Origin: Mobula hypostoma
Lineage: Eukaryota
Assembly (NCBI RefSeq): GCF_963921235.1
Contig: NC_086101.1
Span: forward strand, 86,304,001 to 86,368,000
Reading direction: 5' to 3'
DNA: 64,000 nucleotides
Shown here in pieces: positions 1-64,000 of this stretch. The notes beneath the pieces were generated by a model. The model had not been told where the DNA came from. It made no database searches and saw only the letters and a list, made by a program, of their open reading frames with translations. Within the stretch, counting starts at the first letter, position 1. Each line of letters begins with the position of its first letter. Position numbers and translations under genes: made by a program.

Positions 1-370
1 TTATTATCAAAGAATATATAAGTTATACAATCTTGAGATTTGTTTGCTTTCAGCAGCCACTAAGCAAGAGACCCAAAAGAACCCAATAGAAAAAATTAAA
101 ATGGGGACCAACACCCGATGTGCAGAGAAAGAGGCAAAATACACAAATCAGGCAAACGTTAGAAGCGAGCAATAACATTGAGAACCAAAATCATTTCTTA
201 GATCCGAACACCAGGGCAGCCTGGAGTAGGCCCAAGCCTCAATATCAGTTCATCATATTAGTGGGCATGGAGCACAGCAGCCGCAGCAGTCGTAATACCC
301 TCAGCACAATGGAGAAGTGAGCCACCATTGCGGAAGAATTTGTAAAATCAGCTCTCACCTCTGAGCCCGC
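1..370 (-). mobile_element. Unclassified interspersed repeat (non-LTR/SINE-like 3' part), truncated by the window edge
   Basis: The motif ttattatcaaag...tacaa.cttgagatttgt...cagccac...aagaaacccaaaagaacc recurs at ~35940, ~54230 and more weakly at ~35070. Strand is inferred from the terminus resembling the reverse of the Rex1-type 3' ends in this window. Confidence 0.5.
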
Positions 371-384
371 CGCTCTGTCTTTCC

Positions 385-855
385 AGATGTCCCTCTATTT
401 CACAATAACCTTGTCCATTTTCAAAACACCTCTTAATTTTGTATCATCCGCAAACATTCAAGTCCAGGTCATTTATGTAAATAACAGAGGGAAAGGATCC
501 CAACACTGACACCTGCAGCACACAACTTGTCACTGGCCTCCATTCCAAGTAAGAACATTCATCTTCCTAACTGTGAGCCAATTTTGAATCCACCCAACCA
601 GTTCCTTCGAGATTCCATGGCCAGTGGAACCATGTTGAAGTCATTACTAATATACAAAAAGACAATATCCACTATCCAACCCTCATTTACCTTTTCTGTT
701 CCCTCTTCAAAAAACCTGAAAAATGTTTGTTAAGTATGTCTTTCCACACTCGAGCCATGTTGATTCCTAATCAGATTCTATCAATGCAAATACTGGTAGA
801 TCTTATCCCTCAAAATTCCTCCATTAAACTCTCCAGCCTGTAGTTTCCTGGTTTG
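385..855 (-). mobile_element. Degenerate CR1 LINE reverse transcriptase fragment
   Basis: The minus strand reads FADDT at ~441-455 and resembles the intact CR1 copies at 58-60 kb. Confidence 0.6.
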
Positions 856-884
856 TTTTTTTTTCTACCCACCTTAAGCAACTC

Positions 885-1082
885 ATGTTCTCAGTATTAT
901 TTTATTTGCACGGTTGGTCTTCTTTTGCACTTTGGTTGTTTGTCTGTCTACATCTGTTTATGTTTAGCTTTCACAAAATTCTTTTGTATTCCCTTTTTTC
1001 CTGTAACTTCCTGCAAGGAAGTAAATCTCAAGGTAGTCTATGGTAACATATACATACCTTGATAATAAACTTACTTTGAACT
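885..1082 (+). mobile_element. Rex1/Babar-type LINE 3' UTR fragment
   Basis: Ends ...atctcaaggtagtctatggtaacatatacataccttgataataaacttactttgaa, matching the 3' end of the Rex1 fragment at 42200-42258. Confidence 0.5.
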
Positions 1083-1139
1083 TCTTACAGAATGATACCA
1101 TCTTCCAGGCTTCAGGCACTTCAGCAGTGGCTAGCAGTG

Positions 1140-2190
1140 GGTTAAGGTTGAAAGGTGAACGTTTAAGGTGAACATGAGGGCAAACTTCGACACTCAGAGG
1201 GTCGTGAAGTTTTGAAAGAGCTGCCAGCACAAGTAATGCATCCCAGCTTGATTTCAACATTTAAGAGACGTTTGATAGGTACATGGATTGTAGGGTCTGG
1301 GGGCTGGGCAGGTCGATGGGACTAGACAGTTTAAATGGTTTGGCACAGACTAACTGGGCTGAAGGGCCTGTCCCTATGCTGTTCTTGGCCAAATGTAAAG
1401 TGTTGCACCTTGTACATTTAAAGGGACATTACATTGTTCAGGACAAGAGCTTCAACAGTGTTGGTGAGCGGAAGGATCTTGGGGTCCAAGTTCATAGCTC
1501 CCTGAAAGTGACTACACAGGTTGATAGGGTGGTTATGAAGGCATATGGCATGCTTGCCTTTATTAGTTGAGGCATTGATTGCAAAAGTTAGAAAGTTATA
1601 TCGTAGCTTTATAAAACTGTAGTTAGGCTGCATCTGGAGTATTGCATTCAGTTCTGGTCACCTCCTTATAGGAAGGATTTTGAGGTTTTGGAGAGGAAGC
1701 AGGAGTAGTTTACCAGGATGTTGCCTGAATTAGAGGGCATGTGCTCTAATGAGAGGTTGGATAAACACAGGTTGTTTTCTCTGGAGCAGCAAAGCCTGAG
1801 GTGAGATCAGATAGTTTATACTATTATAAAGGGCATAGATAGAGTAGTCAGACAATATCTTGTTTCTAAGGGTTGAAATGTCTTATACCAAAGGGCATAA
1901 AGTTAAGGTGAGAGGGGGTAATTTCAAAGGAGATGTGAAGGGCATGTTTTTTTTTTACACAGACTAGTGAATACTAGATTGTGCTGCCCGTGGTGGTGGT
2001 AAAGGCAGAAACTTTAAAGACTTTTAAGAGATGTTTAGACAGGCAGATGTGTATGAGAAAAATGGAAGGATATGAGCATTGTGTAGGCAAAAGAGAATAC
2101 TTTAGTTAGTCAATTGATTACTAATTTAACTGGCTTGTCACAACGTTCTGGGCCAAAGTGCCTGCTGCTAAGCTGGACTGTTCTATGTTC
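1140..2190 (+). mobile_element. Two adjacent 5'-truncated CR1 LINE 3' fragments
   Basis: KCKVLH, DLGVQVHSSLKVTTQVDRVVMKAYGMLAFI and HLEYCIQFWSP motifs, plus CR1 3' UTR gggcc(g)aagggcctg-like ends at ~1360 and ~2150-2190. Confidence 0.8.
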
Positions 2191-4419
2191 TTTGGAACAT
2201 GTTTATTAAATATATAAACCAATAACAAATTACATTCCATTCTCTGCCAGTAAGAATATATAACAACAGAATACTTATTATTGACCTAATCTTTATGATT
2301 TTCAAAATTTCAAAGATTCGCAGGAATGCATCCCTCATATCAATTGAGTCATAACTGTAATCGGTTTTGTTCATGCCGCACTATTTTCTTATCTTTTATT
2401 GTATTATAATATTTTCTGTTCAACTCCCCTCCCTATTCCCCATCTTACCCAAATGATTTGAAGTCCCTCCAACAACATTTACTCTGTTGATGACACTGAT
2501 ATTTATGATACTTTTAAACACTTTTTACTGCAAATTAACTAACATGGTACAGTCATTTTGCAGACATGAATCATGATGTTCCATTACACAAATCGGCAAA
2601 GTCCCACGCCATTTGTAAATGAACATAATCAAACTTGTGTATGTTAAGGACAAGAAGTCACTATCAATCACTGAACCAAGATGGCAAAGGACTTGGAACA
2701 CTATTTATCAATCCATTCTGCTGCACTGCTGGATTTAATTTTGAGCTATTTACAAATACAGTACAGCTGCTTTTTTTAATGCAGCTTTTTCAAACTAGCT
2801 GTATCATCCCCCACAATCAGTATAATTAGGAAGCACAATGATGATAGAATAAAGCACTTTAGTTTAAATAGCATATTGGGATTTGTTGATTAAAACGGGG
2901 GGGGGAATAATTGGGAAAGGGAAAAAGACAAGGTAAATCAAGTGAATTGAAAGTGAAATGAGTCAATAATTAATTATTGTTTTGGATTTTCTGAAATCTG
3001 GCAGTTTTATACGATTCAGTGTCTAGCTGAGTACTAATGGAAACATTACACATTGACTGATGACATGAAATAAAGTGAATAACATAAATTAAAATAGGTT
3101 TTATTTGGTAAAGCAGCCAATAAAGTCCTACAAGTATCTTGGACTATGAGAGATGAGCTGTGTAAAAGCAAACAGAAACCTTATTTGATGTATCAATCAA
3201 CCAAGCAGCAAATACTTAGCACCTATACAGTTATCAAAACTACCGATCTTTTGGAGGACAACATAAATTTTATCCATAAAACTTAATCATGGCTCAAGAT
3301 TGTTATGTTGCTGTCAGGTGTCTATTCTTAAGTAAACCATTGGATGCCAAAATCTGCTGTCACCTTTTTTCTGTATGGAAAACTTGTAGAGTTAGTAACC
3401 AGGCTACTGAGCTGGATTCATCGGATCTTTAATCAACCTGTCTTCACCATCAGTTGGAAGACAAATGTCCCAGCTGCACATTGATCTTCCATCATGTATT
3501 TTGCTGCTTTATGGTGTGGGGCTGGTGTTCATATAATCTTCATTCACAGCCTTGTGATAGTTTACGCGTTTTGCTGTAACTCCTATAAAATGAGTGTGGG
3601 AGTCACTAGTAGGATTAACCTGCTCTCTGTTGCTTCATAGGCACACAGCAGGTAAGTTTTATACTGCCAGTAAATGAATAAATTACAGGACTGTGAAAGC
3701 TAATCTCAATTTTGTGTGTCTGTCCACCTCAGTAATAGCCCAATGTCACCAGCACCAATAAGTGAAGGCTGTGCCTCTGAAAGGGAAGCTGAAACTATGG
3801 CTGTAATAAGTGGCAAAGTTCAAACGAAGTATCTCTAGCAAACCATGTATTTGATACAATGTTCTTTGCTGAAGTTTAGGTAAGGGAATTGCAACCTGAC
3901 TGACAGGCAAACTTTTGCCTTCGGCTTCTAACTTGCCTTCCTCCTTCCTCTCCACTGCCTCCTCTGTCCTCAAGAAGTCTATTCTGCTCTGCACACCCCT
4001 GCCCCCTTCATTATCCTATTTTCTGGAAGATAAATTCACACCTATAGACCCATCTTTAACAACACTTGGTTTATGCAGAAGCAAGGCGAAGTGAGTATCT
4101 GAGTCTTCTGTCTCCAGTTGTTTGATGCTTAGTAAAATTTGCAAGAGTGTCTGTCTCATTTGTTTTTAAATACAAATATAGTGAAAAGTGTCATTATGTC
4201 TGCTTTAGCACCAAATACTGCAGCTTTCCTTCATCCCTGAATACAGAAAGGATATTTGATGCATGGAGTACGTGCTCTACAACCAAATTCAAATAGCATT
4301 GGTTGGGAGGTTCTTCCTGCTGTTCAATATTTTTGGTAGTTTGTACTTAAAGATAGCATTAAGTGGAGCATAATTCCCCATAGTAACCTGAAATGATTTT
4401 CTAAAACCTCTGTTTTTCA

Positions 4420-5395
4420 GAGTTGACCATGGACGTTTCACCCTAGGGGTTTAGATAGGCAAGTCAGTGCTGTATGATATGGAGAGCAAGTTGTTGCCCA
4501 TATAGCATGCTCCCCCTCTCCATGCATCTGATAAACCCAAAAAAATTACAGAGACTGATACAGTTTGGGACCAGCTACACTGCAAGAGTTGCCAGTCAAT
4601 GTTGAACTCAATGTAGGATTTCCTTCCCAGCAGATTATCGGCACCCAATTGCCCACCATTGAGAACATCTACCATAAATGCTGCCTGGGCAGGGCGAAAA
4701 GCATTATCAAGGATGCATCTCACCCTAACCATGGAATTTTTACTCTCCTCCCATCCGGTAGGCACTACAGGAGCTTCTGCTCCCACACCAGCAGGCACAG
4801 GAAGAGCTTCTTCCCTGAGGCTGTGACACTGCTGAACCTCATATTACAGCGCTAAACAGTATTGCACCCATATAAGAGTACTGAGACAGTACAATATTTG
4901 TGTGCTATAGCACTTATTTTTTATTTGCAACTATTTTGTAAATAACACTATTCTTTGCATTTCTGGTTAGATGCTAACTGCATTTCATTGGCTTTGTATC
5001 TGTACTTGGCACAATGACAATAAAGTTGAATCTAATCTAATCTTAGGGACTACAACTTTGGATTTTTCCCGTGGGGTTTACTCCTGAAGCCTTCCCACAT
5101 GCGCTAATAGCCGAAAGACAGCGGAGGTCTGAGATAAGTTTTCCTTCTCCTACATCAGCTGCCAACCATGGCTGACGTTCCCCATCTGCCAAAGTGACTG
5201 GCTTTAAGGTGTCAGTAATCCACCATTGCCCTCTCTCTAGTCAATGGAAATGGTTCCACCAGGCTTAGTAGCTAAGCCACACATGAAGGCCAGGAGCTGG
5301 ACATAGTTGTCAGAGGCTATTTGAGATGCATGCCATTGGGAGCATTTAATAGATAGTGGGAACTGAATCCAATAACTATCACTAAGTATAACAAA
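4420..5395. mobile_element. Unclassified interspersed repeat (possibly RTE-related), split by a Rex1 fragment at ~4628-5043
   Basis: GC-richer block whose two halves (..ctcaatgtaggatt | cttagggact..) appear continuous across the insert. Family identity is from pattern recall only. Confidence 0.4.
4628..5043 (+). mobile_element. Rex1/Babar LINE 3' fragment
   Basis: QIIGTQLPTIENIYHKCCLGRAKSIIKDASHPNHGIFTLLPSGRHYRS C-terminus; ends aataaagttg(aatct)3. Confidence 0.8.
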
Positions 5396-5514
5396 TGATT
5401 ACTGCATGCTGATTAGTATCATGGTTTCCACTGTTTTCATTGACATTCATTACACTATATGGACTCTGGGCAACTCATTCCACACAAGAATGGAACTAAA
5501 AATGAATCCAACAA

Positions 5515-6940
5515 AAATCAAAGCAACTGGACTTGCTGTGTTATCGAGAAGACATTTTGCCACTCATCCGAGAGGCTTCAGTTCTGATCCATGGTGAGTA
5601 GTTTTCCGGCTCATAAACTCTGTCTCAACACTACCTATTTCAAATACAAAAATGACTTCCGTAGGTAGAAACTCGGATGTGCCATGGGTTCACCAGTGTC
5701 TCCTATTGTAGCCAATTTATACATGAAAACAGTAGAAAGGACAGCCTTGAACACCTTCCATGGATCATCACCCAGTCAGTGGTTCAGGTATGTGGATGAC
5801 ACCTGAGTAAAGATCAAAATCCATGTGGTGCAAGCCTTCATAGAACACGTCAACTTGATGGATAATAACATCAAATTTATATGAGAAGACATTGAGAACA
5901 ATAGAACACTATATAGTATTTATCAAAGAAAATGGACATTGAGATATCGCAGTTTACAGAAAACCAACCCACACAGATCAGTACCTATGGGTTAACTCTC
6001 ATCACCCTTTAGAACATAAGTTGTTATCAAGACACTACACCACCACACTGAGAATGTGCCCACCAACATTACAGCTAAAGGCAAGGACTACAAGTATTTG
6101 AGAGAATCCTTGAAAGCTTGCAGCTACCCTGACAGGGCCTTCATCAAGACAGCAACAAAGACCAGCAGGAACATGAGCCCAACAGACAGAGGTAAGGAGC
6201 TAAGCAGACATAAAAGCTTAGTCATCCATATGTAGCTGGAGTTTCAGAGGAACTCAGAAGGATTTTCAACAAACATCAAGTCCTGGTGTTTTTCAAACCT
6301 ACAAACACACTCAGACAGAAACTTGTCAACCCAAGTATCCTACACCCAAACATAAACAGAGCAATGTTGTATATGGTGTCCAATGCAATGGAAGCTGCAC
6401 AGATCTGTATATCGGTGAGACAAAACATCCACTTCACAAACAGATGGCCCAACATAGGAGGGCTAACACCTCAGGTCAAGACCCAACTGTATATCTACAC
6501 CTAAAGGACAAGGGACACTCCTTTGATGATAACAATGTGCATAGTTTGGACAGGGAGGACAGGTGGCTTGAAAGAGGGTTAAAGAAGTCATCTTTGTCAA
6601 ACTGGAAAACTCGTCCCTGAATAGAGAGGGTGGGGTTTGATACCTACTATGTTACAATGCAGTCCTAACATTTCTACGCTGGCATCTCCACCTCTATTCA
6701 TGCAAATATAAGACTAATGACTCTCTCGTTACCTCTACAACTCTTAATGACCCTCATGTGATTGCTATATCTTAAACAAATCACAGTTTATAAACCAGAT
6801 ACTACCCGCCATGGATCAGAACTAAAGAAGACTCTTGGATGAGTAGTAAAACAGATTCTAGACAACACAGCAAGTCTAGTTGCCTTGATCTGCTACTGTT
6901 TGATATATAATGACCTGGATGACTGAGAACCTTCATAGTC
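5515..6940 (+). mobile_element. Penelope-like element (degenerate RT + GIY-YIG) with an inverted copy of its 3' terminus at the 5' end
   Basis: GCAMGSPVSPIVANLYM (~5676-5726), WFRYVDDT (~5780-5803), VYRKPTHTDQYL, NVVYGVQC..LYIGE (~6364-6420). 5519-5620 is an inverted repeat of 6785-6890. Candidate TSD aatccaacaa (5505-5514) / aatccaagaa (6941-6950). Confidence 0.88.
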
Positions 6941-8039
6941 AATCCAAGAATTGTGTAAAGTATTTGAATTCTATGCTCTTGTCCTATGAGAATTTCATGC
7001 CACCTCTATATAGCTATGTTAATTTCCAGTACAACTAATTTCTATCGCAATAATCCAATTGCTAATCCATGCATCACTTCCTGAAGAGTATATACTGTAT
7101 ATGTATGTAAATCATCTCTTTAAGGTAACATCCCTGAAGAAAGTCTGTAACACTAGCATAGAAAAAATCTAACTACTTTATGATTTTTATTTAGATAAGT
7201 ATACAAAGGCATGCTGCCTAAGGGGACAATTGTTCCTTCTGAACTTTACTGCTCTATGATTAAAACTAGTATCAATAGTAATCACAGGCTGAGAAGTATA
7301 TTAAAGAAAACACAATTATGAGAATGTATTCCAAGTGCCAGAGGCATATCTAATAACCAAGGTGTCCAACATAATAATATGATTTGCTTGATATTTGGAC
7401 TATTCATTTCTGGTTTTTTTTGGAGCAAAAACATGGAATAGTTTCCACTAGCTGATAGCATTTCATTTATCCATTTAGAAGAGGCGTATATTAAGTAGAG
7501 GCGTATATCATTCTCAATTTTTCTATTTATTCTTTCTATGTAGTCAGTTACCTCAAACATTCTTTCTATATGATTTACTAATAGTTGTGGCAAACTTAGG
7601 AGAAATCAAAGATATTAAGCAACTTGATAAACATTTTTCAGTTGAAATATTAAAATGTAAGAGAAATGCGAGACAATTATGTTGCAAATATAATCAGTAT
7701 CTATTCTTTAGAAAGAGAAGGGGAAGCCTTCCAACACTAAAACACACCTATTGTGGTTAGATGGCATTAATGACATGGTAATATTTTTTTTCCAACGTTC
7801 TGATCCTGACTCATTAGTCCTCAGCAGAGTCTCTCTCTCTTTTCTGTGACGAGGTCCAGGCCTGACATAATATTGAAGTTTTCTGTTGTTGTTACCATGT
7901 CCTTTTCTTTGGACAGGAATCCTCACCAAGTTCCAACCATTACTCCCAACTCCAGACTTCCTAATTCCAATCCACCTCATGCTTTGGCTTTTTGTTCACT
8001 GCCCTTGACTTATTCATTGAAAATTGCTAATGAAGCATT

Positions 8040-8490
8040 AATCATCTTGATTTTTTCATTCCCCTTACCCTAATTTATCTTCTCTTGAACTTGCAGCATT
8101 CAGTTTGCGTGGAATCATCCCCAATATTGCCATAAATCATGGTGACTATGATGGCAGTACTGCATACAGGTTAAGTGAGTGCAACTCATTGAACTCACGT
8201 CTGCTTCCCCATACACTTTCTTATGGACTCCCTGGTTCATGACTCCCCCAGTGAAGTCAGACTGCCTCTCCAAGGCATTCACAGGTCTTATTTCCTTTAG
8301 AGATTTTTCCTCCACAGGTCCTGGACTTGTAGTCTCCTAGCTCAACACTGCTCATTTCTACCTTTATGACCAAGATCCACATGCAATACTGTCCAGGTAA
8401 ACATATTTTTTCAGCCTGCTCTTGCCCCAGCAAACAGATCTATTTCCATCTTTATTCTCTATTTCTACCCCTGTTCCAGTTGCTTCTCAA
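8040..8490 (+). mobile_element. Degenerate fragment of a second Penelope-like family (N-terminal RT region)
   Basis: Resembles the family at 18140-19560; ttctacctt...aagatccac...tgtccaggta reads as an eroded FYL.PKIH..CPG motif. Confidence 0.45.
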
Positions 8491-8587
8491 TTAAAACCAG
8501 GTTCAAATTATTTTGCACTTAATTCTTGGCAAGTATGAACCTAAAGCTTATTGGTTCTAATTTTTTATTTAATTTTATTTATTTTTA

Positions 8588-8910
8588 GAATTGGGCTTTC
8601 CACCCCTTTGAACCATCTCACAATACCCAATTTAACCCTAACCCAAGGGTTCCCAAACTTTTTATGCCATTAATCAAGGAGTCCATGGACCCCAAGTTGG
8701 GAACCCCTACCCTAGCCTCATGTTGGGATAATTTACCTACTAACTGGTACATTTTTGGACTGTGCAAGGAAACTGGAGGACGCGGAGAAAACCCATACAT
8801 TCCACAAGCTGAGTATACCGACTTCTTAAATGTGACATCAGTAAATTGAACTCCGAACTCCATCCTGAGCTGTAACAACATCGTGCTAACGAATACGCTA
8901 CTTTGGCGCC
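8588..8910 (-). mobile_element. tRNA-derived V-SINE/HE1-like SINE carrying a small MITE
   Basis: Central ttttggactgtg..ggaaactggag..cggagaaaaccca core on the plus strand; tRNA-like head on the minus strand near 8850-8905. Confidence 0.55.
8644..8709. mobile_element. hAT-type MITE (~66-80 bp family)
   Basis: TIR caagggttccca / ttgggaacccct; 8-bp TSD ccctaacc / ccctagcc. Sister copies at 30362-30440, 31657-31720 and 32068-32146. Confidence 0.7.
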
Positions 8911-9779
8911 CATGTTTACCTCATAGTGTGTACATGTTTTAAGGGTATCCACAATGATAAAAAAAACTAATCAATTGAAATATTTGTTTTATAAATGTTG
9001 AGATTTCATTTTTTGTATTTGCTTTGAAATCTGTAATGTGTTTGTTTAAGAAAATGTCTAAGAAAATTCATTCTGTTCTACCTGGCTTAATACGTAACAA
9101 GAACGAGCAGCATTTACAAATAGGTTTTGCTGGTGAGGAGGGAGGAGCATTGCTTTCAATTTCTGGTTTCTGTCAAGCTTAGCTGGACAATACCACTTAA
9201 GAGAACTGCACAATGGAACTGTCCTCCTTGATTTGAATAGTGAAAACCCAGCTGATTGTAACAAATCAGAGACACTGAGTTTACCAAATCAAAACTGGCA
9301 GATCAGCTGTGGCCTATTTAGTGTTGGCTAGCCTGCCAATATTTACATTTGATTGTTGCCATTCATCAAGCTTCAGAAAAGATAGAAGAAGTACTCCACA
9401 TGTGGATTAACTGCAGATGATGCAAATGAATTTAAATTAAAAATGCATATGAAACACATCACTTCAAGTTAAAATTTCTGTCATGGTACTGTTTTCCAAC
9501 CCATCATAAGCAGTCTGTTTGAGCACTACATTTGGAATATAAAATTATAAAAACAGAAGGGTTGAGAATCTCGAAGGGTAATTCATTACAAATCTGCAGC
9601 TCAATTAGAATTACTGCGTTCAGATTAAAATCAAAATATTAATGACACATTGAGAGGAAACAATGCTTTTTTTTAAGTTTCTCTGTACTGATAGTTTAGT
9701 TCAATGTGATTTTCAATGCAGTGCCTTCTCTTTGTCATTTTCTTTTCCTTACAGTTTCCTTGCCTAGGTTTATTCTGGT

Positions 9780-10805
9780 AACTTTTTAAATCATACCTAA
9801 ATAGAATGTAAGGAATAAATACTGTAATCAAAAATTTCCCAGAAGTAATGGAAAGAGTAAAAATCTCCACATTGTTACCAGAGCCATGTGCAAATTGGCA
9901 CAGAGTTAATAAGATCAGAGAGTTAAATGTGTGCTCAAAGATTGGTGTGGATGAATTATGTTTGAATTTGTGGGATATTGGCACCAGCATTGAGGAAGAA
10001 GAGAGTTGTTCCAATGGAACAGACTCCATCTAAACTATGCTAGAGTACACCAGTCAAAGCCATGCAGGAGATCAGGAGATGGCTTTAACTGGTGTATTCA
10101 CATTGCAGCGGGAGAGAAAGAGAGAGAGAGAGAGAGAAAAAAAAATGCACGTGTGTAGACAACAGATCAATACGTAGTTCTGGGGGGTGGTTGGTGGTCA
10201 TTGCTCTAAAAGAAATAGACCCATACATTATAGACAGGGCTTTAAACCAAATAATGGGGAGTAAGGGGATGAACTCAACACCATGGAAGAGTATGAATAA
10301 GGTTAAAAGGAAGGAGAGTGGTTACTGAAATCTCTCAAATAAAGAATAAAACAGAGTTGAAAGAAGAATAAGAATTTAACTTGAGGCAACGTGGGGACAA
10401 AATTGAAAAGAAAGGTGGTGAATACAGGACTAAACATGTTTTGTGTTATACTTGAATACATGGAGTATAGAAAATTAGTAGATGATCTTGTAGTACAATT
10501 AGGAATTGGCAGGTAAGACATTGTGGACATCACAGAGTTGTGGTTGAAAGAAGATCACAGCTGGGAATTTAACATTTAAAGATGCACATGTATTGAAAGG
10601 ACAGGCAGGTGGGCAGAAGAGATGTGGTGGCTTTGTTTGTAAAAAAAAATGAAATCAAATCCAGAGAAAGAAGTGTCATAGGATCGGAAAATGTACAATC
10701 CTTGCGGGTAGAGTAAAAAAGAGCTGCAAGGTGTACAGCTGAGTAAAGGTAGCTACAGAGGCATGAGAGAGGAGTTGGTTAAAGTCGATTGATAAGGGAC
10801 ACTGG
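9780..10805 (+). mobile_element. Degenerate CR1 5' portion: ORF1 esterase (SGNH)-like remnant and ORF2 APE endonuclease start
   Basis: RVKISTLLPEPCANWHRVNKIRELNV; from ~10445 an eroded LYLN..SI..VDDL..Q....DIV.ITE.WL motif. Confidence 0.65.
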
Positions 10806-11616
10806 CAGACATCCCACCTCTCCCGAAAGTTCTGGGAGTTTCCCACATATTGATAGCGACTCCCTGATGCCCGCAAATTATATACAATATCCCAGAAAGC
10901 GAATTTTTTTTGAGAGCGAGGGAGTGACAGAGAGAGCATCCTGATTGGTCTCTCTTTGTGCTAAGTAGACCTATCAGTTTTCTCTGTGGGCGGGCTTTAC
11001 AGTTGACCTTTCTCTCTCTTTCATTGTCCATCAATTCAGTTTAGTATCCTGCAGAGTGTTCCAAAAAAAGAAAATATAAAAAGTACCTCACCCCAGACTA
11101 CACTAAAGTGTACCCCTGCCTAATAGGGATCAAAAATAATGATGCCAAATTCTAATTGTGATGTAGAAAGGACATTCAGCATGGTGCGTCATATTAAGAC
11201 TGAATTCAGAAGTCAGCTGTCTCACAAAACACTTGTGAATCAGATGTCTTGCAAAATTAACGATTTCAAAGACACAGACTGCTATGAGATTGAGATTTCC
11301 GGCAAAATGCTCAAATCTGCCAAGCAAGCCACATCACAGTACAAGGAAAGTCTGAAAAAGAAATAGAAAAGCTATTTGCATTAGCATTTAGCTATTAGCA
11401 TTGAGACTGCCAACAAAGTACTCAACAAGGAATATATATATGTAAATAGTTTCAATATGTGATCAAGTAAATTGTTGTGTTCTTTCACAATCAAATGTCC
11501 TGTATACATACACCCTTGGAGGTCGACCCGGGTGGGTGGCGGGTATATGAGGTTGCGGGGGGCGGGGGTGGTGGTGTTACCTCCCTGAAATGAGTTTTTG
11601 CAGGATGGGATGTCTG
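10806..11616 (+). mobile_element. Internally deleted hAT-superfamily DNA transposon retaining the transposase C-terminal dimerisation domain
   Basis: TIRs cagacatccca / tgggatgtctg; flanks cactgg / cactag; ORF 11139-11366 SNCDVERTFS...KMLKSAKQAT. Confidence 0.8.
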
Positions 11617-12890
11617 CACTAGCAAGCTTTATAGTGTACTGGTCAGACTACATTTAGAGTTTTGTGAGCAGTTTTGGGTCCTACATCTAGGAAAGGGTGT
11701 GCTGGTATTGGAGAGGGTCCAGAGCAAGTTTTTGAGAATGATTTCAGTAATGAAAAGTTTAATATGTGAGAAATGTTTGATGGCTCTGGGTCAGTACTCG
11801 CTGGAGTTTAGAAGAATGAGGGTGATCCTGACTGAAATCACTGAATATCGAAAAGCCCAGATAGTGCAGACACTGAAATCACTGAATATCGAAAAGCCCA
11901 GATAGTGCAGACACTGAAATCACCGAATACCGAAAAGCCCAGATAGTGCAGATACTGAAATCACCGAATACCGAAAAGCCCAGATAGTGCAGACACTGAA
12001 ATCACCGAATACCAAAAAGCCCAGATAGTGCAGACACTGAAATCACCGAATACCAAAAAGCCCAGATAGTGCAGACACTGAAATCACCGAATACCGAAAA
12101 GCCCAGATAGTGCAGACACTGAAATCACTGGATACCGAAAAGCCCAGATAGTGCAGACACTGAAATCAATGAATACCAAAAAGCCCAGATAGTGCAGACA
12201 CTGAAATCACCGAATACCGAAAAGCCCAGATAGTGCAGACACTGAAATCACCGAATACCGAAAAGCCCAGATAGTGCAGACACTGAAATCACCGAATACC
12301 AAAAAGCCCAGATAGTGCAGACACTGAAATCACCGAATACCGAAAAGCCCAGATAGTGCAGACACTGAAATCACTGGATACCGAAAAGCCCAGATAGTGC
12401 AGACACTGAAATCAATGAATACCAAAAAGCCCAGATAGTGCAGACACTGAAATCACCGAATACCAAAAAGCCCAGATAGTGCAGACACTGAAATCACCAA
12501 ATACCAAAAAGCCCAGATAGTGCAGACACTGAAATCACTGAATACCAAAAAGCCCAGATAGTGCAGACACTGAAATCACCAAATACCGAAAACCCCAGAT
12601 AGTGCAGACACTGAAATCACCGAATACCGAAAACCCCAGATAGTGCAGACATGGAGAGGATATTTCCAATGGTAAGGGTTCAGAATAGTGGGATATCCCT
12701 TTTGAAAAAAGATGAGGAGGAATTTCTTTAGCTATTGGAGGTTGACAGTTTCTTGATTAGAATGGACATCATGGTTATGGGGAGAAGGCAGGAGAATTGG
12801 ATTAAGACAGAAAATAGATCAGCCATGATCAAATGATGGAGCAGACCTGATGGGTGAATGGGCTGATTCTGCTCCTTTGTCTTATGATAA
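11617..12890 (+). mobile_element. CR1 LINE 3' fragment containing an expanded minisatellite
   Basis: LVRLHLEFCEQFW, LERVQSKFLRMI and YSLEFRRMR upstream of the array; CR1 sequence resumes atggagaggatatttcc and ends in the CR1 3' UTR. Confidence 0.8.
11831..12650 (+). repeat. Minisatellite, 20 x 41 bp (actgaaatcaccgaataccgaaaagcccagatagtgcagac)
   Basis: Unit starts at 11831, 11872 and so on; 820 bp / 41 = 20 copies with few variant positions and no spacers. Confidence 0.97.
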
Positions 12891-14349
12891 TTAGTAATTG
12901 CTACATAACATTTGCTGAACATTTATCATAATCTTGTTACATTTGGTGTGAAAGCAGAGAGCAGATAATGTCGTCATTCGACCAAAGAGTAAGGATCTTG
13001 TTCATGTAATTTTTAATGAATAGTTTATTATTTTGTAAAGAAAACATCTTCCAGGTTAATAAATCATTTTTGATTGGAACAGCTGGAGCTTAATAAAAAT
13101 GTCCACTGTTTAAAAATGATTCAAGAAACTTCACACAAGTCATGGATTTTCAACTTGTACATATGTGAGGCCAGCTATAAAGGGTCATCTGTATTATAAA
13201 ACACATAACAAATTACATAAATGACCACTTTCAAGGATAGATTTTCTGTTTTGAAAGGGATTGGTTCAAACTAAAATGGTAAAGGAGTCAACTATTTTAA
13301 CCTACCGTAGAAAGGAGGACTATCAGCAACTTTTAAGTGAATGAGTGCATGGGAGGTTTCAATCGTAGGATTAAAATTTTTACCTCTCCAAATCTACAGG
13401 CTAATTTGCACCTTTTTGTTGATCTGTTATGTCAGAAACTGCTATGGAAACACCAGTCTATTCATCTGTTCTGCGGATTTTAATATTTTTAGTGGTCCTC
13501 ATTATTAATAAAAAGAATAATAAATGTAATTAAAGGTAAGGAGCCAGTGAATTGGAAGAATTGGGTGAAATGTTAGCAACAACACCAGATATAATCTGCT
13601 GGAAAGAAAAGGAAAATTACGATGATTAATGGAACGTCTGCATCAGATGAGGACCATGTGAGTGACAGGAAACTAAACAATTTCCAATATGTGCTTAGCA
13701 CAGCAGACAACACTCTAGCTTGTTCAGTTTTTAATTTTTCAGTAGTATGCCTCTGGCTAGATGTAAAATTTTCTTTTTTTTCTTGAAAATAGTTGAATAG
13801 TCCATTTATGTATACAATCACTTGATAGCTAGAAATGTCAGAAAAATTAGTAAAAATGTTTTGGTAGATAAATTTTGCCAATGAGTTAAAATGATACAAA
13901 ATAAATGTAGAATTATTGCTCCTCTTTTTTTTCTTTGATGTTATTACTTTAAGTTTGAATACAAGTTTGGTTGATGATGTATTTTTTTCCCAATCTTTTT
14001 AACTACTTGCATTGAATAAATATATAGAGAACTGATAAAGTACTAATACTTTAAATTATAATGAGTCTGAAGTTTGTAGAAGCACTCATGTTTGATCATT
14101 AGGATTTGTAGTTAGAATAAATGAAATTCTACCCACAACTTTGTGTGTACTTTTCACAGTGAGATTTTAAATGTTTGCAGACTAGCAGAATTTCCCAGCC
14201 ACTTTTACCTCCATGTTGCACTCATGTATGTTTCTTCCTGGAGTATCAATGAACCAAGTTCCTGGATTGGAGTTTTAATGTCGCATACCTCCATTTTGTT
14301 GCTTTTTACTTGTACTTCAACCAAGTAGCATATTGTAACAAAACTTGAC

Positions 14350-14780
14350 TGCAAAGGTTGAAAGGGTTAACATCTGAGCAACATTTAATGGCTCTGGGTC
14401 CACACTCGCTGGAGTTTAGAAGAATGAAGAATGATCTCATTGGAACCTATCAAATATCAGAAGAGGTCTAAATAGAGTGGATGTGGAGAGGATGTTTCCA
14501 ATAATGGAGAAGTCCAGGACCAGAGGGCACAACCTCAGAATAGAAGGACTTCCCTTGAGAACAGAGATGAGTAAGAATTTCTTTAGCCAGGGAAATTAAT
14601 TACCACAGATTCACCATTGGGTATATTTAAAGCAGAGGTTTATAGCTTCTTAATTAGTATTGGCATTAAGGTTACAGGGAGAATGGGGTTGAGAAGGATA
14701 ATAAATCAACCATGATGAAATGGCTGAACTGACTCGATGGGCCAAATGGTCTAATTCTGCTTCTACAGTATGTCTTATGC
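14350..14780 (+). mobile_element. CR1 LINE 3' fragment
   Basis: ctcgctggagtttagaagaatga, SRTRGHNLRIEG.P.RTEM..NFFSQ and the 3' UTR gatgggccaaatggtctaattctgct. Confidence 0.8.
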
Positions 14781-16144
14781 TCTTATTTAGTAAATAATTA
14801 TGAATATAATCTAGCCAATTCTTGTTGCAGTGGGCAATTTTCCTGCTATGTAAGTTACTGTAAACCCATGTAATGCTTGATCTGTATAACGTCCCCATGA
14901 CTGACAGGAATGTGTTCAGTTCTCTCTGCTTAGGGTCCCTGTGTCTCCATGGATGTTGCAGTAAGCCATTGGCTCCAATCTAACGTATGCTCTAAAGCAC
15001 AAGCTGAGAGCATAATGGACACTACAACATCAGATATACATGCCTGTCTTTCTTGTCACGTCCCAGACAGCAGCTTTCAGCAAGCTTCTGTTTAATTAAT
15101 GGGTGCATGGCCAATGGGAAAGCAAACTGATGTTTTAAAGTTCCCAAATTAATGAAAAAAAGGAATCAACAAAAAAGTTGCCACAGAGCAAATGACAAAG
15201 CAAGGGTAAACCTGTGCAGAAAGGAAACAAGGAATTGAGGGGTAAAATATTAAGAACCGGTGATTAGGTAAGAAATGAGAAACATGCCAAACAATGCTTG
15301 AGATTGACAAATATTTTTAAAGGTGAAAATTTTACAGAAGCCCAAAGAAATTAAGCAAAAAGCAGAAAGCTTGGGACCTGGGTTATCAGAGCAAAAATGT
15401 GGGAACAGAAGCAAATGAAAATGAAGGTACCAGGAAAGATTGTGGAGAGAAATTTCAACATAGTATTAACCCACATTACTTGTCTTCTATGTGAAGAATA
15501 TACCAAGTTCAATATACTTCTTTTTCCCATAATATTTATGTTAACCTCTTACCTGTAACCAATACTGCATCTAACTTAAATTATGCAGCGACATCTAAAA
15601 AAAAAGACATAGAGCAGAATAAACATATAAATATTTTAAAGTACAATATCAGGAATGGCAGAAGAAGACAAAGCTAAAACTAATTACATTTATTTTTTTT
15701 AAAAAGCCATTTTAAACTTACTTTTGTGAAAGAATCTCAGCTTGTACTTATTTCCTAAGGTAAATAGTGTTCTGTGAGAGAAAACAACCTATTGATCTCC
15801 ATCAATGCTTTCCTGATTGACACTTCATCAGTGGTCAAATATGTAATTATTTCTTTGCCTTTTTTTGCATGCCAACTTAGGTTTTATATAATAAACATAT
15901 ATTTTCTACATTGGCAGTTATCCCCAAAACTATGCTTGAAAATCAAATGTCATTATCTGAATTACAGCTAGTATTGAATTTACATTATGTGAATTAATGA
16001 TATGTTAAAGGTTGCAGTCCTAGACGAAATGCATTTGAGTCTTGGGAACTGCTAAAGTAGAGAAGAGAAATTCAGACCAGCATTAGAATCCTGATGTCAT
16101 GCATCAGGTGCACACTGAAATTTGCTTTATATACCAGAATGAAT

Positions 16145-16600
16145 TCACCAATTTGTAAGTGACCTCCCCCATTTACAGTCTCCTGCTCCATCTCTGGAAA
16201 CGTCATACTGCACCTTGAAACCCACAAATCTGAAGTGAAAGACTTGATATAGGGATATTGTTGAAGAAGCAGATAGAGACATGTTATATAGAAAATGGAA
16301 CAAAGCAGAATGGGATTTTTGAGTCAATTTTTGTGAGGTGCTTAGCCTTTCCCACTTTATCAATACAGTCATCCACTCTCCTTCCTTGTTCCTTCTTGTT
16401 TCCAATTTCTTGTTCAACCATTTTACTTTCCTCTAAATTCATTTTGTAAGGATGCTGGTTGATGGGCTGGGCTGAATTTACAATGATGTCATGCACTGCA
16501 GCTGTGTACTGTCTTGGAATGCCAGGAAATAAATCTTTATGCTTGCTAATTAATTCTTTCAATTGTTTTTGCGGTGTAGGCTCCAACTGATGGACCTTAT
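16145..16600 (-). mobile_element. Gypsy LTR retrotransposon pol (RT N-terminal) fragment
   Basis: QLKELISKHKDLFP...VHDIIV.SAQPINQHPYKMN...VEQEI...VDDCIDKVGKAKHLTKID. Confidence 0.75.
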
Positions 16601-16888
16601 CAATCCATAATGTCCGAGCTGAACAAGATGCCAAATTAAACTTAATCTCTCTCTGCCTGCACATGATCCAGCTCCCGCTATTCCTTTGGTTATGTTTTGT
16701 TACTCCAAAATATCAAACTAATTCAGGCCAAGGCATGGGAGTCTGGGAATGCAGGTCTCACTTCGAGTTTACTTTAAGGAAGGGTGCACATATCATGTGG
16801 TAGTATGATTACCTTTAATGAATTATTGAAATGAACAAGAATGCTGAAATATATATATTAAACACTCCACACCACCAGCCCCTCCCCC

Positions 16889-16930
<42 letters not shown>

Positions 16931-17760
16931 CTCTGTCTCTCCTTCAGTATTAGACAGCTTTACCCAAGATTTAAAGATTCTGGCTGTGTACCCCATCAAA
17001 GTTTCTCATAATTTTATTAACTTTTATCAGATATCCCTTTAGGCTTCCTAAAACAACCCAAGTTTGTTCAACCTTTCCTTGCAGCTCACTCTCTAATCCA
17101 GGCAGCATTCTGTTAAACTTCGTCTCTATCCTTTGCAAAGCCTACACATTCTTGCTGTAATAGGGTGAAAAGAATAGCACACAATACTACAAGTGCAGTC
17201 CATCAGAAGTTTTACATAGCTGCAACATGACTTCCTCTTAAACTCAGTGCCCCTATTGAGGAAGGCAAACATGTTATATGCAAACTATACCACCTGATCT
17301 AATAGCATGGCAGATCCATACTATTATGGTCCTGACATAAACTGTATACTTTCCTGCTACGTTTGATCTCTTAACACATCACACTTGCCCAGATCAAACT
17401 TCATATATCATTTCTCCACCCATATCTGTACTGATATATATACTGTTATATCCTTTAAAACCCTCCTTTACTATACACAAATCGACCAATCTTTGTGTCG
17501 ACTGATCCCTGTGGAACATTCTGGCCATGGACCTACAGCTGAAAAAAATACCTTTTCACCACTAACCCGTCTTCAATTGGCAAGTCAATTCTGAGTCCAG
17601 TCTGCCACATCACTAAGGATCCAAAGTATCATAATCTTCTGCATCAGTCCAGCATGAAAGATTTTATCAAATGGTGACATCATCACTGAAGTCCATCTAT
17701 ACAACAACCATTTTCATCATCTCTTCAAAAAATCCATGACAATTGCAAGACTTGATTCCC
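16600..17760 (-). mobile_element. Degenerate CR1 fragment interrupted by a solo LTR and a (CA)n tract
   Basis: The reverse complement of HL.YCVLFFSPY and RMLPGLE-like motifs lies at ~17090-17200. Confidence 0.6.
16690..16865 (-). mobile_element. Degenerate solo LTR of the Gypsy family at 36530-39760
   Basis: gttatgttttgt.actccaaaa...tttactttaag...gtgcaca.atca...aagaatgct aligns with 39505-39760. Confidence 0.55.
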
Positions 17761-18139
17761 CGCACAACCAGACTAGTATCATGATATTTTATGTATGTAA
17801 GCAAATATTAGTTTAAGGTTAATAACACATTGTCAAAGAATTTTTTAGAACTACAGGGGATTAAAAGTACCAACTAAGGTAGCTATTATTTTCAATTTTC
17901 TCAGAATTGAGGAGATGGATTTATATTGGCAAAGTATCACATCCAAAAAAAATAAACAAGACTATAACTCACAAAAACTTGGCATGTGAGTCCAAGAACA
18001 GATTTTTTCCCCATCATCCAACATAGAAGTGGAAATTTAATAGATTACTTAGTTAAATATGTTCTGTATATTTCAGTTGGGGCTTTTTTTTTTGAACTAG
18101 ACATTGGAAACTTATGATGTTGTGTTTGTGTAATATACA

Positions 18140-19995
18140 GTATGATGCGATGGGATTAACCAAAAGCAGAGCTGGGAAGTTGATTAGTGAAATCAAAGGG
18201 CTGGAGAAGGGTGAATCTGATAGGAGAGAGTAGAATACCATGGAAGAAAGGAGGGAAAGAGGAGCACCAGAGAGAAGGAATGGGAAAGTAAGGAGATAAG
18301 ATGAGAGAGGCGAGCAGGAATGGTGAAGGAGAGGGGAGGGGCAATTACCAGAAATTCAGGAAAATAATGTTCATGCCATTAGGCTGGTAGCTATCCAGAC
18401 ATAATATAAGGTGTTGGTCTTCCAATCGGACTGTGCCTCATTATGACAATAGAGGAGGCCTTGGACTGCCATGTTGGAATGAGAAATGGAATGGAAATGT
18501 GTGGCTACTGGGATATTGGTGAAGCAGTCTCCCAATCTACGTTGGGTCTCACCGATATAGAGTAAGGCACACAGGAAGCACTGGATACAGTAAATGACCC
18601 CAAAAGACTCATACGTGAAGTCTCACTTCACCAGGAACAACTGTTTGGAACCTTAAATGGTAGTGAGTGAGGTGTAGGGCCAGGTGTGGCACTTGCTCCA
18701 CTTGCAAGGGTAAGTACCAGGAGGGAGATCAGTGGGGAGGGATGAATGGACAAGGGAGTCATGTAGGGGGGGAGGAAAGATTTGAAGGAAGAGGAAGGAA
18801 TCAAAGGAGAAAGTTTTGAGGGTGAAGGCCAATTCTGCCAGATGGAGGAGAGTGGTGGTGGAGGGGAACTGGTTGGATCTCTTGTCCAGAAATAAGCAGA
18901 GAACTTCAAGGCCTACCTGATGAGGAATAGTAGTGTATAGGAACTGGGCATCCATAGTGAAAATAAGACTATGCGGAGGGAGGGAAGAGCAGAATGTTTG
19001 GAAGGAGTGAGGTTAGAATAGTAGAGAGGAGTAGTAAAGTCGAGACGATTGATGTCCCATCGGCAGTTGGCAATAAAAAAAATTCCAGAGCAGGGTATCC
19101 AGGAAGAGGAGGTGGGTTGAAGATGGGAGGTCATTGGTGTGAGCTGGTGAGTCCTTGACAAAGAAGTAGGCTCAGAGTCAGAAGGGGTGGAAGAAAAGCT
19201 CAGCGTCATGGCGGGCATGGAACACACTGAGGTGTGGGTGCAGGGGGACAAAGGTGAGGCCCGTACTGAGGACAGAACATTCTGCCTCAGAGAGGGTAAG
19301 GTCAGAAGGAATAGTGAAGACCCAGCAGGGATGAGAGTTGGGAGAAAAAGGGGGAAGAAGGTTGGTAATGTTTGAGGAGAGTTGGGGTGTTCAGGGAAGG
19401 TGAATTTTCTGAGGATCCAAAAGCTGACGTGGATCCTGAGAAAGTTGGGATTGTGAAGTGGCAGTGGGGGGAAGGCAAGAGTGGAGTTCAAGCCCCAGCG
19501 CCAGAAGTCTTGTCCTTGATGTGCTGTCGGTCAAGGTCCAGGCTGGAGTCGGAATTAGAGGTTGCACAATAGGCACTTTGAAGTTGACCCTTCCCACCCT
19601 TCATCATTCCCCATTCCTGTTTCCCTGTCACTTCCTACCTGACCATTATGTCTGCCTAGTACGCCTCCTTTTCTTTCTTCCATGGTCTTCTACCCTCTCC
19701 TGTCAGATTCCCCCTCTTCCAGCCCATTATCTCTTTTACCAGTCAACTTCCCAGCTCTTTACTTCAAACCCTCCCATCTCACAGTTCACATTAACAACCA
19801 CCTTATACTTACTCCTCCACTCCTCCCATCTTCTTACTCTGACGTCTCACCTCTTTTTCCCAGTTTAGATAAATGATTGCAGCCCAAAATGTCGACTGTT
19901 TATTCATTTCCAATGATACTGCCTGGCCTGCTGAGTTCTTTCAGCATTTTGTGCGCGTTGCTTCGGATTTCCAGCATCTGCAGATTTTCTCATTT
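18140..19995 (-). mobile_element. Penelope-like element (RT + GIY-YIG remnants) with an inverted terminal copy at ~19580-19995
   Basis: MDAQFLYTTIPHQVGLEVL..FLD.R.NQFPSTTTLLHLAEL (18653-18955); YIGET at ~18545-18560. 18165-18260 is an inverted repeat of 19665-19760, and the track ORFs MVFYSLLSDSP / MVFYPLLSDSP mirror each other. Confidence 0.85.
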
Positions 19996-20059
19996 CTTAG
20001 AACTTTTGAATGTTTTATATTTTCATATATACTCTCAAACAAAGCCTCAAATCTAAATG

Positions 20060-20263
20060 CAACACATGTCAAATGCTGGAGAAACTCAGCATGTCAGGCT
20101 ACACCCGTGAAGTAGAATGAACAGTCAGCATATCGTGTCGTTTTTTTTTTACCAAAACGATAACTATTCATTTCCCTCTATAGATGTTGTCTGACCTGTT
20201 GAATTTCTCCAGCATGTTGTATGTGTTTGCTCAAGATATCCAGCATCTGCAGATCCCTTTGCA
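20060..20263. mobile_element. Palindromic short element derived from the Penelope-like terminus
   Basis: aaatgctggagaaactcagca...tgttgaatttctccagcat inverted arms; 15-bp TSD cctcaaatctaaatg (20045-20059) / cctcaaatcgaaatg (20264-20278). Confidence 0.75.
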
Positions 20264-21059
20264 CCTCAAATCGAAATGGCAATAAGAAGAAAGGTGATAC
20301 TGTGTGCAGTATGGATGAAATGATTAAATTATCAATAGATAGGAATAGTTCAAAGAAATGGACAGCATATTGGCAAATCGATTGCTTGTAGTTCAAAGCA
20401 AGGACGTCCACTTTGAACTTTAAAAAAAGAAAGAATAGTGCATTTTCAACCTAACAAAAATCCAGGACAAATTGAAATCCAAAGATACTTAGGTGTTTCA
20501 TATGAGTCGATCATGATACTGCAAACACAAGCCTGAAAATATTGATTACATTCTAAGAGTAGTTTCACCATGAAACACGGCATTATTTACACTATAGTTG
20601 GACAGCCGAGAGCAGTTCCGAGTTCCCATATCAGGAAGGATAATTAGAATACTCCTATTTGCAGGATTAAATTACCAGTGTATCATTTGGTATTGATTGG
20701 TATCATTCTCAGAATCACATCATGTGACAATTCGCATGTGTTGCGTCGTATTTTAGGGTAAAACATTTAAAACCCTATCTGCTTCTGTGGAAGCAAACCA
20801 CAGAGTGATGTTGCATGACAAAGTAATATTAATTATGCTTAATGAAGCATCCTTCCAGTAAACTTGATATAATGACTATTGTTCAGTATCTTGGAAGCTA
20901 AGTATACTGAGATGTGGATATGTTGTGCAAACCTGATTATATTCTCCAGAATTTAGGAAGCTGCAGTATTAATACAAGTTTTCATGTTGCTAAGGATTGG
21001 ATGGATAAAGAGGAAGTGTTTACACAGGTTAGGTAGTGTGAGATGAGGGGTCATGATAG

Positions 21060-22945
21060 AGGCAGATAAATTATTATCGTTGCATATACAGAGATACAGT
21101 GAAAAGCTTGTCTTGCATAGTGTCCATACAGATAAAATTATTACACTGTGCAATGAGATAAACCAGGTAAAACAGTCACTTAGAATACAAAATAAAGTGT
21201 AACAGTTACAGCGAAATAAACATGTACATAAACTATAAGGTGTAAGATCAAAATGAGGTAGATTGAATGATTAGGAGTCCATCTTATTGTACTATAGTCT
21301 TATAATGGTGGAGCAGAAGCTGTCTTTGACGTGCTGTCAGGATTTTGTAGTCTTCTGCATGGTGGGACAGGGAAAAAGAAATAATGTCTGTGGTGGATGA
21401 GGTCTTTGATTATGTTAGCTGATTTACTGAAGTATTGAGAAGTACAGACAGAGTCCATGGAGGAGAATCTGGTTTCCATAATGTGCTGACCTGTGTCCAC
21501 AACTCCTTGCAGTTTCTTGCAGGCACACGCAGTAGCCTTACCAAGCTGTTAGGAATCCTAGTAGATACTCTATGTATAGTGCATTGATAAAAACTGGTAA
21601 CTGTCAACAGGGATATGCCAAATTTCTTTAGCATCTTTAGGAGATGGTGGCATTGGTGAACTTTCTTGGCTGTGGCACCTATGTGGCCTATTGGACAGTT
21701 TATTGGTGATGTTCACTCCGAGGAGTTTCATCAGTTTCAAGTCTAAGTTCAGTGTATTGTCATTGAAATGTATACATGTATACCACCAAATAAAGCAATG
21801 TTCCTCCAGACCAAGGTGCAAAGCACAGTACATATAATTCATAAATACAGCGCAGAAAGTGATATTACCCCAAAACTGGATGGTGGCAGGAAATTCAGTA
21901 GTCTTATGTACTGGGGGAAGAAGTTGTTTTCCATCCTAGTAATCCTTGTTCTAATGCTAAAGTAACTCACATCTGATGGTAAAGGGTCAGAGATTGTTGG
22001 ATGAATGGGAGGGATCAGTGACAATGCTAACGGCCCTGCATATGCAGTGTTCCTAATAAATATCTCTGATGGGTGAAAGAAAGACTCCAGTGATCCTCTC
22101 AGCAGATCTGGCAATCCTTTGTAGGGACTTGTAGCCAAGTGCCTTCCAATTCCCCGACCAGATGGTGATGCCTAAGATCAGGATACTCTCAACAGTGCTC
22201 CTGTAAAAGTTGGTTAGAATGGGAAGGGTGGTGGGGGGAAAATTTGCTCGCCTTACTCTCCTCAGGAAGTGAGATGTTGCTGTGCTTTCCCATCTATATA
22301 GATGTTATTGAGGGACTAGGTGAGACTGTCCATTCTGTGCACTCCCAGAACTTTGGTGCTCATAACTCTCTCCCCACAGAGGCTTTGAGCAGTGGTCAAC
22401 CTACACTTTCCTAAAGTCTGCAATCATTTCTCTGGCCTTGTCCATGTTGAGACTCAAGTTGTCGTGCTCACACTATTCTTCCAGCTGCTCTACCTCTTCT
22501 CTGCACACCATCTCGTCATTGTTGATGAGGCCAGCCACTACTGTGTCATCAGATGATTTGGTTTCTACTGGATCTAGTAGTGTAGTCATGCATCAGTAGT
22601 GTGAACAGCAGTGGGCTGAGTACAGAGTCCTGGGGGTTGCCGGTCCTCAGCATGCTGGAACTAGAGTTGTTTCTCCCAACAAGAACTGACTGTGATCTTC
22701 CTGTCAAGAAGTCCAAGATCCAGTTAGAGAGAGAAGTGCTGAGAGCCAACAAGGACTTTACCCACCATCTTCTGAGGAATGATCGCATTGAAGCTTTCAA
22801 CTCTCTCAACTTCATCACCATTAATGTAGATAAGAGCAAGGGCATTGCCTCCTTCCTAAAGTCAATGACCAAAACATTTATTTTGTTAACTTTATTTTCA
22901 TGAAATCATATTACTCAGTTCCTTATCTCCTTCCTGTATGTCTTC
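21060..22945 (-). mobile_element. Cluster of nested Rex1/Babar LINE fragments
   Basis: [53 protein letters not shown]...[19 protein letters not shown] and MVIDFRK. Confidence 0.8.
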
Positions 22946-23169
22946 CAGCATTTCAATAATGTGGAAGCTGTGATCTCTGTTTGCATCTTCCAACAGAACC
23001 TGTGTTTGCCTCAATTTCTATGCTGTTTCCTCACCCCCTTTTCTTTTTGTTCTTGGCAATCCCTACTATCTTCTTCTTACCAGATCCTTATTCTTTTCTC
23101 TAATTTCATTGTATGAAACGTTGGGCTATTTATAATCCTACAAGGCAAATCCTAGCACCATAAATGGCT

Positions 23170-23430
23170 GTGATGCTTCACTTCAGATGAGCTCAATGGC
23201 TCTTATGCACACTTTGAAAGGGAGAATAAAACTACAAATACACAAATCTCTTCAGCATCTGGTAACCCTGTAATCTCTGTCTCAGAAGATGATATCAGAA
23301 TATCTTTCAAGAGGGCAAACATTTGCAAGGCATCAGACCCCAATGAGTGGTGTTGGAAGGGCACTGAAAACCTATGTTAACCAACTGGCAGACATATTCA
23401 ACGACATCATCAATCTCTCACTGTGACAGT
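23170..23430 (+). mobile_element. Rex1/Babar LINE internal fragment
   Basis: ISVSEDDIRISFKR.N..KASDP and NQLADIFNDIINLSL motifs. Confidence 0.65.
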
Positions 23431-23572
23431 CGGACCCATGAACATGACCTCACTACTTTTGCTCTTGTTTTGCACCAATTTCGTGGCATGTATCAAAAAT
23501 ACTGTTTTTACCAGTAGCAATCAGATTCCTGGGGCATTTTATTTTTCCCAGAATCGTGTGTGTGTTTGCGTG

Positions 23573-23576
<4 letters not shown>

Positions 23577-23608
<32 letters not shown>
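23577..23608 (+). repeat. (CA)n microsatellite
   Basis: Seen directly. Similar tracts at 16890-16925 and 31939-31981. Confidence 0.95.
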
Positions 23609-23610
<2 letters not shown>

Positions 23611-24729
23611 TGGGTAGGGAAGGTAGTGAGAGTGGGTCATTATGACAGGTTAGTATGGTTGGCTGACAGTGTTGTCTCACTACAACTGTATTGAGGATAG
23701 TTAGCACTCAGAAGTGAAGAATTGAACCGGGGGTTCTTTGTGCCACAGGGTGTAGATACTCACTGCAGGTTTATCATCATTTAAACTGCAGATAAAACTT
23801 GTGCTTTGGCAATTGCAGGCACACCTAAAAGCTAAACTCACCCATTTTAATTAAAAGTATTTATTTTTCTTTCTCTTGTGCGAAGCTAATATGAATTTCA
23901 TTTAATTTCTTTATTCAGCCAGGGATCGCTTGTGGGGTGGCATGATATTGTGGTGGTTAGCACTATGCTTTACAGTATAGGCAACCCACTTCAATTACAG
24001 CCTTCAATTGAAGGGTGGAAGAACCTATTCCATGCTGTATCTCAATTAAAAATATGTAAATACTTTCATTAATAGGAATAAAAGTAGTAACTTTTATTTG
24101 TAACTTCACTAGCTTCAAAAATATATTAACCTAATTAAAGAACTGATTTGGAAAGAAAAAGAATCTCCCAGGAATAGCCTTTAAAACAGTTTTTAATACA
24201 TCACAGTTCCTGGGGTTTATATTAAAATCAGTGGGGAAACAATTTAGTTTTGCATCTGTTCTTCCTTTCTTCCAAGTGCCTTTCACCAAAATGCCTGTGG
24301 TGTCTGTCACCATTTCTTGTAACTGAGAAATGTGGCCAGGCAGAACACACAACTACAGCCTGCTGTATAATTTTGCAGAAAATGTACTTCTGAAGGGTCA
24401 AATATTTATGCTGTATGTTCGTGAAAGATCTGCTCCCAGACTTGCTTTAGAAGTGATCAACAATGTTTCCAGAATGACATGTTGCTTTCACCTTCTTCCA
24501 TACACAAGCACAGGTTTTTTTCTGTCACACAGAGTATTAGCACTTATTAACGGAGGGGTTGGGGTGATTTGATCTTAGATAGGAGTAACTGGTTAATGCC
24601 ATTACTCAAGTTTTGGAAGCTGAATACCTACCAGTACATTGTATTAATTGAATTTGTAGAGATAGATGCACATGGTTAATGAACTACTTGGCCTCCTGCC
24701 CTATAAATGTTTAAAGTGTGTTTGTTATC

Positions 24730-24985
24730 ATCTAAACCTAATTGCCCGCGAAATGTTGGAGTTTTGGTGTCACAAACAGGAGAGATCGTTTAGTAGATTT
24801 TCTTCCCTGAAGGACATTGTCGAACAAGGTATGCTTTTTTTTATCACAGTAGTTTCATGGTTTCATTATTAAGCCTTACTTTATTTCCAGATGATATTTA
24901 ATTACTTAAATTTGCCACATTCCATGTTGGATTCAAGCTCCTGCCTCCAGCTGTGTTGTTCAGAAGTTAGGTTGCGAGTTCACCT
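24730..24985 (-). mobile_element. Old tRNA-SINE-like repeat remnant
   Basis: agattttcttccctgaaggacatt...gtttcatgg...ggattcaagctc pattern; family assigned by recall only. Confidence 0.35.
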
Positions 24986-25699
24986 TGTCTGGTTCTATAA
25001 TTTTATCCAATGATAGGGGGCCCATATTGGAAAAAGCAAGGTATAAAAATAGGTATAATGTAATCAAATGCTTTTGAGGGTTTTATATTACAGTTATACA
25101 CAATGAAATTGTGTGGATTTATTTTTCAGAGCCTCTCATCCAAAATAGGCAGAGGTTGATCATAGTTTGAAATTTCACAATGTGGGTCATGTCGCAACTA
25201 ATTTTCTCACATTGCAGATGTAATATTAAATCTTTGTTAGTTGTGCAATATAAATAGGCACCTTTCAAAAGTTTTACAATAATAGAGAATTGCACACTGA
25301 CTAATTAAATAAAGGTTGTATGAAAGTATGTTTCAATCTATTAAAACTATACTTTCATAGTTGACATTGATTAAACATTTTCCTTGCTCATAAATTTAAC
25401 TTTAGCAGTATGATGAAAACTGCTTTCTTAAGCATATCACTTTTTAATGTAGTATTTAAAATTTTACCCAGTTGACTTAACTCATTGAGGATTTTGTGCT
25501 TTGTAACATCCAAGTGATTTCAACTGAAGCATCAATCAAAAAGCACCTTCAGATGATGTTGAGTATAATATATTACTAAATTGCTAATTTTGTCCAAACT
25601 GAGGATATTACACCATGTCCTCTTTGCAAAGCAAAAATCTTCAATATATAGAAATAATATTAAATACTATTGAAGTATTGTCTCTGTAGTAAAATGTAA

Positions 25700-26292
25700 A
25701 ATATTCAAGAGGACTAGAATATAAGAGTGAGGATGTAATGCTGAGGTTTTATAGGCATTGGTCAGACTGTATGTGTAGTATTGTGAGCATATCCAAGAAA
25801 GGATGTTCTGGCATTAGAGAGGGTTCAGAAGAGGTTTACGAGAATGACCCTGGGAATAAAAGGATTAATGGATAAGGAGCATTTAATAGCTCTTGGTCTG
25901 TACCCACTGGAGTTTAGAGAATGAAGGGTGATCTCATTAAAACCTACCAAATATTGAAAAAGCCTAGATCGGGTGGTCGTAGAGAGGATGCTTCCGATAG
26001 TGGGAGAGTCATTAAACAGAGGGCACAATCACAGACTACAAGGACATCTCTTTAGAACACAGATAAGGAATTTCTTTAAACAGGGTGATATATCTGTGGA
26101 AATCATTGCCACAGACTGCTGTGGAGGGCAAGTCTGGATATATTTAGAGCAGAGGTTCTTGATTCGTCAGGGTACAAAGGCTAAGGGCAGAAGTCAGGAA
26201 AATGGGGTTGAGCGAGAAAAATAAATCAGCCATGATTGAATGGCAGCGCAATGGGCTAAAAAGCTTGATTCTGCTCCAATGTCTATTGTCTT
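25700..26292 (+). mobile_element. CR1 LINE 3' fragment
   Basis: KDVLALERVQKRFTRMTLG, YPLEFRE, NRGHNHRLQG and the CR1 3' UTR. Confidence 0.8.
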
Positions 26293-26964
26293 GTATCATG
26301 CATCTTGTGTACAGTAATGTTCTAAAAGTAATAATGAGAATAATGCCTACAACAGACTAAAGAGGCGGCAGAAAGAAAAAATGTGCATATCTGCAATGGG
26401 CAAAATCTGACTGTGTCACAAAGGACATATTGTTCACACCAGGTTCATGACATTCAGAATAAAATGTAAATTATTCTAGCTTCAAACTGGAATTGTGGTG
26501 CAATTGCAGTAAAAATGAAGAGAAAACAAAATCTGTGCGGCACTGTGATCCCTGCACCTGGGTATATGGCATGAAATTAATCATTTTGACAAATAGGTGG
26601 GACCATGTTTGCTAGTGTGAAGCAGAGCTGTGCAGTTTGAACAATTGCCAATACTTTTAGTCAAAAGTGCTGTGGTGGTCTACTCTGCAGAGGTCTTAAA
26701 CTGTCCTTTGAGAATGACTTTGTCTGAATAATATTGTTTTATAATTTGGTCCAGAAAAAGAAAGCAAAGTCAGTCTTTTAGGAATCTGAACCTTCAACCA
26801 CAAAAATTCCAATAATCATGCATTTATTCAATTCAGCCTAGTACCAATGGTAAAAACACTTAAAATATTTAGACCCAATATATTTTCACCTTAAATCCCT
26901 TTTGACTTGCATGTTGATCCCATCCTGTTATGTTAAAGTTGTTAGTTGACATAATTATAATATA

Positions 26965-28439
26965 CAGTCCCTATAAAAAATATTCACCCCCCCCCCAAAG
27001 GTTTTATGTTTTATTGTTTTACAACACTGAATCACATTGGATTTCATTTGGCTTTTTTCATAGTGATCAACAGAAAAGACTCTTTTGTGTCAAAGTGAAA
27101 AGAAGCCTCTAAAAAATTGGTCAAAATGTATTACAATTATTGAAAACAAAATAACTAATTGCATAATACACATCCCCTTCAATTTTTGTAGATGTACTTC
27201 AGGCAGCAATTACAGCCTTGAGTTTGTGTGGATAGGTCTCTATCAGCTTTGCACATCTGGACACTGCAACTTTTACCCATTCTTCTTTAAAAAAACTGCT
27301 CAAGCTCTGTCAGATTGCATGTGGGTCATGAGTGAATGGCCCCTTTCAAGTTCAAGCACAAATTCTCAATTGGATTGATGTCTGGATTGTGACTTGGCCA
27401 CTGCAAGACATTAACTTTATTTTGTTGTATTCATTCTGCCCTTTACATTCACAAGCCTTCCAGGGCCTGCAGCAGTGAAGCACCCCACAGCATGATGTAG
27501 CCACCACTATGCTTCATGGTTAGGATGGTGTGTTTCTGATGGCTTACGCCAAACGTAGCATTTAGTCAGATGGTCAAAAAGCTCAATTTTGGTTTCATAA
27601 GACCATAGAATCTTCTTTCAGCTGACTTCAGAGTCTTTCACATGTCTTCTGGCAAACTCTAGCCAAGATTTTCATGTGAGTTTTTTTTAACAAAGGCTTT
27701 CTCTTTGCCACTCTCCCATAAATCTGCAACTGGTGAAGCACCTGGGCAACAGTTGTATGCGCAGTCTCTCCCATCTCAGCCATTGAGGTTTGTAGCTCCT
27801 CCAGAGTTGTCATATGTCTCTTGGTGGCCTCCCTCACTAGTCCCCTTCTTGCAATGTCATTCAGTTTTTGAGGACGGCCTGCTTTAGGCAGGTTTACACC
27901 TGTTCTATATTCTTTCCATTTCTTGCTAATTGACCTAACTGTACTCCAAGGGATATTCAGTGACTTGCAAATTTTCTTGTACCCATCTCCTGATTTGTCC
28001 TTTTCAATAACCTTTTCGAGGAGTTGCTTGGAGTGTTCTTTTGATTTTGTGGTGTAGTTTCTATCAGCATACTGACTCACCAGCAGTTGAACCTGTCAGA
28101 TACAGAGATACAATCAATTGAAACACTATGACTCCACACAAGTGATCTCCATTTAACTAACTATGTGACTTCTAAAACCAAATGGCTGCACCAGTGACAA
28201 TTTGATATGTCATATTAAAAGGGGTGAATACTAAGGCAATCAACTATTTTGTATTTTATATTTGTAATTAATTTAAATCCCTTTGTAGAGATCTGTTATC
28301 AATTTTACATGGAAGAGTCTTTTTCTATTTATCAGTGTCAAAAAAACCAAATTACATTCACTGTGATTCAATGTTGTAAAAGAATAAAACCTGAAAACTT
28401 CGGTGGGGGGGGGTGGTTGAAAACTTTTTAAAGGCATTG
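26965..28439 (-). mobile_element. Tc1/mariner transposon, degenerate with an internal deletion
   Basis: TA flanks; ~210 bp TIRs (cagtccctataaaaaatattcaccccc / ggg..gaaaactttttaaaggcattg). Transposase HTH region with GRPQKL in ORF 27628-28080, followed by WSYETKIELF, HSGGYIMLWGCF and WPSHNPDINPIENL. Confidence 0.92.
27628..28080 (-). pseudogene. Tc1 transposase N-terminal DNA-binding region (frameshifted; catalytic domain degenerate)
   Basis: SKEHSKQLLEKVIEK.KSGDGYKKICKSLNIPWSTVRSI.KKWKEY...GRPQKL; the first catalytic D reads Y and the second-D segment appears deleted. Confidence 0.85.
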
Positions 28440-28499
28440 TATTTGTGGGTAATAACATCATGGCAAGCGTTTCTTCATATGTTGTATATCGGAACAACA

Positions 28500-29010
28500 A
28501 AGGCAGAACCAAACATCAACAATAGAATAAGAGCATTAGTGGTTGTCCATCATGTTCAACAATTACAGGAAACCTGTGTAGGAGGTGTGGAAAAGCCATT
28601 GCACTGGAGCAATTCCACTCTCTTGACCTCAGAAGTTCGGGTTCAGTGATATGAACAAGAATCACAAACTGGAGACTTCTTTGATTGCAGTGGATGACCA
28701 TGACGTCTTCTGTGCCTGACCATGCCCTTTGCTCTCCAGGGAGCGTTGCAATATCATCTTCCTAGCCATTGGATCTCACCGTAGATCACATCTGTTCTGT
28801 ATGCCAGAGCTGACTTTGCATGTTAGGACAGGCAGTTCCCTATCTCACCGAGGCTAACCCGCCTGTCTGTCTAAGCGGTGAACTGGGGAGTGGCCACTGT
28901 CACATGCAACAGCTACTTGGAGCCACAGGTGAGAGCTGAGTCTCCAGTAGGGACCAAAGGTGAAAAAGCTTCCCCTGATTAGCCATGACCATCCCTCCCT
29001 AGATCCCATA
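28500..29010 (-). mobile_element. Unclassified RTE/SINE-like repeat
   Basis: GC-richer block with gcagtggatgaccatgacgtcttc; classification is weak. Confidence 0.3.
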
Positions 29011-29559
29011 ATAGCATTACACAGGAATACAGTAGTTCAAAAAACAAGGGAGATGATATTGATATTGGGCTAGCAATTAAAAGACATTGACTATTATTCC
29101 AGATATATAATTCCATACAAAAATAATAGAACACTTGAAAAACTCAGCAGGTTGAAGAGTACCTTCACCCAGTGTTTTGTTTTGTTGCAGATTGTAACTG
29201 TCTGTTTGGTATCGATGCAATTTTATGTCCCAGTCTGGCAGTTCAGAGCAGTAGTTAGTTAAATTAAATCTAGAATTAAAGTGACCGTATATAATGATAA
29301 TGGTTATAAAATGTTTAAAATAATCTTCCTTTCATGGTGAAAGTGCAACATCCTTGTATTATCTATCTCATGCATGACTCAAGATAATGACAGTAACTGA
29401 ATCTTACCTGTGCATGAAAATGAACAAAAATCTTAGAGCTGAAAGTCAGTTAAGGCTGAGAAATATGTTTTATTTTTGCCCTAGCTACAATCTTCAGAGT
29501 TATTTTTTTCCCAGAAAATTAATTATATTGTGCCATCCAAGACTGAACAGAAGAGTTGT

Positions 29560-29830
29560 CTCTGATTGAGAAGTTACAGATTCAGGCTTCACTCTAGAAC
29601 CTTTTGCACATGCCTCTATCACCAGTGTCAAATTCAGAGAGTGCCATGATGTCACTGCTATGTTTCAAATGGAACATAAAGCATAGAGAATTTCATGACA
29701 CTATATCAAGATAAACAGGGTATACACCTAGGCCTGGGCATCTATATTTGCCAGAAGACATGCATGTTGCATCTATGCCAGATAGTTCAGGTATCACTGG
29801 GGAATATGCTTTGCTGACACATCCATTTGC
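29560..29830 (+). mobile_element. Highly degenerate Deu-domain SINE (SacSINE/AmnSINE-like)
   Basis: ccagtg...gagagtg...tttcaaatggaacataaa...catgacactatatcaaga..aacaggg...cctgg resembles the Deu core as recalled. Confidence 0.35.
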
Positions 29831-30361
29831 AAGGTATAGTGTTCAATCTGTTACCTTTTATGCAACTTACACATTAACCTTGCAGAATTTTGATAATCAT
29901 AAACCTTTTTGCACAACGGTATGCCTGTGCCTCAAGTTCTTCATACAGATCAAATGCAAACCTCATTTTAAATTGAGGACTACTTGATGCCAAAAGAGCC
30001 AATACTGACATAAAAGTCCAGCATGCTATTTCTTTGACAAATACTTGTAAACTGATTGCAGAAGAAGACAAATGGATAGATGATCAGAACAATTAGTAGA
30101 GACAATAGAGATGCACCTGAATTATTGAATTCTGGTTTGATCATTTTTTGCAGCTTAGCTGTAAGAAATGGAGGTAAGAAAGGCTAACATGCTGAAATAT
30201 ATCATAGCTAAGAATTAGTGCAACAAAAAACAAACATTTTCCCCTTACTTGTCCCTCAGAATCTTCAACAACACTTCAATACCAATGATTCCTTGGAAAT
30301 ATAATTACTAAATTTGTTCAAATAAACTCCATTGTTACTTTATTAGCTGCAGGTTTGAGAT

Positions 30362-30440
30362 CAGGGGTTCCCAACCTTTTAATGTTATGGACCCCTACCA
30401 TTGGCCAAGAGGTCATTGGACCTCAGGTTGGGAACCCCTG
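30362..30440. mobile_element. hAT-type MITE
   Basis: Perfect 16-bp TIRs caggggttcccaacct / aggttgggaacccctg. Confidence 0.8.
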
Positions 30441-31936
30441 CTGTAATTAGTAAAAGTGATGTTACCTTGATTCTGATAAAACATCATCAACCTGAAATAT
30501 TAATTATTTTTCTCTTTTCACAGATGATTCATGACCTGCTGAATAATTCCTGAATTGTTTTTTTTAAAAAACTCTTGTTACTTTATTTTCTCTAAAACTC
30601 ATTATGGAATAAAATCCTAATGGAGAGCCTCGTAACGAAACATCAACTTTTTATTCCTCTCCATAGATGCTGCTTGGCCAGCTGAGTCCCTCCAGCATTT
30701 TGTACATGTCACTTGAGCAATCTTCTTAAATTTAAATGGAACTCTTCCTCTTCCAAATAGCCTCCAACAAACGAACCACATTTTATGCACTCAGTGTAGC
30801 GTCTTTGGTAAAGCATTAGATCAAAGCTTCCTAATCAAGTTTGAAGAGAGTATTAACCAAACCAAATTGACATGAATACCTTTTAAACAACTAGGAAATA
30901 ATATATACATTTACATGCTGCAAGTCTATAAACACCTATTGAAAACTAAGGCATTTATTGAATTAAATAAGTTATGAATTGACATTATCTGGATAAAATT
31001 GGGCTTTCATTTAGTTTATTTATAGGTGCTGGCAAGCTTTGCTATTTTAATTAAACTCTCATTTTTAAGCTGCATTTATTGCTTAAAAATCAAAACAACT
31101 TTAATCAATTACATTCACTGAGAACTTAAGCCAGATGCATGTTTCTTATTTTCAACTTTGATTTATTTGGCTTTCATTTTAAATGAAGATATGTGTGCAT
31201 AACAATGTGATATAAGTGATATTTCATATCACATTATCAACTTGGAGAAGGGTTCTTTATACATAATCTAATAAAGACTTGGCTGTGACTGACACAGTTG
31301 TCTGTATTTTTGTTGCATATATTCAGTCATTTCAAAAAATCAGTTGGAAGATGAGATAAATTGATTTGTTTCAAAGATTTTGCAACCTAAATGCATTTAG
31401 CTGAAAAATATTAAACTAATTCTAATTCAACATTTTCTAAGTCTTGGGCAAAGCTTGCAGTTTTCACTGTCATTATTATTCTTCCACTGTAGATAGAAAA
31501 AAATTCCATCAGGAACAATAAATGCAAGTTGATTCATAGAATTACATGGAATGAAGCCATTCAGCCCACCATTTCTATGCAAGCTGTTTGAAAGGGATAT
31601 CTAGTTAGTCTCCTTTTTCTTCTTTGTATATTTCTCCTTACAAGTACTTAACCCACAGGTTTCTAAACTTTTTATGCCACCGACACCAACCATTAACCGA
31701 CGGGGTCTATGGACCCCAAGATTTAACCAGTTCCCTTATGAATGTTATTCAGTCTCCTTCCATTATCCTTTTAGCACAAATCATGACCCACATAAGTTAC
31801 AATAATATCTCTAAATTATTTATAGAAATTAGAATAGTTGCTACAGTTGTCTCGACCTTGTTGAAGAGTAGAATAAGAGGGGTTAACAATTATGTTTTGC
31901 TTAGCTGCTGTCATTATAATTGATTTCACTTTATTG

Positions 31937-31983
<47 letters not shown>

Positions 31984-33029
31984 TCAGGTGAGTTAGCTGA
32001 CATGGGTAAGGCAGCATCTATAAAGGGAAATGTTTCTGGTCGATGTTGAATCTCCATTTTTCTCTAGCAGGAGTTCCCAACCTGGTGTCCATGTACCCCT
32101 CGGTTAAAGGTAGGGGCTCATAGCATAATAAAGGTTGGGACCCCTGGCTCCAAAGATTGTCCTTGATACATTGACTTCCTCCAGTCTTTTGTGTGTTTCT
32201 CAAGTTTCCAACATCTGCAGTCACTTGTGTCTCTAGTTAGCTAGCATACCCTCAGAATGGAAAGTGAATTTTTCTAAAGTGCAAACTGATTTTATATCTC
32301 TAAGCAGAATAAGCTTGATGTGATTTGTTAGTTCACTGTATCTTTTTTGCATTGGGTATTAAAATAAATTGCAAAAATACAGGTACTCCTCAGCTGGAAA
32401 GGTATTATTGAGAATTAAAGAATGAAAATAGGAGAATTTCTTTTTATGTCATTGAATCATAAATAATTATATTTTTATGCATAAGGATAAAGAGACAGTT
32501 AAATCCTATTTACATGTGGATTCAAATCTATTTCTGTATTTAATGCCTAGAGCATTGGCAATAATAGTTTTCAGCAACAAAATAAATGCATGATAACTAA
32601 AAAGCATTTGCTGAGGTCACAGATTTGCTAAGTTACTTTTTCTATTCATTGAGTAATATATCAAACTATTTATCAAAAATCAGTTTGCATCTACTCGCTT
32701 ATTTCATGTAGGGTTAGATTTCTGAATTTATCTTGAATCTTGCAACTCTCACAGAGTTGTAATATATATCATCGGTTTTATCTGTCGTGCACATAATAAA
32801 GGAACTATCGTTCCACTATGAAATAGTGTTCCACTGCTTCCAGTTACTTCAAAGCTCCATCCCACTCCAACTGTGATCTTTGGTCTCTTGCACTGTTCTA
32901 AAGAAGGCAAAGTATGAACTCAAGGAATAACACTTCATCTTCCTTTGAAGCATGCATCAGCGTTTAAGGCTTAACTTTCAAATCAGAAATTTCAGGTAAA
33001 CATCCTTCATAATTTGTGTCAGAACTGGT

Positions 33030-35600
33030 CAAGTCTTTAGCCAGAGAGAGGTGAGTCTGTGGATTTCATTACCACAGGTGACCATGGAGGCCAAATCATT
33101 GGGTATATTTAAGGGTATTCTTGATTAGTCAGGGAATGAAGGGATAAGGGGAGAAGGCAGGAGATTGGGGCAGAGATGGAAAATGGATCAATCATGATGA
33201 TATGGCAGAGCAGATGTCCCGATGTGCTAAATGGGCTAATTCTGCTCCTGAAATCTTATGGTCATATGGTAACAACATCTGTGCTTGACAAGTCAGGTGG
33301 CATCGGTGAAAATAACTGTCGCCACCTCTGTCAGCTGATGCCAATCCCTGTCATCTCGTTCATCCTGGTCTCCTCCCTGATATGCATTTCCATTGTTAAG
33401 ATATAGAATAGTTCTGCACAGGAACCTGTCCTTTGGCTCTCTGCCTACTTGCCTCCAGACATTTCCTTTGAATATTCCCACCTCTAAGGTTAAATGCATA
33501 CCTTCTAATTTTAGGTACTTCATCCCTAGGGAGAAAGGTACCAGCTGTCAACTCTATCGATGCCACTCATAATTTAAACTACTATAGGGTCTCCCCTCAG
33601 CATCCCTTGCTCCACAAAGGCAACCCTAGTTGGTTAACCACTCATTCTCGCTCATGCCCTCAAATCCAGGCAGCATCCTGCTCTTTCTGTAATGTGGTGA
33701 CTAGAAATGACACAACATTCAGAATGAGAACAAGTCTCATTGGCAGCAAATCATAATTTGAAAGTAGTAAGTAAGAGAGTGACATTGTTGCAAGGTGGGA
33801 GCCATTTGAAAAGAACAAGTCTCGTGGAGAGTGAGAGAGAGAGAGAGATCATTGCAAGCCATGTTCCCTGTAGTTTTTTTTACAGCGGCTCACACTAACC
33901 ATTGCACTGAGGAAGAAATCTGAACACAAGCTAAAATGGCACAGCTCTTTATATTAACATTATATAACAGAAAATTCCAGCTGTGTAATAACAAACACTG
34001 TTCGTTTAGAACAGAGATGAGGAGGAATTTCTTTAGCCAGAGGGTAGTGAATCTGTGGAATTCCTTGCCACAAAGGGCTATGGAGGCCAAGTCATTGAGT
34101 ATATTTAAAGCAGGCGTTGATAGGTTCTCGGTTAGTAAGGGTATTAAAGGTTATTGGGAGAAGGCTGAAGAATGAGAGGGATAATACATCAGCCATGTTG
34201 GAATATCAGAACACTCGATGGGTGAAATGCACTATGCCTTATGGTTTTATTCCAGGTGCAGCTGAAACAGAGAATCATAAAGCTGCAATTTCACTTCCTG
34301 ACTCTTGAACTCAATTTCTTGACTTAGAAAGGCAAGCAAGCCATATGCCTTCTTTACACACTATTAACCTTGGCAGGCACTTTCCAGGAGCTATGTACCT
34401 GGACCATGAAATCATCCTTTTTCAGCCTTCCTCACTATCCACAATGCCACCAAACTGTGCATCATCTGCAGTCTTAGTAACTTCATCCAAGTGTGTGTGT
34501 GTGTGTGTACACATTAACGTGGATAAATAGAATACTGTGCAAAATATAGTTAGGGTGTCCAACGCTTTTACATAGCAATGTATTTGTCCATATGGAGCAA
34601 AGAATGAGTTTCTACATCTGATGGGAGCAAAGGATGCTGGGAATGCACTGGGTGTAGCACTGTGGGAGGCTGTGGGACAGGTGGCAGAGAAGGGGTACAA
34701 TATGGAGGTGTGGTGCAGGTGCAGACCCACCCAGCCCTGAGGCACCAGGCAAGGTTATTCAATTCCATACAATCGATTTATTGAGTATTACAGAGGGTCT
34801 CTCTGATGCTTCCCGCTCCTTCCCCTTTCTCTTCCCATTTCCTCCCACCCTACCCCCTTCAGACATTTTTGACACTGCATTTGAAAGAAGTTGAGCATTT
34901 TGGGACTTTTTTCATGGAGCGTAAGAGATTGCGGGTTAATCAGAGAGGGGTGTATAAATAATGCTGGGAATATGCAGGGTGAATGCGCACAATCCTTTCT
35001 CAAATATTGGGGAATCAAGAACTAGAGGGCTTGCATGCAAGGTGAGAGAGCAGAGATTTCAAATGTTCATTTTATTATCGAAGTATGCGTGGAGAATACA
35101 ACTGTGAGGTTTGTCTTCAGCAGATGGCCACAAAATACAGAAAAATAACAAAAAGTCGCAAATGTCCCACACCCCTCCCCCCGCACAAAAACTAACAGAT
35201 CACCTAGACCCCCAGTACACAAATCAGCAACAAGAGGGAATGGCCAAGAACATGAAAAGAATAAGGAACTGAAAGTGGCCAATATGAACTACAGTCCAAT
35301 CCAGAAATCTCAGTGTTTCAAAAACACCTCCAAGAGATGCAACTGGAACTAATGGCCTGAATAGGAACCTGAAAGGCAACTTTTGCCACCAGGTAGGCAG
35401 TCTATATCTGGAATGAGCTACCAAAGGAAGTAGTGAAGGTACTGTAGGTATACTAACAAAGTTTTAGGGTATATGGTAAGTACATGGATAGAGAAGATTA
35501 TAAGAGATATGAGACATCTACAAACAAATGGGACTACTTTGTATGGGAATCGTGGTTAGTGTGTCATTTGGACTGAAGGGTCTGTTTCTAACTTTGACTC
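33030..35600. mobile_element. Mosaic of CR1 3' fragments in both orientations with inserted short repeats
   Basis: FRTEMRRNFFSQRVVNLWNSLPQRAMEAKSL (+, ~34003-34100); ADDAQFGGIVDSEEG (-, ~34425-34470); CR1 tails at ~33265, ~33400 and ~35590. Confidence 0.7.
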
Positions 35601-35924
35601 TAACTTTGCCCTGGGGAGGTCACTGTCAAAGCATGATATTTAATATGTACCTCATCACCCATCGCCTTAATTACCTTTATTAAGTGTGAAAGGCCTATGG
35701 CATGAAGTTAGTTTCAATTTAATTACTTACCTCATTCTTTTTCTTTCTAATTATTAGTAACCAGAGAATTTCCTCTAAAATTTCCTTCCACAGCAACTCT
35801 AATAGTAGCTCAGGATCTGTCCATGGCCTTTTTTTTATTTGTCAATTACCTATCTCTCCTCTACATGTAGTTTCAGGTTGTACATTATACTATCAACATG
35901 AACTTCTTCCTGACCACTATCCTT

Positions 35925-36352
35925 CAAAGTTCAAAGTGATATTTTTATCAAAGTATGTGTAAATTATACAACCTTGAGATTTGTCTCCTTACAGGCAGCC
36001 ACAAAACAAAGAAACCCAAAAGAACCGATTTAAACAAGATACAGTCAACCACCCAATGTGCAGAGAGAAAAAAAATCGTGCAAAAAATAAACACAAGCAA
36101 AAGCGTTCAGAACTGAAGTTTTATGAAAGGCATCACTGCAAATGGAGCAGGCCACAGTCTCAGTTCAGCGCAGCATCGAATAAATGCCCCGACACCACAG
36201 ACATGAAGCTAGGCTTCACTGCAGCTGAAGCAGGCCACCGCCTCAATTCAACATAGACATTGCGGAGCAGCGAGCAAAACCAGGCAGAATGGGCCCATCA
36301 CTTAGCTCCAGTCCCGACACCTTGACTTTTTCAATCTGGCTCGGCACTTAAA
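35925..36352 (-). mobile_element. Same unclassified repeat family as 1-370 and 54215-54640
   Basis: ttcaaagttcaaag...ttatcaaagtatgt...caggcagccacaaaacaaagaaacccaaaagaacc...gacttttt caat is shared among copies. Confidence 0.6.
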
Positions 36353-36529
36353 TCATATGCTCAGTCTTTCTACTGCTTTTAACTTGCAATGCCCTTTTAC
36401 TGACATCTGTTTTTGAATACACATAATTCTCTCCAATTGTACATTGTGTAAAACAAACTGATTAACTTCAATCGCTCCCAAAATTATTGTCCTTTGCCCA
36501 CCAGGTCCATCGTCCTCCCTGGTCATTGA

Positions 36530-36721
36530 CAAGGAGCTGAGAGATTTGATTTTTAACTTTATGTGAGGCACACACTTATCACATGGTATCATGATGACAT
36601 ATGCAATTCACGTATTTCAGCATATAACCCATAATGAATTATATAAACTATAATGAATGCTTAATCAAGCAATATGTATGCAAGCTAACTCAAATATTAC
36701 TGAAGTATTAAATAGACAGCA
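36530..36721 (-). repeat. 3' LTR (truncated at its distal end)
   Basis: caaggagc...cacacttatcacatggta..atgatgacatatgcaattcacgtattt...gaatgcttaatc...atattactgaagtattaaata aligns with 39552-39760; preceded on the minus strand by a purine tract at 36722-36730. Confidence 0.85.
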
Positions 36722-37010
36722 CTCCTCCCTGCTTAGCTATAAACTCCAACTCAATAGAGAATGCATCTCAACTGTATACTGTATAATACAACTACTCTAC
36801 AACAGTACAGTCAATTTTTAAATTGTCCACTTCACTGATGAGGCTTTCATGCTCTTATGGGATAACATCTTTCCTAACAAGCGGAATCACTCTGCTTGGC
36901 AGGTGAGAATTGTGGCTGTGAAAATAATCTCAGGTTCTGGGGTCTCCTCCGTGGGGTTGTAGGAATTGATGCCGAGATTGCAGGACATGGTTCTGACAGC
37001 TCTGGACACT

Positions 37011-37713
37011 TTTCTTCTCCTTCGTTTTTCTTCCAGTTTGTTCATTTTGATCTTGGAAAGGTGCATTTAGCTCACTGGAATATGCTCTTATTAATCCTTT
37101 TATTAACCCTTTTATTACCACATCTTTCCTCTTGGTTTCTATGTCCACAACATCACCTGACAAATCCTCAGTTTTTGTGTCTCCATTAACTCCCTTCTTT
37201 TTGGCCTTTTAATCAAGCAGGTGGGCTTTGGTCTTTGCATCTAATTCTGCAAGCTTTTTATCTCCCACTTGAAGTTATTTTTTATTTCTGTTACTTTGCA
37301 CTACTTATTTAAATATTCAGTATATACCTTATATACATACTGTAATGCACAGCTTTTTTTCTCCCTCTTTTATTATGTATTGCATTGTATTGCTGCTGCA
37401 AGGTTAACAAATTTCCTGACATATGCCGATGACATTAAATCTGATTCTGATTCATATAATAACCTCAATGCACGCAGTGTAGATTCTGGTTCTTTATACT
37501 CACAAAAGCCGAATGCTTGCAACTTTCCTGAAGCTCTTTGAGCTCTCTTCCAGCTTAAAGCCAAGCCACATTTTGCAAGTAATTGTCCAATTAACTTATC
37601 AGAAGCTTTCTCAGGTATGCTGCCTACAAAAACTGTCATAGTCAGACCGCGACTTCTGTCACTTCAACAATTCCTCTGGTCCAATATGTTTTCCAACCAG
37701 AGGCACAGAGGCA
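37011..37713 (-). pseudogene. RBM25: Processed RBM25 fragment (RRM plus downstream segment), interrupted by a LINE tail at 37275-37450, with an in-frame stop
   Basis: Translates SVPLVGKHIG...TVFVGSIPEKASDKLIGQLLAKCGLALSWKRAQRASGKLQAFGFCEYKEPESTLRALRLLYE|LQVGDKKLAELDAKTKAHLLD*KAKKKG...ETKRKDVVIKGLIKGLIRAYSSELNAP...RKTKEKK, collinear with vertebrate RBM25 as recalled. No introns; TAA at 37209-37211. Confidence 0.92.
37275..37450 (+). mobile_element. Short LINE 3'-end insertion splitting the RBM25 fragment
   Basis: Ends acaaatttcctgacatatgccgatgacattaaatctgattctga, similar to the Rex1 3' end at 43550-43600. The RBM25 frame rejoins exactly across it (tat gaa | ctt caa), so it is not a GT-AG intron. 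Confidence 0.75.
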
Positions 37714-37779
37714 CCTGTTTGTCACCAGCTGGGCAACAGTGATTGTGTGTGGCATGGAGACAGCTGTGGCATCATCTTG

Positions 37780-39290
37780 TACTTTTCCTTATTCACTTTC
37801 AGTTGGCTTCATTGCAGGGGATGTGGCATGTAAATGATGGATGTATCTCCAATCAAGTTGTAATACCTTAGCCAATCACATCTCCACAATGATGGCCAAC
37901 CTATTTTTTTAATATCACATACAAGCTCAATGTGGCTTGTTGGTTGTTGTATTTCACTGTTACAAATGTCATTCCCACAGGAATTATCTTTTCTCCAGTA
38001 TAAATTCTTTGTTGGATACTTGTCAGGCTTCAGCTTAGTATCTTTGAAATGCTGTTCAAAGTAATTTTGTGGAATAACTGAAAAAGCTGAGCCAGTGTCC
38101 AATTCCATTTTAATTATTTTGCCATTCCATATAACCGTATAACAATTACAGCATGGAAACAGGCCATCTCGGCCCTTCTAGTCCTTCACTTCTAGTGTTA
38201 GCCATATCGCTTGTCTATTATTACTTTTGACATTGTGAATCTCAAAGCTAGCCTGTGTCACCCTCATCATTATCAGATTTTTTTCATCATCAGCATGCAG
38301 ATTAGTGCTCTTTTTGAAACTACAACTTGACTTTTTAACTTTTTCTCTTTCTCATGCAGGCCATTTATTTCTGTTCAAAATGCTCTTTGTATGTGTCCTA
38401 CTTTTTCAGATTTTCCGTAGGTTTCGCTTTTAAACCTGCATTGGTGTCATCTATGTGAGACCCTACCACAATGGTAACACAATTTGTCTGGCCAGGCTAG
38501 TTTTTGTTTGTCCATTCCAACCTTGTTCACACAACTGCATCTCAATTTCTCTTTTGTTTGCTTTTTCAATTCATACAACTATTTCAACTGCTCATTTAAA
38601 TGAAAGCTGTGCTTCAGTTAGGTGCCGTTTTTTAATGCTTTCTTGTAAGATTTCACAAACTAAATTATCTCTCTGCGCATCATTAAGCTTAATGTAGAAC
38701 TGACAAAACTCAGACAATCTCTTCAATTCAGCCAAGTATGCTGAAACGGACTCCCCATCTTTTTTTTTTATTTCTGCTTATGAAATCTAAACTGTCCTGC
38801 AATTAACAATGATTTTAGTTCTAAATAATTATTTTCACAATATCATCAAAGCTAATTTTGGCTGGTTAGTTGGAGCAGTTAAACTTCGATGCAAACTGTA
38901 AACTTTTAAATCCAATGCACTCAGCAAAATTGGTACTCCTTTCTCATTGGCAATTTAATTTACCTCAAAGCACTGTTCAATTAGCTCAATATGTTGTTGT
39001 TGTTCAGTCATTTAGTCAAGTCTGACTCTTCATGACCTCATGGACCATATGTTTTCATGGCAAGATTCAGAAGTAGATTGCCAGTCCCTTCTGCCGCATA
39101 TACTGATACTGCTGCTCCCCAGGTTGGGACCCAGCTGGGTTTGAACTCAGGACCATCTGCCTTGAAATCCAGTGTTGATGCCACAACACCACCAGCTGGC
39201 CCTCTCTCAATATACATAAACCAGATAACTGTTAAGATATTGAACGTGTAATCTTTATGATGTAGGCAGCCAATCCTGCTTTTTCATTAT
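37780..39290 (-). pseudogene. Gypsy gag-protease remnant
   Basis: Gag motifs at 38600-39250, CCHC knuckles at ~38385-38487 and aspartic protease DTGS at ~38088-38099; multiple stops and frameshifts; short CR1 tail insert at ~38128-38184. Confidence 0.85.
38993..39205 (-). mobile_element. tRNA-head SINE with an RTE/BovB-like tail, inserted in gag
   Basis: Minus strand shows A-box-like tggtgttgtgg, B-box gagttcaaacc and the tail ggtccatgaggtcatgaagagtcagacttgactaaatgactg(aac)n; 8-bp TSD ctcaatat (38985-38992 / 39206-39213). Confidence 0.8.
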
Positions 39291-39504
39291 CATCTGGTGC
39301 TCAATGTTTATGAACCCATGAATTCTTCAGTTTTCTGCCTATTTTAACTCAACTGTGCCTGCATGAACTGCAGTGTGCTGATATTTTTCCCCACCCACCA
39401 GCTCCACGGCGCACTATTTATTTATTTAACTCAAATGACTCGCAGTTCTTCAACAGGTTGGCAGCCATCTAAGGTTTGTTTAAAAATATGTATCTCCTCA
39501 CCAC

Positions 39505-39760
39505 TGTTACATTTTGTATCTCCCAAAACATTAAACTATTTCGAGGGAAACCAAGGAGCCAAGAGACGGGAGCTTATCTTTGTCTTTTACTTTAAGCGAA
39601 GTGCACATTTATCACATTGTAGCATCATGACATATGCATTTCACGTATTTTTACATAAAACCCATTGTTAAATATATAAACAATAAAGAATGCTTAATCC
39701 AATAATATACATATTTACAAGATTAATTAGATATTACTGAAATATTAAATATACTACACA
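39505..39760 (-). repeat. 5' LTR
   Basis: TG...CA ends (tgttac...ctacaca); PBS-like sequence adjacent at 39491-39503. Confidence 0.88.
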
Positions 39761-39889
39761 AATAATGAAAACAATTCTACTAAATGATTGCCTGCACAAA
39801 TCATTAAATACTTTTTATCACAGTGGTAAATAAAATTTCTCTCAGTGCCCTCAATGTTCTCAATTCTTGACTACACACCTGTATATACA

Positions 39890-40775
39890 CACACAGTTGC
39901 CACTTTATTTGAAGTCCCCTCTATATAATAATGTGGCCACTAAGTGTATGTTCGTGATCTTCTGCTGCAGTAGCTCATCCACTTCAAGGTTTGACATGCT
40001 GTGCATTCAAAGGTGCTTTTCTACACATCACTGCTGTTACTGTACTGTTGTGTGTGCTTATTTCTACACATCACTGCTGTTGCCACACTGTTGTGCGTGG
40101 TTATTTCTGTACATCACTGCTGTTACTGCATTGTTTTGTGTGGTTATTTCTACGCATCACTGCTGTTGCTACACTGTTGTGTGTGGTTATTTCTACACAT
40201 CACTGTTGTTACTGCACTGTTGTGTGTGGTTATTTCTACACATCACTGTTGTTACTGCATTGTTTTGTGTGGTTATTTCTACACATCACTGCTGTTAATG
40301 CATTGTTTTGTGTGGTTATTTCTGTACATCACTGTTGTTACTGCACCGTTGTGTGTGGTTATTTTGAGTTACTCTCACCTTCCTGCCAGCTTGAACCTGT
40401 CCTTCCCTTCTTCTCTGACCTCTCTCATTAATAAGGCATCTTTGCCCACAGAACTGCCACTCGCTCATTCTTTCTTTTGTTTCTCGCACCATCCTCTGTA
40501 AACTCTAGAGACTGCTGCGCATGAACATCCCATGGTATCCGCAGTTTCTGAGATGCTCAAATCACCCTGTCTGGCGTCAACAATTAGATCACATTTCTTC
40601 CCCATTCTGATGTATGCTCTGAACAACAACTGAGTGTCGACCATGATTGCTCAAAAAAAATATATATATATCATCTCCACTGCTATGCATAGAGTTGCAG
40701 CCACATGATTGGCTAATTAGAGATTTGCATTAATGAGCAGGTGTGCTGGTGTACCTAATAAAGTGGTCACTGAAT
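39890..40775. mobile_element. Tc1-derived non-autonomous element (MITE-like)
   Basis: TIR-like ends cagttgccactttatt / aataaagtggtcactg in a TA-rich context. Confidence 0.7.
40015..40362 (+). repeat. Minisatellite, ~8 x 43 bp (ttatttctacacatcactgctgttactgcactgttgtgtgtgg)
   Basis: Unit starts at 40058, 40101, 40144, 40187, 40230, 40273, 40316 and 40359. Confidence 0.95.
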
Positions 40776-41599
40776 ATATATACACAAGCATGCAGATATC
40801 TACTCACATATCACCACTGCCAGATGTACACAATCCATACACACTGATAGATATAAACACAAACGCTGTTACCTTCCATTTTTACTCATCACCTCCTTCA
40901 CTCACACCTCCAATCCTTTGCCCACATAGTCAAAAGCTCTGACTCTTTTCACCTCCTCCCACTTTCCCAGTCCTCTCTTTCCATTAGTCATCCTGAATGC
41001 CTACTCAAGTTCCTTTCCATATTTTCTGTCACTCACTAAAAACCATTCTGTCTCACTGCCTCCAACTTTTCTCCTCTCTCATTGCCTCTTCATGCCTCCC
41101 CCACTTTATAGTCACTGGCTACTCATTCTGTTCTGCATTATACTACCCCCAACTCTCAACAACCAGGCATAGTGGGAACCTGGTGAATAAAGGCAGTTGT
41201 GCTGCTGAGCAGGATGAATAACCTTTAATGAAATCATTAGGTCCTCGAAAGGTAGTTAATTCCAGAAAGCTGTCTCCTCCTCATGATTTAGACACCAGGC
41301 AGAAGCAAAGAGTAAAATAAATAATATGGAATATGCCTTTATCAATTTTCAAAGCTGTAAATTGTGAGCAGAACTAACACATGAAATTATTTGATTGACA
41401 CTTAAATAGCTGAATGTCACCTATGTAAGAGATTTATTTATTTTAATCAGTTGAATTAATTAGTTATTTATGCTCATTCCTTGAAGAGGATTGCTCTTCA
41501 CTCGTGCCGAAGTGTTTAGGGCTGCATGTATTGATTTTTTGAAGACCTGGCCAGAGTGTTGCTGATGCGGTGATGCCCAGCACTCATGCTTGGACACAA

Positions 41600-42258
41600 T
41601 ACTTGACAAACTTTGTCAAACTTCTATAGATCTGTGGTGGAGACCATGTTGACTGGCTGTATCACAGCCTGGTATGCAAACACCAATGCCTTTGAATGGA
41701 TAATCTTACAAGAAGTAGTGTTTAAAGTCCAGTCCATCACGGGTGAAACCCTCCCAACCAATGAGCACATCTGCATGAAACACTGTCGCAGGAAAGCAGC
41801 ATCCATAATCTGGGAGTCGCACCACCCAGGACTCGTTCTCTTCTTGCTGCTGTCATCAGGAAGAAAGTACAAAAGCCTCAGGACTCACATCACCAGGAAC
41901 AGGAACAGTTACTAACCCTCAACCGTCAGACTCTTGAACCACAAGGGATAACTTCACTCAATTTCACTTGCCTCATTAAAATGTTCCCAGAACCATTGGA
42001 CTCACTTTCAAGGACCCTTCATCTCATGTTCTCGACATTTATTGCCTATTTATTTATTTATTTATTATTATTGTTTGTTTTTGTTTTTTTCGCACAGTTT
42101 GTTGCCTTCTGTTCTCTGGTTAAATATCCTAGTTTGGTAGCCTTTCATTGTTCCTGTTATAGTTATTATTCCATAGATTTGTTGAATATGTCCACAAGAA
42201 AATGAATCTTGGGGTTGTATATGGTGACATATATGTACTTTAATAAATTTACTTTGAT
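41600..42258 (+). mobile_element. Rex1/Babar LINE 3' fragment with 3' UTR
   Basis: NFYRSVVETMLTGCITAWYANT...KAASIIWESHHPG..LFLLLSSGRKYKSLRTHITR; ends taataaatttactttga. Confidence 0.85.
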
Positions 42259-42559
42259 ATTTCAGGATACACTTGAGCAGTATTTTATGCACATCATTTA
42301 CTTCACATGACCATTGGTCCAGTATAGATGTTATGTTATCATCCACTCTGTGTAGCTTCAGATTATCTACGTTTCCTATCCACAACAAAATGGAACAATC
42401 AAATACAACTTTTTGCCCTTAATTCAATTTTCACCCAAGTGTTGCAAAACTATATCAGGATTTAGTGATACTTCCATCTGACAACATCCACTCAGCAATA
42501 ACATTATTGACCAATCCTAACTTGCCATTTCCTACCTCCCTACAATACTCTCCCGATCC

Positions 42560-43605
42560 TCAATGTTCTGGTCCAGAAATAAGGGATTTGAGGGGTTTTA
42601 ATATGTCAGCAAAGACTCCTTCAAATTTCAACAGATGTGCAGTGGAGAGCATTCTGAATGGTTGTATCACAGCATGGACGGATCATCCAATGTATAGAAT
42701 CACACGAGGCATCAGAGGATTGTAGATTCAGCCTACTGCATCACAGCAGAAACCTTCCTGCCATCAAGAACATCTTTCAAGAGGTGGTGCTTCAAGAATG
42801 TAGCATTCATCATTAAAGACCCTTACCATCGGGGACAATTACTCTTTGTCTTTTTGCCATCATAAAACCATTAGGCCATAAGACATAGGAGTAGAATTAG
42901 GCCATTCTGCCCATCGAACCTGCTCCACCAATTGATCATTAGTGATCTATTTCCTTGTCAGCTCCATTCTTCTGCCTTCCCCCCATAACCTTTCACACCC
43001 TGACTTATCTAGAATCTATTAACTTCTGTCTTAAATACACCCAGGGACCTGGCCTCAACAGATGCCTGTGGCAAAGAATTCTATAGATTCATTAACTTCT
43101 GGCTAAAGAAATTCCTCCTCATCTCTGTTCTAAATTGACATCTTTTTATTCTGAGGCTGTGCCCTCTGGTTTTAGACTCCCCCTACCATAGGAAACATCC
43201 TCTCCAAATCCACTCTATCTAGGCCTTTCAACATTCGATATGCTTCAATGAGATCCCCTCTCATTTTACTAAATTGCAGCAAGTACAGGCCCAGATCCAT
43301 TAAACACTCCTCATAAAATAACGCTTCCATTCCCGGAATAATTTGTGGGTACCTCCTTTGAACTATCTCTAATATTATGAGGAGGTACAGAACCCTAAAG
43401 ACTCAAAATCAATATTTTTACAACAGTTCCTCTTCACCATCAGATTTCTGAACAGTTCATAAACACTACCTGATTACTCATCCTTTGATCTATTTATTTA
43501 TTTTGAAACTTAAGGTAATTTTTATATCTTGCACTGCACTCCTGGCACAAAACAAGAAATTCCATGACATATGTCAGTGCTAATAAACCTCCCTCTGATT
43601 TTGAA
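42560..43605 (+). mobile_element. Rex1 3' fragment split by a minus-strand CR1 3' fragment (~42862-43375)
   Basis: NFNRCAVESILNGCITAW before the insert and gaggaggtacag resuming after it; the insert carries a cataaga-type tail and CR1 motifs. Confidence 0.75.
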
Positions 43606-45033
43606 ATATGGCACAACAGTCCCCAAGTAAAAATAGAAATTAATCCTGGTAAAAGGGAATATTCTTGCACAGTGAGAATCGTTCCAATCATAAAGGAAAA
43701 GGATTGTATTTGCCCAATAACAAAGCAATTAGCATCCTTAAAACTGTGTGCTGCAGCATTAACTATACAGAGTCAAGGCCTGCATGAGAAAGCGGAAGGC
43801 AGCTTTGGTAAAATTCTATTTCTTCCTACTCTTCAACTGTACATTGATCACCATCCAAACTCCTTGAAATATTATCTTGAGTTGGTAGTGAGTAGTTGAT
43901 TCAGGTAAATAAGCAGTATAAATACTTCAATGACCTTGGTTTAGTGTCTTAATCAATTGTAGTGGTTATTTTAATTTCTCTAATTACAAATGAAACTGAA
44001 GTTACTTCTGTCAGGTTATCACCCAAGAATTAATAAATCTAATTTGTCAGTTTTAATTTGGCTTGTCTTCCAATCTACCTATCAAGTTTATGAGTGTGTA
44101 AATTCTGTCCATCAACATGAGAAGCTAGGTTTATAAAAAATGTAAACTATAAGTAAATTTAATTATATTAGATATTTCTCCCACAAAGATCAGTTGAAAT
44201 CTTTGTAAGTGAAGAGATTTTATGTATGAAGATATTTTAAAAGTTGTAAAGGAATTTCTGTATCTTGGATTGATAAAGAGCTAATTGTTTTCTTTCTTGT
44301 TTTCATTAAATTGAAGTAGAAATGATTCTGACAAACTGAAAGGTTACAGAAACAATTCAGTGAGTTCTTCTCCATAGCAAGTGTGATATTTCCCATCGAG
44401 CATACTTTTGCTTACATTTTTTGTGCCAACAAAGAATCATTCAAGTACTTTGACAAATTCAGTGACAAATTTAGTATTCTCTAATTGTATTAGTAGAATG
44501 TACTGCCTGGAGATGCAATAAGCAAGTTTTAGCTCTACTACTTTGTTTGTGGTTCTGAAAGTCACAACTGTATTAACTTTCAAAGAGCTGAGCTATATCT
44601 GGACAAAACTAAGAGATATGTTCCCTATCTCTTATCAAGTTATACATTTTTCAAGAACTGAGGCAATTCTCCAAGTGGTTGAGATATTCATCTGCTTTGT
44701 AATCAGAATGAAGTAATGGCAATATGAGCTCTCCAGTCCAATGGAATTTCAAAGAAGCAATATTTCCTACTCCTCCAGTAATCGGCCTTTTTGTGCCCAA
44801 ATGGAAAAGGCCATTCACATCAGTAGCGTGCTGAAACATGATGTAACAGCTTTACCTTGAAGAATTTTAATTGAGTTTTTTTGAAGAGGTGACCAAGAAA
44901 ATTGATTAAGGCAGAGTAGCAGACAAATATCAGCAAAGACTTTAACAAGGCTTTTGTCAAGGTCCAAAAGTTCATATAACCACGGATCCAGGGTGACCCA
45001 GCCAGTTGGATACAAAATTATCCTGGCGGAAGG

Positions 45034-45287
45034 TGCTGTGCATTTATATATTTCAGTAATATTTGAGTAATATTGTAGATATATTGCTTAAGTATTCTAT
45101 GTTGTTATGTTATTTATTTATTATATAATTTAATTACAGGATATACTGTATATAAATGTATGTGAATGGCATACGTCATTACAGCTTTATGTCATATGTG
45201 CAAAACAAAGACCATATGTATGCGAGTTATCCCTGCTCCGTGTTTATCTTTTGATTAGTTGTACGTTTTGGAGTTAAAAATATAACA
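45034..45287 (+). mobile_element. Solo LTR of the same Gypsy family with a 5-bp TSD
   Basis: TG...CA ends; gaagg at 45029-45033 and 45288-45292; reverse-complement similar to 39505-39760. Confidence 0.85.
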
Positions 45288-46026
45288 GAAGGAGGCAGAG
45301 GGTGGCAATGAAAATTTGATTTTCAGCTGGAAGATTATGACCAGTAATGTGCTGTGTGGATCTGCACTGCATACCCAGTTTGTCATATATATTAATGATT
45401 TGGATGAGAATGCAGATGGCGTGATAAGTAGTTTTGTGGATGACACCAAAACTGGTGATTTATCAGACAGTTAAGAGTGTTGTTTAACATTACTACAGCA
45501 GCTAGGTCAACCGAGAAAGTGGCCACAGGAACGGGAGATTCAATTTAACTCAGATAAGTATAAAATAATGCATTTTGTGAAGCTTAAACCAGGGCAACAC
45601 TTATACATTACATTATAGGACCACGGGGCATTTTATAGAACAGAGAAAACAAGGATAAAAGTATAAAGATCCCTGAAAGTGGCGACACAAGAGGAACAGG
45701 TTGGTAAAGAAGGCAGATAGGCTGTTTGCCTCATCGATCAGGGCATTGACAACAAATGTTAAAACATTGAGTTAAGACCATTGTAATAAGATATGTGTGA
45801 GATCACATCTGGAATATTGTGTGCAGCTTTGATCCCTGTTGTTATCGCAATAATATAATTACACTAGAGTTGATTCAGAAAAGATGCACATGGATTCTGC
45901 AGGGATGAAAGGGCCTAAATTCTGAGAAAAGACTGGCTAGGCTGAGGCTGTTTTCTATGGAGGGGAGAAGGACAAAGGTCACCTTAGAAGTTAATAGTAT
46001 CATGAAGGGTATAGAAAAGATGAACA

Positions 46027-48871
46027 GACAAGTTAGGGAAACATTTAATTGGAGTAAGGGGAAATATGAGGCTACCAGGCAGAAACTTGGAAACATAGAA
46101 ACATAGAAACATAGAAACATAGAAACATAGAAAATAGGTGCAGGAGTAGGCCATTCGGCCCTTCGAGCCTGCACCGCCATTTATTATGATCATGGCTGAT
46201 CCTCCAACTCAGAACCCCGCCCCAGCCTTCCCTCCATACCCCCGACCCCCGTAGCCACAAGGGCCATATCTAACTCCCTCTTAAATATAGCCAATGAACT
46301 GGCCTCAACTGTTTCCTGTGGCAGAGAATTCCACAGATTCACCACTCTCTGTGTGAAGAAGTTTTTCCTAATCTCGGTCCTAAAAGGCTTCCCCTCTATC
46401 CTCAAACTGTGGCCCCTTGTTCTGGACTTCCCCAACATCGGGAACAATCTTCCTGCATCTAGCCTGTCCAATCCCTTTAGGATCTTATATGTTTCAATCA
46501 GATCCCCCCTCAATCTTCTAAATTCTAACGACTACAAGCCCAGTTCATCCAGTCTTTCTTCATATGAAAGTCCTGACATCCCAGGAATCAATCTGGTGAA
46601 CCTTCTTTGTACTCCCTCTATGGCAAGGATTTCTTTCCTCAGATTAGGGGACCAAAACTGCACACAATACTCCAGGTGTGGTCTCACCAAGGCCTTGTAC
46701 AACTGCAGTAGTACCTCCCTGCTCCTGTACTCGAATCCTCTCGCTATAAATGCCAGCATACCATTCACCTTTTTCACCGCCTGCTGTACCTGCATGCCCA
46801 CTTTCAATGACTGGTGTATAATGACATCCAGGTCTCGTTGCACCTCCCCAAAGAAGCATAAATTGGAAACAGATATTCTCAGGGAAGCGTACAGAAGAAG
46901 TGTGGCAAATGTTCAGGGGATATTTGCGTGGGGTTCTGAGTTGGTACGTTTCAATGAGACATGGAAAGGATGGTAGGGTACAAGATCCGCTAGCAGGAAG
47001 GAGCTGAAGAAAGAAATTAGGAGAGCCAGAAGGAGCTATGAGAAGGCCTTGGCAGACAGGATTAAAGAAAACCCCAAGGCATTCTACAAGTATGTGAAGA
47101 GCAAGAGGATAAGACATGAGAGAACAGGACCAATCAAGTGTGGCAGTGGAAAGGTGTGTATGGAACCGGAGGAAATAGCAGAGGTACTTAACGAATACTT
47201 TTTGCTTCAGTATTCACTACGGAAAAGGATCTTGGTGATTGTAGGGATGACTTGCAGTGGACTGAAAAGCTTGAGAATGTAGATACTAAAAAAGAGGATG
47301 TGCTGGAGCTTTTGGAAAGCATCAAGTTGGATAAGTCATTAGGATCGAACGGGATCTACCCCAGGCTACTATGGGAAGCAAGGGAGGGACTGCTGAGCCT
47401 CTGGCAATGATCTTTGCATCATCAATGAGGACAAGAGAGGTTTTGAAGGATTGGAGGTTTGCAGATGTTGTTTCCTTATTCAAGAAAGGAAATAGGGATA
47501 GCCCAGGAAATTATAGGCCAGTGAGTCTTACTTCAGTGGTTGGTAAGTTGATGGAGAACATACTGAGAAGCAGGATTTATGAACATTTGGAGAGGCATAA
47601 TATGATTAGGAATAGTCAGCATGGCTTTGTCAAAGGCAAGTCATGCCTTACGAGTCTGATTGAATTTTTTGAGGATGTGACTAAATACGTTGATGAAGGT
47701 AGAGCCGTAGGTGTAGTGTATATGGATTTTAGTAAGGCATTTGATAAGGTACCCTATACAAGGCTGATTGATATCCAAGGGGACATTGTTTTGTGGATCC
47801 AGAAGTGGTTTGGCCACAGAAGGCAAAGAGTGATTGTAGACAGGTCATATTCTGCATGGAGGTCGGTGACCAGTGGTGTGCCTCAGGGATCTGTTCTGGG
47901 ACCCCTACTCTTTGTGATTTTTATAAATGACCTGGATGAGGAGTGGAGGGATGGGTTAGTAAACTGGCTGATGACACAAAGGTTGGGGGTGTAGTGGATA
48001 GTGTGGAGGGCTGTCAGAGGTTACAACGGGTCATTGATAGGATGAAAACTGGGCTGAGAAGTGGCAGATGGAGTTCAACCCAGATAAGTGTGAGGTGGTT
48101 CATTTTGGTAGGTCAAATATGATGGTAGAATATAGCATTAATGGTAAGACTCTTGTCAGTGTGGAGGATCAGAGGGATCTTGGGGTCCGAGTCCATAGGA
48201 CACTCAAAGCTGCTACGCAGTTTGACTCTGTGGTTAAGAAGGAATATGATGCATTGGTCTTCATCAACCGTGGGATTGAGTTTAAGAGCTGAGAGGTAAT
48301 GTTGCAGCTAAATAGGATCCTGCTCAGACTCCTCTTGGAGTACTGTGTTCAATTCTGGTCGCCTCACTACAGGAAGGACGTTGAAACCATAGAAAGGGTG
48401 CAGAGAAGATTTACAAGGATGTTGTCTGGATTGGGGAGCATGCCTTATGAGAACAGGTTAGAAAACTCGATCTTTTCTCCTTCGAGCGATGGAGGATGAG
48501 AGGTGACCTGATAGAGGTGTATAAGATGATGAGAGGCATTGATTGTGTGGATAGTCAGAGGCTTTTTCCCAGGGCTGAAATGGCTAGCATGAGAGGGCAT
48601 AGTTTTAAGGTGCTTGGAAGTAGGTATGTAGGAGATGTCAGGGGTAAGTTTTTTATGCAGAGAGAGGTGAGTACGTGGAATGGTCTGCCGGCAATGGTGG
48701 TGGAGGTGGAAATAATAGGGTCTTTTAAGAGACTCCTGGATGGCTACATGGAGCTTTGAAAAATAGAGGGCTATGGGTAAAGCCTAGGTCATTCTAAGGT
48801 AGGGACATGTTCGGCACAGCTTTGTGGACCGAAGAGCCTGTATTGTGCTGTAGGTTTTCTATGTTTTTATG
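46027..48871 (+). mobile_element. CR1 LINE (B) ORF2 RT region, frameshifted, interrupted by CR1 (C)
   Basis: FNWSKGKYEATRQKLG|SINWKQIFSGK across the insert; [53 protein letters not shown]; tail tttctatgtttttatg. Confidence 0.92.
46091..46850 (-). mobile_element. Young CR1 (C) 3' fragment with (CATAGAAA)n tail
   Basis: ORFs 46532-46843 and 46190-46513 give the ORF2 C-terminus (LVRPHLEYCVQFWSP); near-identical to 58669-59405. Confidence 0.95.
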
Positions 48872-51196
48872 AATAGCCACAGCATTTTCCCAAAGTCAGG
48901 TCAATGGAATTGTTTAAATTGAGAGGGCAAAGATTTAAAGGAGGCATAACTGGTTTATTTGGATCGAAGAGCTGTCAGAAAAAGTGTTTGGTGTGAATAC
49001 AATTACTGCTTTTAAAAGTCATTTGGACAGGTGTTTGGATAGGAAGAGTTTTCAGGATATGGGTGAAATACAAGCAATTGGATTAGCTCAAAGAGGCATC
49101 TTGTATGGCATAGGCAAGTTGGTCCAAAGAGCCCATTTCTGTGTTGATTTATATTGTGACTCTGATTGCTTCAGTGTTGTTCCCACTATCATAAATTCAA
49201 AGGTGTGTCTATTCACAGAATTGCTTTATCAGTCTACTTGGGATATAACAGTTTTCTATTTTATACTGTTTAGATCCTACTTTAGTTTAAGCTGGTTTTG
49301 CAGCTATTCATTAAAACCTTGAATCAGTTAGTTTAGCTGGATAACCAGAAGATATTTACTTATTGTACTATTAGCTGGTATTGTTTTAGATCAGATACCT
49401 CAGACATATGCTCAGCACATGTTATATAGTCAGAAAAAATATCCTAAAATTAACCCTTCACAACTTATTGTCCTTTGAGGTTTGTTTAAATGGCTATGAG
49501 CATTTGATACCTCTGCGCAAAACCTGTTAAGCAAACGTTGCATCAAGAAATATCATAAATGTGTAATTTTCAAATCCATCTGCTGAGTTGAAAGGCTAAC
49601 CATTAAAACTATGACTATTCAGGTAGCAAGTAAATTAACATAATTTTCTTTAACATTAATAGCAGTATGCTAGATGTTGTTTCCTCATTTAATCCAGAAA
49701 GCAATACAAGGATTTTTATACACAAGTTATTTTATTTTCAGAATGCAGCAGGAAGTTGTAGGAGGAAGATGTTGTACAAAATAAGGGACATCTGCTCCTG
49801 TTCCACTCTAATTATTCATTTAATTATCTGTCATTTTGGGGGTAAAATGATATGTAGGCACAGGTTTCTGTTAGCAAGCTCTGGATAATCAATAAGGTTC
49901 TTTTTTTTTAATTCCTGGGTAAAAGGGATGAAGGATTGAACCTGTGGAAATGTCAGATGAAAAGGCTAAAGATTGAAGCTTGAATGTGTGTACCCATAAA
50001 CATTCAAGCTCTAGAGGACAAGCAAGAGAATATTAAAGCTACAAGAATTTGAAAGACTGCAACTATATGTGTTCTGAATCCATTTGCTTGTCCTTTGTTG
50101 ATGACCTTTTCAGCATCCATAGGCATAAATGTGTAAATATGAATTTACAAATATATAGGAAAAACACATACAATTTTAAGGTTCCTTCACTGAAATCACA
50201 TCAAAGACACAAATAATAATACCAAACACTGCCAGGCCTGGCTGCAAGTCATCTTCAAAGAAAGGTGGCAGTCTGGATGAACTGTTAGCAGCACTATTCT
50301 GTTAGCAACATTATTCTGTGATTCTTTTTGATATTGATTCGTACAGTCAGGCTCCGAACCCTGTGCCTATTCTAATGTAAATGTTTGCTGAGAATATATT
50401 TGTTAATATATATCACCTCTAATAAATAGGGACATACAGGTTTAAATAATAAATAACTTTAATCAAAAACAGCAAAAAATGATATGATTATTAATTGTCA
50501 TGAACTCAGTGCTAAAAGGTTCTTCATCAATCTTCTACTTGCCTCTGTTCATATGTTGTCTCAGAGTGTAACTGAAGAAGGTTACAGAAATAGGGTAAGA
50601 TTTGAAATCAAAAATGTAGTTAATAGAATTGAGTCCTTTTGTAGATTAAGAATTTTGCGGGTTGGCAGTCTTGTTGGTGATGGTTGAAAAACTGAAGTCC
50701 TCATTGCAGTGTAGAAATAAAAGCTATTGGAATATTTTAGTCTAGAAAGAGCAAAATCATACCCGAGGATTTCAGCAGCAGAGCATTTGAAGCAAGGTCA
50801 TGTCATACTGTATGTTATCACAGGTAGATTCACAGTCATCCATGCCATAATTCTTCCCTTTTAAAATGACACAACAAATAAGCCATTAACCATCTGCACG
50901 CAGTAAATTATACCATCAAGTAATTATTTATACATTATACAATTAACTAATTATTTGCAGAGATAGTTTAACCAAATCTTACCATACCCAAAAGCTTTAT
51001 CTTAATCTTGTCTAAAAATGCCGAGGGGAGATTTAACATCCATCTAATTAGTTTATTAACATAATTATCTTCATAACTTTCAAAACATGAATTGAAATAT
51101 ACTTAAACTTTAACACAAATATCAAATCACTATAATCAGAAACAAAAAAAAGATATGATTATTAATTGCATGAACTCAGTGGTAACAGGTTCTTCA

Positions 51197-51384
51197 CCAT
51201 AACCATGAGAAAGTCTGCAAATGCGGCAAATCCAAAGCAACACATACAAAATGTTGGAGGAACTCAGCAGGTCAAGCAGCATCTATGGAAATTAATAAAT
51301 AGTCGACATTTCAGGCTGAAACGTGTTATTCATTTTCAAAGATGCTGCCTGACCTGCTGAGTTCCTCCAGCATTTTGTGTGTGC
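51197..51384. mobile_element. Palindromic Penelope-derived short element
   Basis: Arms acaaaatgttggaggaactcagcaggtcaagcagcatct / agatgctgcctgacctgctgagttcctccagcattttgt; 9-bp TSD ggttcttca (51188-51196 / 51385-51393). Confidence 0.85.
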
Positions 51385-52449
51385 GGTTCTTCATCAGTCT
51401 TCTTCTCACCGCTTCTTACGAATTGTCTCAACTTGGACTTTCTTTTATGGCACTGTGTTCTTAAACCATGTGTTTTCTTCCCTTTTAGCCTTTGCTGTTG
51501 ATCCAAATCTATTGCTGTCCCTTTTGAGCATGTATTTTGGTCTCAATTTTATTCAGAACACTCCACTCCACACTGAAAAAAACATATGATAGACGATTTG
51601 CTTGGAGCTCAAACATCCATTGACCAGATTATGAATGAAATGGTTGAGCCTAAATTTTGCTTGATGCTTCATTTATGCATTGTTATTCTGAATCTGCAAT
51701 TCTCTGAGCTGTTCTGGCATCTAAGGCTGATAAATTAGATGAAGGGAGTTATGGTCCATGTTCTCTTGAAACATCCTTTCTTTCCTCATCCTTTCTTTTG
51801 TTTCCATTAGGCTCTGTCTTCAATTTCATTTTTGTCCTGGTTTTAGAGTGTTGACCTCTGCCCTGAGCAACAAAGAGGTACATCAAGTAGAGGTACTCTC
51901 TCAAAGCTGCAGTGACCAGGATTCAATATTGTCCTCTTGTGCTGTCTAAGTAGAGCCTGCACACTCTCCCTCGGAAACAGGTTCCTGTGTGTTTTGGTAG
52001 GTTAATCAGCCACTGTCCGTTGTCGATGTGTGATTGAACAAGATGGTGATGGTGTAGGTGCAGACTTGGTAAGCTTAAGGGCACATTCCCACACTCCATA
52101 GTTTCCAGTTCTGAGTCCCAGCTTCTGCTTCCAGGATCATCTCCACTCTTGGAGTGAAATTTTGGTTGTAGACCTACCTTGCCTGAAACTTGTGGTTATC
52201 ATCATCATCTCTATTCCTCTAGATCAGTGTTGTCCACTTCCTCATCTACGCTTTCTTTTAGTTCTGGTGCTCACTGATGTGTCTTCATCATCACAGCATA
52301 TTCCCACTCAAGGATAATACTGTGCGCTGGTATCTTTGCACACCTCACCTGGTGTTGTCTGAGATTCTGTTTGGATATCCCCATCCCATGACACTACTGC
52401 CAGAGCTGCACCATAATTAATACTTCAGATTCATGATGGCTTTCAATTT

Positions 52450-52865
52450 TTTAGAGTCAACCCAACTCATCAATGCCAACCAATGTGTCTATCAGAGCTG
52501 GTCCTATTTAACTGCATTAGCCCTTTATCAGTTTAATCCTTTCCTATCCATGCACCTGATGCAACATCTTTTAATCCTTGTAACTGTACCTACCTCTATT
52601 ACTTCCTCTGGCATTTATTCCATTTACCTGCAGCTCTTTGTGGAATAGACGTCACTCACATCCCTTTTAAATCTTTACTCTTGAAACATAAACCTGCTTC
52701 CTCTAGTTTTAGATACCACTTACCCTGGGAGAAAGACAATGATTGATGATCTTGTCTATGATAATCATGATTTTTTGAACCTCTGTAAGGTCACCCCTTA
52801 CCTTCCTTCATTGCAGGGAAAACAGTTGCAGGCTATCTGGTCTCATTTTACAACTCAAACCCTTC
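52450..52865 (-). mobile_element. Degenerate CR1 3' fragment
   Basis: The reverse complement of RGDLTEV.KIM...FSQ..VSKTRG.RF motifs. Confidence 0.6.
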
Positions 52866-52869
52866 AAAC

Positions 52870-54865
52870 TGGTAAATTGGTTTATTATTGTAACATCTAG
52901 CGAGGTAGGGTGAAAGGCAACTTGTCTTGTATTCTGTACTCACAGATCATTTCACTAGAAAACAACAGCAGAATACAGAATAAAGTGAGGCAGTTACAGA
53001 GAAAGAGCATTGTAGGAAGACAAGGTGCAAAGTCAAAAGAAGGTAGATTGACAGGTCAATTGGTGTGGAGGGCAATGTTCCCTCTAAGGTGTGCATGTGT
53101 GCATGTGCATACATCTTTTGCTACTAGTACACAAAGGAATTTAAACTGCGCACAAAAGGTTATCATCTTGTTGGCATGTTAAGTATATTTCACGATCGAA
53201 CACAATCACATTTCCTTTTCCGGTTTCTGATGCAGATGGTGTTGAAGACGTGGAGTTTGCGATGATTTGTTGCAGATTTTAGAACTGGCTTATTTATACC
53301 GGTTTTATTGAAGAAATTATTGATTCACTGTGTCAAATTCCAAAGAAGCAAAGGGTGTGAAGCACAAAAGAACTGCTAGTTCATGTAATGCTGAATGGCT
53401 TATGTAATTAAGTTATGATACTGTGCTGTATACAATGATTTCTAAATAAAATACCTTTCTCAATATTTTATCAACTAGCTTTCTAATTTTATAAGTTTTG
53501 TTTGATCATTTCAAACAACTTTAACATGTAAGTAGATTGATATTATTACATGTTGTCGTACAGTGTATGAGAAATAAGACATATTGATGTAGATTATTAT
53601 ATTTATTTTAAACAATGGACAACAAACGGGACTTGGTAGCTTATTATCCTTAGAATCACTTCAGGTTTACTTCCACTTAATAATTCAGAATGCATATGTT
53701 GTTGTCACTGGGCAAAAAAAATCATTACAAATCAGAGGAAACATTGGGGAGGGGGTCTGTTTAATAGACTTATAATAGTGGGATAGAAGTAGCCTGGTGG
53801 TGCATGCCTTCAGGTTGTTGTACCCTATGCCTAAAGGAAGGAGGGAGAAGAAAGAAGGTCTGTGGTGTGTGGAAGTGTGTGGAACTATGTTGGCTGCTTT
53901 ACCAACACAGAGAGAAGTGTAGACAGAATCTATGGAAGGGAGGTTGATTTCTGCGATGTGCAGAACTCCGTATGTCCATGGCCACAGACACAGCAGTTGC
54001 CATATCAAATTATGATGCATCTAAATAGGATGACTTCCATGGCACATCATTTTTTTTAAAGCTGATGATCAGAGAGTACATGCCAAATTTCTTTAGCTTC
54101 CTGAAGAAGCAGAGGTGTTTGGTGAGCTTTCTAGGCTGTGGAATCTATGTGATAGTACCACGACAGGCTCTTAGTGATATTTATTCTTAGGAACTGGAAG
54201 CCCTCATCATCTGAAAGTTCAAAACACATTTATTAACAAAGTATGTATGTACACATTGTACAAGCTTGAGGTTCATCCCCTTGCAGGCAGCCGCAATCAA
54301 AGAAACCCCAAAAGAACCCATTAAAGAAAAGTCTATCAAACCTTAAATGCACAGAGAAAAAAAAATGCAAACAATAAAAGTAAGCAAATAGCATTCAGAA
54401 CTGAGATTTTACAAAAGACAAGAAGCAAAGCATCATTGTAGCTGCAGTAGGCCACATCACTGAGCAAAGAGCAGATCCAGACAGAGCCTGCCCATCCCTT
54501 GAATCCGGTTCCAACACCCTGACCTTTTCAATTTCACCCAGAAATTTAATTATCCAAACTCTCAGACGGCTCTACAGCCTGGACCCCGCCACCATACTTA
54601 GGCCCATACCCGGCCTTTCCAATTTAGCCCAGCCACAAGAACTTTGTTGCAGACAAGAGCACATCACCATTCTCTTCATGAAATCAATGATCTAATCTTT
54701 TGTTTTTTGACATTGAGGGAAAGTTTGCTGTCATGGAATCACATCAGCATCTGCTTCCTGTACTCCAACTCATTATTTGAGATGCAGCACACTACAGTGG
54801 CATCATGGATCATATCTTAGATGAAGTTAAAACAGGATCTGGCCACACAATTGTAAATGTATAAT
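52870..54865 (-). mobile_element. Rex1/Babar fragment interrupted by a MITE (53073-53746) and the 54215-54640 repeat
   Basis: LPSIDSVYTSLCVGKAANIV...FFSLLPLG..YNNLKACTTRL; pieces at 52870-53072, 53747-54210 and 54660-54865. Confidence 0.65.
53073..53746. mobile_element. Non-autonomous TIR DNA transposon (hAT-like)
   Basis: TIR caatgttccctct / agaggaaacattg; imperfect G-rich TSD gtggaggg / gggagggg. Confidence 0.65.
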
Positions 54866-54869
54866 AATA

Positions 54870-55990
54870 GTAGTAATCAATTATTTGATCCTGAGTGGGA
54901 AATTATTTCATTACAGCAGCAACATTTTAAAACACACTTAGCAAATCATAATACATAATAATAAAAATATTATTATTATTAATAATAAATTACAGAATAA
55001 CAATATACACAATAATGATTTACTAATGTGCAATACTGTGCAATAATAATGTACGAAATAATAAAACAGTGACTATTGTGCTATGATGTGTGTTCTCCTG
55101 TCGCATAGAGATGAACTGTTGTATATGCTTATTGCGCTTGGTAGGAAAGATTTTCTGTAATGATCCTTGTGACAGTGGAGCTAAATGAGCCTGTCTGAAA
55201 GGGTGCTCTGCTGATTATTCAGTAAGTCATGGAGAGGATGTGCTAGATTGTCTATAATGGATGACAGTTTGTTTAGTGACCGTCTTTCCACCACTAGCTC
55301 AAATGAGTCTGGATTGTAGCCAAGAACAGATCCAGCCTTTTTGATGAGTTTACGATGTCATTTTGCATCACCAGCCCTGACGCTGCTACCCCAACATAAA
55401 GCCATAAAGAAGACTGCACCTGCTACAACAGACTGGCAAACAATTTCCAACATTCTGCTGCACAAATTGAAGGATCTCTTTAGAAAACAGAGTCTGCTCA
55501 TACCCTTCTTCTAAACAGCCTCAGTGTTGGTTTTCCAGTCAAGTCTGTTCTTGAGGTGAACACCCAAGTAGTTGTACTCCTCCAGCACTGCAACCTCTTC
55601 TCCCAGAATGTATACAGTACAGGACTTGTCACAGTCCTTTTCCTCCTAAAATCAATCACCATCTCCCTGGTTTCGGCCACATTCAGGAGAAGGAATTCCT
55701 CCTGCACCACTCCACAAACTTGTACACCAGTCCTCTGTACTCTAACTCCTGCCCATCTCTGATACATCCAATCACTGCAGTCATCAGAGAACTTCTGTAC
55801 TGTACTGAAAGTCTGCGGTGTTAACAGAAATGGAGACAGGACAGTATCTTGTGGTGCTTTGCTGCCACTCACCATCATCTCAGACAGCAAAATACCTAGC
55901 CATACAAACAGGGGTCTATCTGTCAGGCAGTTAGTAATCCAGGAGATAGCGGATCTGCCTACATCCATCCTTTGCAGCTTCTCACTCAGA
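54870..55990 (-). mobile_element. Rex1/Babar LINE RT and C-terminal fragment
   Basis: ISWITNCLTDRP.FV...APQDTVLSPFL...KFSDD...LNVAETREMVIDFRRK. Confidence 0.85.
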
Positions 55991-56059
55991 AGAAGTGGCT
56001 GGATGTATTGAAGGCACCAGAGAAATCAAAAAATGCGATTCTCACAATGCCACCAGCAT

Positions 56060-56510
56060 CATCCAGGTGGGAGTAATAATGGTCTTTTTCAGACTGGGCG
56101 GAGATAACTCGCAAAGAACTGCAGGGATGAGTTCTTGGCCACAGTGCTTCACTCTCCACATTAATGACCTAAGGGAAACAATGCTAATGAAACTTTCCAA
56201 TTTTGCTAATACAAAAATAGATGGAGCAGGATGTGATAAAGATGATTCTGCAATGTGATAGAGATAAACTGAGTGGGAAAAGAATTTCAATGTAAGAAGT
56301 TGTGAGTCCATACACTTTAGTCATGCCAATCAAAAGGAAGATTGTTATATAACTGGAGAAAATGCAAGTAAGTGAAGTGCAGAGTGTCCCAGGTACATGA
56401 ATCACAAAAGAGGAGCAGGATGTTCAACCAACTAGTTGAGAAGACAAACAGTATTTTGGCCTCCATTGTAAAGGAAATGGAGTTTATAAGGGAGATTAAA
56501 CATGTCTGCT
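56060..56510 (+). mobile_element. Very degenerate CR1 RT fragment
   Basis: FTLHINDL..SNFANTKI motif. Confidence 0.5.
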
Positions 56511-57712
56511 TTATCTGTATTCTGAGTCTCAGAAGCACATAGGAGGGTAAGGATCAACCCTACTCAAGAGACCTCAGTTTTGTGCTAGGTTTGAAGTGTT
56601 GATGTTCAAACATATTTTTCCCCTTCAGATGGCCAATAGCTAAAGACCTAAGCAATTTTGTGTATTGAGTTAGTTCCCATGACATCTATAGAAGGCTTTA
56701 CAAAATCCGTCAAAAATGCATCAGAAGTAGTGCTATACATTGAATACACCATTCCATGAATTAATTGAGATTGGCTCAGTTTATCTGAGGTAGTTGCATT
56801 CAGAGCTTGTAGGAACTATGCTAGTGCCACACTAAATGTCAGGCACACCTTCAAGAACCTCTCACATGGCAAAGGTTGTTCAGCTGCAGTTGGAGGTGAG
56901 AAGTTCACGTGTAAAATGGGGTGATTTTGAGCATATTTTTCTCCAAACTTTAAACTTTTTCTGGTAAACCCCAGTGGTGTCACTGCATTTTGCATTGTGT
57001 TTTTATCTTCAATATACATGGCCAATTTCAATGTGATTCAGTCCCCTGATGTAGCTTTGGGCTTTGAAATATTTAACACATTGTGAGGTACAAGCTGATC
57101 AATTTGACAGATATTGCTCAATCTTACAATGAGGTGAATAATATAGAACTGTTGCAATCATCCCAAGGACACCGTGATGTTTCAGTATTCATACTGAGCA
57201 ATGTACAATCAGTCCGGCTGCTTCTAACACTGAGGCATCAATGATACAATGGTGGCATTTAATTCACAGCTCTTCACCGATCTGCTGCTGAGTTGGCTCT
57301 TTCTCTGTGCCAAAAAGCAAACAAAGGTTGTAGGTTGTACCTTTATTCTCCAATTTGGCTTAATAATGTGGAACTGGCTGTTATGCACAGAATGAGATCA
57401 GTCCGTGTAGGAGTGATAAATGTCAGCAGTGCTAAGGTGAATTGCATTTGGAAGTGCTCAAGGCAATTTCATGACGACCACTAATTAATCAGTAAGCAAT
57501 TGTAACTTTTACGCATGACTTTTCAAAATAAATACACAAAAGAGCCGAGTATTTGATATTACCTTCAGCCTTTTGTGCTTTTATGTTGCCCTTAATGATT
57601 TCAATAATTTCACTCTTTCGATAACTTTCCCTATTTCAATGTATATTTAACATTGGGCGTTTTAGTCATAGATTCATATAGCATAAAAAACAAGCTCAGT
57701 ATCAGATCAGTG

Positions 57713-58668
57713 CATAGAAACATAGAAACATAGAAAATAGGTGCAGGAGTAGACCATTCGGCCCTTCGAGCCTGCACCACCATTCAATATGATCATGGCT
57801 GATTATCCAACTCAGAACCCTGTACCAGCCTTCCCTCCATACCCCCTGATCCCTTTAGCCACAAGGGCCATATCTAACTCCCTCTTAAATATAGCCAATG
57901 AACTGGCCTCAACTGTTTCCTGTGGCAGAGAATTCCACAGATTCACCACTCTCTGTGTGAAGAAGTTTTTCCTAATCTCAGTCCTAAAAGGCTTCCCCTT
58001 TATCCTCAAACTGTGACCCTTTGTTCTGGACTTCCCCAACATCAGGAACAATCTTCCTGCATCTAGCCTGTCCAATCCCTTTAGGATTTTATACATTTCC
58101 CCCCTCAATCTTCTAAATTCCAACGAGTATAAGCCTAGTCGATCCAGTCTTTCATCATATGAAAGTCCTGCCATCCCAGGAATCAATCTGGTGAACCTTC
58201 TCTGTACTCCCTCTATGGCAAGAATGTCTTTCCTCAGATTAGGGGACCAAAACTGCACACGATACTCCAGGTGTGGTCTCACCAAGACCTTGTACAACTA
58301 CAGTAGTACCTCCCTGTTCCTGTACTCGAATCCTCTTGCTATAAATGCCAGCATACCATTCACCTTTTTCACCATCTGCTGTACCTGCATGCCCACTTTC
58401 AATGAAGGCTGTATAATGACACCCAGGTCTCGTTGCACCTCCCCTTTTCCTAATCGGCCACCATTCAAATAATAATCTATTTTCCTGTTTTTGCCACCGA
58501 AGTGGATAACCTCACATTTACCCACATTAAATTGCATCTGCCATGAATTTGCCCACTCTCCTAACCTATCCAAGTCACCCTGCATCCTCTTAGCATCCTC
58601 CTCACAGCTAACACTGCCGCCCAGCTTCATGACATCCGCAAACTTGGAGATGCTGCATTTAATTCCCT
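57713..58668 (-). mobile_element. Young CR1 3' fragment (copy 1)
   Basis: (CATAGAAA)n tail; ORF2 C-terminus in ORFs 57812-58297 and 58298-58762. Confidence 0.95.
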
Positions 58669-59915
58669 CATAGAAACATAGAAACATAGAAAATAGGTGC
58701 AGGAGTAGGCCATTCGGCCCTTCGAGCCTGCACCGCCATTTATTATGATCATGGCTGATCATCCAACTCAGAACCCAGCCTTCCCTCCATACCCCCTGAC
58801 TCCTGTAGCCACAAGGGCCATATCTAACTCCCTCTTAAACATAGCCAATGAACTGGCCTCAACAGTTTGCTGTGGCAGAGAATTCCACAGATTCACCACT
58901 CTCTGTGTGAAGAATTTTTTTCCTAATCTCGGTCCTAAAAGGCTTCCCCTCTATCCTCAAACTGTGACCCCTCGTTCTGGACCTCCCCAACATCGGGAAC
59001 AATCTTCCCGCATCTAGCCTGTCCAATCCCTTTAGGATCTTATACGTTTCAATCAGATCCCCCCTCAATCTTCTAAATTCCAACGAGTACAAATCTAGTT
59101 CATCCAGTCTTTCTTCATATGAAAGTCCTGACATCCCAGGAATCAATCTGGTGAACCTTCTTTGTACTCCCTCTATGGCAAGGATGTCTTTCCTCAGATT
59201 AGGGGACCAAAACTGCACACAATACTCCAGGTGTGGTCTCACCAAGGCCTTGTACAACTGCAGTAGTACCTCCCTGCTCCTGTACTCGAATCCTCTCGCT
59301 ATAAATGCCAGCATACCGTTCACCTTTTTCACCGCCTGCTGTACCTGCATGCCCACTTTCAATGACTGGTGTATAATGACACCCAGGTCTTGTTGCACCT
59401 CCCCTTTTCCTAATCGGCCACCATTCAGATAATAATCTGTTTTCCTATTTTTGCCACCAAAGTGGATAACTTCACATTTATCCACATTAAATTGCATCTG
59501 CCATGAGTCTGCCCACTCACCCAACCTATCCAAGTCACCCTGCATCCTCTTAGCATCCTCCTCACTGCTAACACTGCCACCCAGCTTCGTGTCATCCGCA
59601 AACTTGGAGATGCTGCATTTAATTCCCTCGTCCAAGTCATTAATATATATTGTAAACAACTGGGGTCCCAGCACTGAGCCTTGCGGTACCCCACTAGTAA
59701 CCGCCTGCCATTCTGAAAAGGTCCCGTTTATTCCCACTCTTTGCTTCCTGTCTGCTAACCAATTCTCCACCCACACCAATACCTTACCCCCAATACCGTG
59801 TGCTTTAACTTTGCACACTAATCTCCTGTGTGGGACCTTGTCAAAAGCCTTTTAAAAATCCAAATATATCACATCCACTGGTTCTCCCCTATCCACTCTA
59901 CTAGTTACATCCTCA
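58669..59915 (-). mobile_element. Young CR1 3' fragment (copy 2) including the RT core
   Basis: 319-aa ORF 58859-59818 with [26 protein letters not shown] and LVRPHLEYCVQFWSP; own CATAGAAA tail at 58669-58692. Confidence 0.96.
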
Positions 59916-60899
59916 GACCTTCAAGTGCACATCTACTCTTTGGTTTATTACCATCACATGTTCTGAGGTACAGTCAATGATCTGTATGTTATCCATACAG
60001 ATAATTTCATCACATGAGTACATTGAGGTAGCACAAAGGAAAACAATGACACGCAGAATAAAATGTCATAGTTACAGAGAATGTAGACAATCAGCACTTG
60101 GTTCATAGTCTTCTATGCCTTAACAATCCTAGAAATGTCTCTGAAAATATCTGTCTCTTTGTTTACTATAACGGTGATTTCAAGATTCCAACCACTCTCT
60201 GGCTGAAAATTATCTTTATTAGAACATTGTCTGATTGGGTAAGATGGTGGAATGCTCAGATTCAGTGGTAACTCCATGTCCAACCAAGGGTGTAATTGTT
60301 CATTCTTTACCTTTTTTTTAACCATCACAAAACACTGCTGGATATTAACAACATCAAATACTGCAGATATACCCCATCAGTGAGTTGTTTGATAGTGATG
60401 GAGCTGGATATTACCTACTGTTGTTATGATATCATCTGGAGTTGTTCTTATGTTATTGCCTGGACTTGTTCTTACGCTGAGGCAGATGGGGTGAGTGATT
60501 ATCTTAGGCATTTTTCTTCTCATTGAAGTACCCTGTTGGATATTCGTAATGTAGAATACTGCAAGTCCAGATCAGTAGCCCATTGGAAAGACTGATGGTG
60601 GGGGTGGGGGGGTGGAAAGGGGGGCTGCATTGCCTCAGATGTGAGGCTGATCTGGCCATTATGCTTTGGGGCTGCTAGTTGCAGCTGCCTAGGAGAGGAG
60701 ATGGTGAGGTAGACTGTGAGAGAGCAAAGGCCTCTATGGACAGGCTGGACTTCCTATTGGATTGGGCGCTAGCTCTTCCCATCATTGCTTCTCTCCAGTT
60801 TTCACCCGTTGGAAGAATAAACTGGGCCCTGGATAACATCCTGTGGACCAGTATCAGTATGCAAGCCATGCCACACAGGAACTTGGGCTCTATTTTTCC

Positions 60900-61557
60900 A
60901 TTATCATCACCATACAGTGTGTGTTATGTGCTGTAGGTATGTGTTTTGCACCTTGGCCCTGGAGGAACACTGTTTTGTTTAGCTACATTCATGTATAACT
61001 GAATGACAATTAAACCTGAACTTGAACTTGTATTCCTTCCAAATTTCTAAACATACCATACAAACCGTACAAAAGATAGTACAAACTCCCAAGAGGATCA
61101 CCAGGGTGTCCCTCCCCACTATTTATGACATTTACCAGGAGTGGACAAAGGGCCCAAAGTGTCGTTGAGGATCCCTACCATCCATCCCACAATCTTTTTG
61201 ACCCACTACTATCAGGAAGGAGGTACAGTAACGTCAGGACTAGGACTGTCAGACAGGGTAACAGATTCTTCCTTCAGGCTGTGAGACTAATAAATACCCT
61301 GTCACATCTGAGGTCTCATCACTAGGACAGTGAGTTGTTTACTGTTTACCTGCCTTGTGCACTAGATGCATCTTTGAATTATATTTTATTAATTTATTAA
61401 TAGTAGTATGTTATTTTGTGTGTGCAATGTCTTATATATGTTCTGTGGAACATATATGGTCTGGAGGAACATTGATGCATTTGTTTGTGCGTGTATATAT
61501 ATACTGTATATATACACACACGCATACATACAGTCAGATGACAAACTTGAACTTCAA
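60900..61557 (+). mobile_element. Rex1/Babar 3' fragments (two tails)
   Basis: RAQSVVEDPYHPSHNLFDPLLSGRRYSNVRTRTVR; aaacttgaactt-type tails at ~61030 and ~61555. Confidence 0.75.
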
Positions 61558-61994
61558 TGCAACACAAGAAACAGTTGTGCTTAGAATTGTTTATCATTTA
61601 TCTGGATTCGTCAACAATACCTATTATATCCATTTCTACTTTCATTAATGTGGCCTGCTTATTTTGTTTGGGGAAGGTAATTTTCTCAATACTTTAGTTT
61701 TAGTACATCTGAACATTCTGGTTCTGTTATTGATGAACTGGGTGTGCATCCATAAAACTCTCTCATTCTGTTTAACTTGGATAAAAGCTTCAGACTGCTT
61801 ATCCTTTCATCTTAATTATGTTGGCTGCTTCTGCAAATATTCTGTCATGGAAAATGTTGTTATTTTCTCATTTCTATCAGCTTCAGGTTTTTCTTTTATT
61901 CCAGAGCTCTCTTAAGTGGATTTCCCAAGACAACATTTCATGAATCGCAACTTGATTGAAGTAAATCAAAATCAAAACTATATATTTTTGCAAA

Positions 61995-62395
61995 AACTGC
62001 AGATATTGAAATTTGAAATAAAATCAGAATATACTGGAAACTCTCAGATGGCCAGACAACCCTGATGGAAAGCAAAACTAGCAAGTTAACGTCATAGAGT
62101 CAGAGACTAATATAACATGGAAACAGGCTTTTTGGCCCAACTGGTATATGCTGACCATAGTATCCTCCCTGCTAGCCCCAGTTGCCTGCAATTGGCCTAT
62201 AACCCTCCAAACATTTCCCTCTATGGGCCTATCCAAATGCCATTTAAAAGTTGCAATTGTACCCACCATGAGCACTTCTTCTCGCAACTCATTCGAGTCC
62301 CTCACTACCCTCTGATTAAGTCCTAAGACAATGTCCCTTTCCTCAAATACTGCCTGACCTGTTGAGTATTTACAGAATTTTCTTTCCTTATTTTG
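61995..62395. mobile_element. Palindromic Penelope-derived element split by a minus-strand CR1 tail (~62093-62335)
   Basis: ctgcagatattgaa...atactggaaactctcag arm and ctgcctgacctgttgagtattt arm flank a CR1 3' end. Confidence 0.55.
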
Positions 62396-62769
62396 TCCCA
62401 GCAGAAGTGGAATACCCAGAAAATCAACGTAGATTTTATTTTTTATATACAAGGGCCAAATAGTCAACATTGGATTTAACTTTTGAAGGATCTTTATTAA
62501 TCACATTATTTTTGGAAACTTTGTTTTTGTTGGGGTCTTTATGGTTTTGCAACAAACCTGCAATCTGGAAAATAGAGCTCAGCAATTTTTAAATTTTTTT
62601 TGGTGCATGTAGCAAATGTCTGCTGCATGTAGGAGTGCAACTTTCAAAGAGATTATAGCTGCTGCATTTATGAAGATTGGGGGGTGAGTTATGAATAACC
62701 TCTTAGCTTGGTAACTATGACTGTATGTAGGGAGAGAAAACCACAAGGAAGAAAAAGGAGATAAAGCTT

Positions 62770-63105
62770 AGATAACGGGAGAAGAATTAGGCCATTCAGT
62801 CCAGTGAGAGGCTCTGCTATTTGATTTTGGCTGTTTTGCTTCAACTACATTCTTCTACCTTTTCACCATAACCATCAATCCCCTTAGCAATAAAGAACCT
62901 ATTAATCTCTGCCCTAAATACATACAATGACTTGCTTTCCACAGCCTCCATGGCAATGAATTCCACTGATTCACTATCCTCTGGCCGTAAAAATTCTTTC
63001 TCATCTTAAATATAAAGGAAGGTCACTTGATTCTGAGGCTCAAATCCTTGAATGTACCACAAATGGAATGTTCCTCCCCAGGCCCACTCAATCCAGACAT
63101 GTCTT
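62770..63105 (-). mobile_element. CR1 3' fragment
   Basis: gaattaggccattcag...gaattccactgattcactatcctctgg CR1 3' signature. Confidence 0.7.
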
Positions 63106-63199
63106 TAGAGTGTCTGGTCACACTCTGTTCTCCAGCTTGAGACACACAGTGAGTTGTCCCACAGAATGACATGTGTTCATATTGCTGGGACACACCGTG

Positions 63200-63247
63200 G
63201 TGTGAGTGTTTGTGTGTGTCTGTGTGTGCACGTTTGTGCTTGCGTGG

Positions 63248-63289
<42 letters not shown>
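63200..63289 (+). repeat. (TG)n compound microsatellite
   Basis: Seen directly. Confidence 0.95.
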
Positions 63290-63291
<2 letters not shown>

Positions 63292-64000
63292 TGAATTATG
63301 TGAAAGGCTGCTAGAAATTACAGGACATCTGACATTACTGTTCAAGAAATAAAAACTGATGCTGACAGGTACAGAGATCAATGCATCAAAAGAACAGCAG
63401 GGCAATGAGAAATTAGAACAAGTTAACTAAAGAAATGGGAGTTAAAAGCTGAAGTAAATCAGAAACATAGACGTGGTCACAACCTACAGACTTTACAAAA
63501 TGCTACAGGAAGTAGGAAAAGTACAGCCAATTCAAAAATTGGTGCTGGCTAAGCAGACAGAATAAATACTCAAATCGGAGCAAAAAAGTTCCAGGAATCA
63601 AAAAGAAAAAATCAGAAATTGATGCAATCATTTAGTCAGTCAAGCAACAATTTTGTGAGATAAATAAGTCCAAGTTTTCAGGGCAAAGGTCCTACACAAA
63701 CTGGAATTGGCGGAAAAAGCATGTTTTAACATGCAAAGAGATGGAGACCTGGAGGGAACAGAAGAAACTCTGGCGTAGATGCCAAAGTCATTCAAATAAT
63801 TATTTAAAACGTGATAGATACTGAAGAGATTTAACAGGAAAACCTTTGAACCTAAAAACTCAGAATCATCCTTTATGGTCTGAATGGAGATCTCTTGTCA
63901 AACCATTTTCTGATCTGCATTTGATTTTCATAACTTAGGAGACTACGTTATGAGCGATGTGTCTGATGTTGGAGTTTATTTGAAGGAGATGGAGATTGTG

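Follow-up and report, generated by a model that had tools for sequence, protein, structure and literature searches.

A decayed Ty3/Gypsy element of Mobula hypostoma carrying a partial RBM25 copy in place of its pol core, probably acquired by LTR-mediated retroposition

A degenerate Ty3/Gypsy element is located at positions 36530-39758 of the window (i.e., the whole stretch of 64,000 nt of Mobula hypostoma DNA that was analysed) and contains a part of the RBM25 gene at the place of its pol core. The data establish the layout of the element, the loss of pol, the decay, the matching ages of insert and LTR pair and, indirectly and for one exon junction, the spliced origin of the insert. The best reading of these features is LTR-mediated retroposition of a spliced RBM25 RNA via a double template switch, with a probability of roughly 75%. 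The element is thus a decayed, clear example of an already known route of host-RNA copying. The original prediction had proposed an LTR-mediated RBM25 capture in a cartilaginous fish; the capture stands as the best-supported reading, but the mechanism has already been described for Gypsy elements of a fish.

All parts of the element are read on the minus strand. Their order is the one that had been predicted (5′ LTR, PBS-like site, gag, protease, RBM25, pol tail, PPT, and 3′ LTR), as determined by colinearity with the Gypsy-type protein P0122, the LTR alignment, and the RRM_1 domain. From the 5′ to the 3′ end of the element, the features are the following:

39505-39758 (−): 5′ LTR, 254 nt, complete, TG...ACA; ends set by comparison with the solo LTR 45034-45287
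39494-39503 (−): PBS-like site, TGG starting at 39503, one base past the 5′ LTR
38187-39217 (−): decayed gag to protease start, 137/263 aligned residues identical to P0122; 5 stops, 7 frameshifts
38993-39205 (−): later insertion in gag, which we take to be SINE-like; 8-bp TSD (39213-39206 / 38992-38985), no library match
38438-38479 (−): first CCHC knuckle, motif residues intact, stop inside
38127-38184 (−): later insertion of ~58 bp at the protease start, presumably resembling a CR1/SINE 3′ tail
37759-38126 (−): aspartic protease and linker, DTGS at 38099-38088, P0122 aa 296-416; ends before the RT domain
37759-37769 (−): 5′ copy of a direct repeat, abutting the 5′ junction
37715-37758 (−): spacer at the 5′ junction, 44 nt between the Gypsy and RBM25 matches
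37451-37714 (−): first part of RBM25, region preceding the RRM and the greater part of the RRM; RNP2 at 37633, RNP1 at 37519, first sure codon at 37709
37275-37450 (+): 176-bp insertion splitting the RRM, a later repeat without GT-AG ends; its short tandem tail is, we assume, like a LINE 3′ end on the plus strand
37011-37274 (−): second part of RBM25, RRM end and linker to the Lys-rich run; inferred exon junction near 37183
36841-37010 (−): Gypsy pol C-terminal tail (PELS ... ERCYP), matching the P0122 C-terminus
36722-36734 (−): polypurine tract (PPT), a purine run before the 3′ LTR
36530-36721 (−): 3′ LTR, last ~55 nt gone

The LTR pair forms a direct repeat with its copies 3,033 nt apart and 78% identity over 179 columns, interrupted by one 4-nt gap. 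The predicted 3′ LTR is present but incomplete: the loss of its end is revealed by a solo LTR at 45034-45287 (+), which belongs to a related family, is complete, has a 5-bp TSD, and shows the ends of the family. The missing part was not found in the 200 nt downstream, where 216 of 632 control windows scored as high. Four LTRs of the element's LTR family exist in the window, and the two of the element match each other with 78 bits vs. 19 and 18 bits to the other two. One further LTR of the family, internally shortened, is positioned at 16693-16864 (−), followed by an ORF (16287-16712, −) with no Pfam matches, which presumably resembles the protease-RT linker of another Gypsy family. Directly past the cut 3′ LTR lie ~220 nt (36310-36532, −) without a copy elsewhere in the window, and beyond them a repeat at 35926-36132 common to 54214-54420 and 1-128. 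A 43-bp minisatellite of ~9 units (39975-40404) is found 200 nt upstream of the 5′ LTR.

Earlier homolog searches with the protease and gag pieces gave no matches, whereas the full HMMER search with the gag piece succeeded and returned 2,122 proteins at E ≤ 0.001. Among the best 150 of these, the long relatives that were scanned (13 of 150) contain gag, protease, RT, RNase H, and integrase in Gypsy order. P0122, the closest protein among the matches listed, is colinear through its aa 21-416 with 38993-37759 (137/263 and 64/119 residues identical), with 6 stops and 10 frameshifts in this range. The gag with CCHC knuckles is in part confirmed, as the second knuckle, at 38419, is degenerate. The LTRs, PBS and PPT, together with the gag-CCHC and protease homology, assign the element to Ty3/Gypsy by sequence similarity, no RT being left for a clade tree.

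The tail had been described as the Pro/Ser/Thr-rich end of a Gypsy pol. In accordance with this, its alignment to the P0122 C-terminus scores 77, against a mean of 36 and a maximum of 55 for 60 shuffles. The absence of RT, RNase H, and integrase motifs also holds: six pol queries found no trace of them in the element (best E 0.18). Alignment to the full-length relative P0123 places the gap at approximately aa 400-1227, corresponding to ~2.5 kb of missing RT, RNase H, and integrase. The element, lacking its own copies of these enzymes, is a non-autonomous derivative.

The RBM25 segment is ~530 bp long, i.e., about one-quarter of the CDS, and is placed in sense to the element with both mRNA ends missing. 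It contains an RRM_1 domain above the Pfam cut-off. A 70-aa RRM query matched 348 proteins; among the 120 of these that are listed, all gene-named ones are RBM25 and none is a gag-RRM fusion. A PDB sequence search gave other RRMs only. The closest relation is to a Heptranchias protein, P0007, whose aa 24-205 are matched by 37709-37451 and 37274-37011, interrupted solely by the 176-bp insertion. Of 175 codons, 133 are identical to P0007, whereas none of the other 83 named proteins exceeds 114; in the variable linker, the corresponding values are 45 of 63 vs. at most 35. This agrees with a host among the cartilaginous fishes. The segment ends at the Lys-rich run; in full-length relatives, ~570 codons follow before the stop. 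There is no poly(A) at the segment, and the longest A run nearby sits within the later insertion. The sense orientation, the internal position in the mRNA, and the lack of poly(A) agree with what had been predicted.

Two stops, a frameshift, the 176-bp insertion, and decay at the neutral level rule out a functional retrogene. A LINE-made processed pseudogene with the mRNA 3′ end and poly(A) was also rejected, as the segment has neither. In its present state, the RBM25 frame is offset by one base from that of the protease, and the original relation of the two frames is hidden by old indels.

Exon borders were deduced from breakpoints in 83 named RBM25 gene models, of which 4 have a break where the VLVP motif begins, 7 have one near NG, and 10 just past the Lys-rich run. 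Since models break near NG and the segment reads through this position (~37183) without an intron, at least one exon junction seems to be crossed intronless. This supports, for the junction thus placed, the predicted absence of introns. Two more exon junctions are presumably contained in the RRM of the segment, as in the human gene. The 176-bp insertion was examined as an intron and rejected by its ends and by the lack of any break of a named model at its position.

Dating from the divergence of the LTRs, as the original prediction had proposed, gave a Jukes-Cantor (JC) distance of 0.265, i.e., 0.133 per copy (0.091-0.179). The minimum non-synonymous distance of RBM25 from the shark protein is equally JC 0.133 (95% 0.094-0.178), a value biased low by the minimum count and high by shark-host divergence, with wide intervals. 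At 102 conserved codons the distance is 0.109. A neutral simulation at 0.13 gave 74% identity and 2.7 expected stops, compared with the observed 76% and 2. Because the RBM25 decay of 0.13 equals half the LTR-LTR distance, the segment has evolved neutrally for roughly the time since the element integrated, with intervals wide enough for a somewhat later insertion.

LTR-mediated retroposition is preferred because the pol core is replaced and not interrupted, the Gypsy match stopping at P0122 aa 416 and resuming in the tail. The insert is in sense, cut at both ends, and tailless, and the cis elements for reverse transcription are retained. Insert and LTR pair have matching ages, the similarity between the two LTRs greatly exceeds that to other family LTRs, and the linker is shark-like. 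These features are also the hallmarks given for such events by Tan et al. 2016 (PMC5131818). The course of events may have been as follows. A Ty3/Gypsy particle would have co-packaged RBM25 RNA. During minus-strand synthesis, the reverse transcriptase would have copied the PPT and the pol tail, jumped to the RBM25 RNA in a purine-rich run, copied ~530 nt over spliced exons, and returned to the RNA of the element immediately past the protease, thus skipping ~2.5 kb of pol. Microhomology could have guided both junctions. The chimeric cDNA, having kept both LTRs, the PBS, and the PPT, would have been inserted in trans as one unit by a helper integrase, and would then have decayed neutrally and gained three later insertions.

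Some observations speak against this reading. The insert lies between the copies of a 10/11 direct repeat (p about 0.016), a feature not needed for template switching, a 44-nt spacer interrupts the 5′ junction, and LINEs dominate the window, while non-LTR content tracks retrocopy numbers in vertebrates according to a preprint (10.64898/2026.06.26.734816).

The last point leads to the alternative that survives best, although it is unlikely. A 5′-truncated RBM25 retrocopy made by a LINE would have landed in a resident Gypsy element, and a single later deletion would have taken its 3′ part, poly(A), and second TSD along with the pol core. The window is rich in LINE RT fragments, and cartilaginous fishes are rich in retrocopies whose counts track non-LTR content, as stated in the same preprint. 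The element was also hit by insertions three further times and is missing its 3′ end, and four family LTRs are present within 64 kb. On the contrary, this scenario requires an internal hit in the Gypsy element, in sense, followed by a deletion of several kb which spared the tail and the PPT. Furthermore, the matching ages of insert and LTR pair argue against it.

The spacer was compared with several candidate sources. As a continuation of the Gypsy sequence it was rejected (284 of 300 null cases score as high), and likewise as the end of the captured block (223/500 and 475/500). A weak match to P0007 aa 15-24 (1/1000 null) came from one comparison out of about eight and partly involves residues that seem to stem from an intron. 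Short stretches of the spacer (8-9-mers) recur 15-80 nt upstream, as can be the case for templated filler. These repeats, together with the missing poly(A), would fit a double-strand break in a resident Gypsy element that was patched with RBM25 cDNA or RNA-templated DNA, resection having removed pol and filler having been left at the 5′ junction. Such a repair is improbable: the orientation and the preserved PPT and tail would be due to chance, the ages match, and de novo filler of 2-26 bp also occurs at LTR switch points in the cases of Tan et al. (PMC5131818).

At the other end, the 3′ junction lies in a GA-rich run, where the frames of RBM25 and the tail could overlap. Sequence past it was compared with downstream RBM25, with a negative result. 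The 3′ copy of the flanking repeat (37005-36995) is within the Gypsy tail, 5 nt from this junction; among 3000 random pairs of zones, 48 reach the score of the observed pair. The prediction of no TSD is therefore qualified by this direct repeat around the insert. The repeat is probably native Gypsy sequence because each copy reads in place as Gypsy codons, aligned to AADV and PELS of P0122. A competing but very unlikely explanation takes the repeat as the TSD of a tailless, internally primed LINE retrocopy that entered an already deleted Gypsy element. The proximity of the repeat to both junctions and the A-rich run at the end of RBM25 are in its favor, and tailless mRNA copies of therians, truncated at both ends and with TSDs, are described in PMC5322556. 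Against it, both copies read as native Gypsy codons, and the insertion must have struck the exact point of the pol deletion. Finally, a misassembly or the chance neighborhood of two unrelated Gypsy remnants around an unrelated pseudogene, which could be suspected from LTRs merely 78% identical and the missing TSD, is hardly credible, since the Gypsy halves are colinear on the same strand with LTRs of the same subfamily and all parts are equally decayed and bear nested insertions.

Within LTR-mediated retroposition, the template could have been other than a full mRNA. The first sure codon follows one inferred exon border at a distance of 5 codons, and the last codon precedes another by 2. Because the segment starts and ends so close to such borders, the chimera might be a copy of an extinct ray/shark Gypsy family that spread the RRM block of RBM25, derived from an RNA delimited by exon borders, either a circular RNA comprising the RRM exons or an incompletely spliced species. 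This is a speculative and doubtful extension. The search for a back-splice junction found none, neither between the downstream sequence and the block start (152/500 null) nor between the spacer and the block end (values as above). If it were true, the family would parallel the LTR-flanked circRFWD2 pseudogenes outside mammals and could be a source of piRNAs directed against a core splicing factor. The idea of the original prediction, that a non-autonomous family spread an RRM fragment behind gag-protease, finds no support: no second copy of the chimera was found within the 64-kb window, the copy decayed neutrally, and RBM25 is out of the protease frame.

LTR-mediated retroposition is already known from published work on flies, chicken, mouse, and zebrafish, the last with Gypsy cases among them: in Tan et al. 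2016 (PMC5131818), 3 of 5 zebrafish LTR cases, among 11 rows listed, are Gypsy-flanked. Similarly to the present element, these cases comprise a partial mRNA cut at both ends, which replaces an internal LTR ORF and lacks poly(A); some have filler at their junctions, comparable with the 44-nt spacer. They differ in being young (<10% diverged vs. ~13% here), in having measured microsimilarity, and in some cases in having several insertion sites, while the Mobula element is single as seen. Cartilaginous fish are not among the six species of that study. Maize Bs1, as summarized there, is also an LTR element with captured exonic host sequence, but this sequence comes from three donors, the element occurs in 1-5 copies that share their switch points, and it encodes a chimeric protein; no such features are seen here. 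The KIT-ligand and nectin3 captures of crocodilian ERVs (PMC4299795) likewise represent host mRNA in LTR elements of a non-mammalian vertebrate; they are retroviral, multi-copy, and consist of whole ORFs under purifying selection, whereas the present case is Gypsy, partial, and neutrally decayed. The circRFWD2 pseudogenes (PMC4897178) are LTR-flanked, tailless, and made of internal exons only, to which the ends of RBM25 near inferred borders can be compared, but they show a back-splice junction and many copies.

In a literature search of incomplete coverage, neither an RBM25 retrocopy inside an LTR element nor a comparable shark or ray case came up. The preprint mentioned above puts the number of retrocopies in cartilaginous fishes at 14,081 and connects retrocopies with non-LTR elements. 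The element would thus extend LTR-mediated retroposition to a group whose many retrocopies are usually credited to LINEs, and indicates that its signature survives ~13% decay. Being one dead copy, it alters the picture only slightly; its weight would grow if a genome search revealed a family of many copies or a circular RNA as the template.

Rfam and ARAGORN gave no matches in the window, and the Pfam scan of its ORFs covered 10 of 59 long ORFs. A 141-aa ORF at 13576-13998 (−) has a thioredoxin-like match below the cut-off (E 0.006) and low-score atlas leads, probably by chance. At ~15553-15594 (−), a stretch of 42 nt has splice acceptor and donor sites that look strong, but stops in all three frames, and is possibly a non-coding or pseudo-exon. 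A remnant of a Tc1/Sleeping Beauty-type transposase is located at 27631-28095 (−). Young LINE RT fragments at 57713-59851 (−) and 46110-46849 are 93-96% identical, one pair being in tandem with a 956-bp offset. A tandem array with an 82-bp period and units ~95% identical extends over 11831-12651.
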